Shown: positions 1-64,000 of the stretch, piece by piece
Layout of the letters: each line of letters opens with the position of its first letter
How positions within the stretch are numbered: the first letter of the stretch is position 1
Source of the DNA: Tricharina praecox
Lineage: Eukaryota
DNA length: 64,000 bases
Direction of reading: 5' to 3'
Assembly: GCF_024521635.1 (NCBI RefSeq)
Contig: NW_026250405.1
Coordinates: 806,001 to 870,000, forward strand
Made by a program: the position numbers and the translations under genes
The notes under the pieces: generated by a model
Told to the model about the DNA's origin: nothing
Database searches by the model: none
Seen by the model: only the letters and a program-made list of their open reading frames with translations

Positions 1-4
1 AAGC

Positions 5-265
5 ACCTGGTTTTTTCAAACTTCCGGCGCCTTGTAATTGAGGATACATGTAGCGGTAGTGTCTCAAAGGCTTGAGGGCTCCGACCTCGGCCCATCCCAA
101 GTAGTCTAAGCTATGAGAATTTCCGAAGCTGTTGCTATACCTGATCTATAAGGTACCTATGCCCCTATACACATCTCGCTCGAGTCCGCACTTGAATTGC
201 CTGTAGAGAGGTAAAGATATTCCATTTCCCACGTATCGATGAGTATAATAGTACAGGATACACGA

Positions 266-309
<44 letters not shown>

Positions 310-342
310 CAGGCGACCATTCGTACCAGCCAAACAGCGCAC
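5..342 (+). repeat. Dispersed direct repeat, copy 1 (homologous to 43818-44136; may continue beyond the left window edge)
   Basis: Colinear shared blocks with copy 2: CAAACTTCCGGC, GTAATTGAGGATACATG, GAGGGCTCCGACCTCGGCCCATCCC, AAGCTGTTGCTATA, GAGAGGTAAAGAT, TAGTACAGGATACACG, (CA)n, CCATTCGTACCAGCCAAACAGCGCAC. Confidence 0.92.
268..307. repeat. (AC)n microsatellite, about 20 units
   Basis: Read directly from the sequence. Confidence 0.97.
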
Positions 343-384
343 TCGCCCCATCCAGCGTCCGCCCAACAGTTCCCAATGCACTTC

Positions 385-962
385 CTACGTATTCGCGCAC
401 ATCAAGAACGCATTTCCGCTGGCGCCATAATGGGTGATGACATCTGTGGTCCTCGTCAGCAACTGGCCATGCATCCCGTCCCCTCGCGCACTCGCGCACT
501 CGCGTTCAACCGCAGGTCCTCAGCACAGCACTCACCACAGAACTTCGCCGAGCTTCCGCTCCTGCTGCCGATAACGACGCGGTCCGCACCCGGAGATCCG
601 CCGGTGTACAGCGAGCTCTTGAACAGCGGGAACTCGTAGTAGGGCGGGGCGCAGCCGCTGTTGAAACTGAAGCCCTCGTAGTTGTTGTACTGGTGCGGGT
701 AGTCGTTGTCGCCCACGGTGCTGCTCGATACGAGGTGGTCGAGGGCCTCGTTGGCCGCCGCTTGCACCGCTGCTTTGGTGAATACGTAGCCTGGGCGTGT
801 CAGTGGGAGTAGATGGAAGGGATGATGGGAGGCGGCGGGGAGGGGGATGGGGGATGTATGTAGGTATGTACCGTTGCAGTTGGCGCCAGTCACTCCCGTT
901 ACGGCCGCCGAGGCGGTGGAGGCGAGAAGCGTAAGGACGGCGAGGGCAGTGAGGAAGTACAT
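385..962 (-). CDS. Secreted guanyl-specific ribonuclease, RNase T1/N1/U2 family; exons 962-872, 790-536, 443-385
   Basis: Signal peptide MYFLTALAVLTLLASTASA; motifs DYPHQYNNYEG, YYEFP and GGSPGADRVV. Spliced exon 3 gives (D)VITHYGASGNAFLMCANT*, which supplies the catalytic His. Canonical GT..AG introns with CTGAC branch sites. TATATAAA on the minus strand at about 1032-1039. Confidence 0.93.
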
Positions 963-3436
963 TGCGGCGGAGGACTGCTGGCTGGCTGGCTGGTTGGGCT
1001 GAGGAGGGGATTTGATGGGAGCTAATGGGTGTTTATATACGGCCTGCCGTGTACAGGAGCGAGCTCATCCGCTCAGCAAACGAGAGCGAGAGAGACGAGA
1101 CTGTCCCCACGGACACTCTCGCCGGTACAGTGCTCTCCCGCGATAAACAAACACCATGGTCTAGCCATTTCCATAGATATTCTATGTACTGGCTGTGGAT
1201 TGCCGCCTCATCATCGGCCAGCTCCATTAGGAAGGAAGGCTAACGGCGAGCCGTCGTCGTCGGCGGGCTCCGAGACCGCCGATCACGTATATACATAGGC
1301 GGTTCAGGGCTCCTTGGATTAAGGGTCCTCGAAACGAGCTGGGCGCCGCCAATTGGCGGCCGGCATTCCCTGGCCGCCGATCCTAATCTCAGCTAACGAC
1401 ATTCGCTCAAGGCTGGAGGAGGAGATGTCAACGCACCCATTCATGCTGTTGTTATTTCGAAGGCAGAGGGAGGGAGGAGTGTCGTCGTCGTCGTCGCGCT
1501 CTCTTCCATTCAAAACCCGCTTCCACTGATATCAACGATGCTGCATCATGCTTCTGCGGAGATACCGAATATACATACATAGAGCATGCACGGAATCCTA
1601 ATGTAAGCTCAGGAACCACCGATATGCGATGCTATGATGCTGCCCGCGTAGAATAGTGATGCGGGGGTAACTACTCTAGCTCCCTTGTTCGGCAATCCGA
1701 GTCCCGACGAGCGCACGTGTGGCGGGGAATGCCTATCGATAGGCTGATAACAGCCGCTAGGTCCCCGCCGCGCCGGAGGTTTTGCAATCGTCGTTTCTCA
1801 AAGTGCTTGAATGCTGTAAACAGCAGGTCTGGTTGCGAGGGAAGTTGCCTTGTTCGGACGGCGGGTACGGCCGACTACTAATAACTGCACGCAGTCCATC
1901 AGCATGGGGTCTCTTTTCACAATACATATGATGGAAAAAGGAAGGCCACGGTGCATCGTCCGTCGAATTGCTACGGTTCCGCTCCAGAATCCGGGACGAG
2001 GGACGGCCTGAAGACGTTCGGAAACCGCAGCTAACTAATCCCAACTGGAGGTCGTCCATCCGATCCGTAGCGAAGCAACATGCATAAACACCGTCCGTGG
2101 GCGCTGAGAACAACAACTTGAGCGTATGGCAGCGGCGAGAATGCGCACGTTCGTCCGGTCGTTTTCGCTTTCGCAAACCAGCTACCAGCTACCAGCCCAC
2201 CACTAGGTACTCTACTTGCAGGTCTAGGTAGATATATAGAAGTGGTTATCTGGAAAAACACAGCACGTGCAAGATAACTATCATATATACCTACCAAGTT
2301 GAAGTCGGCCCGGATGAGAAGCCCCACGTAGCCACATATTTTCCCCACAGTATTTTCCGAATGCAACTTGAAAGGGGTCAAACCAAACTCTTGAATAGTC
2401 CGCTGAGAAGGAGGTGGTCATGATCGAGAGGAATACAATGTATATAGCCACTCCAGTCTACAACCGGCTCCGGCTGACTTCGATCCTCCTACATACCGGC
2501 GCGCAGAAAAGCTTCGTAGTTATGCAGTTAAACACCTAAGGCCTCATGTTTACTCGGCCGTGCTGCATACACCGTCTCCAGCTCGAGACTGGAAACTGCT
2601 GAAGCTGCTGAACCGTCCGTGATGTGACCCAACTGTGTAGCGAATCATATCTATTGGATCGATATACCAACAGTGAATAAGACACAGTAAGCATATGTAT
2701 AAGAAGACGCTCATACTTGCATGCATGCTTAGGTATGTATGAAACATTAAGCACCACTATGCACCAGCCAGTCCTCAGCATCGAGCAGCGCACGGTGTAT
2801 AGTACTCGTCACCCTCCAACACGGCAACAAGGCGACAACCACAACCTTTCACCATCTCAGCCCTTGGCGGCACATTATTTCTCACGAGATCACATTCGTG
2901 AGCTTGATGGAAGACTCCAAGCGATGAGGACGAGGACATCGAAAAATACATCTGCACGGTTTGAAGTTTCAGCTGGGGCTGAACATCCGACCCAACGGCG
3001 TGTGGAGGAAAACCTGGAAAGCATGCAACGATGTAAAAGTCAAGAGCAGAGGGAGAGGAGTCGGATTATTGATTCGGAGTGTCCTTTCTGGGGAGTTCGG
3101 GTGAAGCTTTTGTTGGGCTACCGTTTAGGCGGCCACAATTTGCCCACCTTCTTTCTGGTACATATCAAAGTCCGACTCACGGATTAAAATCTATCCTGGT
3201 CCATCTCCCAACGAGAGGAACTGATGTTGAAAATATACGTTTGAAGAGTCAACTAGGCTAGTGGGATTGAACAAGATTAAACCGTATGAGCTGTAAATCT
3301 CTGTGCATACATACTCTGGCAAAACCAAAAACTCGACGCCCATACTAAGCACAAAAGCACGCCTCGATGAAGTTATTCAAGCACATGTATCACACATTAT
3401 CATCCGAGGAAGTGTTCTATTGCTATGCTATCTTGA

Positions 3437-5153
3437 TCACTTGTTCTTCTGCCGCTTCTTGTTCTTCTTCTTCTTCACGGCCGAGACAGCCTCAGTTGCC
3501 GTTTGCGGTACAACGTCCGCTGGCTCACAATCACTGAGCCCACCCCACTCCTCCTCTTCATTATCCGCCACCGGCACCGCAGGTGTCTCCTCAGGCTCCT
3601 CCGCAGAATCCCTCACGAACGCGACCACAAAGAACCCAATGCCTCCATCCTCGACCGGATTACAGCGTACACACGCCTGCGCAACGATCTCATCGCCATT
3701 GCACCTATTCGGCCACCCACGCCTCTCCCACTCCTTTAGGGTCCCCTCCTCCCTCCTCTCCACGCGCCACCCCCTGCTTCTCGCCGTATCGTGAGCCAGC
3801 ACGGCCACAACGACGTCCTCGTTCTCCTCCGCGTGGATCGAGCAGGTGGAGTACGTGATCTTCCGTGCCGCCGGGAAGGTCATTGCGTGCAGTACCATGG
3901 ACTCCTGGAAGTCCGCCAGCGCCAACAGGCGGGATTTCTCCAGCTCTTCCTTCGTCTCCTCCTGTTCTTCTGCCTCGTCGGCGGCGGCGACGACGATGGG
4001 CACGGGCTTTTCCTTTGCCTTTTCCTTTTCCGCGCCGCGCTTCCGTTTCTTCCCGCCCTTCACCTCCGGCGCAGCAGCAGCTAGTGGGGCGAGCGTGTAC
4101 TCCTCGCGGCCCACGATGCCACTCCCGCTGCAGCTCGGATCGAGGAGGAGATGCGTGACCGCGCGCAGCTCCTGCGACGCCGGATCAGCCTTGAGAAAGT
4201 CCGCGCCGGCTTTGATGTCGATGACTCCGTCGCCGCCAGCTCGCGCAACCATCTTCCTTAGGACCTCGGCGCGCCGCGTGTCCTTCTCAAAAGCGACGAC
4301 TCTTCCCCCCGGGCCAAGCAGCGCCGCGATGTGTGTCGTCTTGTTCCCCGGCGCGGCAGTGGCATCCACCACTCTTGCGCCGGTGCCCGTCGCGGCCAGG
4401 AGGTGCGCGGGAAGGCACGACGAGCGGTCTTGCAGGATTAGCTTGCCGTCCACGTACATCTGGTGCGTCGTCAACTCCGCGCCGGGCGGGAACGCGAGCA
4501 GGTTTGGCACGATGGGGTCCACGTAGTAGACCCTTTTCTCCTTCCCGCCATCCTCGGCAAACAGCTCCTTGATCGTTGCGACGGCCGTGTAGTCCTCAAA
4601 CCCCTCGGCGATCGCCGCCTCGACGCCCGCGGTCTTGAGCGTGTTGATCCGCACCCACCGCGGGATCTTGGATGCGGCCGCTTTGTTCGCCGCGGCTAGC
4701 AGCGAGGATAATGTACCGTGCCCCCGCCGGATCCGCGCCCGTGTGAATTCTGCTGACAGCCGCGCTTTGTGCTTCAGCACGGCGTTCTTGAGCGGGCCGC
4801 TGGAGGTCGCGATCCCGCCGCGGGTGAGGAGCTGGTCGTGCAGAAGGAGGAGCGCGAGCGGGTGGGATAGCTATGGATTCTCATTCATCAGCCCATTGAC
4901 ACCCCCCACCCCTCCCCAAGGTAAAAGAAACAAAACAAACCTTCCTCTCCAACCCCAAAATCCCGCTGTTGGCAATAACCTCATTGAGGATGTCCTGATG
5001 TTTCAGGGTCTCAACGATGAGGGCGTACAGTCTCGCGGGCGGCGACTTGAACGGCGGCGTTTCTTCGCTGCTGGGGGAGCGGTGGTATATGCGCGACTTT
5101 AGTGACCCGCTCGTCGACGTCAGGATCGTGGCCGCCTCGATGTACAGCGACAT
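3437..5153 (-). CDS. RCM1: 25S rRNA (cytosine-C5)-methyltransferase Rcm1/NSUN5 family; exons 5153-4941 and 4870-3437
   Basis: N-terminus MSLYIEAA; motifs IPRWVRINTLK, LILQDRSSCLPA, DATAAPGNKTTH, LLDPSCSGSG, ITYSTCSIHAEENE and GFFV. One GT..TAG intron joins the two ORF-track pieces in frame. Confidence 0.93.
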
Positions 5154-7068
5154 CGCGAGTGCGGTGATGAGAGAAAATTAAAAAATAAGAAAACTAAAAA
5201 TGGAAATGGAAATGGAAATGCAGTGTGCAGGGACTGGTCGTTGGGTTAAGCTTCGATTTGCAGGGATCGAAGCAGGGCTTGGCATAAGGGCGAGAGAAAG
5301 GTACCAGAGACGTCATTAAGTTTCCTCAAGCTCCGAGCTGGTGAATCACAGTTCCCACCAGCTATTGACGGTCAATTCACCATCCCCCCACGACCTCTCG
5401 AGTGATATCCCCGTGACTCCGTGATTCCGTGATTCCGTGATTCCGTGAACAGTTGAATGCAATACAATAGACATCCCAACTTCCCAAGTTCCAACACCAA
5501 CGATAGCGATTCGCGAACATAGCAGATCGAATAGGTATCATACGCAGACGACCTCCCTTCTCCATCCTCTTCCTCCCCATCCCCATCCTTCCCCATCCTC
5601 CCCCCGCCATCATCCATCCCCGTCCCCATCCAGCACATTACCATCCAGCAGCAATTCGACGCAATTCGACGCAAGAACAAACAGAACCATCAGAAGCATC
5701 AGAAGCAGCAGCAGCAGCAGCAGTGCAGTACGATACTATAATTTACTACTCACCCCTCCCCTCCCACCTCCCCCGGGACGAAGCATACTCATCACCTCCC
5801 TCCCCATCTAACACTTATCCCCATCCCCATCCGTTCAATTCCATCCGATTCCACAAAAGAGAGCAGCAGCAGCCGTAGCAGCAAAATGACAGAGAGAGAC
5901 CCGATCCCAGAGAGAGAGAGATAGAGGAAAAGTATGCCCGAGCACGCAAAACAAGGAACAAGGAACCAAGCCAGAACCAATCGACAGGATGAGATGTAGA
6001 GGTGTAGAGATGTAGAGAGTGGAGGGTGATGATGTATAGCATAGCAACATGCATAGCAACATGCGAGTGCGAACAACAGTAACAGTAACAGTACCAAACA
6101 AACACAAAAAAAACAACGACATAACATACCGTCCACCCACGCACCCGCCCCCCCCCCCTACAGACACAGACCCCCAGTACACCGGCAAAGAAAACATGAC
6201 TTGCTCAACACAGCAAAAAAATAATGAGGGGATAGACAGTTGGAGTGTGTATGATGTAGTAAAGCGAGCGAGAAGCTGACAGACAGACAGACAGAAAAGT
6301 AAAAAAAATATGGTATGCGAATGAGTGAATGAAGAAGCTATAGTAGGTATGATGCTGACTGACGACAACAACGACGACAACGGTAAAACTAAACCAAAGT
6401 AATTTGGAAAAAACCAACCAACCAACAACACGGCACGAAACGAGCGCACGTACGTAAGCAGCAGCAGCAGCAAAAACAAAAACAAAACAAAACAAAACAA
6501 AACAAAACAAACCCCTCGAAACCACCCCAACTTAATGGCAGTTCCCCATGCATGCAAGAGAAGAAGACAAGACAAGACAAGACACAACAACCCAATGCGC
6601 AAATGCAACAAAGCAAGAAGAAGAAAACCCCCGGCGCAAAAAGAGAGAGATATAGTAGACAGACAGAGAAAGAGTGTGGATGAGGGAGTGTGATGTGCGA
6701 ATGATGCTCCCCGTGTGTCGTTCCTTGAACGTAGCATGACAATGTGTGTATGAGATGGCGTGCGTGTGGAAGAAGTAAGTAGTAGTAGTGGAGTCGCAGC
6801 AATACCAAGCAGTAAGAGTAAAAAGACCAAACCGGACCCGAACCAGAACCCAACCAACCCCAAAACCCCCCGCCGTGTGATATCACAAACCCCTTCGACT
6901 TTTTAGATACACCAAACAGCACACGCTCTAGAGAAAAAGAAAAGGAGAACTAAGAGAAGGAGAAAGAAAATGCCCGTTTATAGAAAGCCCGCCACCCGCC
7001 GAGAAATCAACAAACATACTCCAGTGATAAAAACAAAATCTTGCGAACGCCTGGTGGTTGCCAGGTCG

Positions 7069-9558
7069 TTAGAAGAAATGCGTGTACACCTTTGAATCCT
7101 CATGAACATCCATTTCCTGTCACATTGGTCAGCATATGTGTGGCCTCGGACACTCCCAGGCATTATATGTGTACGTACCATCTTGAATGTGTTCAACTCT
7201 TCCTTAATCTGCTGGGCCAACAGGGGCGTAAGGCGGTTGCACGTGGCAATCTCGCCGCGCCTGTCGTATTCGCCACTGGGCCAGGTATCGTGGAAGGTGA
7301 TGCGAGGGCTGAAGCTGACGTTGAACTTGGAGCCGGAGCTGGGGGATGCGGGAGCACTGTGGGAGTTGACATTAAGCCTCGGGGGCGCCATGAAGTAATC
7401 TTCCTGCTCGTTCTTGTCCTTGACGGACTGGGATTTGTTGCTTCCCGGTCGCTGGTTTTCGGGTCCAGATACGATGGGGATCTCGGGGAGCTGGAATCCG
7501 GACGGAAGTGTGTCGGTGGGCTTGGTCACCGGGGAGGAAGAACCAGCGCCTGCAATTCCAGTCAGTCATCTAGCCCAATAAACAGTGCAACATAAACCTA
7601 CGTTTAAGGATTCCCTTCACCGAAGCCGTAACCTCCGTCTCTCCACCAACAACGCTCCTTCTCCTATGACTACTGCCGCTGGCACTACCTCTCCGTCCCT
7701 CGGAATTGGCGGTGCCGACTCGCGAGTTCACCTCGAGAGAATTCCGTTCGAGTTTGGGAAAGCCCGTTCCTCCACCCACCTGGTCGGCAGCATTGACGTT
7801 GACATTGACCTTTTCTCGTTCGGCTTCAACCGTGATCATCGAAACCTGACCTGGGCTGGGCTGTGCGGACACGGGACCGCTCGCGGGCTCAACTCCGGTA
7901 ACCGATTTCGGCCTGAAAAGCCCGACGAGCGAACGACTCTGTCTCTTGATGCCCTTGCCCATCTTGCGGATCATGATCGAGGCGGACGACGCGGTGGACG
8001 AAACCGAGATATTGTCGGTCGATCCGGTGAAAAAGTTGCCCTGACCGTTGTAAATGTTCTCGCCCAACCCAGCAGCTTCCTGGCGTCTCGCGATGCGCGC
8101 CTGCTCTATGTCCTGCTCTTCTCGGAATCTATCCTGGCGGGCTCGGGCACGCTCTGCAGCCTCCTCGCCACGCATCGAATTGACGGCCGAAGCCTTTCTC
8201 AGTTCAGCCGCACTTCCGAAAGAAAATGCACGCCGAAGTCTGTTCTTCATTCCCTTCTTCGGGCCATCGTTCAATGCGTTGAGATGCTCGACCGCGGAAG
8301 AGTTCTTGCCACGCTCCTCTGTTTCGGCCGCAACAGGTGTCATGGGCTTCTTTCCGGCTGCGTTGGATTCGGGGCCGACTGCGGATCTCGAAAGGGGAGA
8401 AGGAGCGGTCGTCCGTTTGCTAACGTCGGCTGATGAGCCTCGTGGTGGGATGTTGACGACGTTGTACTCGTGGGTCGGTGCGACCGTCGTCTGTACGGGC
8501 GACTGCGCTGTGTTGGAACCGTTCGATACGATGGAGTTTCGATTGCTCTGTTATGACGTTAGAATCGCGACACGTGACACCAGAACTTCGCTGGAGCGGC
8601 TTACCGAAGCACGAGAGGAGCTACCCGAAGCTGAACTATCGGTACTACCCGTCCGTCGGCTTCCGGGTCTCATCGGGGGCTTGAAGTCTCCAACCACAGT
8701 GTTCTTGCTTCCGGTAGACGTATCGGGCGCGACCGCGCCGATCGGGTTGGTACTCGCAAGCTCCTGCCTCAAAAAACTCTGGAAATTTTCGGCCGTCATG
8801 GATCCAGGACCCACTGATCTTCGTCTGCTCTGAGTCGTTTGGTAGGTCGAAGGTCGTTGGTATGTGTGGATGTCGTCGACAGATTGGCTGCGTAGCTGTC
8901 CGGTGTAGTCGCCAACAAAAGGGGCCTTTACGACACCTTGTCCAAGATTTGCCGCGCCGTTGCTGTTAGGTAGCGACGGAGAACTGTTGGCTCGGCTGGG
9001 ATGTTGGTAGACGGCAGCCACCCCTGAGCCACTGGGCTGAGCTGAACCAGCAGGCAAGCCAAGTTGTGAATTTCTGTTGACCCGCTTGTACCTGTCGGGC
9101 TTTTCTCGGGTGGGAGATGGAGCCGCTGGTGGTATGGCTTGTATCGTGGTCGACAGCGGCCTCACGTTCTGTCGCGAGCCTTGATTGAGGGAAGAGTCGT
9201 CGGTCGAACGTGGGGATGATTGGGACGGCACACGTAAGTTGGCGTCGGATGACAGCGAGTCCAGAGAGGTGTAGGCTTGTCGGGTGTCGTCCGGTCTGCC
9301 ACCCATGGCAGGCTTGGAGGGACTCGGCGCCTTGAAAGAGGTAAGGCCAGGGGTCGATGTGAAGGCATAGGGTGAAACGGGAGCGGAGTAGACCCGATAG
9401 CTGCCACCGTTGTTGCTGTTGTTGTATCGCGAAGCGTTGCCGTTGTGCTGTCCGGGTCCCTGAGAAGCACCATGCGACGCTTGCGAACGCGGCTGCATGA
9501 GACTAACGGGAGCTGATGACTGCTGTTGGGCGGGATAAGTCTGGACAAGAGCTGCCAT
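7069..9558 (-). CDS. BNI4: Bni4-like PP1(Glc7)-targeting protein; exons 9558-8605, 8547-7602, 7549-7179, 7116-7069
   Basis: Low-complexity body with a KGILK motif and a conserved C-terminus VSFSPRITFHDTWPSGEYDRRGEIATCNRLTPLLAQQIKEELNTFKMEMDVHEDSKVYTHFF*. All three introns are canonical and frame-consistent. Start taken at the ATG of MAALVQTY. Confidence 0.85.
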
Positions 9559-12499
9559 CGCTGGGCGATCACCGCTACTCACTGAAGCCGCCAGGCCGAC
9601 GATTTGAAGAACGGCTCGCTTGGTTGGCTGCGAAGGTTCGGGGAGATCGGGATCGGGAGGTGGGGTTGTGTTGAGTCGGGTCGGGTTGGGTGAGATTGTT
9701 GTATGTAGATGGCGTATAAAGGTGACGGGAAACCGAGAAGTGGCAAAGAAAAGGAAAGTCTATGTGCAGTCGCGATTTAAGCGTCCGTCTGCGGATCCAA
9801 CGTAAGCATATCGGGACCAATCGTGGGGTGGTAAACGTTCGTTCCACGGGAGAGGGGGGGATGAAACGGACAAGACCGTTGTTCAGGAGGCACAACGCCA
9901 ATGATAGCAACGCGATACGTGAAGGGAGGCAGGAGACGGTACTAACCCCTTGAAAGCTCAACCGTGAAGACAGCGAGAACCACACACTAAAAGTATTAAA
10001 ACGACGTTGTATAGCGTGCAAAGTGTTCACAAGAATCGAATGAAAAGTGACGAAAGCTGGCGGGCCGTGGGTGCGGGCTGCGTGACTTTCTTCGAGCTAC
10101 AACAGTGAAGTCGTCGCTGCTCCTCCGCTGATCTGGTCGTCCAAATCGGCGTGATTAAAGAATTGAACGAAAAGTAGTAAAGGCCAAAGCTGCTGCTTCC
10201 TCCGTGTGTGCGGTAGCAGAGAATCGGGAGAGAAAGGGGGCGGGGGGGGCGAAGGAGCGAAAGAGTTCTGGCTTTCGCGCGAAGTACGGAGCGTGGGTGG
10301 TCGAGTGTCGTCCGGCGCGGGTAACAAGCGATCCGAGAAATCAACAGTCCAGCAGTCTAGGGGGCGTGGGGGAGGAAGGAAGGCGGAGGGCGGAGCGGGC
10401 AGCGGTGGGATAGCGGGTTGGCGAGTAGTGTACAAAACGAGGGAGCGCGCGAAGACGAAGAGTGAGTGAAAGGATGATAGGAGGGCGACGTAATTGCTGG
10501 AGGGCGAAGGAAGGGGGGTGGAGGGGGATGGGGGTTCGCTTGGCTGGGGGGAGGGGGTGGTGGTGGTTGTGGTGGAAGCCCTTCAGAACGGAGCCAGGGG
10601 GTTACGGAGGAGAGAGGTTGCGAGAGTTGTAGGCAGGGCGACGGTCGACGGCAATGGAAGGGGCGGGAGGAGAGAAGGTCACGGAGGAGAAGCCCGATGA
10701 CCAGGCTGACAACTCAAGAGAAATAAGAACCGAAGGGCACCCGGACGGACGACCCAGCTAGCGAATGGGGGTGGAGAGAAGGCGAAGTCGGTCGGCACGG
10801 GCGGTGGAGGGAGGAGGGCAAAGAGCAGAAGGGGGAGGGGGGAGGGGGGGCAAAGGGAAGGGGAAGGGGGTAGCGATCCACAAATGAAGTGACGGATGTG
10901 ATAGTAAACTTTTATGTAGGGACGGAAGGAAGTATGTAGGTTGGATTCAAGTAACCACCGCTCACCGCCATGCACAGCAGCGAAACGATGTACACTACAC
11001 TAACCACTGTACTCTACTGTACTCTAGATACTCTACAGACATCATATCTACTGAAGGTCATTACTTCATCCAGCCATGGCCGCCCACAGCCCATCCTTCC
11101 TTCTGTCCACAGCCCATCTTTCCTTCCATCCATGTCCATGCCTGCCAGTCGCAATGCTCTTCTGAAGAGGAGGAGGTATCTAGAGTGCGAATGAAATGTT
11201 GGCTTTGCTTCCTACTCCATCCACCAACAAGCACCGCGAGAGGACCGGTATCTTCATAGGCAGATACTCCAGATCTTCTACTATATTCTCATCCACTCTC
11301 CTCCACTCTCCTCCACTCCTCTCCTCCACTCTCCCCCACTCTACTCTATTCCACACAATACGCGCACAGCACAACACCACCGCACAGCACTCTAGAGGGC
11401 AGCGGCCATTAAGTCAGTAAGTAGAAGTATATACTCGCGCCCTTGGAGCACATCGATATCACGGCGGAAATAATGGCAATAATGGCAATAACTGGCAGAG
11501 AGAGACAGGAGATACAGGCACTTTAATAGAGTGAAGCTCGTGCAGGACACACCCCAGATTACCGCCAGTCAACAAACACGGATGCTGAAAATCCGAAGAG
11601 GCCACAAAATCAACAACGGCTTTTTTTTTGATCGGAGAACCCACCACCACCACCACCACCACCAGCTCTCGGCGGAGAGGGAGGGAGAGGAAGAGGCCAC
11701 ATTAGCTCGACACTAGTCAGGGCCCGGCTGCATCGAATCAGGCAACGTCAACGAGCCCACCACTCTCCACCCCCCCCCAGAAATCAACAGTCGCGGCTCG
11801 CCCATGACATCAAGGGGGGAAGAAAGGGAAGGCTGCTGTTCTATCTTTAAATTTTTAATTTTTTTTAATATAACACATTTCTGATATGGTTCCGCAGTTG
11901 CAGAATCCAATGTGGCACGGTGGCACCGAGATCTATGACATGTCCCCATGCCCTCATGTCCCCATGTACCCATTACCCGAACCTAGACATCTCCCACGGC
12001 CAGTGCGACTTCCGGAATACATACCGTACCTAACAAACAGACGACACAGCGACCGGCCGACCGATTGCACGGAGGAATCGCACATCCGAAAGCGCCGCCG
12101 AGAGCTGAAGAACGCAGACAGCAGAGACGCGTCGGTTTCAAATGCAGGCCCGATTACTGCATTGCGACATCTGAACCCCACCGCCAGCCACTCAGGCGCG
12201 ATTGCCGTGGACTCGATAACACGCGATATTATTGGTGCACCGCCAGTCGCAACTCGCTGGTGCTAAGCCAACCTGGGAAGAAGCAAATTGCCCATTTTAG
12301 GATGCTTGGCTGCGATTATCCCGTCCTTCCACCTCTGCAGATCGTACTCCACATAAAGTACCTCCAGGGATTGCTCCACCGCCAGCCCCAGCTTCACTCG
12401 TGTGCTCCCCCAGCCTGGGTGGGTGTCGTGACGACAACGGTGAGGACGACGGGACGACGGGAGTCTTGCAGCCAACGGTTGGAAGAGAGAGTGTTCGCA

Positions 12500-12500
<1 letters not shown>

Positions 12501-12538
<38 letters not shown>
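12501..12538 (+). repeat. Poly-G homopolymer (38 nt)
   Basis: Read directly. Poly-C runs of about 21-22 nt also occur at about 22440-22460 and 37559-37580. Confidence 0.95.
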
Positions 12539-12540
<2 letters not shown>

Positions 12541-15500
12541 TGCTCGTCTTCGTCCTTCCCTCTCCCATGAGCCCTATATACCACCTATAGTGGAGTACTG
12601 ACCAGTTACATGTACAGCGTCGAACAGCCCCATCGGACCCGCTGAACAACATCCATGTGCTCCGTCAAACGGAGTGTGCAGGCGAGTTTGAACCACTCGA
12701 CACAGCAATCTGGGTACAGATGTTCCTCGCGATTCCCTCTCCGCTCCGCATCGACAACCCTGGGGCCTGCACTTCGGTGTCACCCATAAGCACCCAACCA
12801 TGATTTCCAGCTTATGGGGGCGGCTCCAGGTACCCGAAGAACATGGGCAACTCATATACGTGACGGCCGTCTTTAGAAGGGTACATGAATGAGAAGAGAG
12901 TACAGCGGTACTAACTGCCTATACTGTGATCTGTTGATTTGTTCCCCTACGGATGGTCGATGAGCCCTCCCATTTGTCCCCCATTCGGATGGTCGACGAG
13001 AATCTCCCTCCAAGACTTGTCCAAGCGAATGGTTCTTGAAGAGCATCGCACGTGGGGTTACGGAGAAAACGAGCTGGGACGACTAGTCAAAACAAGTGCA
13101 GGATGGATACATACTTCCTATTCTACTCGAGCGTTCTGTAGGGTGGGAGATCATAAGTGGACAAGAGAAATAGGCTTCAGTGGCCCGCGTTCTGTGCTCT
13201 CACGAGTCACACCGATTTTCCTATTCCGACCCCGACTGATAACTACATACATGCACATATGTCGGAGCCCCCTCGGTTTGCGGAAGGATCGTATCGTGGA
13301 TGAACCTACCTACGATCGATCATTTTCACCGCGTCCTCCCCAGAGGAAAGGGGGAGGGGAGGGGAGGGTGGTTTCAGCTAGTGCAACCGGACGATTGGGA
13401 CTTTTATAAACCCGCAGCAGCAGCGACCAGGCCAAACATGGAGAAAAAACAACGAGACGCGGCCCAACACGCGTACGACCGACGCTGGCCCGCCCGGTTC
13501 AAGTGGGGCGACGAGGCTTGGTGGTTCCGGGGCATCACGCTAATAACATAGAGGATTGTTTATGTATGCTAGTTAGCCCGGGTCAACTTAAGTTCGGATA
13601 CGGCAGCGAGGGGAAGGGGCCGCAGAAATTCTCGAACCACCACCACCACCCGCGTTTTTGCGGGAAAAGAAACCGAATGTTTTTTTCTTCCCCCACAAGT
13701 CGCCAGCCGACGGTTCCGGGCCGATCATGGGCCGATGTTAGCACCGCCCGCTTCTTTTTCCTGGTTGGTCCCTGCATGATGGCGCGTGTCGATCAATGCC
13801 ATAGCACACACACATGGCTGATGCGCCGGCGATGCTGATGCTTCAGGTGGAGGGAGGTGGGAGGTGGGAGGTGGGCACACGAGCACTGCATCGCACCGGC
13901 CAGTCGGAACTCGGTTGTTGCGAGGAAAACTCCGGAGTCCGGATCGCTGGGAAGGTCCTGGACTACCTAACTAACAGATACCTATGACATACTCTACTCC
14001 AGACAGCGTTGGGAACGCGTGGACCCTCTCTCTCTCTCGCCTACCATGAGGATATCCAACCAGCGGTGAGGACGCCGTTATGGCCCAGACGAAAAGACTC
14101 TGAGCCTCCTTCCCCGATACAACGATATGGCGACACCTAGGTACGGTATCTCGACGTGCTGAATACTCACCAAGATGACACAGATCCGATTCCAGATAAC
14201 AATAACCACTGTCATGTCATGTCATCGTTACTATAGGATGTGGTCCGTGAAGCAAATTCGAATGCAGATGACGTGCTTAGGTTTATGCAGGTACGGCTTC
14301 CCACCATCGATGGGTATTTCAGACTTCATCTAGGATCGGAAGATCGAAACCCGAGCCACAACAGCTGTTCCTATGTACTCTATATATGTGTTTAAAACAT
14401 CGGGAAAGAACCCCATCTACCTACCTACATTTCTGCCGAACTATTCTCACGGCTTCGCGTTTTCGTGAATCGTTACCATCCAAGTGCAAGTTGCAAGTGC
14501 ACACTGGAAACCGAGATTTTGACCCTTCATTCCAGCTTCCAGGGCAGCTTCCAGCATACAGGGCAGTTTCCAGGGCACCGGCAGCGCCAGGACTGCCAGA
14601 TGGGCTGGGCATTGAGTGTTGTCGACGTCGTGCATCACGCCGCCTCTGACGCTCCTGGCTTCAGCGAGATGGGAGTGGAATCATTGCCTGGATTTTATTG
14701 GCCAACCCCCTCTCCCCCACCCTTGAGAACTACCTACTGCGGGATAACGATTAGATCAGATCAGATCAGAGACATCCGCGCTGGGTGGGTACCGCACCGT
14801 ACGATCGTGTAGTCTCCAAGTCTCCAAGTCTCCAACCCGTCTATGTATGTACCGGTATGTATGTGTGTATGTATGTGCCGGCATCGTCATAGATCATAGA
14901 ACTGCCAGGCGTTTCCCGGTATTCCGGAACAGATAGATACGGTACCTATGCATACATCATGCCAACCACACTTGTGACTTGCAAGCTCGGGCCATTTCAT
15001 TATGTATTTTTATCCACCCACATCACCATCGCCTGTTTTTCCGGCAAGCTAGGATGGGTAGGTAGGCTAGGTAATCGATCACACACCACAGCATAGCACG
15101 GCACGCGCATAACTACTCCAAGCTACGGAAGGAGATGGATACGGATATGTATTTCCAAGTGGATTTCGGGCTTGAGTGGGCACTGGGTACGGTAGAGTAG
15201 TCATGTGTACGTGTGAGGTAGGTAGTCGTGTGTACCAAGCCAGCGGTAACTACAGAACTACAGAAAATCGATGACCGAAAGTCTGAAAATCTGAAAGTCG
15301 AGACTCGAGACTCGAGTCCTGGAAGTTGAGGCTTGAGGCTTGAGGCTTGAGGGCCCCCACAAAGCTGGGCAGCTGGGCAGTTGGGCAGTTGGGCAGTTGG
15401 GCGAGATGCACAGGGATCACATAGATATCTCGGCATCTGCAGCGCAACGAAGAAAAAACTACCAGGGCCCACGAGGGTTTGTGGCAGACAGACAGATAGA

Positions 15501-18500
15501 CTGGCGCATCGTGCATCGTCCCGGATCGTATCGGACTGTACCGATATCGGACTGTATCGTGTCGGACTGTATGTACTCTAGGTATTGTGCAGTGTGGAAT
15601 CTAGATATCGTCATCGTCAAACTATCGATCCACCGTTGTTGTATTTGTTTTTGTTTTTGCACTTAGCTACACACTTGGCTACATAGCATAGCATCGTCAT
15701 GTTCGTTTCGTTTCTCGTTTGGTTAAACTGCCGAGGATTGTTAGCCAGGACGGCAGGCCGGCTGGCAGGCTGACCGGTGGTGGGGCGGGCTCCCGGGGGA
15801 GGGGGGCAATACTAGGTGGGTATACTAGGTATGCTAAGAGCGTGAGCCTTGAGGTTTGGTCCCATTTCTTGAGGAACACACCTGTTACTCCATTAATGTT
15901 TTTACGTATATATGTACCTGGGAGCACGATTATATTACCCCGTACGACCCAGCTGATATGTGGTACGTACATTGCACCGGTATGAGGAATAAACCCAATA
16001 TATATTTGTTCTGTTCCTCTGTCCAGTGTCCCTCTGTCCGTCTATCTGCGTGTGCCTGGCACCTGCCTGCCTGTCCCTGGGTGCGGACGACATGGAGTGC
16101 AGACGACATCACTCGATTCCAATTTCTGGCCGTGATCGATCTATAGTACTGGAGATTCCGTCCATGGCCATCTTGGTAGTAGCAGGGCAGCCCCACTCAT
16201 TGGGAGAACAGCTGGGGTGGATCACTGGATCACTGGATCTTCCCGGCAGTGGCCGCCGATCAACGATCACCGGGCTGGGAGTCGGGCTGGGAATCGGGTT
16301 GGGAGTCGGGGATAGCAGTAGATATTAGATACCGGCGAGTCGCGGCTCGCGAGAGACGCAAGTTGCAGCGAGACCTGGATCCTGTGGTTTGTTTGTTTTG
16401 CTAGTTAGATATACGTCCCCAGTAGTTACATATGCGGATGTGTATTTATGGCCCAGAGACACGATCAAACCTAGGCATGTACATATGTAGTCTTTCATCA
16501 TCGATCTTCCAAGGGTCCTAGGGCCCTAACTTAGGGTCCTTCTTCCCACCTGCTTTCTCCAGCAGTGCATACACAGCTAAATCTACTTACATTTCTAGTT
16601 TAAGGAGTTAACTATCGGCAACGGAAGGCCAGCCGAATTCTGCAGGTATCTACTAGGACTCTACATAGGAGTGCGTCTGTCTACGGATTGAACCCTTGGC
16701 AGCTAAATTGAATACCGGTCCTTAAACCTTTGTCCCATTTCTTTTTGTTTTATTCTAGTTTTTGTTTTGTTTTGTTTTACTCCAGATTGGCAGATTGTGG
16801 TCCAGACTTCCAGGGGCTTTATTCTATGCACCATCTATTTCGTTCCATTATTGAATAACTAAAACTGCTCCGTCAACCTTCACGGTTTTTCACGATCCAT
16901 CGGTTTTTCTTATTCACTTGTTTCAACTTCCAAGTTTCAAATTTCGAATACACCTCCAGGTGACAGGTGACAGGTGGCAGGTGACAGGTCGTCGAGATCA
17001 TTCCCTCGTCCCGGCAGCAACGTTTGATTCTTTCAGAGCTCCCGGGAGACTCTCCTTCCTATAGATATACATCTTAATTTTTTTCTCCGGGTTCCATCAA
17101 GTCTACTACCGGTAGTAATTAAATCTGGGCTGAACTTTGGGTCTGGGACACTCCGCGGTCCAGTATGTCGATGATCCACTGTCCAAGTGTATGTACTGGT
17201 ACTAGTTATACACGACTTGCAACTTGCAAAGTCCTGGTAGGCGGATCAGATGTCATGTGACTTCGACTCCCGTTTCGGGGCTTAAATTCTCCACCGCTAT
17301 ATATCCGTACGGTGCCGATGAGGACTTTGTTCCTACTAGGTAGGTAGTACTCTAGATATCCGCGTTGCCGACCTCCCAATCGCCCTTGCCGATGATGCGT
17401 AGGCGGCGGAAGCCACTGCTACTATATAGGTATTTTACTCCACTTCACTAGATACCTACTATGCATACCTAGTGACTGGCCTTCGGTGCTCGACTTTCGA
17501 CGGAGAGATCCGTAACCCGTTTCAGTGCGTATGTATTGTACAATCAGCCAGGAGGGAACAGCAGTGTTTCCGGAAGGTACCTACTCGAATAACTACTGCG
17601 GCACGTGTACTCCAGCATCTTTCAATGCAAATTTTAGCCTCCGAATGGGCTCCTGCGATGGTTCGACATCTGCTAATCGCCAATCTTCAATTGAGAATAC
17701 ATATCCACCAGAAACCTTACGGTCACCCCTTCCCTCGGGGAGAGACGTGGGTATGCATGAAAACAATTCTTACGGCAATAACCAAAACGGAAGGGGGGAT
17801 ACGTAGGTACATAGAGAAAACTCACGGAAGAGATTCTCGGTTGTGAGAGAGAGCGAGATCCAACAAAAACGTCACCCCTATATATTTATGCCTGTACTAT
17901 AGGTAGTTAACCGGGTCCTTGCTGTGCCACTGCTTCAACCGAAGAAGCAACTCCCAGTGGTTGGTTAGAGTAGTTACCTAGTCAGTTACTCTGGTCATGC
18001 CTGCTCATTCCACCCAGTCGCTTGCCTGTGGCCCAGCGTCTGGCTTGCTGACAGCATGCGTCTGTCTGTCTGTTGGAGATCGATAACGTTGGAATGTATT
18101 CATGTATGCACTGGTACATACTCTTCATAGACGTGGCGATGGGCTGTGCGGAAGATTAGGTGGAAATGAAACTATGCGCGAAGATTTGATGTCAAAGCGT
18201 TGTGGAAAAGCAATGCTTCGAAATAAAATGGTGCCGGGGCTGAGCTGGGTGGTTATTTACTTGGTTAGCAGTGAAGTTGTATAAAAGTAGTTACGGGAGA
18301 GATGGCTTCCGCCAGTAGTTAGTTATGCAGAGTAGATTAGAGATCCACGAACAGGACTGCAGCTGGGAATTACCTGTACGGGATATCGTACTAATACTGG
18401 GAAATACGCAGCATAACTACAGCCAAACCTATAGGGTAAATGCACAGCACCACGGACCATCGTGTGGCGTATCAGGCATAAATAGTAAGAAGTACTTACA

Positions 18501-21500
18501 TAGCCAGAGTAAAAGTCGTGTCCTGTTCGGGAATTAGTTAAGCGCAAAAACGCAACATAAGAGATCCACTGACTAAGTGGGGGTAACGGCACTCGACTCT
18601 ACTCTCCTCCATTCATCTACGGTACTCTACTTGACTTTACTCTGCTCTACTCAGATAGCTATCGAGATCGTCCAACCTGAACACCTTCCAGCCTGATCAA
18701 CCCTAGCCTTGCTCACCGTCCCCGAGGCCTCACCCATCACCTGATCCTCTGCCACCATGCATAACTACCAGGCGACAAACGTCATACGAAAGGTTCTCGC
18801 AGTACCTACTTCAGATGAGTTGGTCGGAAATTTACTGCTGGAAAGGGACAACGAAGAAGATCAGTCTTGCGTACATAGACTCTGAGCGCCCAAGCCGAGA
18901 ATCCTTTCGAAGCCGGGGTTGAGTGACGTCGTTACGGTATCTACATGTACGAAGTAGGTACATACTCAGTTACAAGCAAGCGTAATGCGTGGCCTTCCGC
19001 AGAATTGTGCGGTCCGACCAACTACATACCTATCACGCAGATACCTTGGATGCACCGTACCGTATCGCGATACATATGTAGGAAGGTGGTCTTCGGCCGG
19101 AGGGTGCTGAGAGGTAGGTCTGCTGGGTGGGGGCGAGCGAGTCTCGCTCCGCAGAAATACCCAGGCATGAAGATACCTAGTCCAACAACATTCCATTCGA
19201 GATGCGTTTCCAAGGCCGATTGGGCAACGGTTCATCCCGGATCCCCAGCGTCAGCACGACGTGAACCTAATGGTGCGCCGGCATCTCAATATCGCGGATA
19301 CCGACATACGGTGAGATGGGGCGAGATAACAGAGCTACTACTACTAGCAGTTACTCCAACCAGGTAGCTTCCAGCCACCGGAACACCTGCCAATCATCAC
19401 TAACCACCACCACCATAGCTAACTACCCCACTCCCCTTCCATCGTCATCCTCATCATCCTCACCACCACCATCACCACCACCACCACCTCTGCATATCTG
19501 CATCTCTTCAGGTCCCGTTCGATACTCTATTCCTTGGAAAGTCAATCGTGTCTAACCACACCGCTCATGATCAATGCAAACCCCCGCTACCGAAACGAGC
19601 GTGCGAACCCGGAAGCGCTCCATCGACTTGCCGCAGCTATTCCCCGCGACGCATGTGTTCCTGCGCTGGCAGATGCATACGATCCGTATCTCTCTCTGTC
19701 TCTCCTGGATGGACGATGGGGGTAAGGGGGCACATGATTGATCTACATACATCCACCTCCAACCCCCCACCCCCAAGCGAAGCGACACTCACCGAACAGA
19801 GAAGGTGGATCATCTTCACAAGCCCGTCACCTACATATCTACGTACATGACGTACTCTACTCACATACGTACCCCAATAAGCTCTTCTCTCCCCGCACTT
19901 TTTGCCTACTAACCACGGCGTTCGTTACTCGCTTGGTCGGTCGGCCGCGGTTGGTGCGCCGCAATATATATTGCGCACCGCATGCCCAGGCACGAAGCTT
20001 CACACCGACCGACAGACTCGCCCTGCATGTGCGTCGTATGTGTGGGTGTGTGGGAAGTGGATGTGTGGGTGAGTCGATGGGTTTGGCTTGTGTATCTCCA
20101 GCCCTCTTCCATCCTCCCACGAGTCCCCCGGAGGAGGAGGAGGGAGCAGGAAGGAGGCCGAAGAGGAGGTGATTCCCAGCAGATCGTCATCAGGACAGAT
20201 GCCAGGCACATACGTATCTACACAACTTAGCCGGAAAGAGTGGCAATACACAATACGAATAATCGTACGTGCCGCGATAACGCGTGAGGTGGGGGGTGGA
20301 GAAGGCGGTTAAGTTGGATGAAACATAAAAAGAATCGGACCCCCACCAACGGAGCAAACAGCGTTGGCACAGGCATACCATATAGTTATTGAACTTAATA
20401 ATTGCACCACACGGCGCCTCTCGGGCAATTGGGCTCCGCGCTCCGGTCGTGTTCATGGCCGTCACTCGTCTGCCCGCCCGCCCTGTCCTGCCCGCCTCTT
20501 GCGTTATGCTCGCCAAAGAAATAGCGCCACTGGCTACCAAGGTACCGCAGTCACTGATACCTGGTAGAGTACCTGGTCCTTCGTCTCAAGCTGCCTCGAG
20601 TCTCGACTTTCAACCACTTGCCAACGTATTTTTAGACCAAAAGAAAAAGAAAACAAATCGCAGAAATCGCCTATGTATGAAATCAATCACCGGATCCCTG
20701 ATTCTAGCATAGCGTTGAATCTTCCTCCCCTTTGCCGGTTATTTGGATCTCTTTTTTTTCCTTCTTTTTTTCCTTTTTGATTTTGATTTCCATTTCCATT
20801 TCGATCTTTGATCTGTTTACTTTTTTGCAATTCCTTGTCCAGCCGCGTTTCGAATCCCAACGGATTGGCAGGGCCGCACGTGCATAAAGGCAGGCTTTTT
20901 TTGTTTTGTTTCTTTAGCTTTGTTTCTTCTTTCTTGCTTGGTTTCGAGAAGTTCCGTCAACCTTGAATGATGTGTGCAGAGCAAAAGCAACTGATCCAGA
21001 TATACTCCATTGCTCATATGTGTTGTACATAGCAGCTGGTGAGAGCCATGCGATGGCCGAAGCCTGAAGGAACGTTCAAGTTATGTGTTCTTTCGTTCTT
21101 TTCAACCACGTTTATGCAGGCTCCCGTACCTACCTGCTCCACGTATTGTAGGTACACAGAGTACCTACTTTACACATACCGGCGATCATCCCCCGTGCGT
21201 GCGCACTCGTAGAGTACTCTATCTACATAACTACGGGGCGGGACCGGACCGAGAATCCCTTCGTTCCCTTCCTGGCTCCCCTCTCCTCTCCTCACGTCAG
21301 CAATTGCATCAGAAAGCGAACGGGCACTTGTACATCCCGTATAAGTACTTAAGAACCTAGATAGGTAGACGATAGAGTGTTTCGTGCTGTCTTTGGTCCG
21401 GGTGGTACATAGCTGGTAACTACTGACTACCCAGTACGTATAGTACGGTAGGTACTGGCCGTTGGATGCGCTCCCTGTAAATCTGTACGGCGAAGTTGAC

Positions 21501-23794
21501 AGGGAAGGAAGGGAACGGGTTGTCACGTCTTCTCACTCGTGCTCGAGCGAGGGCGAGAAGGCAATGGTGGAACACTACCTGGTCTAGTCCGCTCTGCACC
21601 GCTCCGGCGAATTCGGTCCATGGGGGGAGAGGGAGGGGATAATGGTCGCGGTGGATGCTCTATCTAGGAATCTCGACAGGCGCCCGGCTGGAAAAAAAAA
21701 TCCAACCAGGGGGGGGGGGGTTATCTCTGGAATTGAGTGGTGGTGGCGGCGGGCCGCAAAGATCATCGTTTACTATCGACGGAGATCATGTCCGTACATA
21801 GTGATATAGGCAAGTACTTGCCTAGATATGCAATGAATGCCTGCTGGCGGCTTGCTTACTCACTCACTTGTTCACTCATACCCGGACTGGACTCGATGTC
21901 CTTATCTGCTGTGTAGCAGTGCGAGTCGGCTCCTCCGACGGTTTTTGCGGATGGATGGATGGGTGAAGAAATGGCTTGACGTATGTAGAGTACTCTAGTA
22001 GGGCACTAGCAAGTGAACGGTACGGAACGGTCAGGTTTCCGTAGGGGTGTGCAGCGTAACCCGGTGCAGTTACCCAAGTTTCCATAGTGGTTGCATGACG
22101 CATCACTCGACACGATGTTGTCACGCCCGAAAAGTGAGGCGAAAGCACGTACATACTAGCCGACGACCTAACTGCTGGATGGGTTGTACCGTCTCACCGA
22201 CCTCACCATTGTACACTGCAGATTGTACGTAGACAGACAGAAGCTTGGCCGACCGACACTGCAGGCGGGGCCCAGACTCATCCTGCACCTCTCCTCCCTC
22301 GCACCCTACCTATATCAACTTGCAGGATATACCTCCTCAAGCCCTATACTATATAACCCTCAGTATGCAGGGCCTCGATCCCACTTCTCCGCCAAATCTT
22401 GATCTCGCCAAAAGCAAATCCGCGACCCAACAAGACACGCCCCCCCCCCCCCCCCCCCCCAGCTCGGCCTTCCGTTGAGAGAGCACGGCATACCAAGTAG
22501 GTACTCTACAGTGCCTGGCTGTGGTCAACGCACTCTATCGCGAACACGGTGGGCCCGGAGGCATGGAACCTTTTTTTTCCTTTCGGACTCCCTCCATCCC
22601 TCCCTTTACTCTACAGCTTCTCCGCGAAGGTGCCACAGCGTCGGGTGCTTTGCTAGTAGGCCGTCTCTGGATCTATGTATGTATCTATGATACATACGGG
22701 CGATAATACGGAGCAGGTGTATATAGAGTACGTGCGGTACGTAGATGGGTACTTATACCCCCCTCACCCCCTCACCCCCGTGAGCTGCGCGACAGACATG
22801 GAGACACCGAGACTCCACTTCCACCGCAGACAGGCAGGGTGGCACCGGATCCGCTGCTGTGCTACGCACGCACGCACGGAACAGGCACAGGCACGGCCCA
22901 GCCAGAACTCCACCAGAGGACACTTTGTTGTCGCTGTAGGTCCTTCCCTCCGATCTGGGTGGCCGGATCGATGTACAATACATACCTGCGGTGACGGGGT
23001 TTCGGGACGCTGGTGGGGGGAGGGGCGTGTGCTGCCCCAGCCTCGCGGCGGCGGCGGCGGAGGCGTCGTCGTCGGCTTCCGTTTTGGGCGGCGTGGATAG
23101 ATGGATGGATTGTCCGATGCGGCGATGTTGGCGTCAACCCCCGACTGATCTGCGTGGTTCGGCCAACAGGGCTAGAACTCTCGGTGCGTCGGGCTGTACG
23201 GATTTGTGGCGAGCAGCTATTCGATCGAGCATGCTGAGAAGCGCTGGTGCTGTGGGACGGGGCTGGAAACTCATATGTACATACATACAATGTACATTCC
23301 TTGAGGTCATCTGACCAGTGACCACCCGTCTCCGTCCAGACCGCACGAAGCAAGGAATAGCCTCGAGTGATACCTTGGGATGTGGCCCTACCCGCTCACT
23401 CACTCAGAAACTGAAACCTGCTCCATGATATCCATTTTGGAATGTCCTTCGACGGGTAATCGTAGCTAAGCATCTTGTGTGGGAATTCTCTACGCTCGCC
23501 ACGGTCCGGACGGGAGGAATGACTGCAATCTGGAATACCTACAACCTGTAACTAGCCTGCAGGACGATTCCTCCTCCTACACCACCACCACCACCACCAC
23601 CACCCTAACTTCTATGAGTTATAACTTCCATGCATATATACAGCAGACACATCCGATCTATCCTATAGCCTCTACCTACCTAGTACCTAGGGCCCTATTG
23701 ATGTCCGATATCCGATGTCAGGAACTGCACAGTGCACAGTGCAAACCTTCCCGCAGATTCACACGGATTCACAGAAGGCGGATGCTCACGGATT

Positions 23795-24059
23795 CAGTGT
23801 TCTATCATACATAGTCCAGTCCAGTCCGTCGGTCCAGTCCATCCGTCTCGAGCCTCGGACTGGACTGGACTGGACTGGACTGGACTGTATCTTAGCAGTC
23901 CGTCTGGGAGCGGTGTTGGGACGGACTACATATTTTTACGCAGTCCGTCTATGGGGCCGGAATGGACCAGATCTTGGCAGTCTGAACTGGACTGGACGGA
24001 CTGGACGGACTGGACGGACTAAACGGACTACAGTCCGGACCAGACTATGTCGAACACTG
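23795..24059. mobile_element. Non-autonomous hAT-type MITE (family A, 265 bp) with 8-bp TSD CACGGATT
   Basis: Left end CAGTGTTCTA..CATAGTC and right end GACTATGTCGAACACTG form an imperfect TIR. CACGGATT is present at 23787-23794 and 24060-24067. Dense GGACT/AGTCC subterminal repeats. Confidence 0.9.
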
Positions 24060-24850
24060 CACGGATTCCTATTCCTATGTATCCTGGCTGAGGAGTAGTA
24101 ACTACCTAGTCCGTCCGTCCGTCCGCCCGTCGGGACAGCCGGCCATATCTGGCCGGGGGCTTAGAAGGTTGTCGTCCACTTCCTCGTCCACACGCCGAGT
24201 GACCTACTAGTAGGGGGTCCTGGGACCAGGTGTCTTTATGGAGGAGGAGGACTACTCTACAGGCTGCAGAGAACGGGGAACCAGGGCGGCCGTCAGGATG
24301 TCGAGTGATACAATATGATCCTACCTACAGGCTACAGTAGTAACAATCTACAGCATTCACGCGGTTACGGTACTCGCGGTTGCTCGCCTCCAGTTACAAA
24401 GCCAAAAAGCCACAAAGCCAGTCCGTTTTCCAGACTTCCAGACTTCCAGAATTCCAATAGGGTACTCCACTCTCGAGGAATCGGTCATTACCTATAGTAC
24501 TGTATGTATCTAGAGCCAGGAAGGGACGGATCAACCATGGAGAGATCATGAACCTGAACCTGAACCTTTAGCAGATGCTAGATACTAGATAATGCCTAGC
24601 AGTATTGGTATCTACTCATATCAACTCATATCAACTCATATCAACTCATATCATAGCACTCTACTCTACAACAGCCTACAGGCAATTTTTTCCGTTTCGT
24701 TGTTTCCCGTTCGACGGTGCGCGATCGAGGCAATGGCTTTCCCCTCACTGTTGTTACCGTATGTACAAGTACACCAACTCACCAACCCACCAAACAGCAT
24801 ACCATTCCCACACTCGCCCGCCATCCACCATCGCCGGCGGCGGCGGAAAG

Positions 24851-27017
24851 CTACTTAATGAAGCTCTCCATATCCTTCAGGCCCCTCTTGAAGCCGTGTT
24901 CAAACTACGCCGATTGTCAGTGTATACATCCCCACAGGTATCCCTATACTCGGGCTGGGGTTAGGGCCGGACTTACCTCCCACAGGAACTGACTTCCGAA
25001 ACCCGCCGTTTCGGCCACATGTTCCCTGAGCCTCTTTCCCGACCATAGGTTGACGAAACCAATCGTGGCGCCCTTCCTCGCGGACTCCCAAAACGTCAGA
25101 GCATCCCAGAACCCGACATCGTATCCCGCCGCGAACCGGTAGTGCTCCATGTTCTGTCCGGGGGCGTTCTGGTTCCAGTACTCCGCGTGTTCCTCGATAG
25201 CGATAGTTCTGATTCTCGCCTGCTCGCGCTTCGCCTCCGCGGCGATCTCGGCGACTCGCTGCTCGGCCAGCGTGAGGCCGACGGGTGGGACGACGTTGCC
25301 CTTGCGGCTCTGCTCGACGAAGCCCCATTCGCCGCCGTCCATCCACGCCATCTTCGCGGTCCAGAAGAAGGCGCCGCCGTTGACCGGCTTCAGCGTTTGC
25401 TCCCAGCGCTGCGACTGCGCGATGCCGAATTGCCGCACGAGGTCGGGCCGTGCCTCCGCCGAGACTTTGGCCCACGACTCGCCGTCGAGCACGCAGCTGT
25501 ACTCGCCGATCACAGTGCCCACTTCCTTGTCGTTGTAGCTGGCGATGTCGCTGCCTTCTTTGGCGATTGTCGCGATGATCTCCGCCGGCGAGCGGTTCTT
25601 GTTGTACGCGTCGAAGCAGTAGTATTTGTGGATGTCGATTACCAAGGGAGGAGAGATGAGCGGGTTGCTACGGCGGGCGTTGTTCTTGCCCACAGCGTAC
25701 TGGGATGTCCGTCAGCATTCGGAAGGGTGAGAGGAGCGGGTGTGAAAACAAACATCGAGGGCAGGAACACTGTTCCACGCATCGCTGAGATAGACCGGCA
25801 ATGTCGAGTCGATTGCCGCAATTGCACCGAGCGTACCATCGTACCAAGTCCACATTCCGCGATCACCAGCGCCAGTGATGGCCTCATTGACCAGCTGCAG
25901 TCCGATAACCCAGACCTTCATGATGGGATCCTGTGCGACGGCCCTCGAGATAGCCACCAGCACCTCTGTCGCGCGCTGCCGGAACCAATCATTCTCCCAG
26001 AACTCACTTTTTTTCGAATCTATTCCGGCCATGGCACAGGTGAGTATGTAGGTACTTATTCACCCCCGCTCCACACCAGGTAAGGGCGGCGACATACCAG
26101 TGCCGGAATGCTCATCCGTGTTTGCGCCACCGGGAAGCGCGTGCAGATCCAAGAGCACACCGATGCCGTGCTCGGCTGCCGCCTGCACGTACCGGCGCAC
26201 CCACATCCACGCATTCTCGTACACGGCCGCATACGGCTCGAACGCGGTGCCACCGCAGTAGTGCGGGCCGAGCGTGAACCAGCCAATGGGCAGCCGGACG
26301 GAGGTGACCTTCGCTGTGTCCCGCAGGAACACCCAGTCGGCGGGTGTCATCGCGGAAGCCCAGTGCTGGTAGATACAAATCCCGAGTCAACGATGGACGG
26401 GGAGCGGGAGTGTAGCTGCTACTGACCTCTTCCCATTTGGCCCGTGCGGATTCTATTCCGTGGGCCTCCACCCATGCGCTCACGGCGGAGAGCTCGCTGC
26501 CGCCCTTTGCCGTGTCGAGGAACATTCCCGGGAACAGCCATCGCTCGAGCACAAACACGGAGCCAATGTTTGCGCCGTGATGAGTGCGGTACCGGTTGAT
26601 TTCGGGGACTGTTGGTGGGCCCATGCGGGGCTGAACCTGTGCCTGAGCCTGAGCTTGAGCTTGAGGCGGAGGCGGTATGCTCGGCGGAGGTGGGGGGAAC
26701 TGCGCATGTGGTGGCGAGGCTGTATGTAACTGTTGCTGTTGTGGCGGCGGAGGCGGTGGTGGCTGGTACTGGTTCTGCTGGGTTTGCTGTCCGAATTGTT
26801 GCTGTCCGAATTGTTGCTGCTGCTGAGCATGAGGCTGCTGCGCATGAGGTTGCTGAGCATGAGGCTGTTGGAACTGTTGCTGGTGCTGCTGTTGCTGCTG
26901 CGGCTGGGCAACTGGCTGGGGATGGTGGCCGCTGCTGGCGCCATGGTCATCGAAGGATATTCCGAGGCGCTCGTTGAGCTTGAACTTCTTATCCAACCTG
27001 TCAAAGTATTTCTTCAT
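24851..27017 (-). CDS. Glycoside hydrolase family 5, glucan 1,3-beta-glucosidase-like (YBR056W/exg3-type), no signal peptide, Q/P-rich N-terminus; exons 27017-26427, 26365-26098, 26019-25754, 25699-24977, 24904-24851
   Basis: Motifs HGANIGSVFVLERWL, SVRLPIGWF, GVLLDLHALPGGAN, LQLVNEA (acid/base Glu), VIDIHKYY, VIGEYS (nucleophile Glu) and GAFFWT. Four canonical introns join the ORF-track fragments. Confidence 0.9.
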
Positions 27018-28078
27018 GAGGAGCGACGCAGTCCAGTCGGGAGTTCAATCGCGGGAGATGTCGCAGTGGGTGTTTGTATTTGTATGAATAAGTAGCCGTA
27101 TCAAGGGTCTGCAAGAGGGAGGGGGGAAGGTGGGCGGAATGGATTGTGGTGACGATGCCGAGGGACATGACAATGCCACTGTGGGAGGCGGGGTGCATAA
27201 AGTACTCGCGTTCCATACAGTGCTCTAATACTAATGTGATGTGCATCAGAACGCTCATGCAGTGCAGGGGATTGACTTGGTATGCATACAGGCGGTTTGG
27301 CCGTTGTTGTTGCTTGCGGCCAAGTGTTTGGAGCAGCTGTTGGACGATCCGCAATGTTTCTGATTGGCGGCTGCATGGGCAAACACCCGGTGCCGATTTC
27401 CCAGAGTGGACGGTGGACAGTGGACGCTGCGGATAAATCGTGAGTGCTATTTACTAGTAGTACCGGTACCGAAGACAGTGGATTCTCCAGCTAAACCGTG
27501 CCGATAGACCCTGAGAGCTCCAGATAAATCTTACATAAGTATGATCATACCTGATGCCATTCCCGACGCCCACAGCGAGAAAGAAACGTATAGATATAGT
27601 ACCGACACGAATGCAAGACTCCACAATTCCGCCATGTCTGCCTACTACAATCCAGTCATCGATAGCGTAGATACCGTGGTCCTGATCGAGATCTGTCGCA
27701 TCCACCAACCCGTTCGTAACCGCCCGCACCTGCAAGGTGGTAAGTAAACCACCACCACCACCAGCTCCGCCAGCTCCCAACAATAAGTTCGCTAATTCTC
27801 CAACAGCTATCTGGATATCGATAATGGAGCTTTGCAACTGGCCTAGCGCGAGTCACACGGCAGCCACCGAGCCCAGCGCTGCACTGCTGCATTCTCGCCC
27901 GTTTCAAAATTCAACGCGATAACTAGAGTGCCGTACCTACCGTACCTCTACCTGTTCCAACACTCCAATTCCCCCGGGCCCGTAGAAAGCTCCCCACTGT
28001 CCACATCGCCTCACCCCCTCCCCTCCAACCCGCCCTCTCCAGCCGCCCGCCCAACATCAACTACAACAACAAAGCACA

Positions 28079-28921
28079 ATGACCCTCCCCACGACGCCGC
28101 ACCTCCGTCTCTCGCGCAGCCTCCGCCAGCTGCACCCAGAGAGCGTGACCTACCTGCCGCCGGCGCCGTTCGAGGTGTTCCAGCAGATCCCCGCCGACCA
28201 CGAGCGTCCAGAGTCATGGACGCTGCTTGGGACGTATAAGATCGCTGCACAGTGCGGATGGCTCTCACACTCCAGGATCGATGACGACGGCGCGAATATC
28301 TTCCTGGTCGGTACCGAGACGTCGTCTACTGCGCTGGAACGGGTCGGGAGGGCGGGGGAAGGGCTGGGAGAGCAGCAGGAGCAGCAGGAGCAGCAGAACG
28401 AGCAGCCACAACACGAGCAACCTCAGCACGACCAAGCCCGTCTACAAACCCCCGAGGCCGAGAAGCCGGACCCGTTCGCCGCCGCTGCGGCCTCAGAGCG
28501 CCCCCCTTTGCCGCCTGCGGTAGATAGCGTCCCGGTACAGCTCCCGCCCACACCTCCCCCGGCGGACGACGACCTAACAATCTCGTACACGCACGTGCCA
28601 CTGACCGAGCAAGCGATCAAATCTCTCGACGCGGACCGCCGACCCTCCCCGGCCGCCATCAAACTGGAGACCTCGGCCGTCTCGATCCCGCAGAACAAGA
28701 ACAAGAACAAGCAAGAGAATGAGAGGGAATACGATCCCGAGATGCCGACGGCAGGCTCCTACGCCGACCTGTGCGTCTCCATGAGCGAGAGCCAGTACTC
28801 GAATATTTCCGCCAATGACGGGAAGAGCGACGATGAGAGTGATCGGTGGAGCGAGATCTCGACCGGCCCGGTGGATCGGCAGTGGACGGTTGTCTTCGAG
28901 GAGAAGGATGAGATGGTTTGA
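28079..28921 (+). CDS. Hypothetical protein (280 aa) with a short ordered N-terminal region and an acidic disordered tail carrying AIM/LIR-like motifs
   Basis: CA-rich leader and ACAATG start context, GC-rich third codon positions, T-rich 3' flank. No family recognised. Confidence 0.7.
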   Translation: MTLPTTPHLRLSRSLRQLHPESVTYLPPAPFEVFQQIPADHERPESWTLLGTYKIAAQCGWLSHSRIDDDGANIFLVGTETSSTALERVGRAGEGLGEQQEQQEQQNEQPQHEQPQHDQARLQTPEAEKPDPFAAAAASERPPLPPAVDSVPVQLPPTPPPADDDLTISYTHVPLTEQAIKSLDADRRPSPAAIKLETSAVSIPQNKNKNKQENEREYDPEMPTAGSYADLCVSMSESQYSNISANDGKSDDESDRWSEISTGPVDRQWTVVFEEKDEMV

Positions 28922-29374
28922 TTTGGAAAAATGGTTGCTGCGAGTTCGTTCTTTACCTATCTTATCTTATCTTGGTTTGCGTTGCTTTTTGGCCCTTTTT
29001 GTCGCGGAGTCTCCTGTAATGTGTTTTGCCATTTCAAAGGTTGGTGAGTTAGTCGGTCGGTTGAGGTTGGGAATGGGTCCTGGGGGGTGGGAGTACACGG
29101 TTATTATTATTATCATGATCATGACTTGACGATTCGGTATACCTCTCGCTCTGTTGTGGTTCGCTATTCCTTACCTATCATACATAGGGACGATGGGGGT
29201 AGTTCATGCTTGCTTGCTTTGCTTGCTATTCATATGTTCCTATGGTAGGTATGCAAGCCACCCCGCGCCGTGACCAAATGTGGGCCCTCAACTGGCAACT
29301 GCCGAGCTCTCTCTCTATCGTACAATACATTCGTAGTTCGCCAGCGGCCATACAAGTCCGCCCGCCCCACCACA

Positions 29375-31105
29375 TCACATCAGCAAACACTCCTCCTCAG
29401 AGCGTAAACACTTCAAGTTCAACTTCCCACGCCCCTCCCAATCGCGGTGCACACCGCCCTTCCTGTCGACAGCCCACTCACAGCGCTCATCGCCGACGCC
29501 GCCCACCTCGCGCACCCACAGCCTAACGACCACGACGCGGTCCTCAAACACGACCACGACCTGCTCGCTCCCCGCCGACATGCCGAGAATCTCTCCAGAA
29601 CCGATCGCAATATCTCTGCACGTGGTAACCAGCTCCCAGCCCACATCCACATCCACATCCTCCCGGCCCCTCCCCCGGCCGCCCCTGCCGCCCGTCCACG
29701 GAATCCGCTCCAGCGGTAGCACGTTCAGCCTTCCCTCGGCGGGCGAGAAGGCGATGTACCCGGCGACGGTGCGGCCGTCGACGATTTGGCTCCAGACGGC
29801 GTAGCCGGCATTTGCGTCTCCGCGGCTTTGCGGGCGCCGGTACAGCGTGCAGCGGGGCTCATACGGCGCCACGGTCGCGATGCGCACCGCGCCGCTCTCG
29901 CGCTCTGTGAGGATATAGTAGCTATCCCATATATGCATTGCGTCCGTGACCTGCACCCCGCCCGCGCCCTCCCCACCTCCGCCCCCGCCAGTGTTTAGGT
30001 GCTTCGGCACCCATCGGCGCGCGCCGCGGAAGTGCTTGAACAGTAGTTCGGCGTCATCGTCGGACTGCTGGTCGGCCGCGCCGGCGGCCGCGCCGTCCTT
30101 CAGCCCGTTTATGCGGCGCCGCGCGAGCTCGTGCGAGTCCTCATTGCTCCAGGCGGCGCCGAGGAATGCGGAGTGTCCCTGTGCGCTTACAGAGAGCTGG
30201 CGGCCCGACATGCTGAAGGATAAGGGCGGTGAGAGGTTGATGCTCAGGCCTGGGGAGGTCAGGATCCATTCGTGCTTCCGCGGCTGGGATTTGGACTTGG
30301 AGGAAACGCTGGCTCGGGCTTTTTGTTTTTCGGAGTGGAGTGGGGCCGCCGCAGCTTCCGGCCGGAAGAACCGGCCCCGCCGCTCCGCGAGCGCGTGGCT
30401 CGGGTGCACCAGCACCAGCTCCGCACCCAGCACGGCCACCAGCGGCGTCGAGTTCCTTTCCGGCGTGATGGCGATAGCACAGGGGTCCTTCAATCCGGGA
30501 ATTGTGATGCTATATGTATGCACTGGCATGAATTTCGGCGTGTCCCTCGCCAGGAGCTGATACATATGCACTCCCGTCTCGTCCAAGACCGCAAGAAACG
30601 CCTCACTCACGGCGAGCGCCACCGCGCGCGCGCGCAGCTTGAGCGTGGTCAGCAGCCGCACCGGCGTCCGGCGGGTGTCGAAGACGTGCACGCGCCTATT
30701 CTTGACCGCGTACGCCAGCAGGCTGGCGGAGACGGCGAAGCGCCGGGTGCGCAGCGGGACGGCGCACGCATCGCGCCATGTCGCCGCCGCGCAGCACAGG
30801 TCCGATACGTCGTAGGTCACGGTCGAGGAGAACTCGCCGAAGAGCGCTTGTCGCGCGTAGAGGGACAAAAGCTGCCGCACCGCCGAGATCGCGAGCTTGC
30901 GCGGGACCGTGGCGGGCCCGAAGCGGGAGCGCAGGACCGCCAGGTGCGGTTTTAGAAGCGCTTGGGAGACGTAGCCGGAGGAGAAGAGGAGGCGCCGGAA
31001 ACGGCTGCAGACTACGGAGGCGGTGAAGAGGGAGGCCGTCGGTAGGTACTGCAGGATTCGTGCGATGAGGGCGTCGTTGAAGGTGAGGAGCGTGCGGGGA
31101 GCCAT
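29375..31105 (-). CDS. F-box protein (576 aa) with a probable beta-rich C-terminal region and terminal CaaX box (CLLM)
   Basis: From the ATG at 31105: LLTFNDALIARILQYLPTASLFTASVVCSRFRRLL is an F-box pattern. The longer ORF-track start (31528) adds a low-complexity leader that looks non-coding. Confidence 0.8.
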   Translation of the reverse strand: MAPRTLLTFNDALIARILQYLPTASLFTASVVCSRFRRLLFSSGYVSQALLKPHLAVLRSRFGPATVPRKLAISAVRQLLSLYARQALFGEFSSTVTYDVSDLCCAAATWRDACAVPLRTRRFAVSASLLAYAVKNRRVHVFDTRRTPVRLLTTLKLRARAVALAVSEAFLAVLDETGVHMYQLLARDTPKFMPVHTYSITIPGLKDPCAIAITPERNSTPLVAVLGAELVLVHPSHALAERRGRFFRPEAAAAPLHSEKQKARASVSSKSKSQPRKHEWILTSPGLSINLSPPLSFSMSGRQLSVSAQGHSAFLGAAWSNEDSHELARRRINGLKDGAAAGAADQQSDDDAELLFKHFRGARRWVPKHLNTGGGGGGEGAGGVQVTDAMHIWDSYYILTERESGAVRIATVAPYEPRCTLYRRPQSRGDANAGYAVWSQIVDGRTVAGYIAFSPAEGRLNVLPLERIPWTGGRGGRGRGREDVDVDVGWELVTTCRDIAIGSGEILGMSAGSEQVVVVFEDRVVVVRLWVREVGGVGDERCEWAVDRKGGVHRDWEGRGKLNLKCLRSEEECLLM

Positions 31106-32778
31106 TGCTGCTGCCGCTGGGCGAAGAGATCGGAGGGAGAGTGGGGTAGGTGTGTATGTGTGCGGCGGCGGAGAGGTGTTTGTAACCAATTCCTTCGGGC
31201 CCGGCTGCACGATGAGCTGTGTGCTGTGTGCTGTGAGCTGTGTTTGTGCTGTGTTTGTTGTTAGCTGTATGTACGTACATAGGCTCAGGACTGAATGGGG
31301 ACATACGGACGGATACCCACAGGCTATACGGTTGATCGTGGCGTTTGCAAATACCCGAATGGCGAATGGACAGGCAGACAGCAGAGCCCAGGCTCTACCT
31401 AGGCATGTAGAACAGGAAGTGACGGAATACCTATATGGACGAGGATTGGAAGTGGAAGTTGGATGTTGGAAGTCGGACGTGGGATGTGGAACGTGGAAAC
31501 GTGGTGCACTCACTCTCCTACCTATCATACTACCTACCCCGATTGCATGTTCGATATATTGGACTCTACTCTACCTACTCTACTCTACGTTGTAGGTATG
31601 ATGCCTTTATGATGACTGACTGTATGCAGGAACAGGAGCAAGGGAGCCACTGTTTTGAATTGATATTGATATTCAATTTCCTGGAATGGCGCTCTCCTCC
31701 GCCAGTTCCAGTTCCAGGCGCGGGGGGAGCTACCCGCTTCGAAAAGGCCAGAAGCGCATTAATTTCTGTTAATCAGGCAAAGCAAGGCAGTTCAAGGCAG
31801 TTGAGTCATCGGCTACTTTACAGTACTGAATACTTGTTAGCTACCGAAGTAGGTCAAAGCGACGAGGAAGCGGTGGCAGGGTGTGCTGATTAGTTAGGTA
31901 GAATACTTGACATGAGCCGATGCGGAGCTCAGCTCTTCAGCTCCCTCCAGCTCGGAGTAGAATTGAGTTGCTTGCTTGATTGATTGCCTCCCCCTCCCCT
32001 CTCCCACTCCCGCTTCCGCCATACATACCCTGCATTAATTCCAGGCGATCTGGATCCCCTGCAGACTATGTACAGTCGTTTCATCGCCGTCTGGATCCAG
32101 CCATCATACCTAGGCAATCGCTTGTTTCAATCACTTCAAAGTTCAATCACTGCGTCGGCTCGCGGCGGCGGGGATCGCCAGGCCCCCCGGATATATACTC
32201 CAGATTATTCCAAAAGCTGGGATGGTGGACGCCTTATGTTCCCTGGCAATCTCCCGAGGACATGTGTGAGCGGGGCCGGATAAGCACTGCTCCTGGGAAC
32301 ATATTAGATATGGTGACGTTGTGTTCTCGAATACTGAAATGAACTTTTTCGTTGTGTCTGCAATTGTTCCTGCCGTATCAACCATCGCCAAACAGTACCT
32401 TTCTCACTTCAGGCCAGAACTCCGCCAAATCCGATGGCCCCACTCGGGTATTTTCGATGTATGACACCTAGATCTCTGGGCCCCAGAACGTGGTACATAG
32501 AAGGTACTCGACAGGAAAACAATTCCCGATAATCTCTGCACTTGCCACTGTCCAATATCGCCCGATTCAACTAAGCTGCCGTACCTAAGTATGTAGGTAT
32601 ACCCACAGGACAGGCTATCTACTGTACGTAGGACAAGCAGTCCGTCCATCAGTAGGGCCGCTCAGGGTGAGTACATCGAGGCGGAGAAGACGTACGCTGC
32701 TTCGTCATTTTGCGCCACGAACGTAACTACCGGTATCCCATCGCACATCGCACATCCCCCCTCCCTTCCACGGGCCCA

Positions 32779-33591
32779 TCACCACTTCTCTTCGGGATTC
32801 GCCCTAAACTCCTCATAGTCCTTGAGGACAAAGAACGATATCTCGGTCTCGTGTTCTGCCTCGCCGCTTGAGAATCAGTACACCACATTTCCCGCAACCA
32901 CCTCCGCCACCACCTCCGCCGCCGCTGCGAGACAGGACAGGTCAGGACACCCACCGCAGCCATAGCTCGCCAGCGTCGCGCTGTCGTCGCGGAACATCAG
33001 CGTCTCCTCTTTGTCCTCCATGTTGATGATCAAGTTGTTGGTCTTGGTTCCGTGCGCCTTCGTGTACAGCTTGAGGGTATCTGCGCGTGCCGGCGGCGTC
33101 AGTGTTTGCAGTTTGCACCCCGAGTCGCGCGGAGGGGAGGGGGGTCGGGGGAGGAGCCGCGCATACCGGGCTGCAGAGTCTTGTAGGCCTTGAAACCGGG
33201 CTGGGTTTGCACATCTTTATGTGTAGGTAGCGTGAAACCGCGTCAGCATTCGCGTCATCGTCAGCGCCATCGGGGGCCGGAGGTCGGAGGTCGGAGGTCG
33301 GAGTGAGAGTCTGGTGGCCGCGCGCCGGGGGTGACGTACGGGTCTTGACCAGTTCCTTCAGCTCGCCCGCCGTGAGCGCGGTCAGGTCCAGGTGGTGCAG
33401 AATCACGTTCTTGTACGTCCGGTACGGGAAGTTCTTGATCACGCGGATCGTGAGCGTCGCATCGGTGACTTTTTGGGGGCCCGGGCAACGATCAGCTTGC
33501 TTGCTTGCGCTGAGGAACACGGGGATGGAACGGGGACGGGAACGGGGAACAGGGACGGACTTGGGCGGTCGTAGATACTTGTTTCGGCCAT
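32779..33591 (-). CDS. AIM29: Aim29 / DUF2340 (C2orf76-like) protein; exons 33591-33579, 33468-33340, 33214-33167, 33080-32955, 32855-32779
   Basis: Spliced product MAETITDATLTIRVIKNFPYRTYKNVILHHLDL...DTLKLYTKAHGTKTNNLIINME...YGCEHETEISFFVLKDYEEFRANPEEKW*. Confidence 0.88.
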
Positions 33592-33929
33592 GTTGTTGTT
33601 GTTGGCGGGACTCGGGAGTTTGCGTCGGGTCGGTGGTTGGGCGGGAATGTGGATTCAAAGTTTGTTTGGCGGATGGAGGAGAACTTGGAAACTTTTAGAA
33701 ACGTGCGCCGGCTGGGGATCGATGGCGGGGTATCTATTAGCAAATATGATGCGAAATTTGGGTTGGGTTGGGCTGGGTGGTCCGTGCCCGATTAAGACTT
33801 CGCTTGGACAATCGATGTGCTTTCACATGTCGTTCACCCTCCCACTCCGTTCCCCATACGAATCATTTCCATGTCGGGTCGGGAGACTTTGGTGAATGGG
33901 GCTGCAAATACTCAATTGAGGCCGCTTCT

Positions 33930-36142
33930 ATGAACTCACTGCCCCGCAGAAAGACATTCGTACCACCAAGTGTCCACCGCAAAGCTGCCGTTCCGACGGG
34001 TCGTTCACCTTTTCAAGGGTCATACACACCCATTTACATGAACAATTGTTTTTGAGGATCTGGACAGAGGACCACAGGGACGGAATGCTTCTCGCTTGGT
34101 TGGTGCGGAGCACCGTTCATTTCCTACGATTAGCGGCGGGTGCCCATTGGACAATAACCTGCCCCACTTCCTCCACAACCTCCTTTCCGAACACTTCAAT
34201 TTACGTATCGTATTTTGATTGGGAGTCTGGGAGATATCAAGCTGGAACCCAGGACAACTGCCTCCGACATGAGTTGCACAACACACTTCCGGACGTAATC
34301 TTCGACTGGGCCGCGGCAACTGCTGAGGACACGCTGCGGTTTGCTACACGCCGTCCTTCTGCTCGAGAGTGGGCTCCTCCAGCGACTACATATGGATCTG
34401 AGACATGCTACGACAACGTACCATACCTTAACTGCGAATAGCTACTACCGCGTAGGCACCTCATCTTTAGCCGTCAATTCTTTGTCAGGTTTGTGCGTGA
34501 GAATGTGCTTGTTCACGGCAGCCAGGATGGGGCCTCGTCAGAGAAAACTTCTCTTTGTTTTGCTGATCGCCCCGCATTCCCTTCGTTTCCGCTGGCTGCT
34601 CTGCGCTCATACGTAGCCCATTCTCCGACAATCAATGATCACTAAATTCTCCCGTTGACGTAGAGTGCCCGTCCTCAATCCCGGTCTCATGCATCCCCAT
34701 GACTAGCCTCCTCGGTAGCCTGAAGCCCACCTTCCACCGAGCTCATCTTCCTCTTTCCTCCCTCCAACCAACCACTTCACCGCCCCTCGCAACAATTCTC
34801 CTCCACCTCAGCATCCGGCGAGCGACGACGACGACGGGCGAGCCGTACGAATGATTCTCCCGAAGTCCTCCATGAACCCCCGCAGTTCTCGAATCCGCAC
34901 ATCCCCCACCAAGAGAGCTCGCACTGAAGTGGTGCTCGCCATCTCTGCCGATGGTAGGGCACAAGCAAAGGCCACCGTTGTGTATCAGCAGCCGGCAGTT
35001 CATGCAACCGTAACGGCAATCGACGGCGACGATAATATTTCCAGTGGATACGACTCGTTCGAAGAAAGCGATTCCTCGTTCGATGGGGATGCTCCGAGGG
35101 GAATGGCGCCTGACGGGAGCGAATACCTCTCGTACCGCCGCCGGAGGTGCAGCAGCGCCGTCGGTTCCGACCAGATGTTCCACAGCAGCACAAACTTGGC
35201 GGCCAGTTTTGGAGCTCCCAGGACGCCCAAAAGAGCCCGTGGTGTACTGGCGAGAGTAAACGGAAGGAGGAACAGGGCGGAATCTGCGTCGACGACTCTT
35301 CCGACACCGCTAAAAAGCAGTCCACCGCCGTTGAACGGCCATATCAGAAGATCGCAATCTTTCGCTACCAACCCCACACCTCAACTGCCTCAATTCGAGG
35401 ACCTGGATGAAGACGGATCGGAGGCAGAAACGGTGGTTGACGAGCCGATTGAGCTGCCCATGGACATTGGTGATGCGGACGGCGATGCTCTTACGGCACT
35501 GAAACGGTTACTGGCTCAGAGCCGTGCCGCCGGTGGTGGTGGTGGCGGTAAGTACCTTCCGCTAGCTCTAGTTGGTGGTCGTGCTAATGTGACTTAGCCG
35601 GATCTTCCCCCGCGATGTTACGATCGGCCCGCCCCAGAAACACGTTAAAGCGAACCTACGGCACGCTCAATCGCTCCGGCAAACCCGGATCTACCCACGA
35701 CACCAGCTCGTCGTCTCCAATCATGTCCCGCACGACCGCCGTACCCACGCCCCGTCGGAAGTTCCGTCGACGCCCCCTCGCCGATGGCGGCTTCCACTAC
35801 AGACATCACCTCGGAAACGCCTCGCCCACAACCGTTACAGACCCCGACTATGATTCCGACCGGGCGCTATCGGATGTGGACGGGGATGCCACCGGCGAGA
35901 CGAGGTGTGTTTGCGGACGGCAGGACGACGGCGGGAAGACTATGGTGGAATGGTAACTGCCTACCTACTCCACTGGCCGCGACTGGATGCTCGGTGCTGA
36001 CGGGGTTTACAGTGACTCCTGCAAATACTGGCTGCACCTGAAGTGTCTAGGCTACGGCAACCGCAGGACTCTGCCAAAGGTCTTCATCTGCACCTACTGC
36101 ATCCATGTGAGGCCGCAGCCGAGACATCGGACTCGGTCGTGA
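33930..36142 (+). CDS. PHD-finger protein (C-terminal Cys4-His-Cys3); 5' exon structure and start are uncertain
   Basis: Splicing at about 35953-36012 gives TRCVCGRQDDGGKTMVECDSCKYWLHLKCLGYGNRRTLPKVFICTYC. Upstream coding exons at about 34719-35548 and 35598-35952. The start at about 33930 is tentative. Confidence 0.75.
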
Positions 36143-37000
36143 GGTGAGGCGATGTTCGGACGAAACCACAACGAGCAACTGCATTCCCCCAAAAAACCAA
36201 CACGATCTGGTCTCCCTTCCACGGTTGACCAACCCCTCACCCCCACTTACGATTTTTTGCAATATTTCCTCTCTACGATATCATGGAGTATACGGTGTAC
36301 ACAGCGAGCGTCTTATTTTTTTTTTTTTTTTTTTTTTGGGTATAGCATGAACTTACGACGTAACATGTACCTTTTGTTTTGCTGCGTTTGGAGCTTTGGA
36401 TAGCAACTATAAGCATCGTTGGCGAAGGAAACAGGTTGCGGATTTCCAATAGGTACAAAATGGATTGGGTGGACTCTGGAGGAGTTTATCTCGGGATCTG
36501 CGGAGATGTGACGATTTTTGATTTTTGACCCTGCATGAAAGAAGGAAATTTGGTTGTATTCAGAGAAGAGAGAGAGAAGAGAGAGGAAATCAAACTTATT
36601 GTCGCATGCATTACGGCCTGTCTACCTACTCTAGAGCAGAGTCGACTACCTATGGCGACTGACTTGGCTCCATGAACTTGGCTCCATGAACTTTGAACTT
36701 TGAAGCACAGCTGAAGTGAGACCATCGGACAATGCGGTGCCGACTGCGAGTGATGGCGTGTGCTTGTGCGCACAGTAGTTGTGTGCCAAGTTGGAGGTGG
36801 GACGAGTGATACACTGTGGTTATGTTGAAGATTCGATTGCGATTGCGGTTGCGGTTGCGGTTGGCGAAACCGCTGCGGCGGTTATAGGTAGGACTAAGGA
36901 CATCAAGCGGATCTACGAAGTGAGACTCGTGGGTTCTACATACATAGGTAGTCGGGAAATGATGGTGGTGGCGGTTGTGGTGGTGGTGGTGGTGGAATCC

Positions 37001-37108
37001 ATGGACTGGACGGACTACTTTTACGCAGTCCGTCCAGAATCCAGATGGCCGACGAGAGCCGATCTAGGCAGTCCGGACCGGACTAAATATGTCGACAGTC
37101 GAACACTG
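37001..37108. mobile_element. Truncated family A MITE copy (one arm)
   Basis: GGACGGACTAC-TTTTACGCAGTCCGTC...GATCTAGGCAGTC...GTCGAACACTG is colinear with 23909-24059. No left TIR or TSD found. Confidence 0.8.
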
Positions 37109-37614
37109 GATCGGATCAGACGACCGAGGATGCTGGTACTGCGATATCCGCTGGTACATATATACGTATGCTCATCTGCTCGTTCCGAGTTTCAACTGTG
37201 CGGGAACTTCAATCTTGATGCATAACCGCTTCGTATTCATGAAAAACAAAACAAGAAAAGGGGTTGGTGATGTTCTCTCGGAGCCGAATACCGTAGTTAC
37301 GCTCTGGACTTTGGACTCTGGAGGATGAAACGACTGGAAATGTTGAGCATCATTAAATTTCATGAACGTAAGTATGTGGATAGTAAATACTTTACGAGTA
37401 TGCACAACCGATTATATATCTACCGCAGAATCCGACTCGTCCGGCTCCTTTCCCTTCCTCCTGTCGATGGAGGGGGAAAACATATGCCTTAGCTATTCCA
37501 CGCAGACGGCGGAACGATCCGTGGATCAGGAGTCGATTTCGTTTTTGTCCGAGCCAGCCCCCCCCCCCCCCCCCCCCCCCATCTATTACGCACTGACTAC
37601 CAAAGTACTCCTGT

Positions 37615-38941
37615 CTAAACATCCACGACCCTCTCCCTCGACGTCCCGGCCGTGTTATCGGGCTTCAGTTTCTTGAACTGTTCGACGCCTTCCAGCTCGT
37701 ACGGATACGACTGGTCGTTCGCCCTGTACCTGGACCTGGACCTGGAGCTGCTGGTGGGGATGATGCTTGCCGGCAGCAGTCGTCTCAGGAACGGCCGGAG
37801 CGTCGGTATGCTGCAGCAGATGATGGCGATGTGCGTTTCAATATTGGACCAGAGGGCGATGGGGAGGGCGCGGTCTGCGGTTGTGTTAGCGGGGTGAGGG
37901 GGCGGGGGGAGGGACAGCCTGGACGGGGGACGGACAGGTTGGGTCTACGGTTATGTTCTCGCTGATCATTTTTGCGGCCACGCGGGCGTAGTAGAGGCGG
38001 ACTATAGCAGAGATCCAGACCCTATTCCTCCAGTACGTTAGCGATGCAGCACTCGCCCGCCGGGGGTAGTAAACTCGGGGAGACGCACAACCCGCCAAAC
38101 GCAAACACGATAAATAGCCCGACCTTCTGCGAGCGGGGCAAGCGCACGCTGTAGATAATCTGCAGCGGACTCAACCACACGACAAAGTCGGTAAAGATGT
38201 TGATGACGCCCATGACGAGCTGCAGCGTGCCGTACGAGATGCACCGCCCCGTGCGCACGTCTGCAGTTGGGTCCTTGGACTCCCAGAACAGGTACGGCTT
38301 CGTCTTGCAGATCAGCGCGTGCGAGAGGAAGGCTGCCAGCGTGAAACACGTGCTGAAGCCGAAGAGAAACCAGAACGCCTTGCGCAGCCGCGGCGTTGGC
38401 GCCAGCCGAATGAGTTGCAGGAGCAGCGAGGACCGCGAGAAGCCGAGGCTGAGAATGTATAGGATGTGGAGGGGGTAGCCGTACTGGAGGGAGGTTGTCA
38501 GTGCGCGAGAGGAATGGCGGAGGAGGGGGAGGGAAGTGCATACCTTCAGGATCATCTCGATGTTGGCGTATCCAACCATCCAGGCGTGCTGGCCGAGACC
38601 GTAGTGGGCGCTGGCGAACATTGTTCCCGTGAGGCCGAGAGCGAGTACCTGATGACACCGCCGTGAGCGAACGAACCATAGCGAGTGAGGTGGTATGTAT
38701 GGGTATAAAAACTCACGGCGGCAATGATGACACAATAATCGTCCCAGCCGACGACCCTCAAGATCACGGCGCGTCCATAGAGGCGGAACAGGACGATCAG
38801 CGTCGCCACGGCGGACAGTATCCCCGCCGAGATGGTCAACTGCGGCGTAAGCGAGTCGGTCGGAAGTCCTTGGGCTGCGATGGTGGCGGCGTCGAGTATA
38901 CCGCTTGGCGGTGCATCACGCGCATAGAAGCCTGTGAACAT
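37615..38941 (-). CDS. PTH11-like (fungal rhodopsin-domain) integral membrane protein without CFEM, multi-exon
   Basis: Motifs VLFRLYGR, GWDDY, HYGLGQHAW, FSRSSLLLQLIRL, INIFTDFVVWLSPL, QKVGLFIVFAFG and LWSNIETHIAIICCSIPTLRPF. Canonical introns lie between the pieces. Confidence 0.88.
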
Positions 38942-41900
38942 AGCTTTCTGGCCATGTAACGTCGTATCGAATGTTCTTCGCTGGGAGCGGATGGGGGGTG
39001 GGACCGCCCCCCGTACATATATTCCGCCGCTGCACTGGGTCGGAACGGAAAAGTGGGATTTTATCCACCCGCAAGAGTCCGCCTCACCGACCGACAATAT
39101 GGGTCGGAGAAAGGAGCGGGAGTTGGAATCACCATCTCGTCGGTATGTAGGTACAAGGTCCCGCCCAGCGGAACGTCTGCGGTGGTAGATGGGTGCGCGG
39201 ATTGCATAAGGAGTGTGGCCAAGAGCTATGAACCTGGTTCTCTTACTCTGTATGTCGCCCCCATACATGGCCCTCCCTCAGAGGAGGTTTTCTGGAGTTT
39301 AGTCCGAGATGCAGCTGCTTCCTCTGGTACATATCGTAGAAACCACCACACCGGTGCGAGGGGATCTGCCTGTCTACGTGCACTGGGCTACCCATAGGTT
39401 TGCAACACCAATGCGGGGGGATTTCATGTACTCCTTTGTCGCACCAGTCGACAAGCCTCGGTTTGGGGGCCAGGACGGGGAACGACGTAGTGATCCCCCA
39501 AGGATCCCCCTATGCATAATACATACATAAGTGCATATATGCCAGTGCTAGCCAGCATTGCGACCTCCTGGATTGAATCCATGGGGAGACGAACGCACAT
39601 CTCCCGGGCGTTGGCAAGCTAAGAAAGCAAGACAGAGGGGCAAGTGTCCAGTGTCCACGGATTATATGCCAATTTGCAGGCAGGACGCACACATGTGCGG
39701 TGCAAAGGGCGGGACGAAGTTCCAACCATGGAGGTTGTGGCCGGTATATAAATTTTGCTATTGAGTGGTGGAATTCATGGTGTGATGGATGCCTATTGGC
39801 CGCATAAAACTACCTACATACTTCGAGACATCTCAGGATGGTTGCACCGGACCGATCCCGGTAATATCAGCTGGAGAGTACTATGTATTAGTAGTAGAGT
39901 GTGGTTGGTTTCCTAGGTTTCCTTCATCTGTGGCTAAAATCGACCAGAAGGCCTCGTATTTCCACGACAAGCTGGGGGCTAAAGCGAAAACCGCTCGAGC
40001 TGAGAGGGAAGAAATGTGGCGGCCTTGGACTCTTGGAGCCATCGGACCGTCCTACTCCCATCTGTAAACACCGCTAACTATATACCCAGAGGGGAGGTTT
40101 TGCGCTTAGGGAGGATCCGTCGAATAAGGTTCGTTAGCGGCAATTGCTAGCGTACCTAGGTCTCAATTGCAGATTTAGCCACCACATATCAGCTAAGGAG
40201 AGATGGAGTATGTAGCATACCGGTAACGTGTAGTGCACAGCTCCGTGATATGGAGTGGTACATATACAGTTCCCGGTGGACGTTGTGAATTTTTGTAGCT
40301 TTGTAGCTTTGTAGCTTTGTGGTGTGTGGCGCGTGGCTAAAGTGGCCCGTCGGCCATCAGCTCAGTTGAGAAAGTCCAGATCCCAGGGAAAAACAGGCAA
40401 AGCGATCGATTGCGAGGTTGAAGCGATATGGGGTATCCACTTCACTGCCAGCGGTAACTAACGCAGAGTCACCGTCTCACAGACCTCGAAACAAGCGCGG
40501 ACCGATCGTGAACGAGACCGAGCCGTCCAGCAAACCACACGCCACAGCAGCATTGTAGCATTTCGTGTCTTCGAAATGGGACGAGAAAGTCCATCCGCCG
40601 GATTGCGCATGTAAACACTCACCCCAAGTAACCAGGCAGCTTCCTGCCGAGATAGCCATCTTATGTAACAGCGTGCCTTTGCATTGCAGGCTGCGCTTCG
40701 TATATCGATGCCCGTTGCCTATTCTCCAACGGTAGGCACAATCGCGAACGTTTCCTCTCCCGAGCGGCTACAGAGTGCACACACCAATGAGGAAACCGCC
40801 GTGGCGCCGGTGCGGCGCGGTAGATGGTTGCAGCTTGCAGCCGCGATGTCACCTTTCAAGGTCCATTTATTGCCTCAACCCGAATCCAACTGCCAGATAG
40901 ACATACCCTTGAGCTTTCACTGGGGATGGCAATGCACGGATTTAAGTCGACCTTCCCCAACGCGGCAGCTGCCAGCTCTCGTCCATTGACTCCAAAGGGT
41001 TTTCCTGGGATGCTGTGTTATGCGGCATGGGGGTTTCGAAGAAATAATGCCAAGCTCACTTCATCTGCTGGCCTGTAGCTCGCTTCCGGGCTTATTCCGA
41101 CCTCCCGTAACGGAATACCGACTCTTCACATGTACATATGTAGTGTAAATAGAGTGCGTACACTCAGCATGTGTGTATACCATCGGTGGCGGCCCAGTCG
41201 CAGCATAGGACCTGCTCGAAAGGTACGGTAAGCAATGGCATTTCACGAAGAAGTAGGTACATACCTACCGCTCCAGGTGGTGCGAAGGACTTGCGACGCT
41301 TCACCAGATTATAACCAGCATTAGTTATAGTAGTATCTACTGTAGTTAGATGCAGATCTGCCGAAAGCTTCACCGCACTGGAGTTGACACTTACCTCGCC
41401 ACCGTCGCACAGTGCTTGCGAACAACATGTACGTACCATTTGCCGGGAGTGTCTTGAGAAGAAAATGATCTGACATGTCTGTATCGAGACCCCACATTTC
41501 AGTTGTCAGTTTGACGCCCGGTTGTGGTTAACATAGGTGCTATACATACCAAGCCGAATGGCAATCGCGAACCACCGTTGATTCCGGCAGGTGAAAATGT
41601 ACAATCTACATACGAACGGGGTATGTAGATAGATGGGTTTCAGTTTGAAAATAGAGTATCCAACACCCGAGGCGAGCTAGCAGCGACACATGTAGGTATG
41701 TATCGCTGGGCTGCCCCCGAGTCGGTCTGAGACAGCAGGAAACGGGGAAATACACGAGAAGAAGAAGTACCTGAGACAATATTGGCCTTTCCTTCGTTAT
41801 CCACTTGCTCGGAACCACTTGCTGACCGGTAACCATCTAACTAGAGGCTATTTTCGGCCAGACTACGATCGAATGTATGTACATAGGTAGGTACAAATAT

Positions 41901-43817
41901 TGCAGATCAGATCGTCCTTCCGTGCTCGATTTTCCGGAGTCCGGGCCGTATGTACTGGTACTGCGCAGCACACAGACCCCGACATCGGGATACAGGAGCA
42001 CACACCAACCTTCACAGCTTCCGCCTTGGATCCGGAAGGTATACCGACGCACTGGAATCCGACATCTGACCTGCCGTACGCGTTTCCCTCAGAGATTCGA
42101 CGTCCAAGCACCACCACCAGCCCTCTGAACCAACTGCTTCTGAAACAACGCAGGTATGCATCCAATCCAAAAACTGTCGCAACTTTGTTTGCATGTGCAA
42201 GTCGTGAGAGATGTGCCCCGCGTTTCTTGGATGAATTGGATGAGAGTGCCGGCGTGGCTCGCTGAGGGGAACAGAAAGGCTGAGATGTTTTAACCTCGAG
42301 AATTCCAGACACAGAGTGGAAGACCTCCCGCCGATGTATGTGCATGGGCTTTGTTCGCATGGTACCTGATGGGAAAGGGTGGCTTCCTGTAGATTCAGTA
42401 GATTCTGGCGGATGTCGGCGATCTCTGACCAATGAATCAAGCAACTTGTCGACTGCCAGCTCTTGCCTGTGATCTTTAGTTCTGGGCCGGAAGCACAGGT
42501 CTCCTAAGGGTGCTAGACAACGCCACGCGCGTGCGATACTTGCAAGTCTTGATGACATATATTTCCCGAGTGCGGTCACATATAGGTAGTGTTCGTCTAG
42601 GCCTGCGGACGTCGAATTAGTTATCGGTCGTGTTGACGAGCAGTGGCAGGCTCGCCAGACTGTCAGGAGTCATCTGGTAGCAAAGTACACTGAGACAGAA
42701 GTAGACTGATAGTGCGTCGAGGCCAGAATAAGCTTGAAAGTGATGACTGGTGTCAGTTGTACCAATTTTGGTTGCTGAGTTGTGTTGTGGTGGTAATGGG
42801 AGTTGAAGATACTCACTCACTCGGGTCGGGGTGCCGGGTGGTCCCCCGTGTGAGAATGGTATGTGTGAGTCGCCATTGTCCTTGGTGCCGTCTCGATGAG
42901 ATGGGAAGACGCTTGCCCGAAAAGATCAGGCCGTAACTCCTTTAGGAAACGACCCAGAAAGCACTCCTGGAGCAGGCCGAGTGACAATTACGAGTCGGTA
43001 TGTACTCTACACACGACTCTTTAAGTAGCCATCTCTACCTATCAAAACCCACTTCTCATACTGCTACCGACTAGATTACTCCCACCGAGGAACTAGACAT
43101 CTCTCCTCTAATTCCAAGCTTCCCAGATTACACTTCATTCCATCATGGAGCCGACCGGCCGCCCGTCCGGTCGTCGCGGACTCGCGTTTCCGGAGCGACG
43201 GGTCCAGATTACAGACATGCCTCCCTTCCATCCGGGCCGAGGTGAACGTGGATCATTCCTTCACAAGATGCTTATCGGTAAGTTCTCGCCCAAGGACGTT
43301 CCCGAATGAATGGAGCAGGTTTCAGTTTCAGTTTCAGTTTCCCGGTGAGCGGGTAGAATCATAAAGTATCACTCGCGGATAGCTTCAAGCGGCTTGGAAA
43401 AAGACGTGGGAGTGGGCAAGGATCGCTTCCAGATCAGATCCGAGGCGTTTTTCGCAGACGAACGGTGCAGCTGTGCCTTCTGCTGCGCTTCTTTCGGTGC
43501 AATACGCCCCCCGAGTGACGGACGTGAGCGTCGATCCCATCGTGTCCATCAACGCTGGGTATGTGCCGTCCAGCTACGGTAGGGGTAGGAATACGGCATC
43601 TTCTGGGGGTCGCTTCAGCGGGTATATCGGAATACTGGGGAGAACGGCTACAACACGGCACGCAGTGTCGTACCTAGATAGTCGATTGATCCCACGGACG
43701 TATCACGTCCTCTATACGTACGTACAACCGGAGCACACATCGCATGATAGTTTGATACGGATGTCTGAGGGGTTCGACTCGTATCTACACAGTTGAATCT
43801 CAGCATTTGGAGAATCA

Positions 43818-44136
43818 ACCGGTTTTCTCAAACTTCCGGCGGCCCGTAATTGAGGATACATGCAGCGGCCGTGTCCCAAGGGCCTGAGGGCTCCGACCTC
43901 GGCCCATCCCCTCAAAAGAAGCATTCTGAGCTATGAAAAAGTTCCAAAGCTGTTGCTATAAGCTATAAGCTATAAGCCCCCGCACACATCTCACTCGAGT
44001 CCACACTTGAGTTGCCTGCGGAGAGGTAAAGATGTTCCATTTCCCCACGTATCCATGAGTTTACTAGTACAGGATACACGCATGCATACACACACACACA
44101 CGATAGGCGGCCATTCGTACCAGCCAAACAGCGCAC
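43818..44136 (+). repeat. Dispersed direct repeat, copy 2 (homologous to 5-342)
   Basis: Same colinear blocks as copy 1, with a shorter (CA)n and a local GCTATAA tandem expansion. Confidence 0.92.
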
Positions 44137-44189
44137 AGCGACACGACAGAACTACACCACCCCTCTACCTAACCACTTTCTCGGGACCC

Positions 44190-45593
44190 TCATACCGCCT
44201 GCCCGTCAGCTTCATCTCCTCTTCGCACGTCCGTGTAATCTCGCCACATATCCTCTGCGATTTGATCCCTCAATTCCGCCATATGTCTTCCTCCGTTCCC
44301 CTGTACCGCTTCACTTTCCTCCTCTACACCCGTATCCGTTTCTGCATCTATTTCTATACTTTCTTCCCGTGAACTGTTTCCATCTCCATCGTGTACTTCT
44401 ACTTCCACCCCAGTTCCCCTCCATCTATCCAGCTCACTCGCATCGTTGTTTTTTCGAATGAAATTGTGCAGAGCGGTAAGGGCAAAGACCAGCTTGACCC
44501 GAGTGGCGTGGGGATACTCAGCAGGAGCGAGAAGGATGCGGAACCGCCGCTTCAAGATTTCAAAGATGGGTTCGACACCGCTCCGTAATTGCGCATGACG
44601 GAGGTTGAACAGCTCCTCCTTGTTCTGTGGTGGGTTTTGTTGTGGTTGATGATGATAACGGACACTTCGGTAGGGTGGGAGAAAGCCCGGCCTCAAGCCG
44701 TGGCCAGCATTTATTAGATAGTAGCTTCCAGGCAGTACCACAAGGTCACCACCACCCAAAGCAGCTTGAAGCTCTCGATCATCATCGTGTACCGATCCTT
44801 CCCAACCATCAGGCAAAACATGGCAGAACAATTCGTCAAAGATACACATTCCAACAACGTTCTGGCCAACGAGGTCTCCTTTGCGGTTTCGGTTTCGATA
44901 TCGTACTTCATGTCTTCCGTCCGGCACGTGTACATCGGCATGATTATGGGTACTACCGTCTGCTGGTGCTGCTGCTACACCAAGGCAATCTTTGAAGTAC
45001 GGAAAAATTTCCGGATCGTTACGGATACGTGGAGGAGTGGTCGTAGGAGTAGGCTGGCTTGCGGCGGCTGCAGCAGCAGCAGCTGGCTGCTTGACAACAG
45101 CCGAGTAAAGCGCCGCCATCGCGTCGAGAACCTTTTTGAAGGCGCGGCTGACGGTGTCGCCGCTCCGTCGAAACTGTTTCTGTGCCGCACGGTTGGACGC
45201 GTTCTCGCCGACGATTTTGAGAAAGATTGCGAGCTGCTCTTCGACGGACATGTGCCGCGTCGGTTGCAGGTGGCCGTGCTCCATACACCAGTCGCGGAGA
45301 GCGAGAAATGTGGCTAGAGGCATGCGGAAGACGTCGAGAATCCGTTCGTCATCGCCGCAGGATAGAAGCTCTTCCACGTACTCGGAACCGCTCGATACAG
45401 GGGTGTGCGGCGGAGGTTCGTCGTAAATAGGAGCTGCCCATTCGCCAACAAGAGCTGCAACGGCAAACAATACTTGTGGGGTGAGGAAGTTGCAACCGCT
45501 GGACATTGTGGATGTTGTTGTACGGATTCGGGAAGCTGGTGATGAATGCCAGCATAGGTAGCCTATTTCAGTGATCGGATTGTCCACCACCAT
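44190..45593 (-). CDS. PIF/Harbinger (HARBI1-like, DDE_Tnp_4) transposase-derived protein; intact ORF with a degenerate catalytic site (alternative start ATG 45506)
   Basis: Motifs FRMPLATF, SVEEQLAIFL, FRRSGDTVSRAF, PYFKDCLG..DGSTH, RKG..QNV, GWEGSVHD, YYLINAGH, PYRSVRYH, ELFNLRHAQLR..VEPIF.ILKRRF, ALHNFIR and LRDQIAEDMW. Confidence 0.9.
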   Translation of the reverse strand: MVVDNPITEIGYLCWHSSPASRIRTTTSTMSSGCNFLTPQVLFAVAALVGEWAAPIYDEPPPHTPVSSGSEYVEELLSCGDDERILDVFRMPLATFLALRDWCMEHGHLQPTRHMSVEEQLAIFLKIVGENASNRAAQKQFRRSGDTVSRAFKKVLDAMAALYSAVVKQPAAAAAAAASQPTPTTTPPRIRNDPEIFPYFKDCLGVAAAPADGSTHNHADVHVPDGRHEVRYRNRNRKGDLVGQNVVGMCIFDELFCHVLPDGWEGSVHDDDRELQAALGGGDLVVLPGSYYLINAGHGLRPGFLPPYRSVRYHHQPQQNPPQNKEELFNLRHAQLRSGVEPIFEILKRRFRILLAPAEYPHATRVKLVFALTALHNFIRKNNDASELDRWRGTGVEVEVHDGDGNSSREESIEIDAETDTGVEEESEAVQGNGGRHMAELRDQIAEDMWRDYTDVRRGDEADGQAV

Positions 45594-45721
45594 TGAAATT
45601 TGCTCGCTTAAGCTGTGAACTCTATGTAACTACCAGCAGATCGTCTGCGGGATGACGTATCCGCGCCACTACCCAACTCATATAGTTACCGCCTCCGCCG
45701 GCTCATAGCTGCTGCGCAACC

Positions 45722-46810
45722 ATGGTCCTCCCACGAATCCCATACACGGCGCCGTTCCCTCCTCCGACGCTCTACCCCGCGCACGCGACCTCGCTCCCCG
45801 CCGCGATCGCCGTACTCCACGCCTTCCTCTCGCACCCATCGCACCGCAAAACCGCACTGATCAGCGGCGCCGGGATCTCCGTCGCCAGCGGGCTGCGGGA
45901 CTACCGGGGGACTTCCGGCACCTACCGCCTCAACCAACACTACCGGCCCATCTTCTTCCACGAATTCGCCAGCCAGCACGCCTCACGACAGCGCTACTGG
46001 GCGCGCAGCTTCGTCGGCTGGCCGGCGACCGCCGCCGCGCGCCCCAACGCCGCGCACCGCGCCGTCTACCAGCTGCGCGCCCACGGCGCACTGTGCGGCG
46101 TGGTCACGCAGAACGTTGATAGCCTTCACGGCGTCGATGGTGGCGTGCTAGAGCTGCACGGGTTCCTGCGCGCGGTCGCGTGTCTGGCTTGTAAGACCGC
46201 CATCAAGAGGGATGTGTGGCAGGCCGAGCTGGAAAGGTTGAATCCGCTGTGGGCGGGGATACTGCAAGACGGCGGCGGCGAGAAGCTGCGCATGAACGCC
46301 GATGGAGATGTCGACCTCCCCAGCGCGGATTATACACAGTTCAGGTATCCGCCGTGTCCCGTATGTCTTGCAGAGGATAGAGGAAGGACGGTCAGGGTGG
46401 ATCAGGATGGGGGGATGGAGGCCGGTGGTGACGGCGTGAAGGCGGTGGTCAAACCGTGTGTTACCTTCTTTGGGGAGAGTGTGGACCCAGAGGTTAAGGT
46501 GGCGGCGGAACGCCTGGTGGAGGAGGCGGATGCGGTGTTGGTTGTTGGGAGTAGTCTGGCTACGTATTCGGCGTGGAGGTTAGTCAGGGATGCGGAGAGG
46601 GCGGGGAAGGGGGTGGCGGTGGTGAATATCGGCGGTGTGAGGGGTGAAGATGCGTTCTTTGGACAAAAGAGAGCTGCTGGAGAGAGGGTAAGGCTTGAGG
46701 TGGACGCGGCTGGGGTCTTGGCGGGCGTCGTGGAGGCGTTTGGTGGGAAGTCGGAGCCGGCGAAGGAACAGCCGTATCTGGCGGCCAGCTGGACGGGGGT
46801 GGGAGGGTGA
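45722..46810 (+). CDS. NAD-dependent protein deacylase, class II sirtuin (SIRT4-like)
   Basis: Motifs SGAGISVASGLRDYRG, RQRYWARS, PNAAH, VTQNVDSLH, LELHG, two CxxC zinc pairs, NADGDVDL, KPCVTFFGE and VVGSSL. Single exon. Confidence 0.93.
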   Translation: MVLPRIPYTAPFPPPTLYPAHATSLPAAIAVLHAFLSHPSHRKTALISGAGISVASGLRDYRGTSGTYRLNQHYRPIFFHEFASQHASRQRYWARSFVGWPATAAARPNAAHRAVYQLRAHGALCGVVTQNVDSLHGVDGGVLELHGFLRAVACLACKTAIKRDVWQAELERLNPLWAGILQDGGGEKLRMNADGDVDLPSADYTQFRYPPCPVCLAEDRGRTVRVDQDGGMEAGGDGVKAVVKPCVTFFGESVDPEVKVAAERLVEEADAVLVVGSSLATYSAWRLVRDAERAGKGVAVVNIGGVRGEDAFFGQKRAAGERVRLEVDAAGVLAGVVEAFGGKSEPAKEQPYLAASWTGVGG

Positions 46811-47224
46811 GGATGTCCTTGGGACATATCTACAGCAGGTATTGTGCATACATAATTTAGAAGGAGGACGAATACATATCGAGATTGTTGTAGTACATAA
46901 AAAAGGAAAAAAAGACCGGTATATCAAAGAAGGACAAAGCTGGCGGATCTTTTGATCAAGGCTGATACCTATCGGCAAGTCCTCGGATGTTAGTTATACG
47001 CAGCTCTCGGAATTCGGCTCGGTGTCGCATTACTGCTCGACACATGGAGCGGACGCAAATTAGCCCAGAATCCAAATGGTAGAGCGATATCGGGAGAGCA
47101 ACATATAGCAAAGACCCGGCGGCTTACCGATAGGTGTTGGGCCTTGATCGAAAGAATTGACATGATGTGAATGATGTTGCAGAGGGGTGGGTGTAAATAT
47201 ATGAAGGCTGGCCCTCCGTGGTTC

Positions 47225-47730
47225 AAGTGTTCTACATAGTCCGGCGCAGACTGCAGTCCGGACGGACTGGATGGGGTCAGTCTAGTCCCGTCCACAGCTT
47301 TTGTAGGACGGCCTAAAAATAGGTAGTCCGTCCCATCCGCTATTTTGCTGGACGGGTCGGACTACATACAGTCGACTGCAGTCCAGAAATTGCCCAATAT
47401 TTCAGCACTTATCCCGCTTGTAGGTGCAAATATTTTTACTTCATTTCGCGCTCATGCTATGTCTAAGTAGGTAATTCGCCCATAGAGATGCCTCAAATAC
47501 CGGTAACAATCAGCATGAGTCTTCTCGACGCTCTCAATTTTTCCCGCTGCATAGCATTCTGCGCTTTGATAATTCATACTTGCTTAGCAGTCGACTGCAG
47601 TCCATCCCGTCCGAACCCACCGGCAGACCAGTCCGTCTAGACGAAGCCTCTAGACGGACTAGATGTAAGTAGTCCAGTCCCGTCCATATATCCGGACGGA
47701 CTGGACTGGACTAGGTATACTAGGGAATAA
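47225..47730. mobile_element. Longer (about 505 bp), diverged family A MITE copy in the opposite orientation
   Basis: Starts AAGTGTTCTACATAGTCC and contains TAAAAATAGGTAGTCCGTCCCA (reverse complement of the 23907-23928 segment, one mismatch). Ends GACGGACTGGACTGGACTAGGTAT with a degenerate terminus. AT-richer core at about 47390-47585. No TSD recognisable. Confidence 0.78.
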
Positions 47731-48922
47731 ACCTGCTTCTCGTTGGAAGTAAGAAGCGGAAAGAAGGCTCACTTTATAGCAAATGGATCTATCTGCTTGC
47801 ATCGATGGGTTTGGATGCGGCGGATGAACTTATTGTCAAATATACTGAGATCGATAGGAGAACATTTAGGTAGGAAGATGTAACTGTTTTGTATCTTGCT
47901 TCTTCTTCTCCGGGCCCGGTTCCCTTCTATATATACAGAATATGTCTGCAATTGGGAGATAGACCGGCCGGCGAGACCAGACATCAGAGCACATCTCCTC
48001 CACCGGGTACAGTTCGCATGACCAAGTCTTTGACTCCTTCAAACAGTGCTTCTTGAAACATCACCATTGTCAGCGCCTTACAGCGGACATGAGGAGAGAT
48101 CCTTCATGTGCTCTGCACGCCGTAATCTGACACTTATGTCAGAGCCTGGAGGGCATCGACACAGCAAAATAAACGTAATGCTGGCCCTCCGGAGACAGGT
48201 CACTGGTGACTGTTCCGCAAGGCTGTGGGGAATGCCTCGCAGATAGGTAGCCATTCCCCGATCACGAGTCTTCGGATTAACAGGCGGAGAGGGCGAGTCC
48301 TACATACTGCTCTAGAGAATAACTTCTCATACCAGAACTTCAGTTGCTGACCGCAGCGAGATTAAAGTCATCCGCATGTCAGCACTTCTCATCGTGCTCT
48401 TCGAGGACTCCATAGATGGGGTATCGAGGTATTCAACACGGCTGACCCCGCAGGCGCATTGTCGACGCATTATTCATAAATATGGAAAGGTGGTAAGGAA
48501 AAATCGGCACTTGTCACCCCACCTGATAGCTCAGGCGGCCGCTTATGCCAATGGTGATGATTTGGTTCGGAGACAGTGAGATGATCGCTGGAGGAGATGC
48601 CTAGATACGCAGGTCAGCAAGGCAAGGCTGAAGCCTGAGATGGCGTTGAATCTAGCGCATTGATGAGGTGATCGTGGGAGCCCATCGGTATCGACAGGTA
48701 TGACCGCACTCGGCAAAATCTTCCCTAATCGATGCCTACTTCTTGTTCTAATGTACGATCCCGACAGATACCCGCGTGGAGTCGGTTAGACCGTCGGCCT
48801 CGGAGGTTTCCGCGGTTGTTTACAAATACCCCACACTCCGTCAGCCATTTATGCCGGGGCCATATAAACTCCACCCATCCCCACTCCACATCTCCATCAA
48901 ACAAACCAAAAAACACGCAACA

Positions 48923-49594
48923 ATGTCCGGATTCCCTTCCCTCAAGCCTTTCGCTACTTGCCTGGTATGTTATGTCCGCATCGGAGGGAACGTGGTGCGG
49001 CGCTAATTGTTGCTCTTCTTGACAGGCATCGATTGACCCCGGTATTCCGATCGGTTCGTCTCTCGGAGCTAACTATCACGATCAGCGGTGGCCACGCTAA
49101 CACCCCGCTGTAGGCCCGCTCAGCAGTGGTGGTTCGCAAATCTTCGTCGTAAGCCCCCTCCTGCTCCTCCTCCTCTCTCTACTCAACAATTCTGACCCGT
49201 CCAGAATGTCCCGAGCGCAACGATCAAGTCGGAACCGGGCGTCTCGCCCTCGTTCAACGCCAGCATCGTGATGGGCGGCGACTGGATCCACGCCGATCCC
49301 GACGGCAAGCACATGCGTCTGGACGTACGCACGGTGATCAAGACGGACGACGGCGAGCACCTGACGTACGTGTACAACGGGATCATCAACGTCACCGAGG
49401 GGATCACCAAGATCCTGAGTGGCGCGCCCGACGCAAAGACGGTGGATTTCGGAGACGTCTTTGCGACACCCAAATTCATCACCGGCAGTGAGAAGTACAA
49501 GTACCTCGAAAATTGCGTCTTTGTCGCCGGTGGCAGGTTTGTCGTCACAGATAGCGGCGTCCAGGTCGAGTATAAGATCAGTCAGGTTGTTTAG
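48923..49594 (+). CDS. DUF3237 (UPF0311) family beta-barrel protein, 4 exons
   Basis: MSGFPSLKPF start; GGDWIHADPDGKHMRLDVRTVIKTDDG, PKFITGSEKYKYLENCVFVAGGRF and VEYKISQV*. TATAAA at 48863. Three canonical introns. Confidence 0.85.
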
Positions 49595-50691
49595 GCATAT
49601 TGGGATGATGTGTACTTACCGAGGCTCGAGACTGGAATTTTGTTTTGGTGTCGATATCCATGAAATTTGTTGTATTCCGAGTGATTACACGTGCATCACT
49701 CAACCACCGTCCACTCCCGTAGGTGAAGATTTCTAGTATGATACACACCCTATGGCCAATTCTCTCTGAACCTTCTTACCGATAGACCAACTACCTACAC
49801 GAGTCTTCCTGAAGCCAGGAGTAAGCAACTACGTATCTACCTTTCTTTCCGCGATCCATCCATCCTCCCAGCCATCCCACCACTACCACTATCCTATTAT
49901 CTCCAAGCCCTGTATGCTTAGCAATCCGGCTCGTCAGTAGTTACGCCTAGCTTGCTCGGCTTCACATAGAGTAGCGAAGCTTCGCTGGAGAAAGTGCCGA
50001 AGTTTCGACTACCTACCTAGGTGCGATTGTTCAGGTGAAGACGGGAAGGAAGGAAGGAAGATGCAGGAATAGTACTAAAATTTACAACTTCCAACTTCCA
50101 ACTTCCAACTCCCAAGCTGTGCGTCCGTACTTTTTTTTTAATAATTACAGTGGAGATTCAACTGCTAGGTAGAGGGAAGATTTCAAACTGCACTGCTATT
50201 CGTACAATGATGATGACAAACTACATACTACTTCTACACGGCCCCGCTGAACTCTTCTAGGTGGAAGAAACCGATCCGCTCACAACCAACCATCTAGCCG
50301 CCGCCGCCTTTGTTTGCTCCCGTCTGCTACACAGCCGTCTAACCAACCTCTATACCATCGCCCAGACCAGCACACATCAAATGCAAAAAACAAAAGAAAT
50401 CAAAAAATCAAACCACAACTTTGCCCCCACCACCACAGGCTTCATCGACCGACACCCACGGTCCCACACACATTGCAGCAGGATATAAAGCCCCCCTAAC
50501 GAACAATCCAGCTAAACCATACAGAACCAAACCCAGACCGACGCACAAAAAAGAAGGAGAAAAAAGGAAAACGCTGGGAAGAAACCACGAAAATAAAAAC
50601 TCCCGAACAGAGAAAGGAAGAAACCCCAAGTAAAGAGAGAGAGTGTGTGTGTTGTGTGTATGTTTTGTTGCTGTGGTTCTGTCACGGTTGA

Positions 50692-52963
50692 TTATGCCCT
50701 CCTTGCGCCGGGCAGGCCCTCCCATGTTTCTTTGGTCTGAGGCATCTTGACGCGGCCAAAGCTGTGGTCCAAGTCCTGCGATATTTGTTAACATCAACTA
50801 GTTCGTGCAACGACGGGAGGAAGTATCATACCAGGAGGATCTTCATGGCGTTTCTGCTGCGAAGTACACTCAGGGGACTGTGGTCCTCGATGGGTCGTAT
50901 CGAGGGCTTGGACGCTCCGGTCATGGAATCCTGGTCCACAGCCTTTCCGGGGAATGGCACGGTGGTCTTGAGAAGCTCGTATGCAGCAAGAGTACATCCA
51001 AATTGCGGGGAACTACGCATGATACGCGCGGGACCGCCCTTGAAGAATGCCTTGAATCCTTCTTCCCTCCAAACGGTAGTTGCGCAGTGAACCAAGCCAC
51101 GGTAACTGGTCTGGCCCTTGCGGGCTTCGACCTGCAGTCGAGTTTTGATCACGTCGCAAGGGGTGGTAAGGTAGGCAGCGGGCATTCCTGCAATCGCACC
51201 GGCCGAGAGAAGCTGGAAAAGCCCCAAGCTCTTAGTCGGCGACTCGCCGAACCAATCCTTCTTGAGATGGGCATACGCGGGGAAGTAGATTGCCGAAAAT
51301 GGCACGTCGCGGAGGAGACATGCGCTGGCACCCTTGTAGAGACCGACCAATCCGAGGTTCTGAACAATCCATAGAGCTGATCGACGGGGAACGCCCTCCA
51401 CCGTCTTTGCGACTTCTCCTTGGATCTGGAGACGGATTTTGACGATCTCGAGAGGGCTGTGTGGATGCGTTAGTGCGTGATTTTCAATGTGCGGTTTGGA
51501 AGAAAGCTTACTTGGTGAACACAACCTGACAACCGCCAGCAGCACCACCGGCAATCATCTCCCAACCAAATGTGATGTTTCCGTCCTTGTCGGTTGCCCT
51601 GTTTCTCACCATGTCGTTGACTGTGAGCTTGATCGCTTTTTCGGGAGCAACACCCTATACGACGATATCAGCAAGCTGTCGTTTTCTTCTTTTCGCATTC
51701 GAGTCATGGGAGTCTTACAATCAACTGAGGCCCTAGACCGCTGTAAAGGCCACGGAATCCCTCGTTGCGGACCACCTTCTTGGCGCAATCCAGCGAGTTC
51801 TTGTACATCATCTCTCCGACAACTTTGCTTCTCTGGTTCTGCATGCGAGTCTTGACAAGATCGATCGGATACACCACAGTGGCACCGAACGCACCGGCAA
51901 TGGCGCCCAATCCGAAATTGTAAGCAGACTCAAGAGCCTGTCCGAGGAAGCCCTCGCCATGACTGATGGAAGAGACAGAGGGCATGGCACTAGTAGAAGG
52001 TATGTGAACGGTCATGTGGGGATCCCTCCAGAGTGGATCAAGCACACGGCTAAACTCCTTCCACGAAAGACGGTCCGTGATGCTATCAAGTCCAGCGAAA
52101 TGGAAAAGGATGTCGGCCTCCATGGGAGTGAAGTGAGAGAATCGGGTGATCCTAGCAGCCTCGTTCAGGAAATCACTCTTGGTAATCTTGCCGTCGCTGG
52201 ACTTGGTGGTTGCGCTTCTGACGATGGTGTCGATCATATCCATCTCCCGGATGACATTCTGGAACGCGCGGACGTTGGAGTAACTGATCTTCGAGCCAGT
52301 TCCGATGTTGCTCAGCGTGTGAAGGTTCTCCAAAACGTGGTCGGAGAGCTTGTGGCCCGACGTCTCCAAGATGATGCGCTGGAACTCCTCCGGCTCAACA
52401 AAGCCAGAGCCTTGCTTATCGAACCGGCGAAACGCCTGTCGGACTTTCTCGCCCTGGAGAGCCCGCATCATCTGCGAGAACTGCGGATACGTGAGCTCGT
52501 GTCGGCTGTTCTTGCCGCCCATGTAAAGTGCCGCCCAGTCGCTGTCCCAGTTGAATGGGATGGTATCCTCTCCCTTGTACTTCTTGTACAGCTCCACAAA
52601 GTCATCAAACTTGACAACCCCCTTGCCCTCGACATCAAACAACCGGAACGCAATCTGGTATTCGGCATCGGGCTTCACCAACAGGAACTCAAACGCGGCC
52701 CACTCCTTAAGGGAAAGGTAACCCTCCTTTCGTCGATCGGCGACATCGAAGAGCACCCCGTACTGCTCGCGTTGGATCTTGTGGTAGTTGGCTTTCGACG
52801 GGGCAATTGCACCAATGAAGTCGTCTTTGGTCATCACCCTCTCTCCCGATGGGGCATTGTGTGTAGCATAGCGATCGAACAATCGCTTAGTCTCTTCCGA
52901 CAAGAGAACGGGATGCTCGCTGCCGAGGAGGGACTCCTTGACCGCTTCCGTAACGGTAGCCAT
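50692..52963 (-). CDS. AGC1: Mitochondrial aspartate/glutamate carrier with N-terminal EF-hand region (aralar/citrin-like), 4 exons
   Basis: EF-hand-like loops ([20 protein letters not shown]); carrier signatures [21 protein letters not shown] and [25 protein letters not shown] and RSSPQFG. Last exon DLDHSFGRV...ARRA*. Confidence 0.95.
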
Positions 52964-55701
52964 GACGGGCGTTCGGTAGGTATATTCGGTTTAAGAGAGG
53001 ATGAAAGCTATGCAACTACAGACTGGAGGAGCGGGTATGAGTCAGTACCACTGATGTTGGAAAGTTTGCTCAAGATTCCCAAGGGAAGAAGCGTGACAGG
53101 CGGGAGAGGAGAGGCTGCAGGAATGCAATTTGGGGGAGAAGAAGGAGTCCGGGAAAAGGAAGCAGCAGCGGGAAGAGTCACTCGTCAGGAACCATGATAG
53201 GTATTTGACAAGAGGGGGATGGAGGGGAAGGGAGGGGGGCTATTCTGCGCTAATTGCGAGGGGCGGTCGTTTCTCTTCCGGTCCGCATGGCCTCGGCGGG
53301 GCACTTTCGGGAGAAGGAGACGGCTGCCCCTGTGAATGGACAATTTGCAGTTGACAGTCTTGTCGGACATTTGATCTGCGGTTCGTGCGGGGAATCGTGC
53401 GGTGAAGGCGGCACTTACCAAGGCTAATCTGATCGTGTGTGTTGTTGACGGACAGCGGGACGAGGAACGGGCACGAGGGAACCTTGATGGCAGCAAAGGG
53501 TCCAAGGCAGGGTCTGTTTAGGACTTAGCGTACGTAGGGAGTGCGAATGTGATGTGCGAAAGCGAAGTCAACTGCTAGCGACAGGAGCGTGAAGAGACGA
53601 AGTGGGAGAGAGAGAGGAAGAAGTATAAAGGCGAAAGGCCAGGTGGGACTTCTGGAGTTCAAGATGGAAGTTTTTTTTGGCTGGAAGTTCTATCAAAAAA
53701 AAAAGCGTAAGGGTCCCAGCTAGGCGCGCCACCGTAGAGCACAACACACACCAGAAAAAAAAAAGTTCTGTCGGGAACTCCTGCATCCACCTGCAGGACA
53801 ACCACAAGATCACCAAAAGCAGGCACCAAGTATAGGCGGTCCTGCCGTAGGAGCAACTCCATACTCGTGTATGGGCCCTCCATAGGACAGGAAGAGAGAT
53901 GGCGATATGTGCCGTCCGTTTGTACGGTGCGCTCGAAGCCAATAACCTCCACACCTCTACACTTCTTGAGCCTTCCCCGAGATGCCCGATGAATCTCCGC
54001 AAGATCAAGTCGGGAAATACACTCCAAGGTCGTACACAAGTCCGTCATCGCAGAAGGTCGCTGTTCGTCACACGGGATCTGTCGAGATCTCGTTCCAAAT
54101 AGCCTATGTATCTTAAGGCATGACCATCCCAGCACGATAGATAGCATGCACATTCCAGCAACCAGGAGACGGGCTCAGGTAGCTGTTTCTATTCGAGAAG
54201 CATAGAATGCGCAGCACGCACATGCCGGACTTCTATGTGCTCCAAACGAACGAAAAATAGGGCTAGTCACGGCGAAGTGTCAACATCTCCCCGCATTTCT
54301 CGAGACCGATAGGTCCATGCTCAGCTATTTAGTAGGCACACGGGGACTAAGGCACCTATAGTTTCTACTTACTTGATAAATACTAGAGCACATAGATAAC
54401 CTGTTAACACTAGTTATGATGCAGTTAATCCGCCAAAAAGCAAAGACTCCTTCGGCAGTCGAATGTTCCGTACTTGTATGGGTATGTGTGTAAGTACTTA
54501 TGTGGATGACGACTCGGTGGGTCTGCGGTAGGTACCAGGCATGTACCTATCCTATGGCCCCCAAGGGCGGGCATCAAAGTCCACTCGCCGGAGGAGTACT
54601 TTCGACCTTCGCCACGACGAAGCTTTCCTCCAATCCAGATTTCAGGGCCGTGTGACGATCGAACTTTTCTCAGCAGAGATGTGGATGTGTCGCCCGGCCC
54701 TGGCTCACCCCGCCGCAACTGCAGTCTGCAGCTGACGCCATCGATAATAATTGTTTCCTTTTGCTTTTAGGCTCAATCCTCCATTGCGGCGCGACTCCCG
54801 CCGAACCAGAGATGCGCATGGCATGCAGAGGGATTCCGAGAGTCCACAGCGGCAAAGTTCAAGGTGTTTACTTCCGCTGCTGGTCGTGGACATTGTGTGG
54901 GGGAAGACGCAGTCGGGGAACAACATTCGGATTGCTCATCGATGTGACACGCAGAACCGATCAAGTAAGGTCCCGGTGGAGTACCGGTAGTTCTCCTATC
55001 TAGCGGAATGGTCGGCGATTCAAGTCCGCTCGGAGGTACTTGCCGCCTGTCTGACATCACAAGGCAAAGTCAGACGGAGAGACTTCTGCCTGCCATTCCT
55101 CCTCCCTAGCACGCACTCTCGCTCACTCGTCGCGATATGAGGCAACCGATTTAAGCGCAGAGACAACCCTTTCTGTTTGTACATATCTCTGCCTTCTGGT
55201 CTTGCTTTCGTCGCGAGCAGCTGCTCCAGTCAGACCTGTCACTAGGTATGGTGACATCCATCAACTAGAGTACCTAGTCAACCCATGCTCAGATCAAGTG
55301 TCACATTTTATGGAACACCCACGTGCAACTGCCGTAGGTATGCGATCAGCAAATAGTTCGAGGCACCAAAAAGACCGGTCCTACGCAGTCTTTTAGATGA
55401 CACTCGCAGTTGTCTTGTGAATGTGAGAACGGAGAGGGCTCTTAGCAGACTTCGACGAAGCTATTCACGCCGGGCCTCCGAGTTTCAAGCTCGGATAGCT
55501 ATCTTCCCTAGATTCATTCACTACATACAAGAGTTCAATTCCTGAGTCGCAATTGAAAAATCATGGAATCCGGTACCTAACAATGTGTTAACATTTTTTA
55601 AAGCGGGCTGGCGGGCGGGCGAGCTGGCGGGCGGGTGCGTTGTTTGTTGGTGGGAGGCGGCCATCGGGTTCGGGGTCATTGAGAGCCCGAACTAGAGTTG
55701 C

Positions 55702-55879
55702 GACGTCATCTAATCACATCACGTGACACATCGGATGTGGCGCGACAGGACAATCTGTCTTCAAGCTTGACGCCCCAACCGACATCATTTGTCGGCATCC
55801 CCAAAGCCACCACTATCCGCAACCCTTTTCGAGATCGGTCCTCCACGTGTGTGCGCAGCTTCTGTTTTCCTTGACGTCA
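55702..55879 (+). promoter_or_regulatory. Cluster of ACGT-core (bZIP/bHLH-type) elements upstream of HRD1
   Basis: GACGTCA at 55702, TCACGTGA at 55719, CCACGTG at 55843 and TGACGTCA at 55872. Function is inferred only. Confidence 0.35.
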
Positions 55880-55912
55880 GGATACGGCAAGAAGGATATC
55901 GTTCTCTTCACC

Positions 55913-58900
55913 ATGCGTCTCGCCGTGTACGGCGCCGTACGTTTGCTCCTACTCTCCTCCCATACGTGCATACACCTGAGCTTGAGCTTCTCCGAGCTTC
56001 TTGGCCTCAGGATTATCTTTTGGGCCACCCCGCCATAACTTGGCTTTGGCTGACACCCAGATCCTCTGCAGGCTAGCTCCGTGGTCGCGATAGGAGTGGT
56101 ACTGTCGGCTTTCAATCAGCGCGCCAATTTCTATTCGGCATGCGTCTACCTCGCTCAGTCCAATGCGTGCTTGATGGTATGCCGGTCTACCCCTCCTCCT
56201 CTTCCCGTCGGGCGCGGCACCAGCTAACTCGAGTCAGGTCCTGACCAATATATTGATCCTCCTCTCCATCATCTTTGGCCATGGCCTCCAACTACTATTC
56301 TACGGTCCGTTGCGTACGGTGGAGGTGGAGCAGATCTACGAGAAGGCGTGGTACGCAGTGACGGAGACATGTCTTGCCATGACCATCTTCCGCGATGAGT
56401 TCGATGTTCGGTTCATCGTGATGTTTGGAGTCCTGCTGTTTGTCAAGTGCTTCAGCTGGATTGGCAGTGGAAGGGTTGAATTCGTGGGTTTTCCGCTTGT
56501 TCCGCGTGCACCCCCGAAATGCTAATGAACGGACTCGCAGATGGAACAACAACCACCGGATCGTCCGATATTATTCCATGCACGTCTCGCGAGCAGCTTG
56601 TTACTACTGTGTGTTGCCTGTGGTGGAATGGTTTGGCATGCCATCACCGCCGTGTTGGAGAAGGGGAAGCCAAACATGATGGTAGTACGGCCCAATCAGT
56701 GCGTTGCATCTCTAGGGACCTGGCTAATCTCCACCCAAGGTGATGTTCGCATTCGAATTTGCCATCCTCCTAATCACCTCCACCGGAATCCTCTCGCGAT
56801 ATATCATCAGCCTGGTGGAGAAGTACATCCTGTACAAGGAGGCAACACGAAGAAAGGAGGCGAGAGCTATCGAACGTGCGGCAACGAGGCAGCGACGGCA
56901 AACTGAACGAGAGGAGAACGAGCGGAGACGTGCGGCCGGAGAAGAGGTCGAGGCGATTGAAGGCGATGATGAGGAAGAAGAGGAAGATGAAGACGAGGAA
57001 CTGGATGTTGGTGGGTGGGAGGAGAAGGGAACTTGGGTCTTCTACGCCGAACTCTGCACGGGTATGCCATATTCCTTTGCGGTGCATCCATCACGAGTGC
57101 TTCCCGGTGATGCACCTCCGGAGACCTTGACTAACCAAAGTGATAGATTTCCTCAAACTCCTCACTTACCTCTCCTTTTTCTCTATTGTCCTTACATGGT
57201 ACGGTCTGCCGCTGCACATCATCCGAGATGTGTACCTTACCCTGCGTTCGTTCATCACCCGTATCCGCGACTTCATTAGGTACAGGCGCGCTACGGCACA
57301 CATGGACTCACGGTATCCGGACGCTACTAGCGACGAGCTTGGCGGCGAAGGCGTATGTATTATCTGCCGCGAAGAGATGCGCCCCTGGTCAGATGAAGGA
57401 GTGCCCGGGAACGGCGGTAGAGGGACAGGAACGCAGGATCAACGACACCGGCCGAAAAAGCTCCCTTGCGGTCACATCCTGCATTTCGCATGTCTTCGGA
57501 GTTGGCTGGAGCGTCAGCAGCGGTGCCCTACCTGCCGTCGGCCCGTGTTGGATGAGAATGTAAATGCCAACGCCAACGCCCGTAATAACCCCGCAGCTGC
57601 AATGGCACAAGGAAACGGACTCCAATTTCAAGCACAGTGGGGATTCGGCGGTTTACAGATCGGGATGGGTGCGGGCATGTTGGGCGATCTGATGAGAGCC
57701 CAGCAGAACCAAGCAAATCAGCCCCAGCAACCCCAGCAGCAACCACCACAGGCTCCACAACCAGGTGCTCAATTCCCACAGCGTGATCAGCAACAGCCGC
57801 AAACTCCGGTTCCGACTGGCGATCAGACGCAAGCCGGCGATGCTCAAACGATTCGTGCCCTCCAGGAGCAGATTCATTTGAATCAGCAGATGATAGAACG
57901 TGAGCGTGCTAGGGTCCTACAACGTCAGCATACTAGGGTGCAAGAACGTGAGCGTCCGACGAATACTCAACCTACTCCTGCATCGGCGGATCCAGCTGCA
58001 CCGGTTGGGCCAGAGACGGGAACTACTCCCGCCGCCAACATTCCTGCCAATCCTACCACTGCGAACCCAAATACTGGCAATGGGCCAAACTTTGCGGTGC
58101 CACCTGCCAATTTCCTACCAACACCAAATCCAAACACGCCTTATAATCCCCCCTTCAACCCCTTCCTTCCGCGAGTTGGCCTACCACATGGAATGGTCCT
58201 TCCACCGGGCTGGTCTGTGGTTCCGCTCACCGTTATCGGAATGGGCGGGTCCGACCCAATACCTGCCGCACAACAGCAACGGCCGCCCACAGACCCCTCG
58301 GGTGTCCTTGCGGCGCGCCGCGGAGCAAGGACTTACCAGGAGAGCATGAGGAGCTACCACGCGCTTCACACCCCCACCAGTGAAGCCTCATACGAAGACG
58401 TTGAGCTAGGCGGTAGCAGCAATCGACCCACGATGCATTCCAGAACGGCTAGCGCCCCCGCTGTATCCACCACAACCACCACAATCACCACCAACACAAT
58501 ACCCGCCGCCAGCGCCCCGCCCTCATCCCCGCCCACCAACAACGCGGTTCCCGAAGCACTCGTGCAGCAGCTGGACGCAATTAATGACGCGGTTCGGCGC
58601 ATGCGCGAGGCGGCTCAGAGCCTCGAAGACACTGCTAGGCAGTCTGTCTTCTCGGTCCCTACGCCTGCTTCGTTCGCAGAGACGGGCGAGAGACTCAATC
58701 TCTTCGGCGAGGGCAGCATGTTCCCGCTACCGGCTCAGGAGGGCGCTCTAAGGAGTTTGCAGAGCGAGGTTTTGCGGCGTGAGCAGGAGTGGGGTGGCGA
58801 GGCGAGAGGTGTGGTCGAGGGGCTGTTGACGGGCGAGGCCAGGAGGGAGGCCGAGGAGGATGGAGAACTGGTCGAGGTTCCGAGACCCACAGAGACGGAG

Positions 58901-58990
58901 AATGAGGAGCCAGCGCCTGAGGCGACGTCGAGGCAGGATAAGGGCAAGGGTGTAGACCGGGGCGAACAGGGCGAGAGGAGTGAGGAGTGA
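55913..58990 (+). CDS. HRD1: ERAD E3 ubiquitin ligase Hrd1/synoviolin, multi-exon
   Basis: MRLAVY start; [58 protein letters not shown] and [17 protein letters not shown]2 [37 protein letters not shown]. Confidence 0.95.
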
Positions 58991-59501
58991 TTTTGCTTGC
59001 GATGTCTGCTTTTTTCTCTCGCCTTGCAGCTTTGATCGATCGAGCTTGTGTTTTTTTTTTCTTTGGCATGGTATGGGTGTTGGAAATATTCGTTTTTCCC
59101 CATTTTTCTGTTTTTCCGTTCTTCAAGTTTTTTTTACTTTTGATATGATACTTACTTGCCGCGAAGATCCCCCGGAGGATAGCTGGAGGAGAGGGAAAAG
59201 ATATCGGGCGGGCTTGCGCGCCCTGACAATGGCTCGGTGGCTGTGTGTATATTACGTACGGTATAGATGGTTATGTTTTACTACCACTGGGGAGATGTGG
59301 AGATGTGCGAACATATCTCGAGAGCCTGAACACTAGGGGTCACTCGGGTAATGTAGAGCTCGACATCCAGTCTGGGATTCTACTCCTGAGGCTGAGGAAG
59401 GTGTCGGAGTGGGAGTTGGGGGAACGGGAAGAGTCAGGCGGAGAGAAGGCGAGGCGTTGGAGGAGGTGTCAAGGAGAGCGCTGAGGTTGAGGAGCTGGGG
59501 T

Positions 59502-59835
59502 CAGTGCAAGCAACAGCCCAGCCCAATCAAAGCCAGCCCGCAGCCCGGCGCGTGTAGCCCAGCCCGGGCTGGGCTGGTCAGGGCAGCCCGGCTTTGAGCA
59601 GCCCACCAGCCCGAGCGCGAGTGAATTTTTATGGCGTCTCACTGCTACTCTTCGTTGACCAACGTTTTTCCAATCTGTTGTCGTAGAGCTACCCTACCAA
59701 CTCTAGGATCAAGCCCGCCCAGCCCAACTGATAGCCCGGGCTGGGCTGCCAGCCCATCAGCGCCAGCCCGGGCCATCAGATCAGCCCACCAGCCCCAGCC
59801 CAGCCCATGGGATTTTCGGGCTGTTGCCTGCACTG
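59502..59835. mobile_element. Non-autonomous hAT-type MITE (family B, 334 bp) with 18-bp TIR and 8-bp TSD GCTGGGGT
   Basis: Left CAGTGCAAGCAACAGCCC and right GGGCTGTTGCCTGCACTG match at 17/18 as an inverted repeat. GCTGGGGT is present at 59494-59501 and 59836-59843. AGCCC/GGGCT subterminal repeats flank an AT-richer core. Confidence 0.93.
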
Positions 59836-60914
59836 GCTGGGGTCACTCCCATTGTTCTTCTCCTCACACATTCCTTCCTTCTTTCCTTCTATCATAGCAA
59901 CTCCTGAGTATGGGGCATGGAGTCACTCGTCTCACTCGGTCCCGGAACTCCGGTCGGTACCTTTGTACCCTCGTACCTACCCAGCTACCCAGCTACCGAT
60001 ACTCGTTCTCTCAGCAGGTACATAGCGACTCCGGTCTGTATATGATACTCCGGCACTGACCATCGGCATCGCTGGGCTACCTACTCTACTGGCTCCTGGG
60101 CACCAGACTTAAGCTTAATCAAGCATCTGGGAGCAGGCGACCGGATAATTGCCATCTACCCATCCATCCATCCATCCATCCATCCATCCATCCATCCAGG
60201 GCGAATCCGCTGTTCGTACCCAAGTATGCATATCTAATCTTACTTTCTTTTTGGCGAAAGGCCTCGGTATAGCTAGTGCAGTGCAGCGGAGCGCCGGTGT
60301 AGGGCTGACCTGCAGTCGGCCGGCCCCCCCGCACTCTTTCGGTCTCTTCTCTCTCTCTCGCGTCGCCAATTTCCGGTGGCCTTCAGGCTGGAACTGTGTC
60401 GTGTAGCCTTGATGCAGGAACTAGGGGCCGGGACGGTGAACTGTCTACCACATGGCTTGCACAAGGAAGACGACGGTGAAGATTGCGAGCCGAGAGGTAG
60501 CAGTTGACTTCCCCTGATGCCTTCGCTACCTTCGCTCCCTATGTGTACTCTGGGTGTACTCTGGGCGTCCCTCGCTACGGTCCTCGGGGTCGGATCGGGG
60601 TCGGGGTCGGGATGCTGCGCAAGTTAGGCAGGCCCGAATCTGGAGATTCTACTTCCGGACAATACTGGGAACGAAATCTGGGGACGAGCTCTGGGGACGA
60701 CTTTTGGGGGCGGAGGAGGAGTAGAAGGAGGAGGAGTAGAAGGAGGAGGAGCGGGAGGAGGATGAGGAGGAGGACCGAAAGGGGGTTATAATATAAACCT
60801 CCCCTCGCACCGCCGCCGATGCAGCATCATCAGCATCACCGAGCAGTTTCCTCACACTCACACTCATTACCTACCGCAGCACTCTCGCCCGCCCACCCAC
60901 AGTAACCGCCAACC

Positions 60915-61457
60915 ATGTACTTCACCACCCTCCTCCCACTGTCCCTGCTGCTTAGCAGCGTCCTAGCCATCGTACGCCCCCCTCGTCCCCCCTCCCCCTC
61001 CCCATCCCACCACCAGACCACACAACTAACCCTTTACCAGCCTTCCCCCCTCACCCGCCGCACATCCTACCCGCGCCTCGCCGCGCCCGCGGCCAAGTCG
61101 GTATCCGAGCTTCTCCTGGGAATCGGCAACAACGAGTCGCGGAAGTGCGAGCGTTTGCTCGAGGAGCTAGCTGCACAGGTCGGCGTGTGCAGCACGGTGG
61201 CGCAGATCGTCTACAGCGCTTCTGTGGGGCATGTTTACTGCGCTGCCACCGCTGAAACAACAGATCTGCCCGCCGCGAAGCAGACGTGTGAGTTCTTTTT
61301 GGGAGTGGGCACGCCGGCTGTGGGTGTGTGTACGGCTTTGGTGGGGGAGATGGTGCAGAAACTGGGGAGTGGGTGTGCGACTGGACAGGTTGTTCTGCAG
61401 GCGGCGGGGGATCATGTCGTTTGTGAGCTCGCGGATGAGGAGGAGATTTGTGTGTAG
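60915..61457 (+). CDS. Small secreted cysteine-rich protein (about 157 aa after removing intron 60972-61040) with an internal two-fold repeat
   Basis: TATAAA at 60792, ACCATG start, signal peptide MYFTTLLPLSLLLSSVLA, GTACGC..CTAAC..CAG intron, dibasic RR after a short pro-piece, 8 Cys. Confidence 0.8.
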   Translation: MYFTTLLPLSLLLSSVLAIVRPPRPPSPSPSHHQTTQLTLYQPSPLTRRTSYPRLAAPAAKSVSELLLGIGNNESRKCERLLEELAAQVGVCSTVAQIVYSASVGHVYCAATAETTDLPAAKQTCEFFLGVGTPAVGVCTALVGEMVQKLGSGCATGQVVLQAAGDHVVCELADEEEICV

Positions 61458-63287
61458 AGACTGCGGGTTGCGCCGTGTATGTATGGGGTATGAGGTGTTC
61501 GTGTTTAATCGGCTTAATCGGCTTAATCGGCTTAATCTAAGTAATTCGTGTATGGGAACCTTTAGGGAGCCTGTATATAGCGCGGTGGAAGATGATTTTA
61601 TTGAATGATTCACATACCATCACTCGGGAGTATCATCTCCAACAATGTAGGTAGATCTGGGTGAACAGCTGTGGCAGGAATGTCTGGGAACGAATGTGTT
61701 TGAAGTTTCTGGTGAATAACCCACTAGCCGTTCGGAGAACCGGTAGTGGTGGGTGCTTGGAATATTCGGTGCGGTAGCGGGTCTAAATTTGGTCTTCTTT
61801 CTCTCTCTCTTATTACTAGAGTACCTGTGGTTCCTGGACCCGAACCCCCAGCTCGATCGCTCCAACTCGATCGCTCCAGTGAAATCACCTCCACGAGTCC
61901 TTCCAACTGGATCGTTGTTCCTGAGTGTCGAATCATAAAGCCCCAGCCTTTAACCATCACCACATATCTAGCAAGTCACAGCAGTAGAACCGGGATATAA
62001 CTTCCAGCGGAAGACTTCCCAGTTGCCAGCCAAAGTTCTATTTCCAAGATTCCAAGATTCCAAGCCGCATACTCCCCGCAGGCCATAGGCCCCGTACGGT
62101 GCACGGAGTTCGCAAATCCACGATGCCCACGGTACTCCGGCAGCGAACTAGGTACACAACTTCTGCGCAGTGCACAGGGGATCGCACTCAAGGGACGCCA
62201 GACCCGCGCCCCCGTGCCCCCCGACTCACGTCGGTAAGTTACCCGCGGGACGCGGGCAGCGGCGTAGTCTTCGTGACCCTAGCCGCCAGCGAATACTTGT
62301 TGGTGCGTTGAATGGCCGCGATCATCTAGGTACTCTGCGAACAAAGCCAGCAGGAATATACATCGCACTGCTGCGTTGTCTACGTCGCCAACTGATCCGC
62401 CCACGTGCCGTGCGTGCGTGCCAGCCGTGCGTGCCAGCCGTGCGGAATGTAAGACGGCCACGCAGCGCTTAGCATTCTCTCCCCGGCGCCCGCGCGGAAT
62501 GCGGTCTGCCAATAGATAACTACCTCTGCCCGGCGGCCCGTGTAGCTGGTCACCCGTTCGGTCCGTTCATTCCAGTCATCCATCCAGCCCGCACACTGTT
62601 CGTTATTCAAACTTCAGCCCGTCTCCGCTCTCAACATGGTACTCCGGTGATCGTAGTCAAAGTCTTATCATAATCATTCCGACTCACGATCACATCCCTC
62701 AGCCTCAGGCCCTCCAAATGCTAGTAAAATCCAGAAAGAATGTGTGGAATCAATGCCTCATGTACTCTAACGAACGACAGCGCAGTGCACTGAACCCAGA
62801 CCAGACGCAATACTCAAAGGATGAATGAGAGTGATAAGAGCAAGTGGTAGGTATGCAAGGTAGGTAGATATCAAACAACGATCCTCAGCGGAACGAACAG
62901 TAGAACGAACGACAGAATGAAGGCAGAATGAACGGCGTATGCATAAGCAGGTAGTAATAATCCAAGTAATGCAAATCAATGCAAATCGTACATACTTCAT
63001 ATACAAATCCTACTCAAAGTATCATACCAGTAAATGCCCCCCCAACATGCAAAACCCACCCGATTTCACAAACAATGCCCACAAACGAAGCAAAAAGCGG
63101 AGCAACAGATGAAGCGGTACCAAATAGGCAGGCAAGAAGCGCACACAATTACAAAGATTCCAAAAAACAATGCCCGTCACGAAACCCCGATACCGATATC
63201 CCACTCCCACACTCCCACACATACCCATCGTAGCCCATCCCATCTATCAAATCACATAGGAAAAAATACCTACCTACCTACCCCACA

Positions 63288-64000
63288 TCACGCAAAATCC
63301 AGCACCTCGACATCCTCCTCGAAGAAGCCCTCCTCGCCTCCTCTTCCGCTGACCACATCCAGCTGGAGTCCGTCCATCATGGCGGCCTCCAGCCCATCCT
63401 CTCCCTCCCCACAGAACGTCACGTCGCCGCGGCCCCCCGCATCGCTAAGGAATATCCTTTCCGACTCCATCGGCATGCCGAATACCCACTTTTCCTTTGG
63501 CGCTTGCGGAGCTTCAAAGATGGGCACTGGCTCGTTCAGCGTCACCTCCGCGAGTGTGTCCGATGCTGGCGGGAGGGAAGTCGACTCGGAGGGCTCGAGG
63601 GAGGGATCGGGAGAAGGTGTCTTTTTCGATCCTTTCTTGCCCTTCTTCCCACGCTTCGTGGTGGTGTCGGTTTCCCAGTTGGGTGGGGTGACGGACAGCA
63701 TTGATGATGGCTGCGTTGCCGAAGGGAGGAACTTTATCCCCGGTGGACGGATCTGTTTCTGATATGTGGGGGGATCGTAGACAAACATCTTTACGCGGCG
63801 CTCTTGATGCCAGGGGATAAACGCGCTGTTCGTCTCGATCTCGGCCCAGGCCAGTGGCGTCTTCCAGAATCCTTCAGCATTGTTGTTTTCTTCATCCGTA
63901 CCGCGGCCCCAGTGCGAGCGGAACGCCCAATATCCGCCTGCCTTGCCGTCGGATGGTTCGGCAAAAGTATGCTCGGATGTGGCTGGGACGTTGGGTAGAT
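63288..64000 (-). CDS. 3' end of a probable BCAS3-domain (WD-repeat) protein; the gene continues beyond the window
   Basis: The frame is open from the window edge: PLAWAEIETNSAFIPWHQERRVKMFVY, then KWVFG and an acidic end GFFEEDVEVLDFA*, which resembles the C-termini of fungal BCAS3-like proteins. Confidence 0.6.
   Translation of the reverse strand, partial: LPNVPATSEHTFAEPSDGKAGGYWAFRSHWGRGTDEENNNAEGFWKTPLAWAEIETNSAFIPWHQERRVKMFVYDPPTYQKQIRPPGIKFLPSATQPSSMLSVTPPNWETDTTTKRGKKGKKGSKKTPSPDPSLEPSESTSLPPASDTLAEVTLNEPVPIFEAPQAPKEKWVFGMPMESERIFLSDAGGRGDVTFCGEGEDGLEAAMMDGLQLDVVSGRGGEEGFFEEDVEVLDFA

Follow-up and report, generated by a model that had tools for sequence, protein, structure and literature searches.

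The locus

The window, the whole 64-kb stretch of DNA that was analysed, carries a Harbinger-like open reading frame on the minus strand at 44190..45593. The frame runs from ATG to stop without interruption and encodes 467 amino acids plus the stop codon, as the preliminary description had noted; the product derives from a Harbinger (DDE_Tnp_4) transposase. It is called WIN in all comparisons with its relatives, which bear P-numbers. The SIR2-family (sirtuin-4-like) gene located divergently on the plus strand at 45722..46810 is an ordinary host gene and served as synteny anchor. The intergenic region between WIN and the sirtuin (45507..45721) comprises 215 bp, and homology to the relative L001 starts at 45712.

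The first ATG of the frame is probably not the true start. The alignment points to M30 (ATG at 45504-45506), because the four nearest relatives with an N-terminus (P0001, P0237, P0238 and P0239) all begin opposite this residue. The probable coding sequence then spans 44190..45506 on the minus strand and yields 438 amino acids. A contig of the RNA-like run X1 ends at 45568, between M1 and M30, and the AF2 model has a pLDDT <50 for residues 1-34.

L001 is the closest relative with DNA for comparison. Its sirtuin is 76% identical and is directly abutted upstream by gene X, with a 240-bp spacer; in the window, gene X (24849..27038, minus strand) is 20.9 kb away and inverted. The preliminary description had suggested a search for syntenic orthologues beside the sirtuin and had regarded their absence from relatives as an argument against domestication. 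The tblastn searches detected no Harbinger-like sequence in the 15.2-kb sirtuin locus of L001, nor in L002 or L005, and the argument holds in part. The inversion-like breakpoint falls exactly at the upstream side of the sirtuin, so a WIN orthologue could lie elsewhere in the L001 genome. Together with the lack of a full-length orthologue among the sequences found, the absence at the L001 sirtuin is evidence against an old, conserved domestication.

Family membership and active site

WIN is a member of the PIF/Harbinger DDE_Tnp_4 family. The Pfam profile DDE_Tnp_4 (PF13359) matched with 42.5 bits (E=6.5e-11), above the cut-off of 24.8. The match spans profile positions 29-158 only; positions 1-28 are lost, and the score is half that of four relatives, which reach 81-97 bits over positions 1/2-158. 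With E<=1e-3 as limit, a protein search yielded 116 homologues; relatives occur in fungi as well as in plants and oomycetes. The AF2 model, built from a 58-sequence alignment, has an overall pLDDT of 80.5. Solved structures gave no match to the sequence at E<=1, and a Foldseek comparison of the model with the PDB gave none at E<=0.001; its weak top rows (E>=1.4) were integrases and transposases and were not counted as evidence. PF26138 (DUF8040) was not matched at the N-terminus by the local Pfam copy, which also misses relatives that carry PF26138 in the precomputed table.

The motifs quoted in the preliminary description are all present in WIN: GVAAAPADGSTH, RYRNRNRKG, VLPDGWEGSVHDDDR, YYLINAGH, SGVEPIFE and the poly-Ala run. 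The reported replacement of the second DDE aspartate by asparagine was confirmed as N295 (AAT, 44709..44711, minus strand). This column has an aspartate in 93% of 71 aligned relatives, and the metagenome variant X4 lists no difference at this codon. The triad is D212, N295 and E341 (D-N-E) instead of an intact DDE. The codon of the first catalytic aspartate (GAC, 44958..44960, minus strand) is kept, and the residue is displaced by a 4-aa insertion ahead of it (residues 207-210). Extra residues follow D212, placed at S214 and D221-V222 by pairwise alignment and at 215-217 by MAFFT alignment; the pLDDT is <50 at residues 211-219. The catalytic glutamate E341 (GAA, 44571..44573, minus strand) is also kept, and the next residue, P342, replaces the arginine of the family. 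With a split first-aspartate motif, a D-N-E triad and a proline in place of arginine next to the glutamate, WIN cannot be a canonical transposase.

Two of these changes are found in other family members. The proline beside the glutamate is common to WIN and the partial protein P0246 of Tricharina praecox, and the D-to-N exchange is common to WIN and P0243. WIN departs from the family at 8 of 44 columns conserved at >=85%; in the comparison of 72 sequences, this count ranks among the top six. RIP does not fit as source of the D-to-N exchange: the context of the GAT-to-AAT change, judged by eye, is not TpG/CpA.

Absence of element hallmarks

PIF/Harbinger elements are described as about 4.1 kb long, with a TWA TSD, two ORFs and TIRs mostly <60 bp (PMC4482050). 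The preliminary description had seen neither TIRs with a TSD nor a neighbouring Myb/SANT ORF, and the searches agreed. Of 122 inverted-repeat pairs in the interval 40-50 kb, the 25 longest include none that brackets the ORF alone as TIRs with a TWA TSD would; very short or decayed ends could escape such a search. No Myb/SANT match was obtained at E<=0.1 in 45 stop-to-stop ORFs (>=50 aa) of 40.8-46.1 kb or in 32 of 22.7-27.0 kb, and none at E<=1e-4 in the 115 larger ORFs of the window. By tblastn, WIN occurs once in the window. The metagenome contigs enter the ORF from both flanks without branching (X3 records 16-18), the RNA-like contigs are likewise unbranched into both flanks, and no near-identical second copy occurs among the metagenome and RNA-like contigs. 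The locus thus holds a transposase-derived coding sequence without the hallmarks of the element, one trait of domesticated genes.

Several candidates for missing element parts were discarded. A dispersed repeat with (CA)n at 43813..44136 is 78% identical to window positions 1-342, ends 54 nt from the stop codon of WIN and overlaps the transcribed 3' stretch. It is not an element end: its terminal 17-mer is present in two direct copies only and has no inverted partner. The ORF at 41863-42558 was considered as a degenerate partner gene; it has no Pfam match, and Atlas recognition was low, with bacterial hypotheticals scoring highest (0.84). An element split by the inversion would have its other half at 23.5-24.85 kb, where neither a Myb nor another domain was found; the junction regions are linked by chance-level matches only (17 nt, E ~1).

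Transcription

One contig of 1539 nt from the RNA-like run X1 covers 44033..45568 with no difference and no joint. Contigs of the RNA-like run X2 cover 44215-45220 and 45195-46848. The runs belong to two studies, and contigs of both cover the ORF without a difference. They were treated as RNA-derived because both carry spliced joints in a neighbouring gene, skipping three GT..AG introns (48963/49025, 49052/49113 and 49148/49205). The expression check proposed in the preliminary description was therefore positive for RNA. We infer that this RNA has the sense direction; a contig of X2 extends into the sirtuin, however, and the signal at WIN may also stem from antisense or read-through RNA.

The stretch 40334-44007 has no cover in X1 and X2, while the DNA runs X3 and X4 cover it.

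A decaying transposon family

The relatives P0237-P0302 form a transposon family of Pyronemataceae-like fungi that is in decay and probably multi-copy. They belong to the same clade as WIN and are 73-79% identical over the aligned parts. These copies are fragments, frameshifted or deleted, and lack the insertions of WIN, P0238 excepted. WIN, in contrast, has its full length and an open frame, is more diverged and has RNA-like contigs along the ORF. Of 27 short relatives, four show clear frameshifts relative to WIN, and others have non-homologous tails. P0245 has a 22-aa deletion and an E-to-K exchange, and P0247 a D-to-G exchange. P0246 has VEPIF and the acidic tail in common with WIN (87 of 110 residues identical).

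In the tree of the DDE region, WIN is placed in a clade (SH-aLRT 99) with P0243, P0245, P0247, P0285, P0298 and P0276. Its end branch of 0.27 compares with 0-0.17 for the clade mates, and its DDE-core branch is about threefold longer than theirs. No other member of the clade has diverged as far, yet WIN alone among those seen is full-length and open. P0238 pairs with WIN (SH-aLRT 98) as sister sequence and has two or three insertion sites in common with it: both have an Ala-rich stretch inserted at one site ahead of ADG and additional residues behind DGT/HA, and the Pro/Thr linker of P0238 is extended as well, to a lesser degree. Its frame is uninterrupted throughout the 202 residues available, which include the insertion-laden region. 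Searches of the protein collection revealed no full-length relative with >60% identity, nor any relative with the complete set of changes.

Domestication or transposon relic

The preliminary description proposed a non-catalytic protein that is kept by selection. The dead triad, the missing ends and partner, the RNA-like cover and the preserved frame stand in its favour; a syntenic orthologue was not found, and the relatives turned out to be an ordinary decaying transposon family. On balance, we judge it slightly better than an even chance that WIN is a young, lineage-restricted domestication, with a non-catalytic protein most likely kept by selection. The leading alternative is a relic transposon copy that is expressed, yet immobilised and without host function; its frame would be open by luck or recent death, and it would be transcribed only via a bidirectional promoter of the sirtuin. 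WIN could be one more family copy that happens to stay open, and we regard this as unlikely, about half as credible as domestication. The state of the relatives, which are frameshifted, deleted or catalytically mutated, speaks for such a relic. So do the absence of WIN beside the sirtuin in L001 and its position at a rearrangement breakpoint with adjoining dispersed repeats. Divergence points the other way, since the most diverged clade member would not be expected to be the only full-length open one seen.

The indels bear on both readings. The preliminary description had counted at least 5-6 in-frame indels. At least 13, all in frame, emerged when WIN was aligned pairwise with its nearest partial relatives; this total counts the shared 4-, 1- and 2-aa insertions once. 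Against P0237, WIN has insertions of 6, 4, 4, 1 and 2 aa. Against P0243, insertions of 4, 1, 2, 1, 2, 1, 1, 1, 1 and 1 aa and one 4-aa deletion were found, and against P0246 one 5-aa insertion and two 1-aa deletions. Most indels fall in the catalytic motifs. The insertion-rich segment (44780..45071, minus strand; residues ~175-271) contains the poly-Ala/TPTT linker expansions, GV-AAAP-ADG-S-TH, HA-DV-H and the RN duplication, as well as the single-residue insertions GD-L-VGQ, LP-D-GWEGS and H-D-DDR.

With a generous probability of 1/3 per indel, 13 in-frame events would arise by chance at (1/3)^13 ~ 6e-7, for relatives that are 73-79% identical. This argument against a relic is weakened because about half of the indels consist of simple repeats of triplets or hexamers, namely (GCN)8, (GCA)3, CGAAAC x2, (GAT)3 and (GGT)3, at which slippage is in frame by mechanism; such slippage-prone repeats agree with a relic. 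In a neutral simulation on the DNA of WIN itself, the probability of no stop was 0.053 at K=0.075 and 0.019 at K=0.1. For the excess divergence, a frame without stop thus has a probability of about 0.02-0.05, which speaks against a relic. WIN was picked for being open, and this ascertainment bias counts against domestication. The open frame of the sister P0238 through the same insertion-laden region is a further point against a relic.

Substitutions are distributed unevenly over the protein. The DDE core is accelerated and relaxed, and the relaxation is concentrated there. With six outgroups, unique substitutions in the core of WIN and P0001 were 21:7, 24:9, 18:4, 21:7, 21:4 and 17:9 (p<0.05 in five of six). 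The ratio of substitution frequencies at conserved and variable sites in the core is 0.57-0.60 for WIN, compared with 0.03-0.25 in the relatives. Over all comparisons the ratio is 0.57-0.66, not significantly <1; conserved sites are hit nearly as often as variable ones, which speaks for a relic. The N-terminal helical (HTH-like) region (45084..45416, minus strand; residues ~60-170) has no indels and an AF2 pLDDT of 94-98. It is not accelerated, which speaks against a relic: unique substitutions of WIN and P0001 were 9:9, 8:5, 9:4, 4:5, 12:4 and 15:8 (p<0.05 in none of six). Rate and pattern are within the range of the family. The conserved/variable ratio of this region is 0.48, with 0.22-0.58 in the relatives, and that of the C-terminal region is 0.53, with 0.47-0.82. 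Between WIN and P0237, substitutions in the N-terminal half avoid conserved sites (ratio 0.53, p=0.009); the signal is weak, with a ratio of 0.61 and p=0.046 against P0238.

Variation in the metagenome also argues against a relic. Variant X4 differs at 3 of 939 ORF bases, compared with 15 of 928 in the adjoining non-coding DNA (Fisher p=0.004); the neighbouring host coding DNA has 5 differences in 1108 bases. The differences listed in the ORF are two non-synonymous and one synonymous, which is too few for a dN/dS proxy, and with an X4 contig depth of 3.6-6 single differences may be errors.

Improbable element-level functions

Improbable, well below the relic, is a role at the level of the element: the dead transposase would modulate active Harbinger copies or MITEs elsewhere, for instance as dominant-negative protein or by titration, and would have no host function. 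The retained N- and C-terminal regions with lost catalysis agree with such a regulator, as do the abundance of the family in related fungi and, 1.5 kb from WIN, a MITE-like insert at 47.24-47.72 kb that is polymorphic and multi-copy. An active copy, a TIR family and a Myb partner are all unseen in the window, and selection at the element level cannot maintain an immobile single copy.

That WIN still works as the transposase of an unusual Harbinger lineage, with ends and partner outside what was recognised, is close to refuted in spite of the retained D212 and E341 and the fold predicted at an overall pLDDT of 80.5: altering one triad residue is described to lower transposition of the rice element Ping drastically (PMC4671723), WIN has D295N, insertions flank D212 where the pLDDT is <50, TIRs with a TSD are lacking in the 215 bp before the sirtuin and downstream, no Myb ORF was found, and near-identical copies are absent from the contigs.

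Proposed domestication compared with known Harbinger-derived proteins

On the favoured reading, WIN is a real, transcribed single-locus gene that arose from a PIF/Harbinger transposase in a Pezizomycete (Pyronemataceae-like) fungus. Its protein has lost the ability to catalyse transposition, and selection, rather than luck, would keep the frame open. The N-terminal helix-turn-helix and the conserved C-terminal helix (RDQIAEDMWRDY) may have retained their binding to DNA or to partner proteins. The RNase-H-like core, now dead, may be a mere scaffold, with loops that tolerate triplet-repeat insertions. In its working, WIN would resemble the Harbinger-derived cofactors of plants and animals.

ALP1-like plant proteins are among the matches of WIN, with 31-38% identity. 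Vertebrate HARBI1 keeps an intact DDE triad. The Arabidopsis PRC2 accessory proteins ALP1 and ALP2 are described as derived, like WIN, from a Harbinger nuclease/transposase gene, with a mutated triad and without element ends; ALP1 has DGA instead of DDE (PMC4671723). In the same account, ALP1 has a defined partner complex and is conserved across land plants. For WIN, no orthologous gene was found at a site shared between species, and its closest relatives are transposon copies of fungi. The event would thus be independent of ALP1 and much younger. HARBI1 with NAIF1 in vertebrates, HDP1/HDP2 in plants and DPLG in insects are likewise reported as recruited from Harbinger transposases, but co-domesticated or acting with a Myb-like partner (PMC9392472, PMC9710019, PMC5339849); none was found near WIN. 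Autonomous PIF/Harbinger elements, including fungal ones, combine DDE_Tnp_4 with an N-terminal HTH region, as WIN does. WIN differs from them by its D-N-E triad, the disrupted first motif, the missing TIR/TSD and second ORF and a host gene as close as 215 bp.

Host genes of Harbinger origin have been described in plants, vertebrates and insects, and a full-text literature search found no fungal case. If domestication is true, WIN is a young fungal example. The fuller picture is tentative and falls a little short of an even chance. WIN would be the first fungal domestication of a Harbinger transposase, caught young in a Pezizomycete lineage comprising the window organism and the source of P0238. 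The DNA-binding and C-terminal modules would be constrained, and the active site would evolve by frame-preserving triplet-repeat insertions. A 21-kb inversion would have wired the gene to the sirtuin promoter, while its sibling copies rot. WIN and its visible decaying siblings would then display early steps of domestication: catalysis lost, core relaxed, binding modules retained and promoter captured. In the old plant and animal cases, these steps are erased. As a mere relic, WIN would be an ordinary fossil of a transposon.

WIN has no entry in the protein collection, which does contain its neighbour from the same contig. The missing gene model speaks for a relic; it also suggests that repeat masking hides such genes.

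Gene and predicted protein

The uninterrupted 467-aa frame of the preliminary description is present on the minus strand at 44190–45593. Its product, WIN, is assigned by Pfam to DDE_Tnp_4 (PIF/Harbinger) at 42.5 bits, with only profile positions 29–158 aligned; four relatives match the whole profile at 81–97 bits each. Alignment with 15, then 57 homologues recovered every motif quoted earlier. D212 and E341 of the catalytic triad are retained, and the second Asp is indeed replaced by Asn (N295, codon AAT, 44709–44711). WIN departs from the family at 8 of the 44 columns with conservation of 85% or more: A206V, D295N, L315H, E317P, N338S, R342P, G345E and Q365R. According to PMC4671723, the ALP1 triad reads DGA, and single triad mutations in Ping drastically reduce transposition.

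The five to six frame-keeping indels first noticed rose to at least 13 against the nearest partial relatives, all in frame and almost all within residues 175–325. Pairwise identities are 130/178 with P0237, 100/127 with P0243 and 87/110 with P0246, a partial protein of T. praecox. The chance of thirteen in-frame indels is ~6e-7 at an assumed 1/3 each; triplet-repeat slippage is in frame by mechanism, and visible triplet or hexamer DNA repeats underlie about half of the indels. An AF2 model (58 sequences; pLDDT 80.5, pTM 0.79) has high confidence at residues 70–170 and in the C-terminal helix, and low confidence at the insertion sites 171–180, 211–240 and 261–270. The model draws heavily on the alignment and does not count as independent evidence. 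Sequence search and structure search with the model found no matching solved structure.

Transcription and start codon

Contigs of four of the five sequencing runs listed for this DNA were placed on the window. X1 and X2, from two studies, contain RNA-derived sequence, since contigs of both skip three GT..AG introns in a gene at 48.9–49.7 kb. The RNA-seq check proposed earlier yielded cover of the Harbinger ORF: a single 1539-nt X1 contig spans 44033–45568 with zero differences, and X2 contigs lie at 44215–45220 and 45195–46848, all of them strand-blind and carrying no information on RNA ends or level. One X2 contig reaches across into the sirtuin gene. The true CDS is probably 45506–44190 (438 aa), starting at M30: the X1 contig end falls between the first ATG (M1) and M30, all four nearest relatives having an N-terminus start opposite M30, and AF2 confidence is <50 at residues 1–34.

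Through the DDE core of the window copy runs an alternative minus-strand frame (44714–44941) that stays open for 75 codons, and the frameshifted relatives P0302 and P0285 enter this same frame. Its openness is probably compositional.

Genomic location and synteny

The window is gene-dense fungal DNA, encoding an NSUN5-like methyltransferase, a fungal-rhodopsin-domain protein, an EF-hand mitochondrial carrier, a synoviolin-like RING ligase, a DUF3237 protein and an F-box protein. Next to the Harbinger gene, in divergent orientation and 215 bp from its probable start, lies a sirtuin-4-like SIR2 gene. The top named matches of the sirtuin are Pezizomycetes: Sphaerosporella brunnea (61%), Trichophaea (58%) and Pyronema (57%), with further matches in Morchella (55%) and Tuber (48–50%). 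The sirtuin is present at 100% in a collection of 5.8 billion proteins, on a 1.89-Mb contig; the Harbinger ORF has no match above 74% identity there (lengths 30–818 aa searched). The Harbinger gene seems uncalled in the source annotation, perhaps due to repeat masking.

Defining features of PIF/Harbinger elements are set out in PMC4482050. The missing element ends and Myb/SANT neighbour held up: among the 25 longest of 122 inverted-repeat pairs in 40–50 kb, no pair brackets the ORF alone, and Myb/SANT families matched 0/45 and 0/32 flanking ORFs and 0/115 larger window ORFs. No second copy of the ORF lies within the 64-kb window.

A metagenome scan with the sirtuin provided the loci L001 and L002 (76% identical) and L005 (46%). 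Harbinger-like sequence was found in none of the three, and the proposed search for a syntenic orthologue beside the sirtuin was negative in these loci; the gene could still lie elsewhere in the L001 genome. Downstream, L001 has the same gene order as the window (sirtuin, DUF3237, carrier). Upstream of its sirtuin, a 240-bp spacer is followed by a homologue of window 24849–27038 in inverted orientation, and then by that of 28.1–28.4 kb. Window and L001 are thus set apart by an inversion-like rearrangement of ~20.9 kb of host genes (24.85–45.7 kb). The positions concerned are window 24849 and 45712 and L001 3300–4392. One breakpoint is located 10–120 bp from the sirtuin ATG, precisely at the place of the Harbinger gene.

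Close to either side of the inverted block lies one arm of a 189-nt inverted pair (23358–23534 and 43203–43381; 69% identity), which may have served as a recombination substrate or may be an unrelated repeat.

Relatives and selection

Near-length relatives top out at 56–60% identity (P0001–P0003, from short metagenome contigs). Named relatives at 31–38% are basidiomycete, rust, oomycete and plant ALP1-like or HARBI1-like proteins. A short-protein search revealed a closer clade. Many members are fragments in which the homologous portion gives way to an unrelated tail, and 4 of 27 short relatives (P0247, P0299, P0300, P0302) switch to a different frame of WIN's DNA. P0245 carries E-to-K along with a 22-aa deletion, D-to-G is seen in P0247, and P0243 shares D-to-N with WIN without any of its insertions. 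Together, these sequences look like a transposon family in decay. For the N-terminal half, P0238 is the sister of WIN (SH-aLRT 98); the two have the insertion sites before ADG and after DGT/HA in common, and homology extends to the final residue of P0238. In the C-terminal part the sister is P0246 (SH-aLRT 91), which shares VEPIF.

No other DDE end branch in the clade is as long as that of WIN (0.27 versus 0–0.17). In relative-rate counts, changes unique to WIN were roughly three times as many as those of P0001 in the DDE core (WIN:P0001 = 21:7, 24:9, 18:4, 21:7, 21:4, 17:9), with no significant excess in the N-terminal region (9:9, 8:5, 9:4, 4:5, 12:4, 15:8). DDE-core substitutions of WIN strike conserved sites nearly as often as variable ones (ratio 0.57–0.60; relatives 0.03–0.25), whereas its N- and C-terminal ratios are inside the family's range. 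N-terminal differences between WIN and P0237 shun conserved sites (0.53, p=0.009); for DDE differences between WIN and P0243, avoidance is not significant (0.66, p=0.11). In a neutral simulation, the probability of no stop was 0.053 at K=0.075 and 0.019 at K=0.1. Shallow contigs of the metagenome run X4 carry a variant that differs from the window at 3/939 ORF bases (2 non-synonymous, 1 synonymous) versus 15/928 adjacent non-coding bases (p=0.004), and at 5/1108 bases in neighbouring genes.

On balance, we favour a young domestication, restricted to its lineage, in which selection maintains WIN as a non-catalytic protein. This is because the catalytic site is dead, the frame is open on the clade's longest branch while other members are broken, the P0238 lineage has the same disrupted motif, relaxation is domain-specific and RNA-like contigs cover the ORF. 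An expressed transposon relic is less probable and stays a serious rival: protein searches found no full-length orthologue of WIN, the rest of the Harbinger family is ordinary decaying transposon DNA, and the ORF was selected for study because it is open. Full-text literature searches brought up no fungal Harbinger domestication.

Nearby repeats

A dispersed repeat with a (CA)n run occurs at 43813–44136 and 1–342 (78% identical). Each copy sits immediately 3' of a gene on the minus strand, the first next to the Harbinger ORF and the second next to a ribonuclease ORF at 459–1064. The X1 contig extends into the copy at 43813–44136. No inverted terminal partner of this repeat was found. The stretch 39400–44030 (~4.6 kb), including the repeats 43813–44136 and 43203–43381, has no recognisable domain, and its 231-aa ORF (41863–42558) has no family match.

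At 47240–47720, a GGACGGACTGG-rich repeat is bounded by 34-nt direct repeats (47261–47294 and 47653–47686). In both soil metagenome runs, contigs connect 47272 with 47669 through 11 other letters, and summed depth goes up to 147. The repeat has the look of a polymorphic, multi-copy MITE-like insert, and short matches are located at 23807–23830 and 23917–23946.
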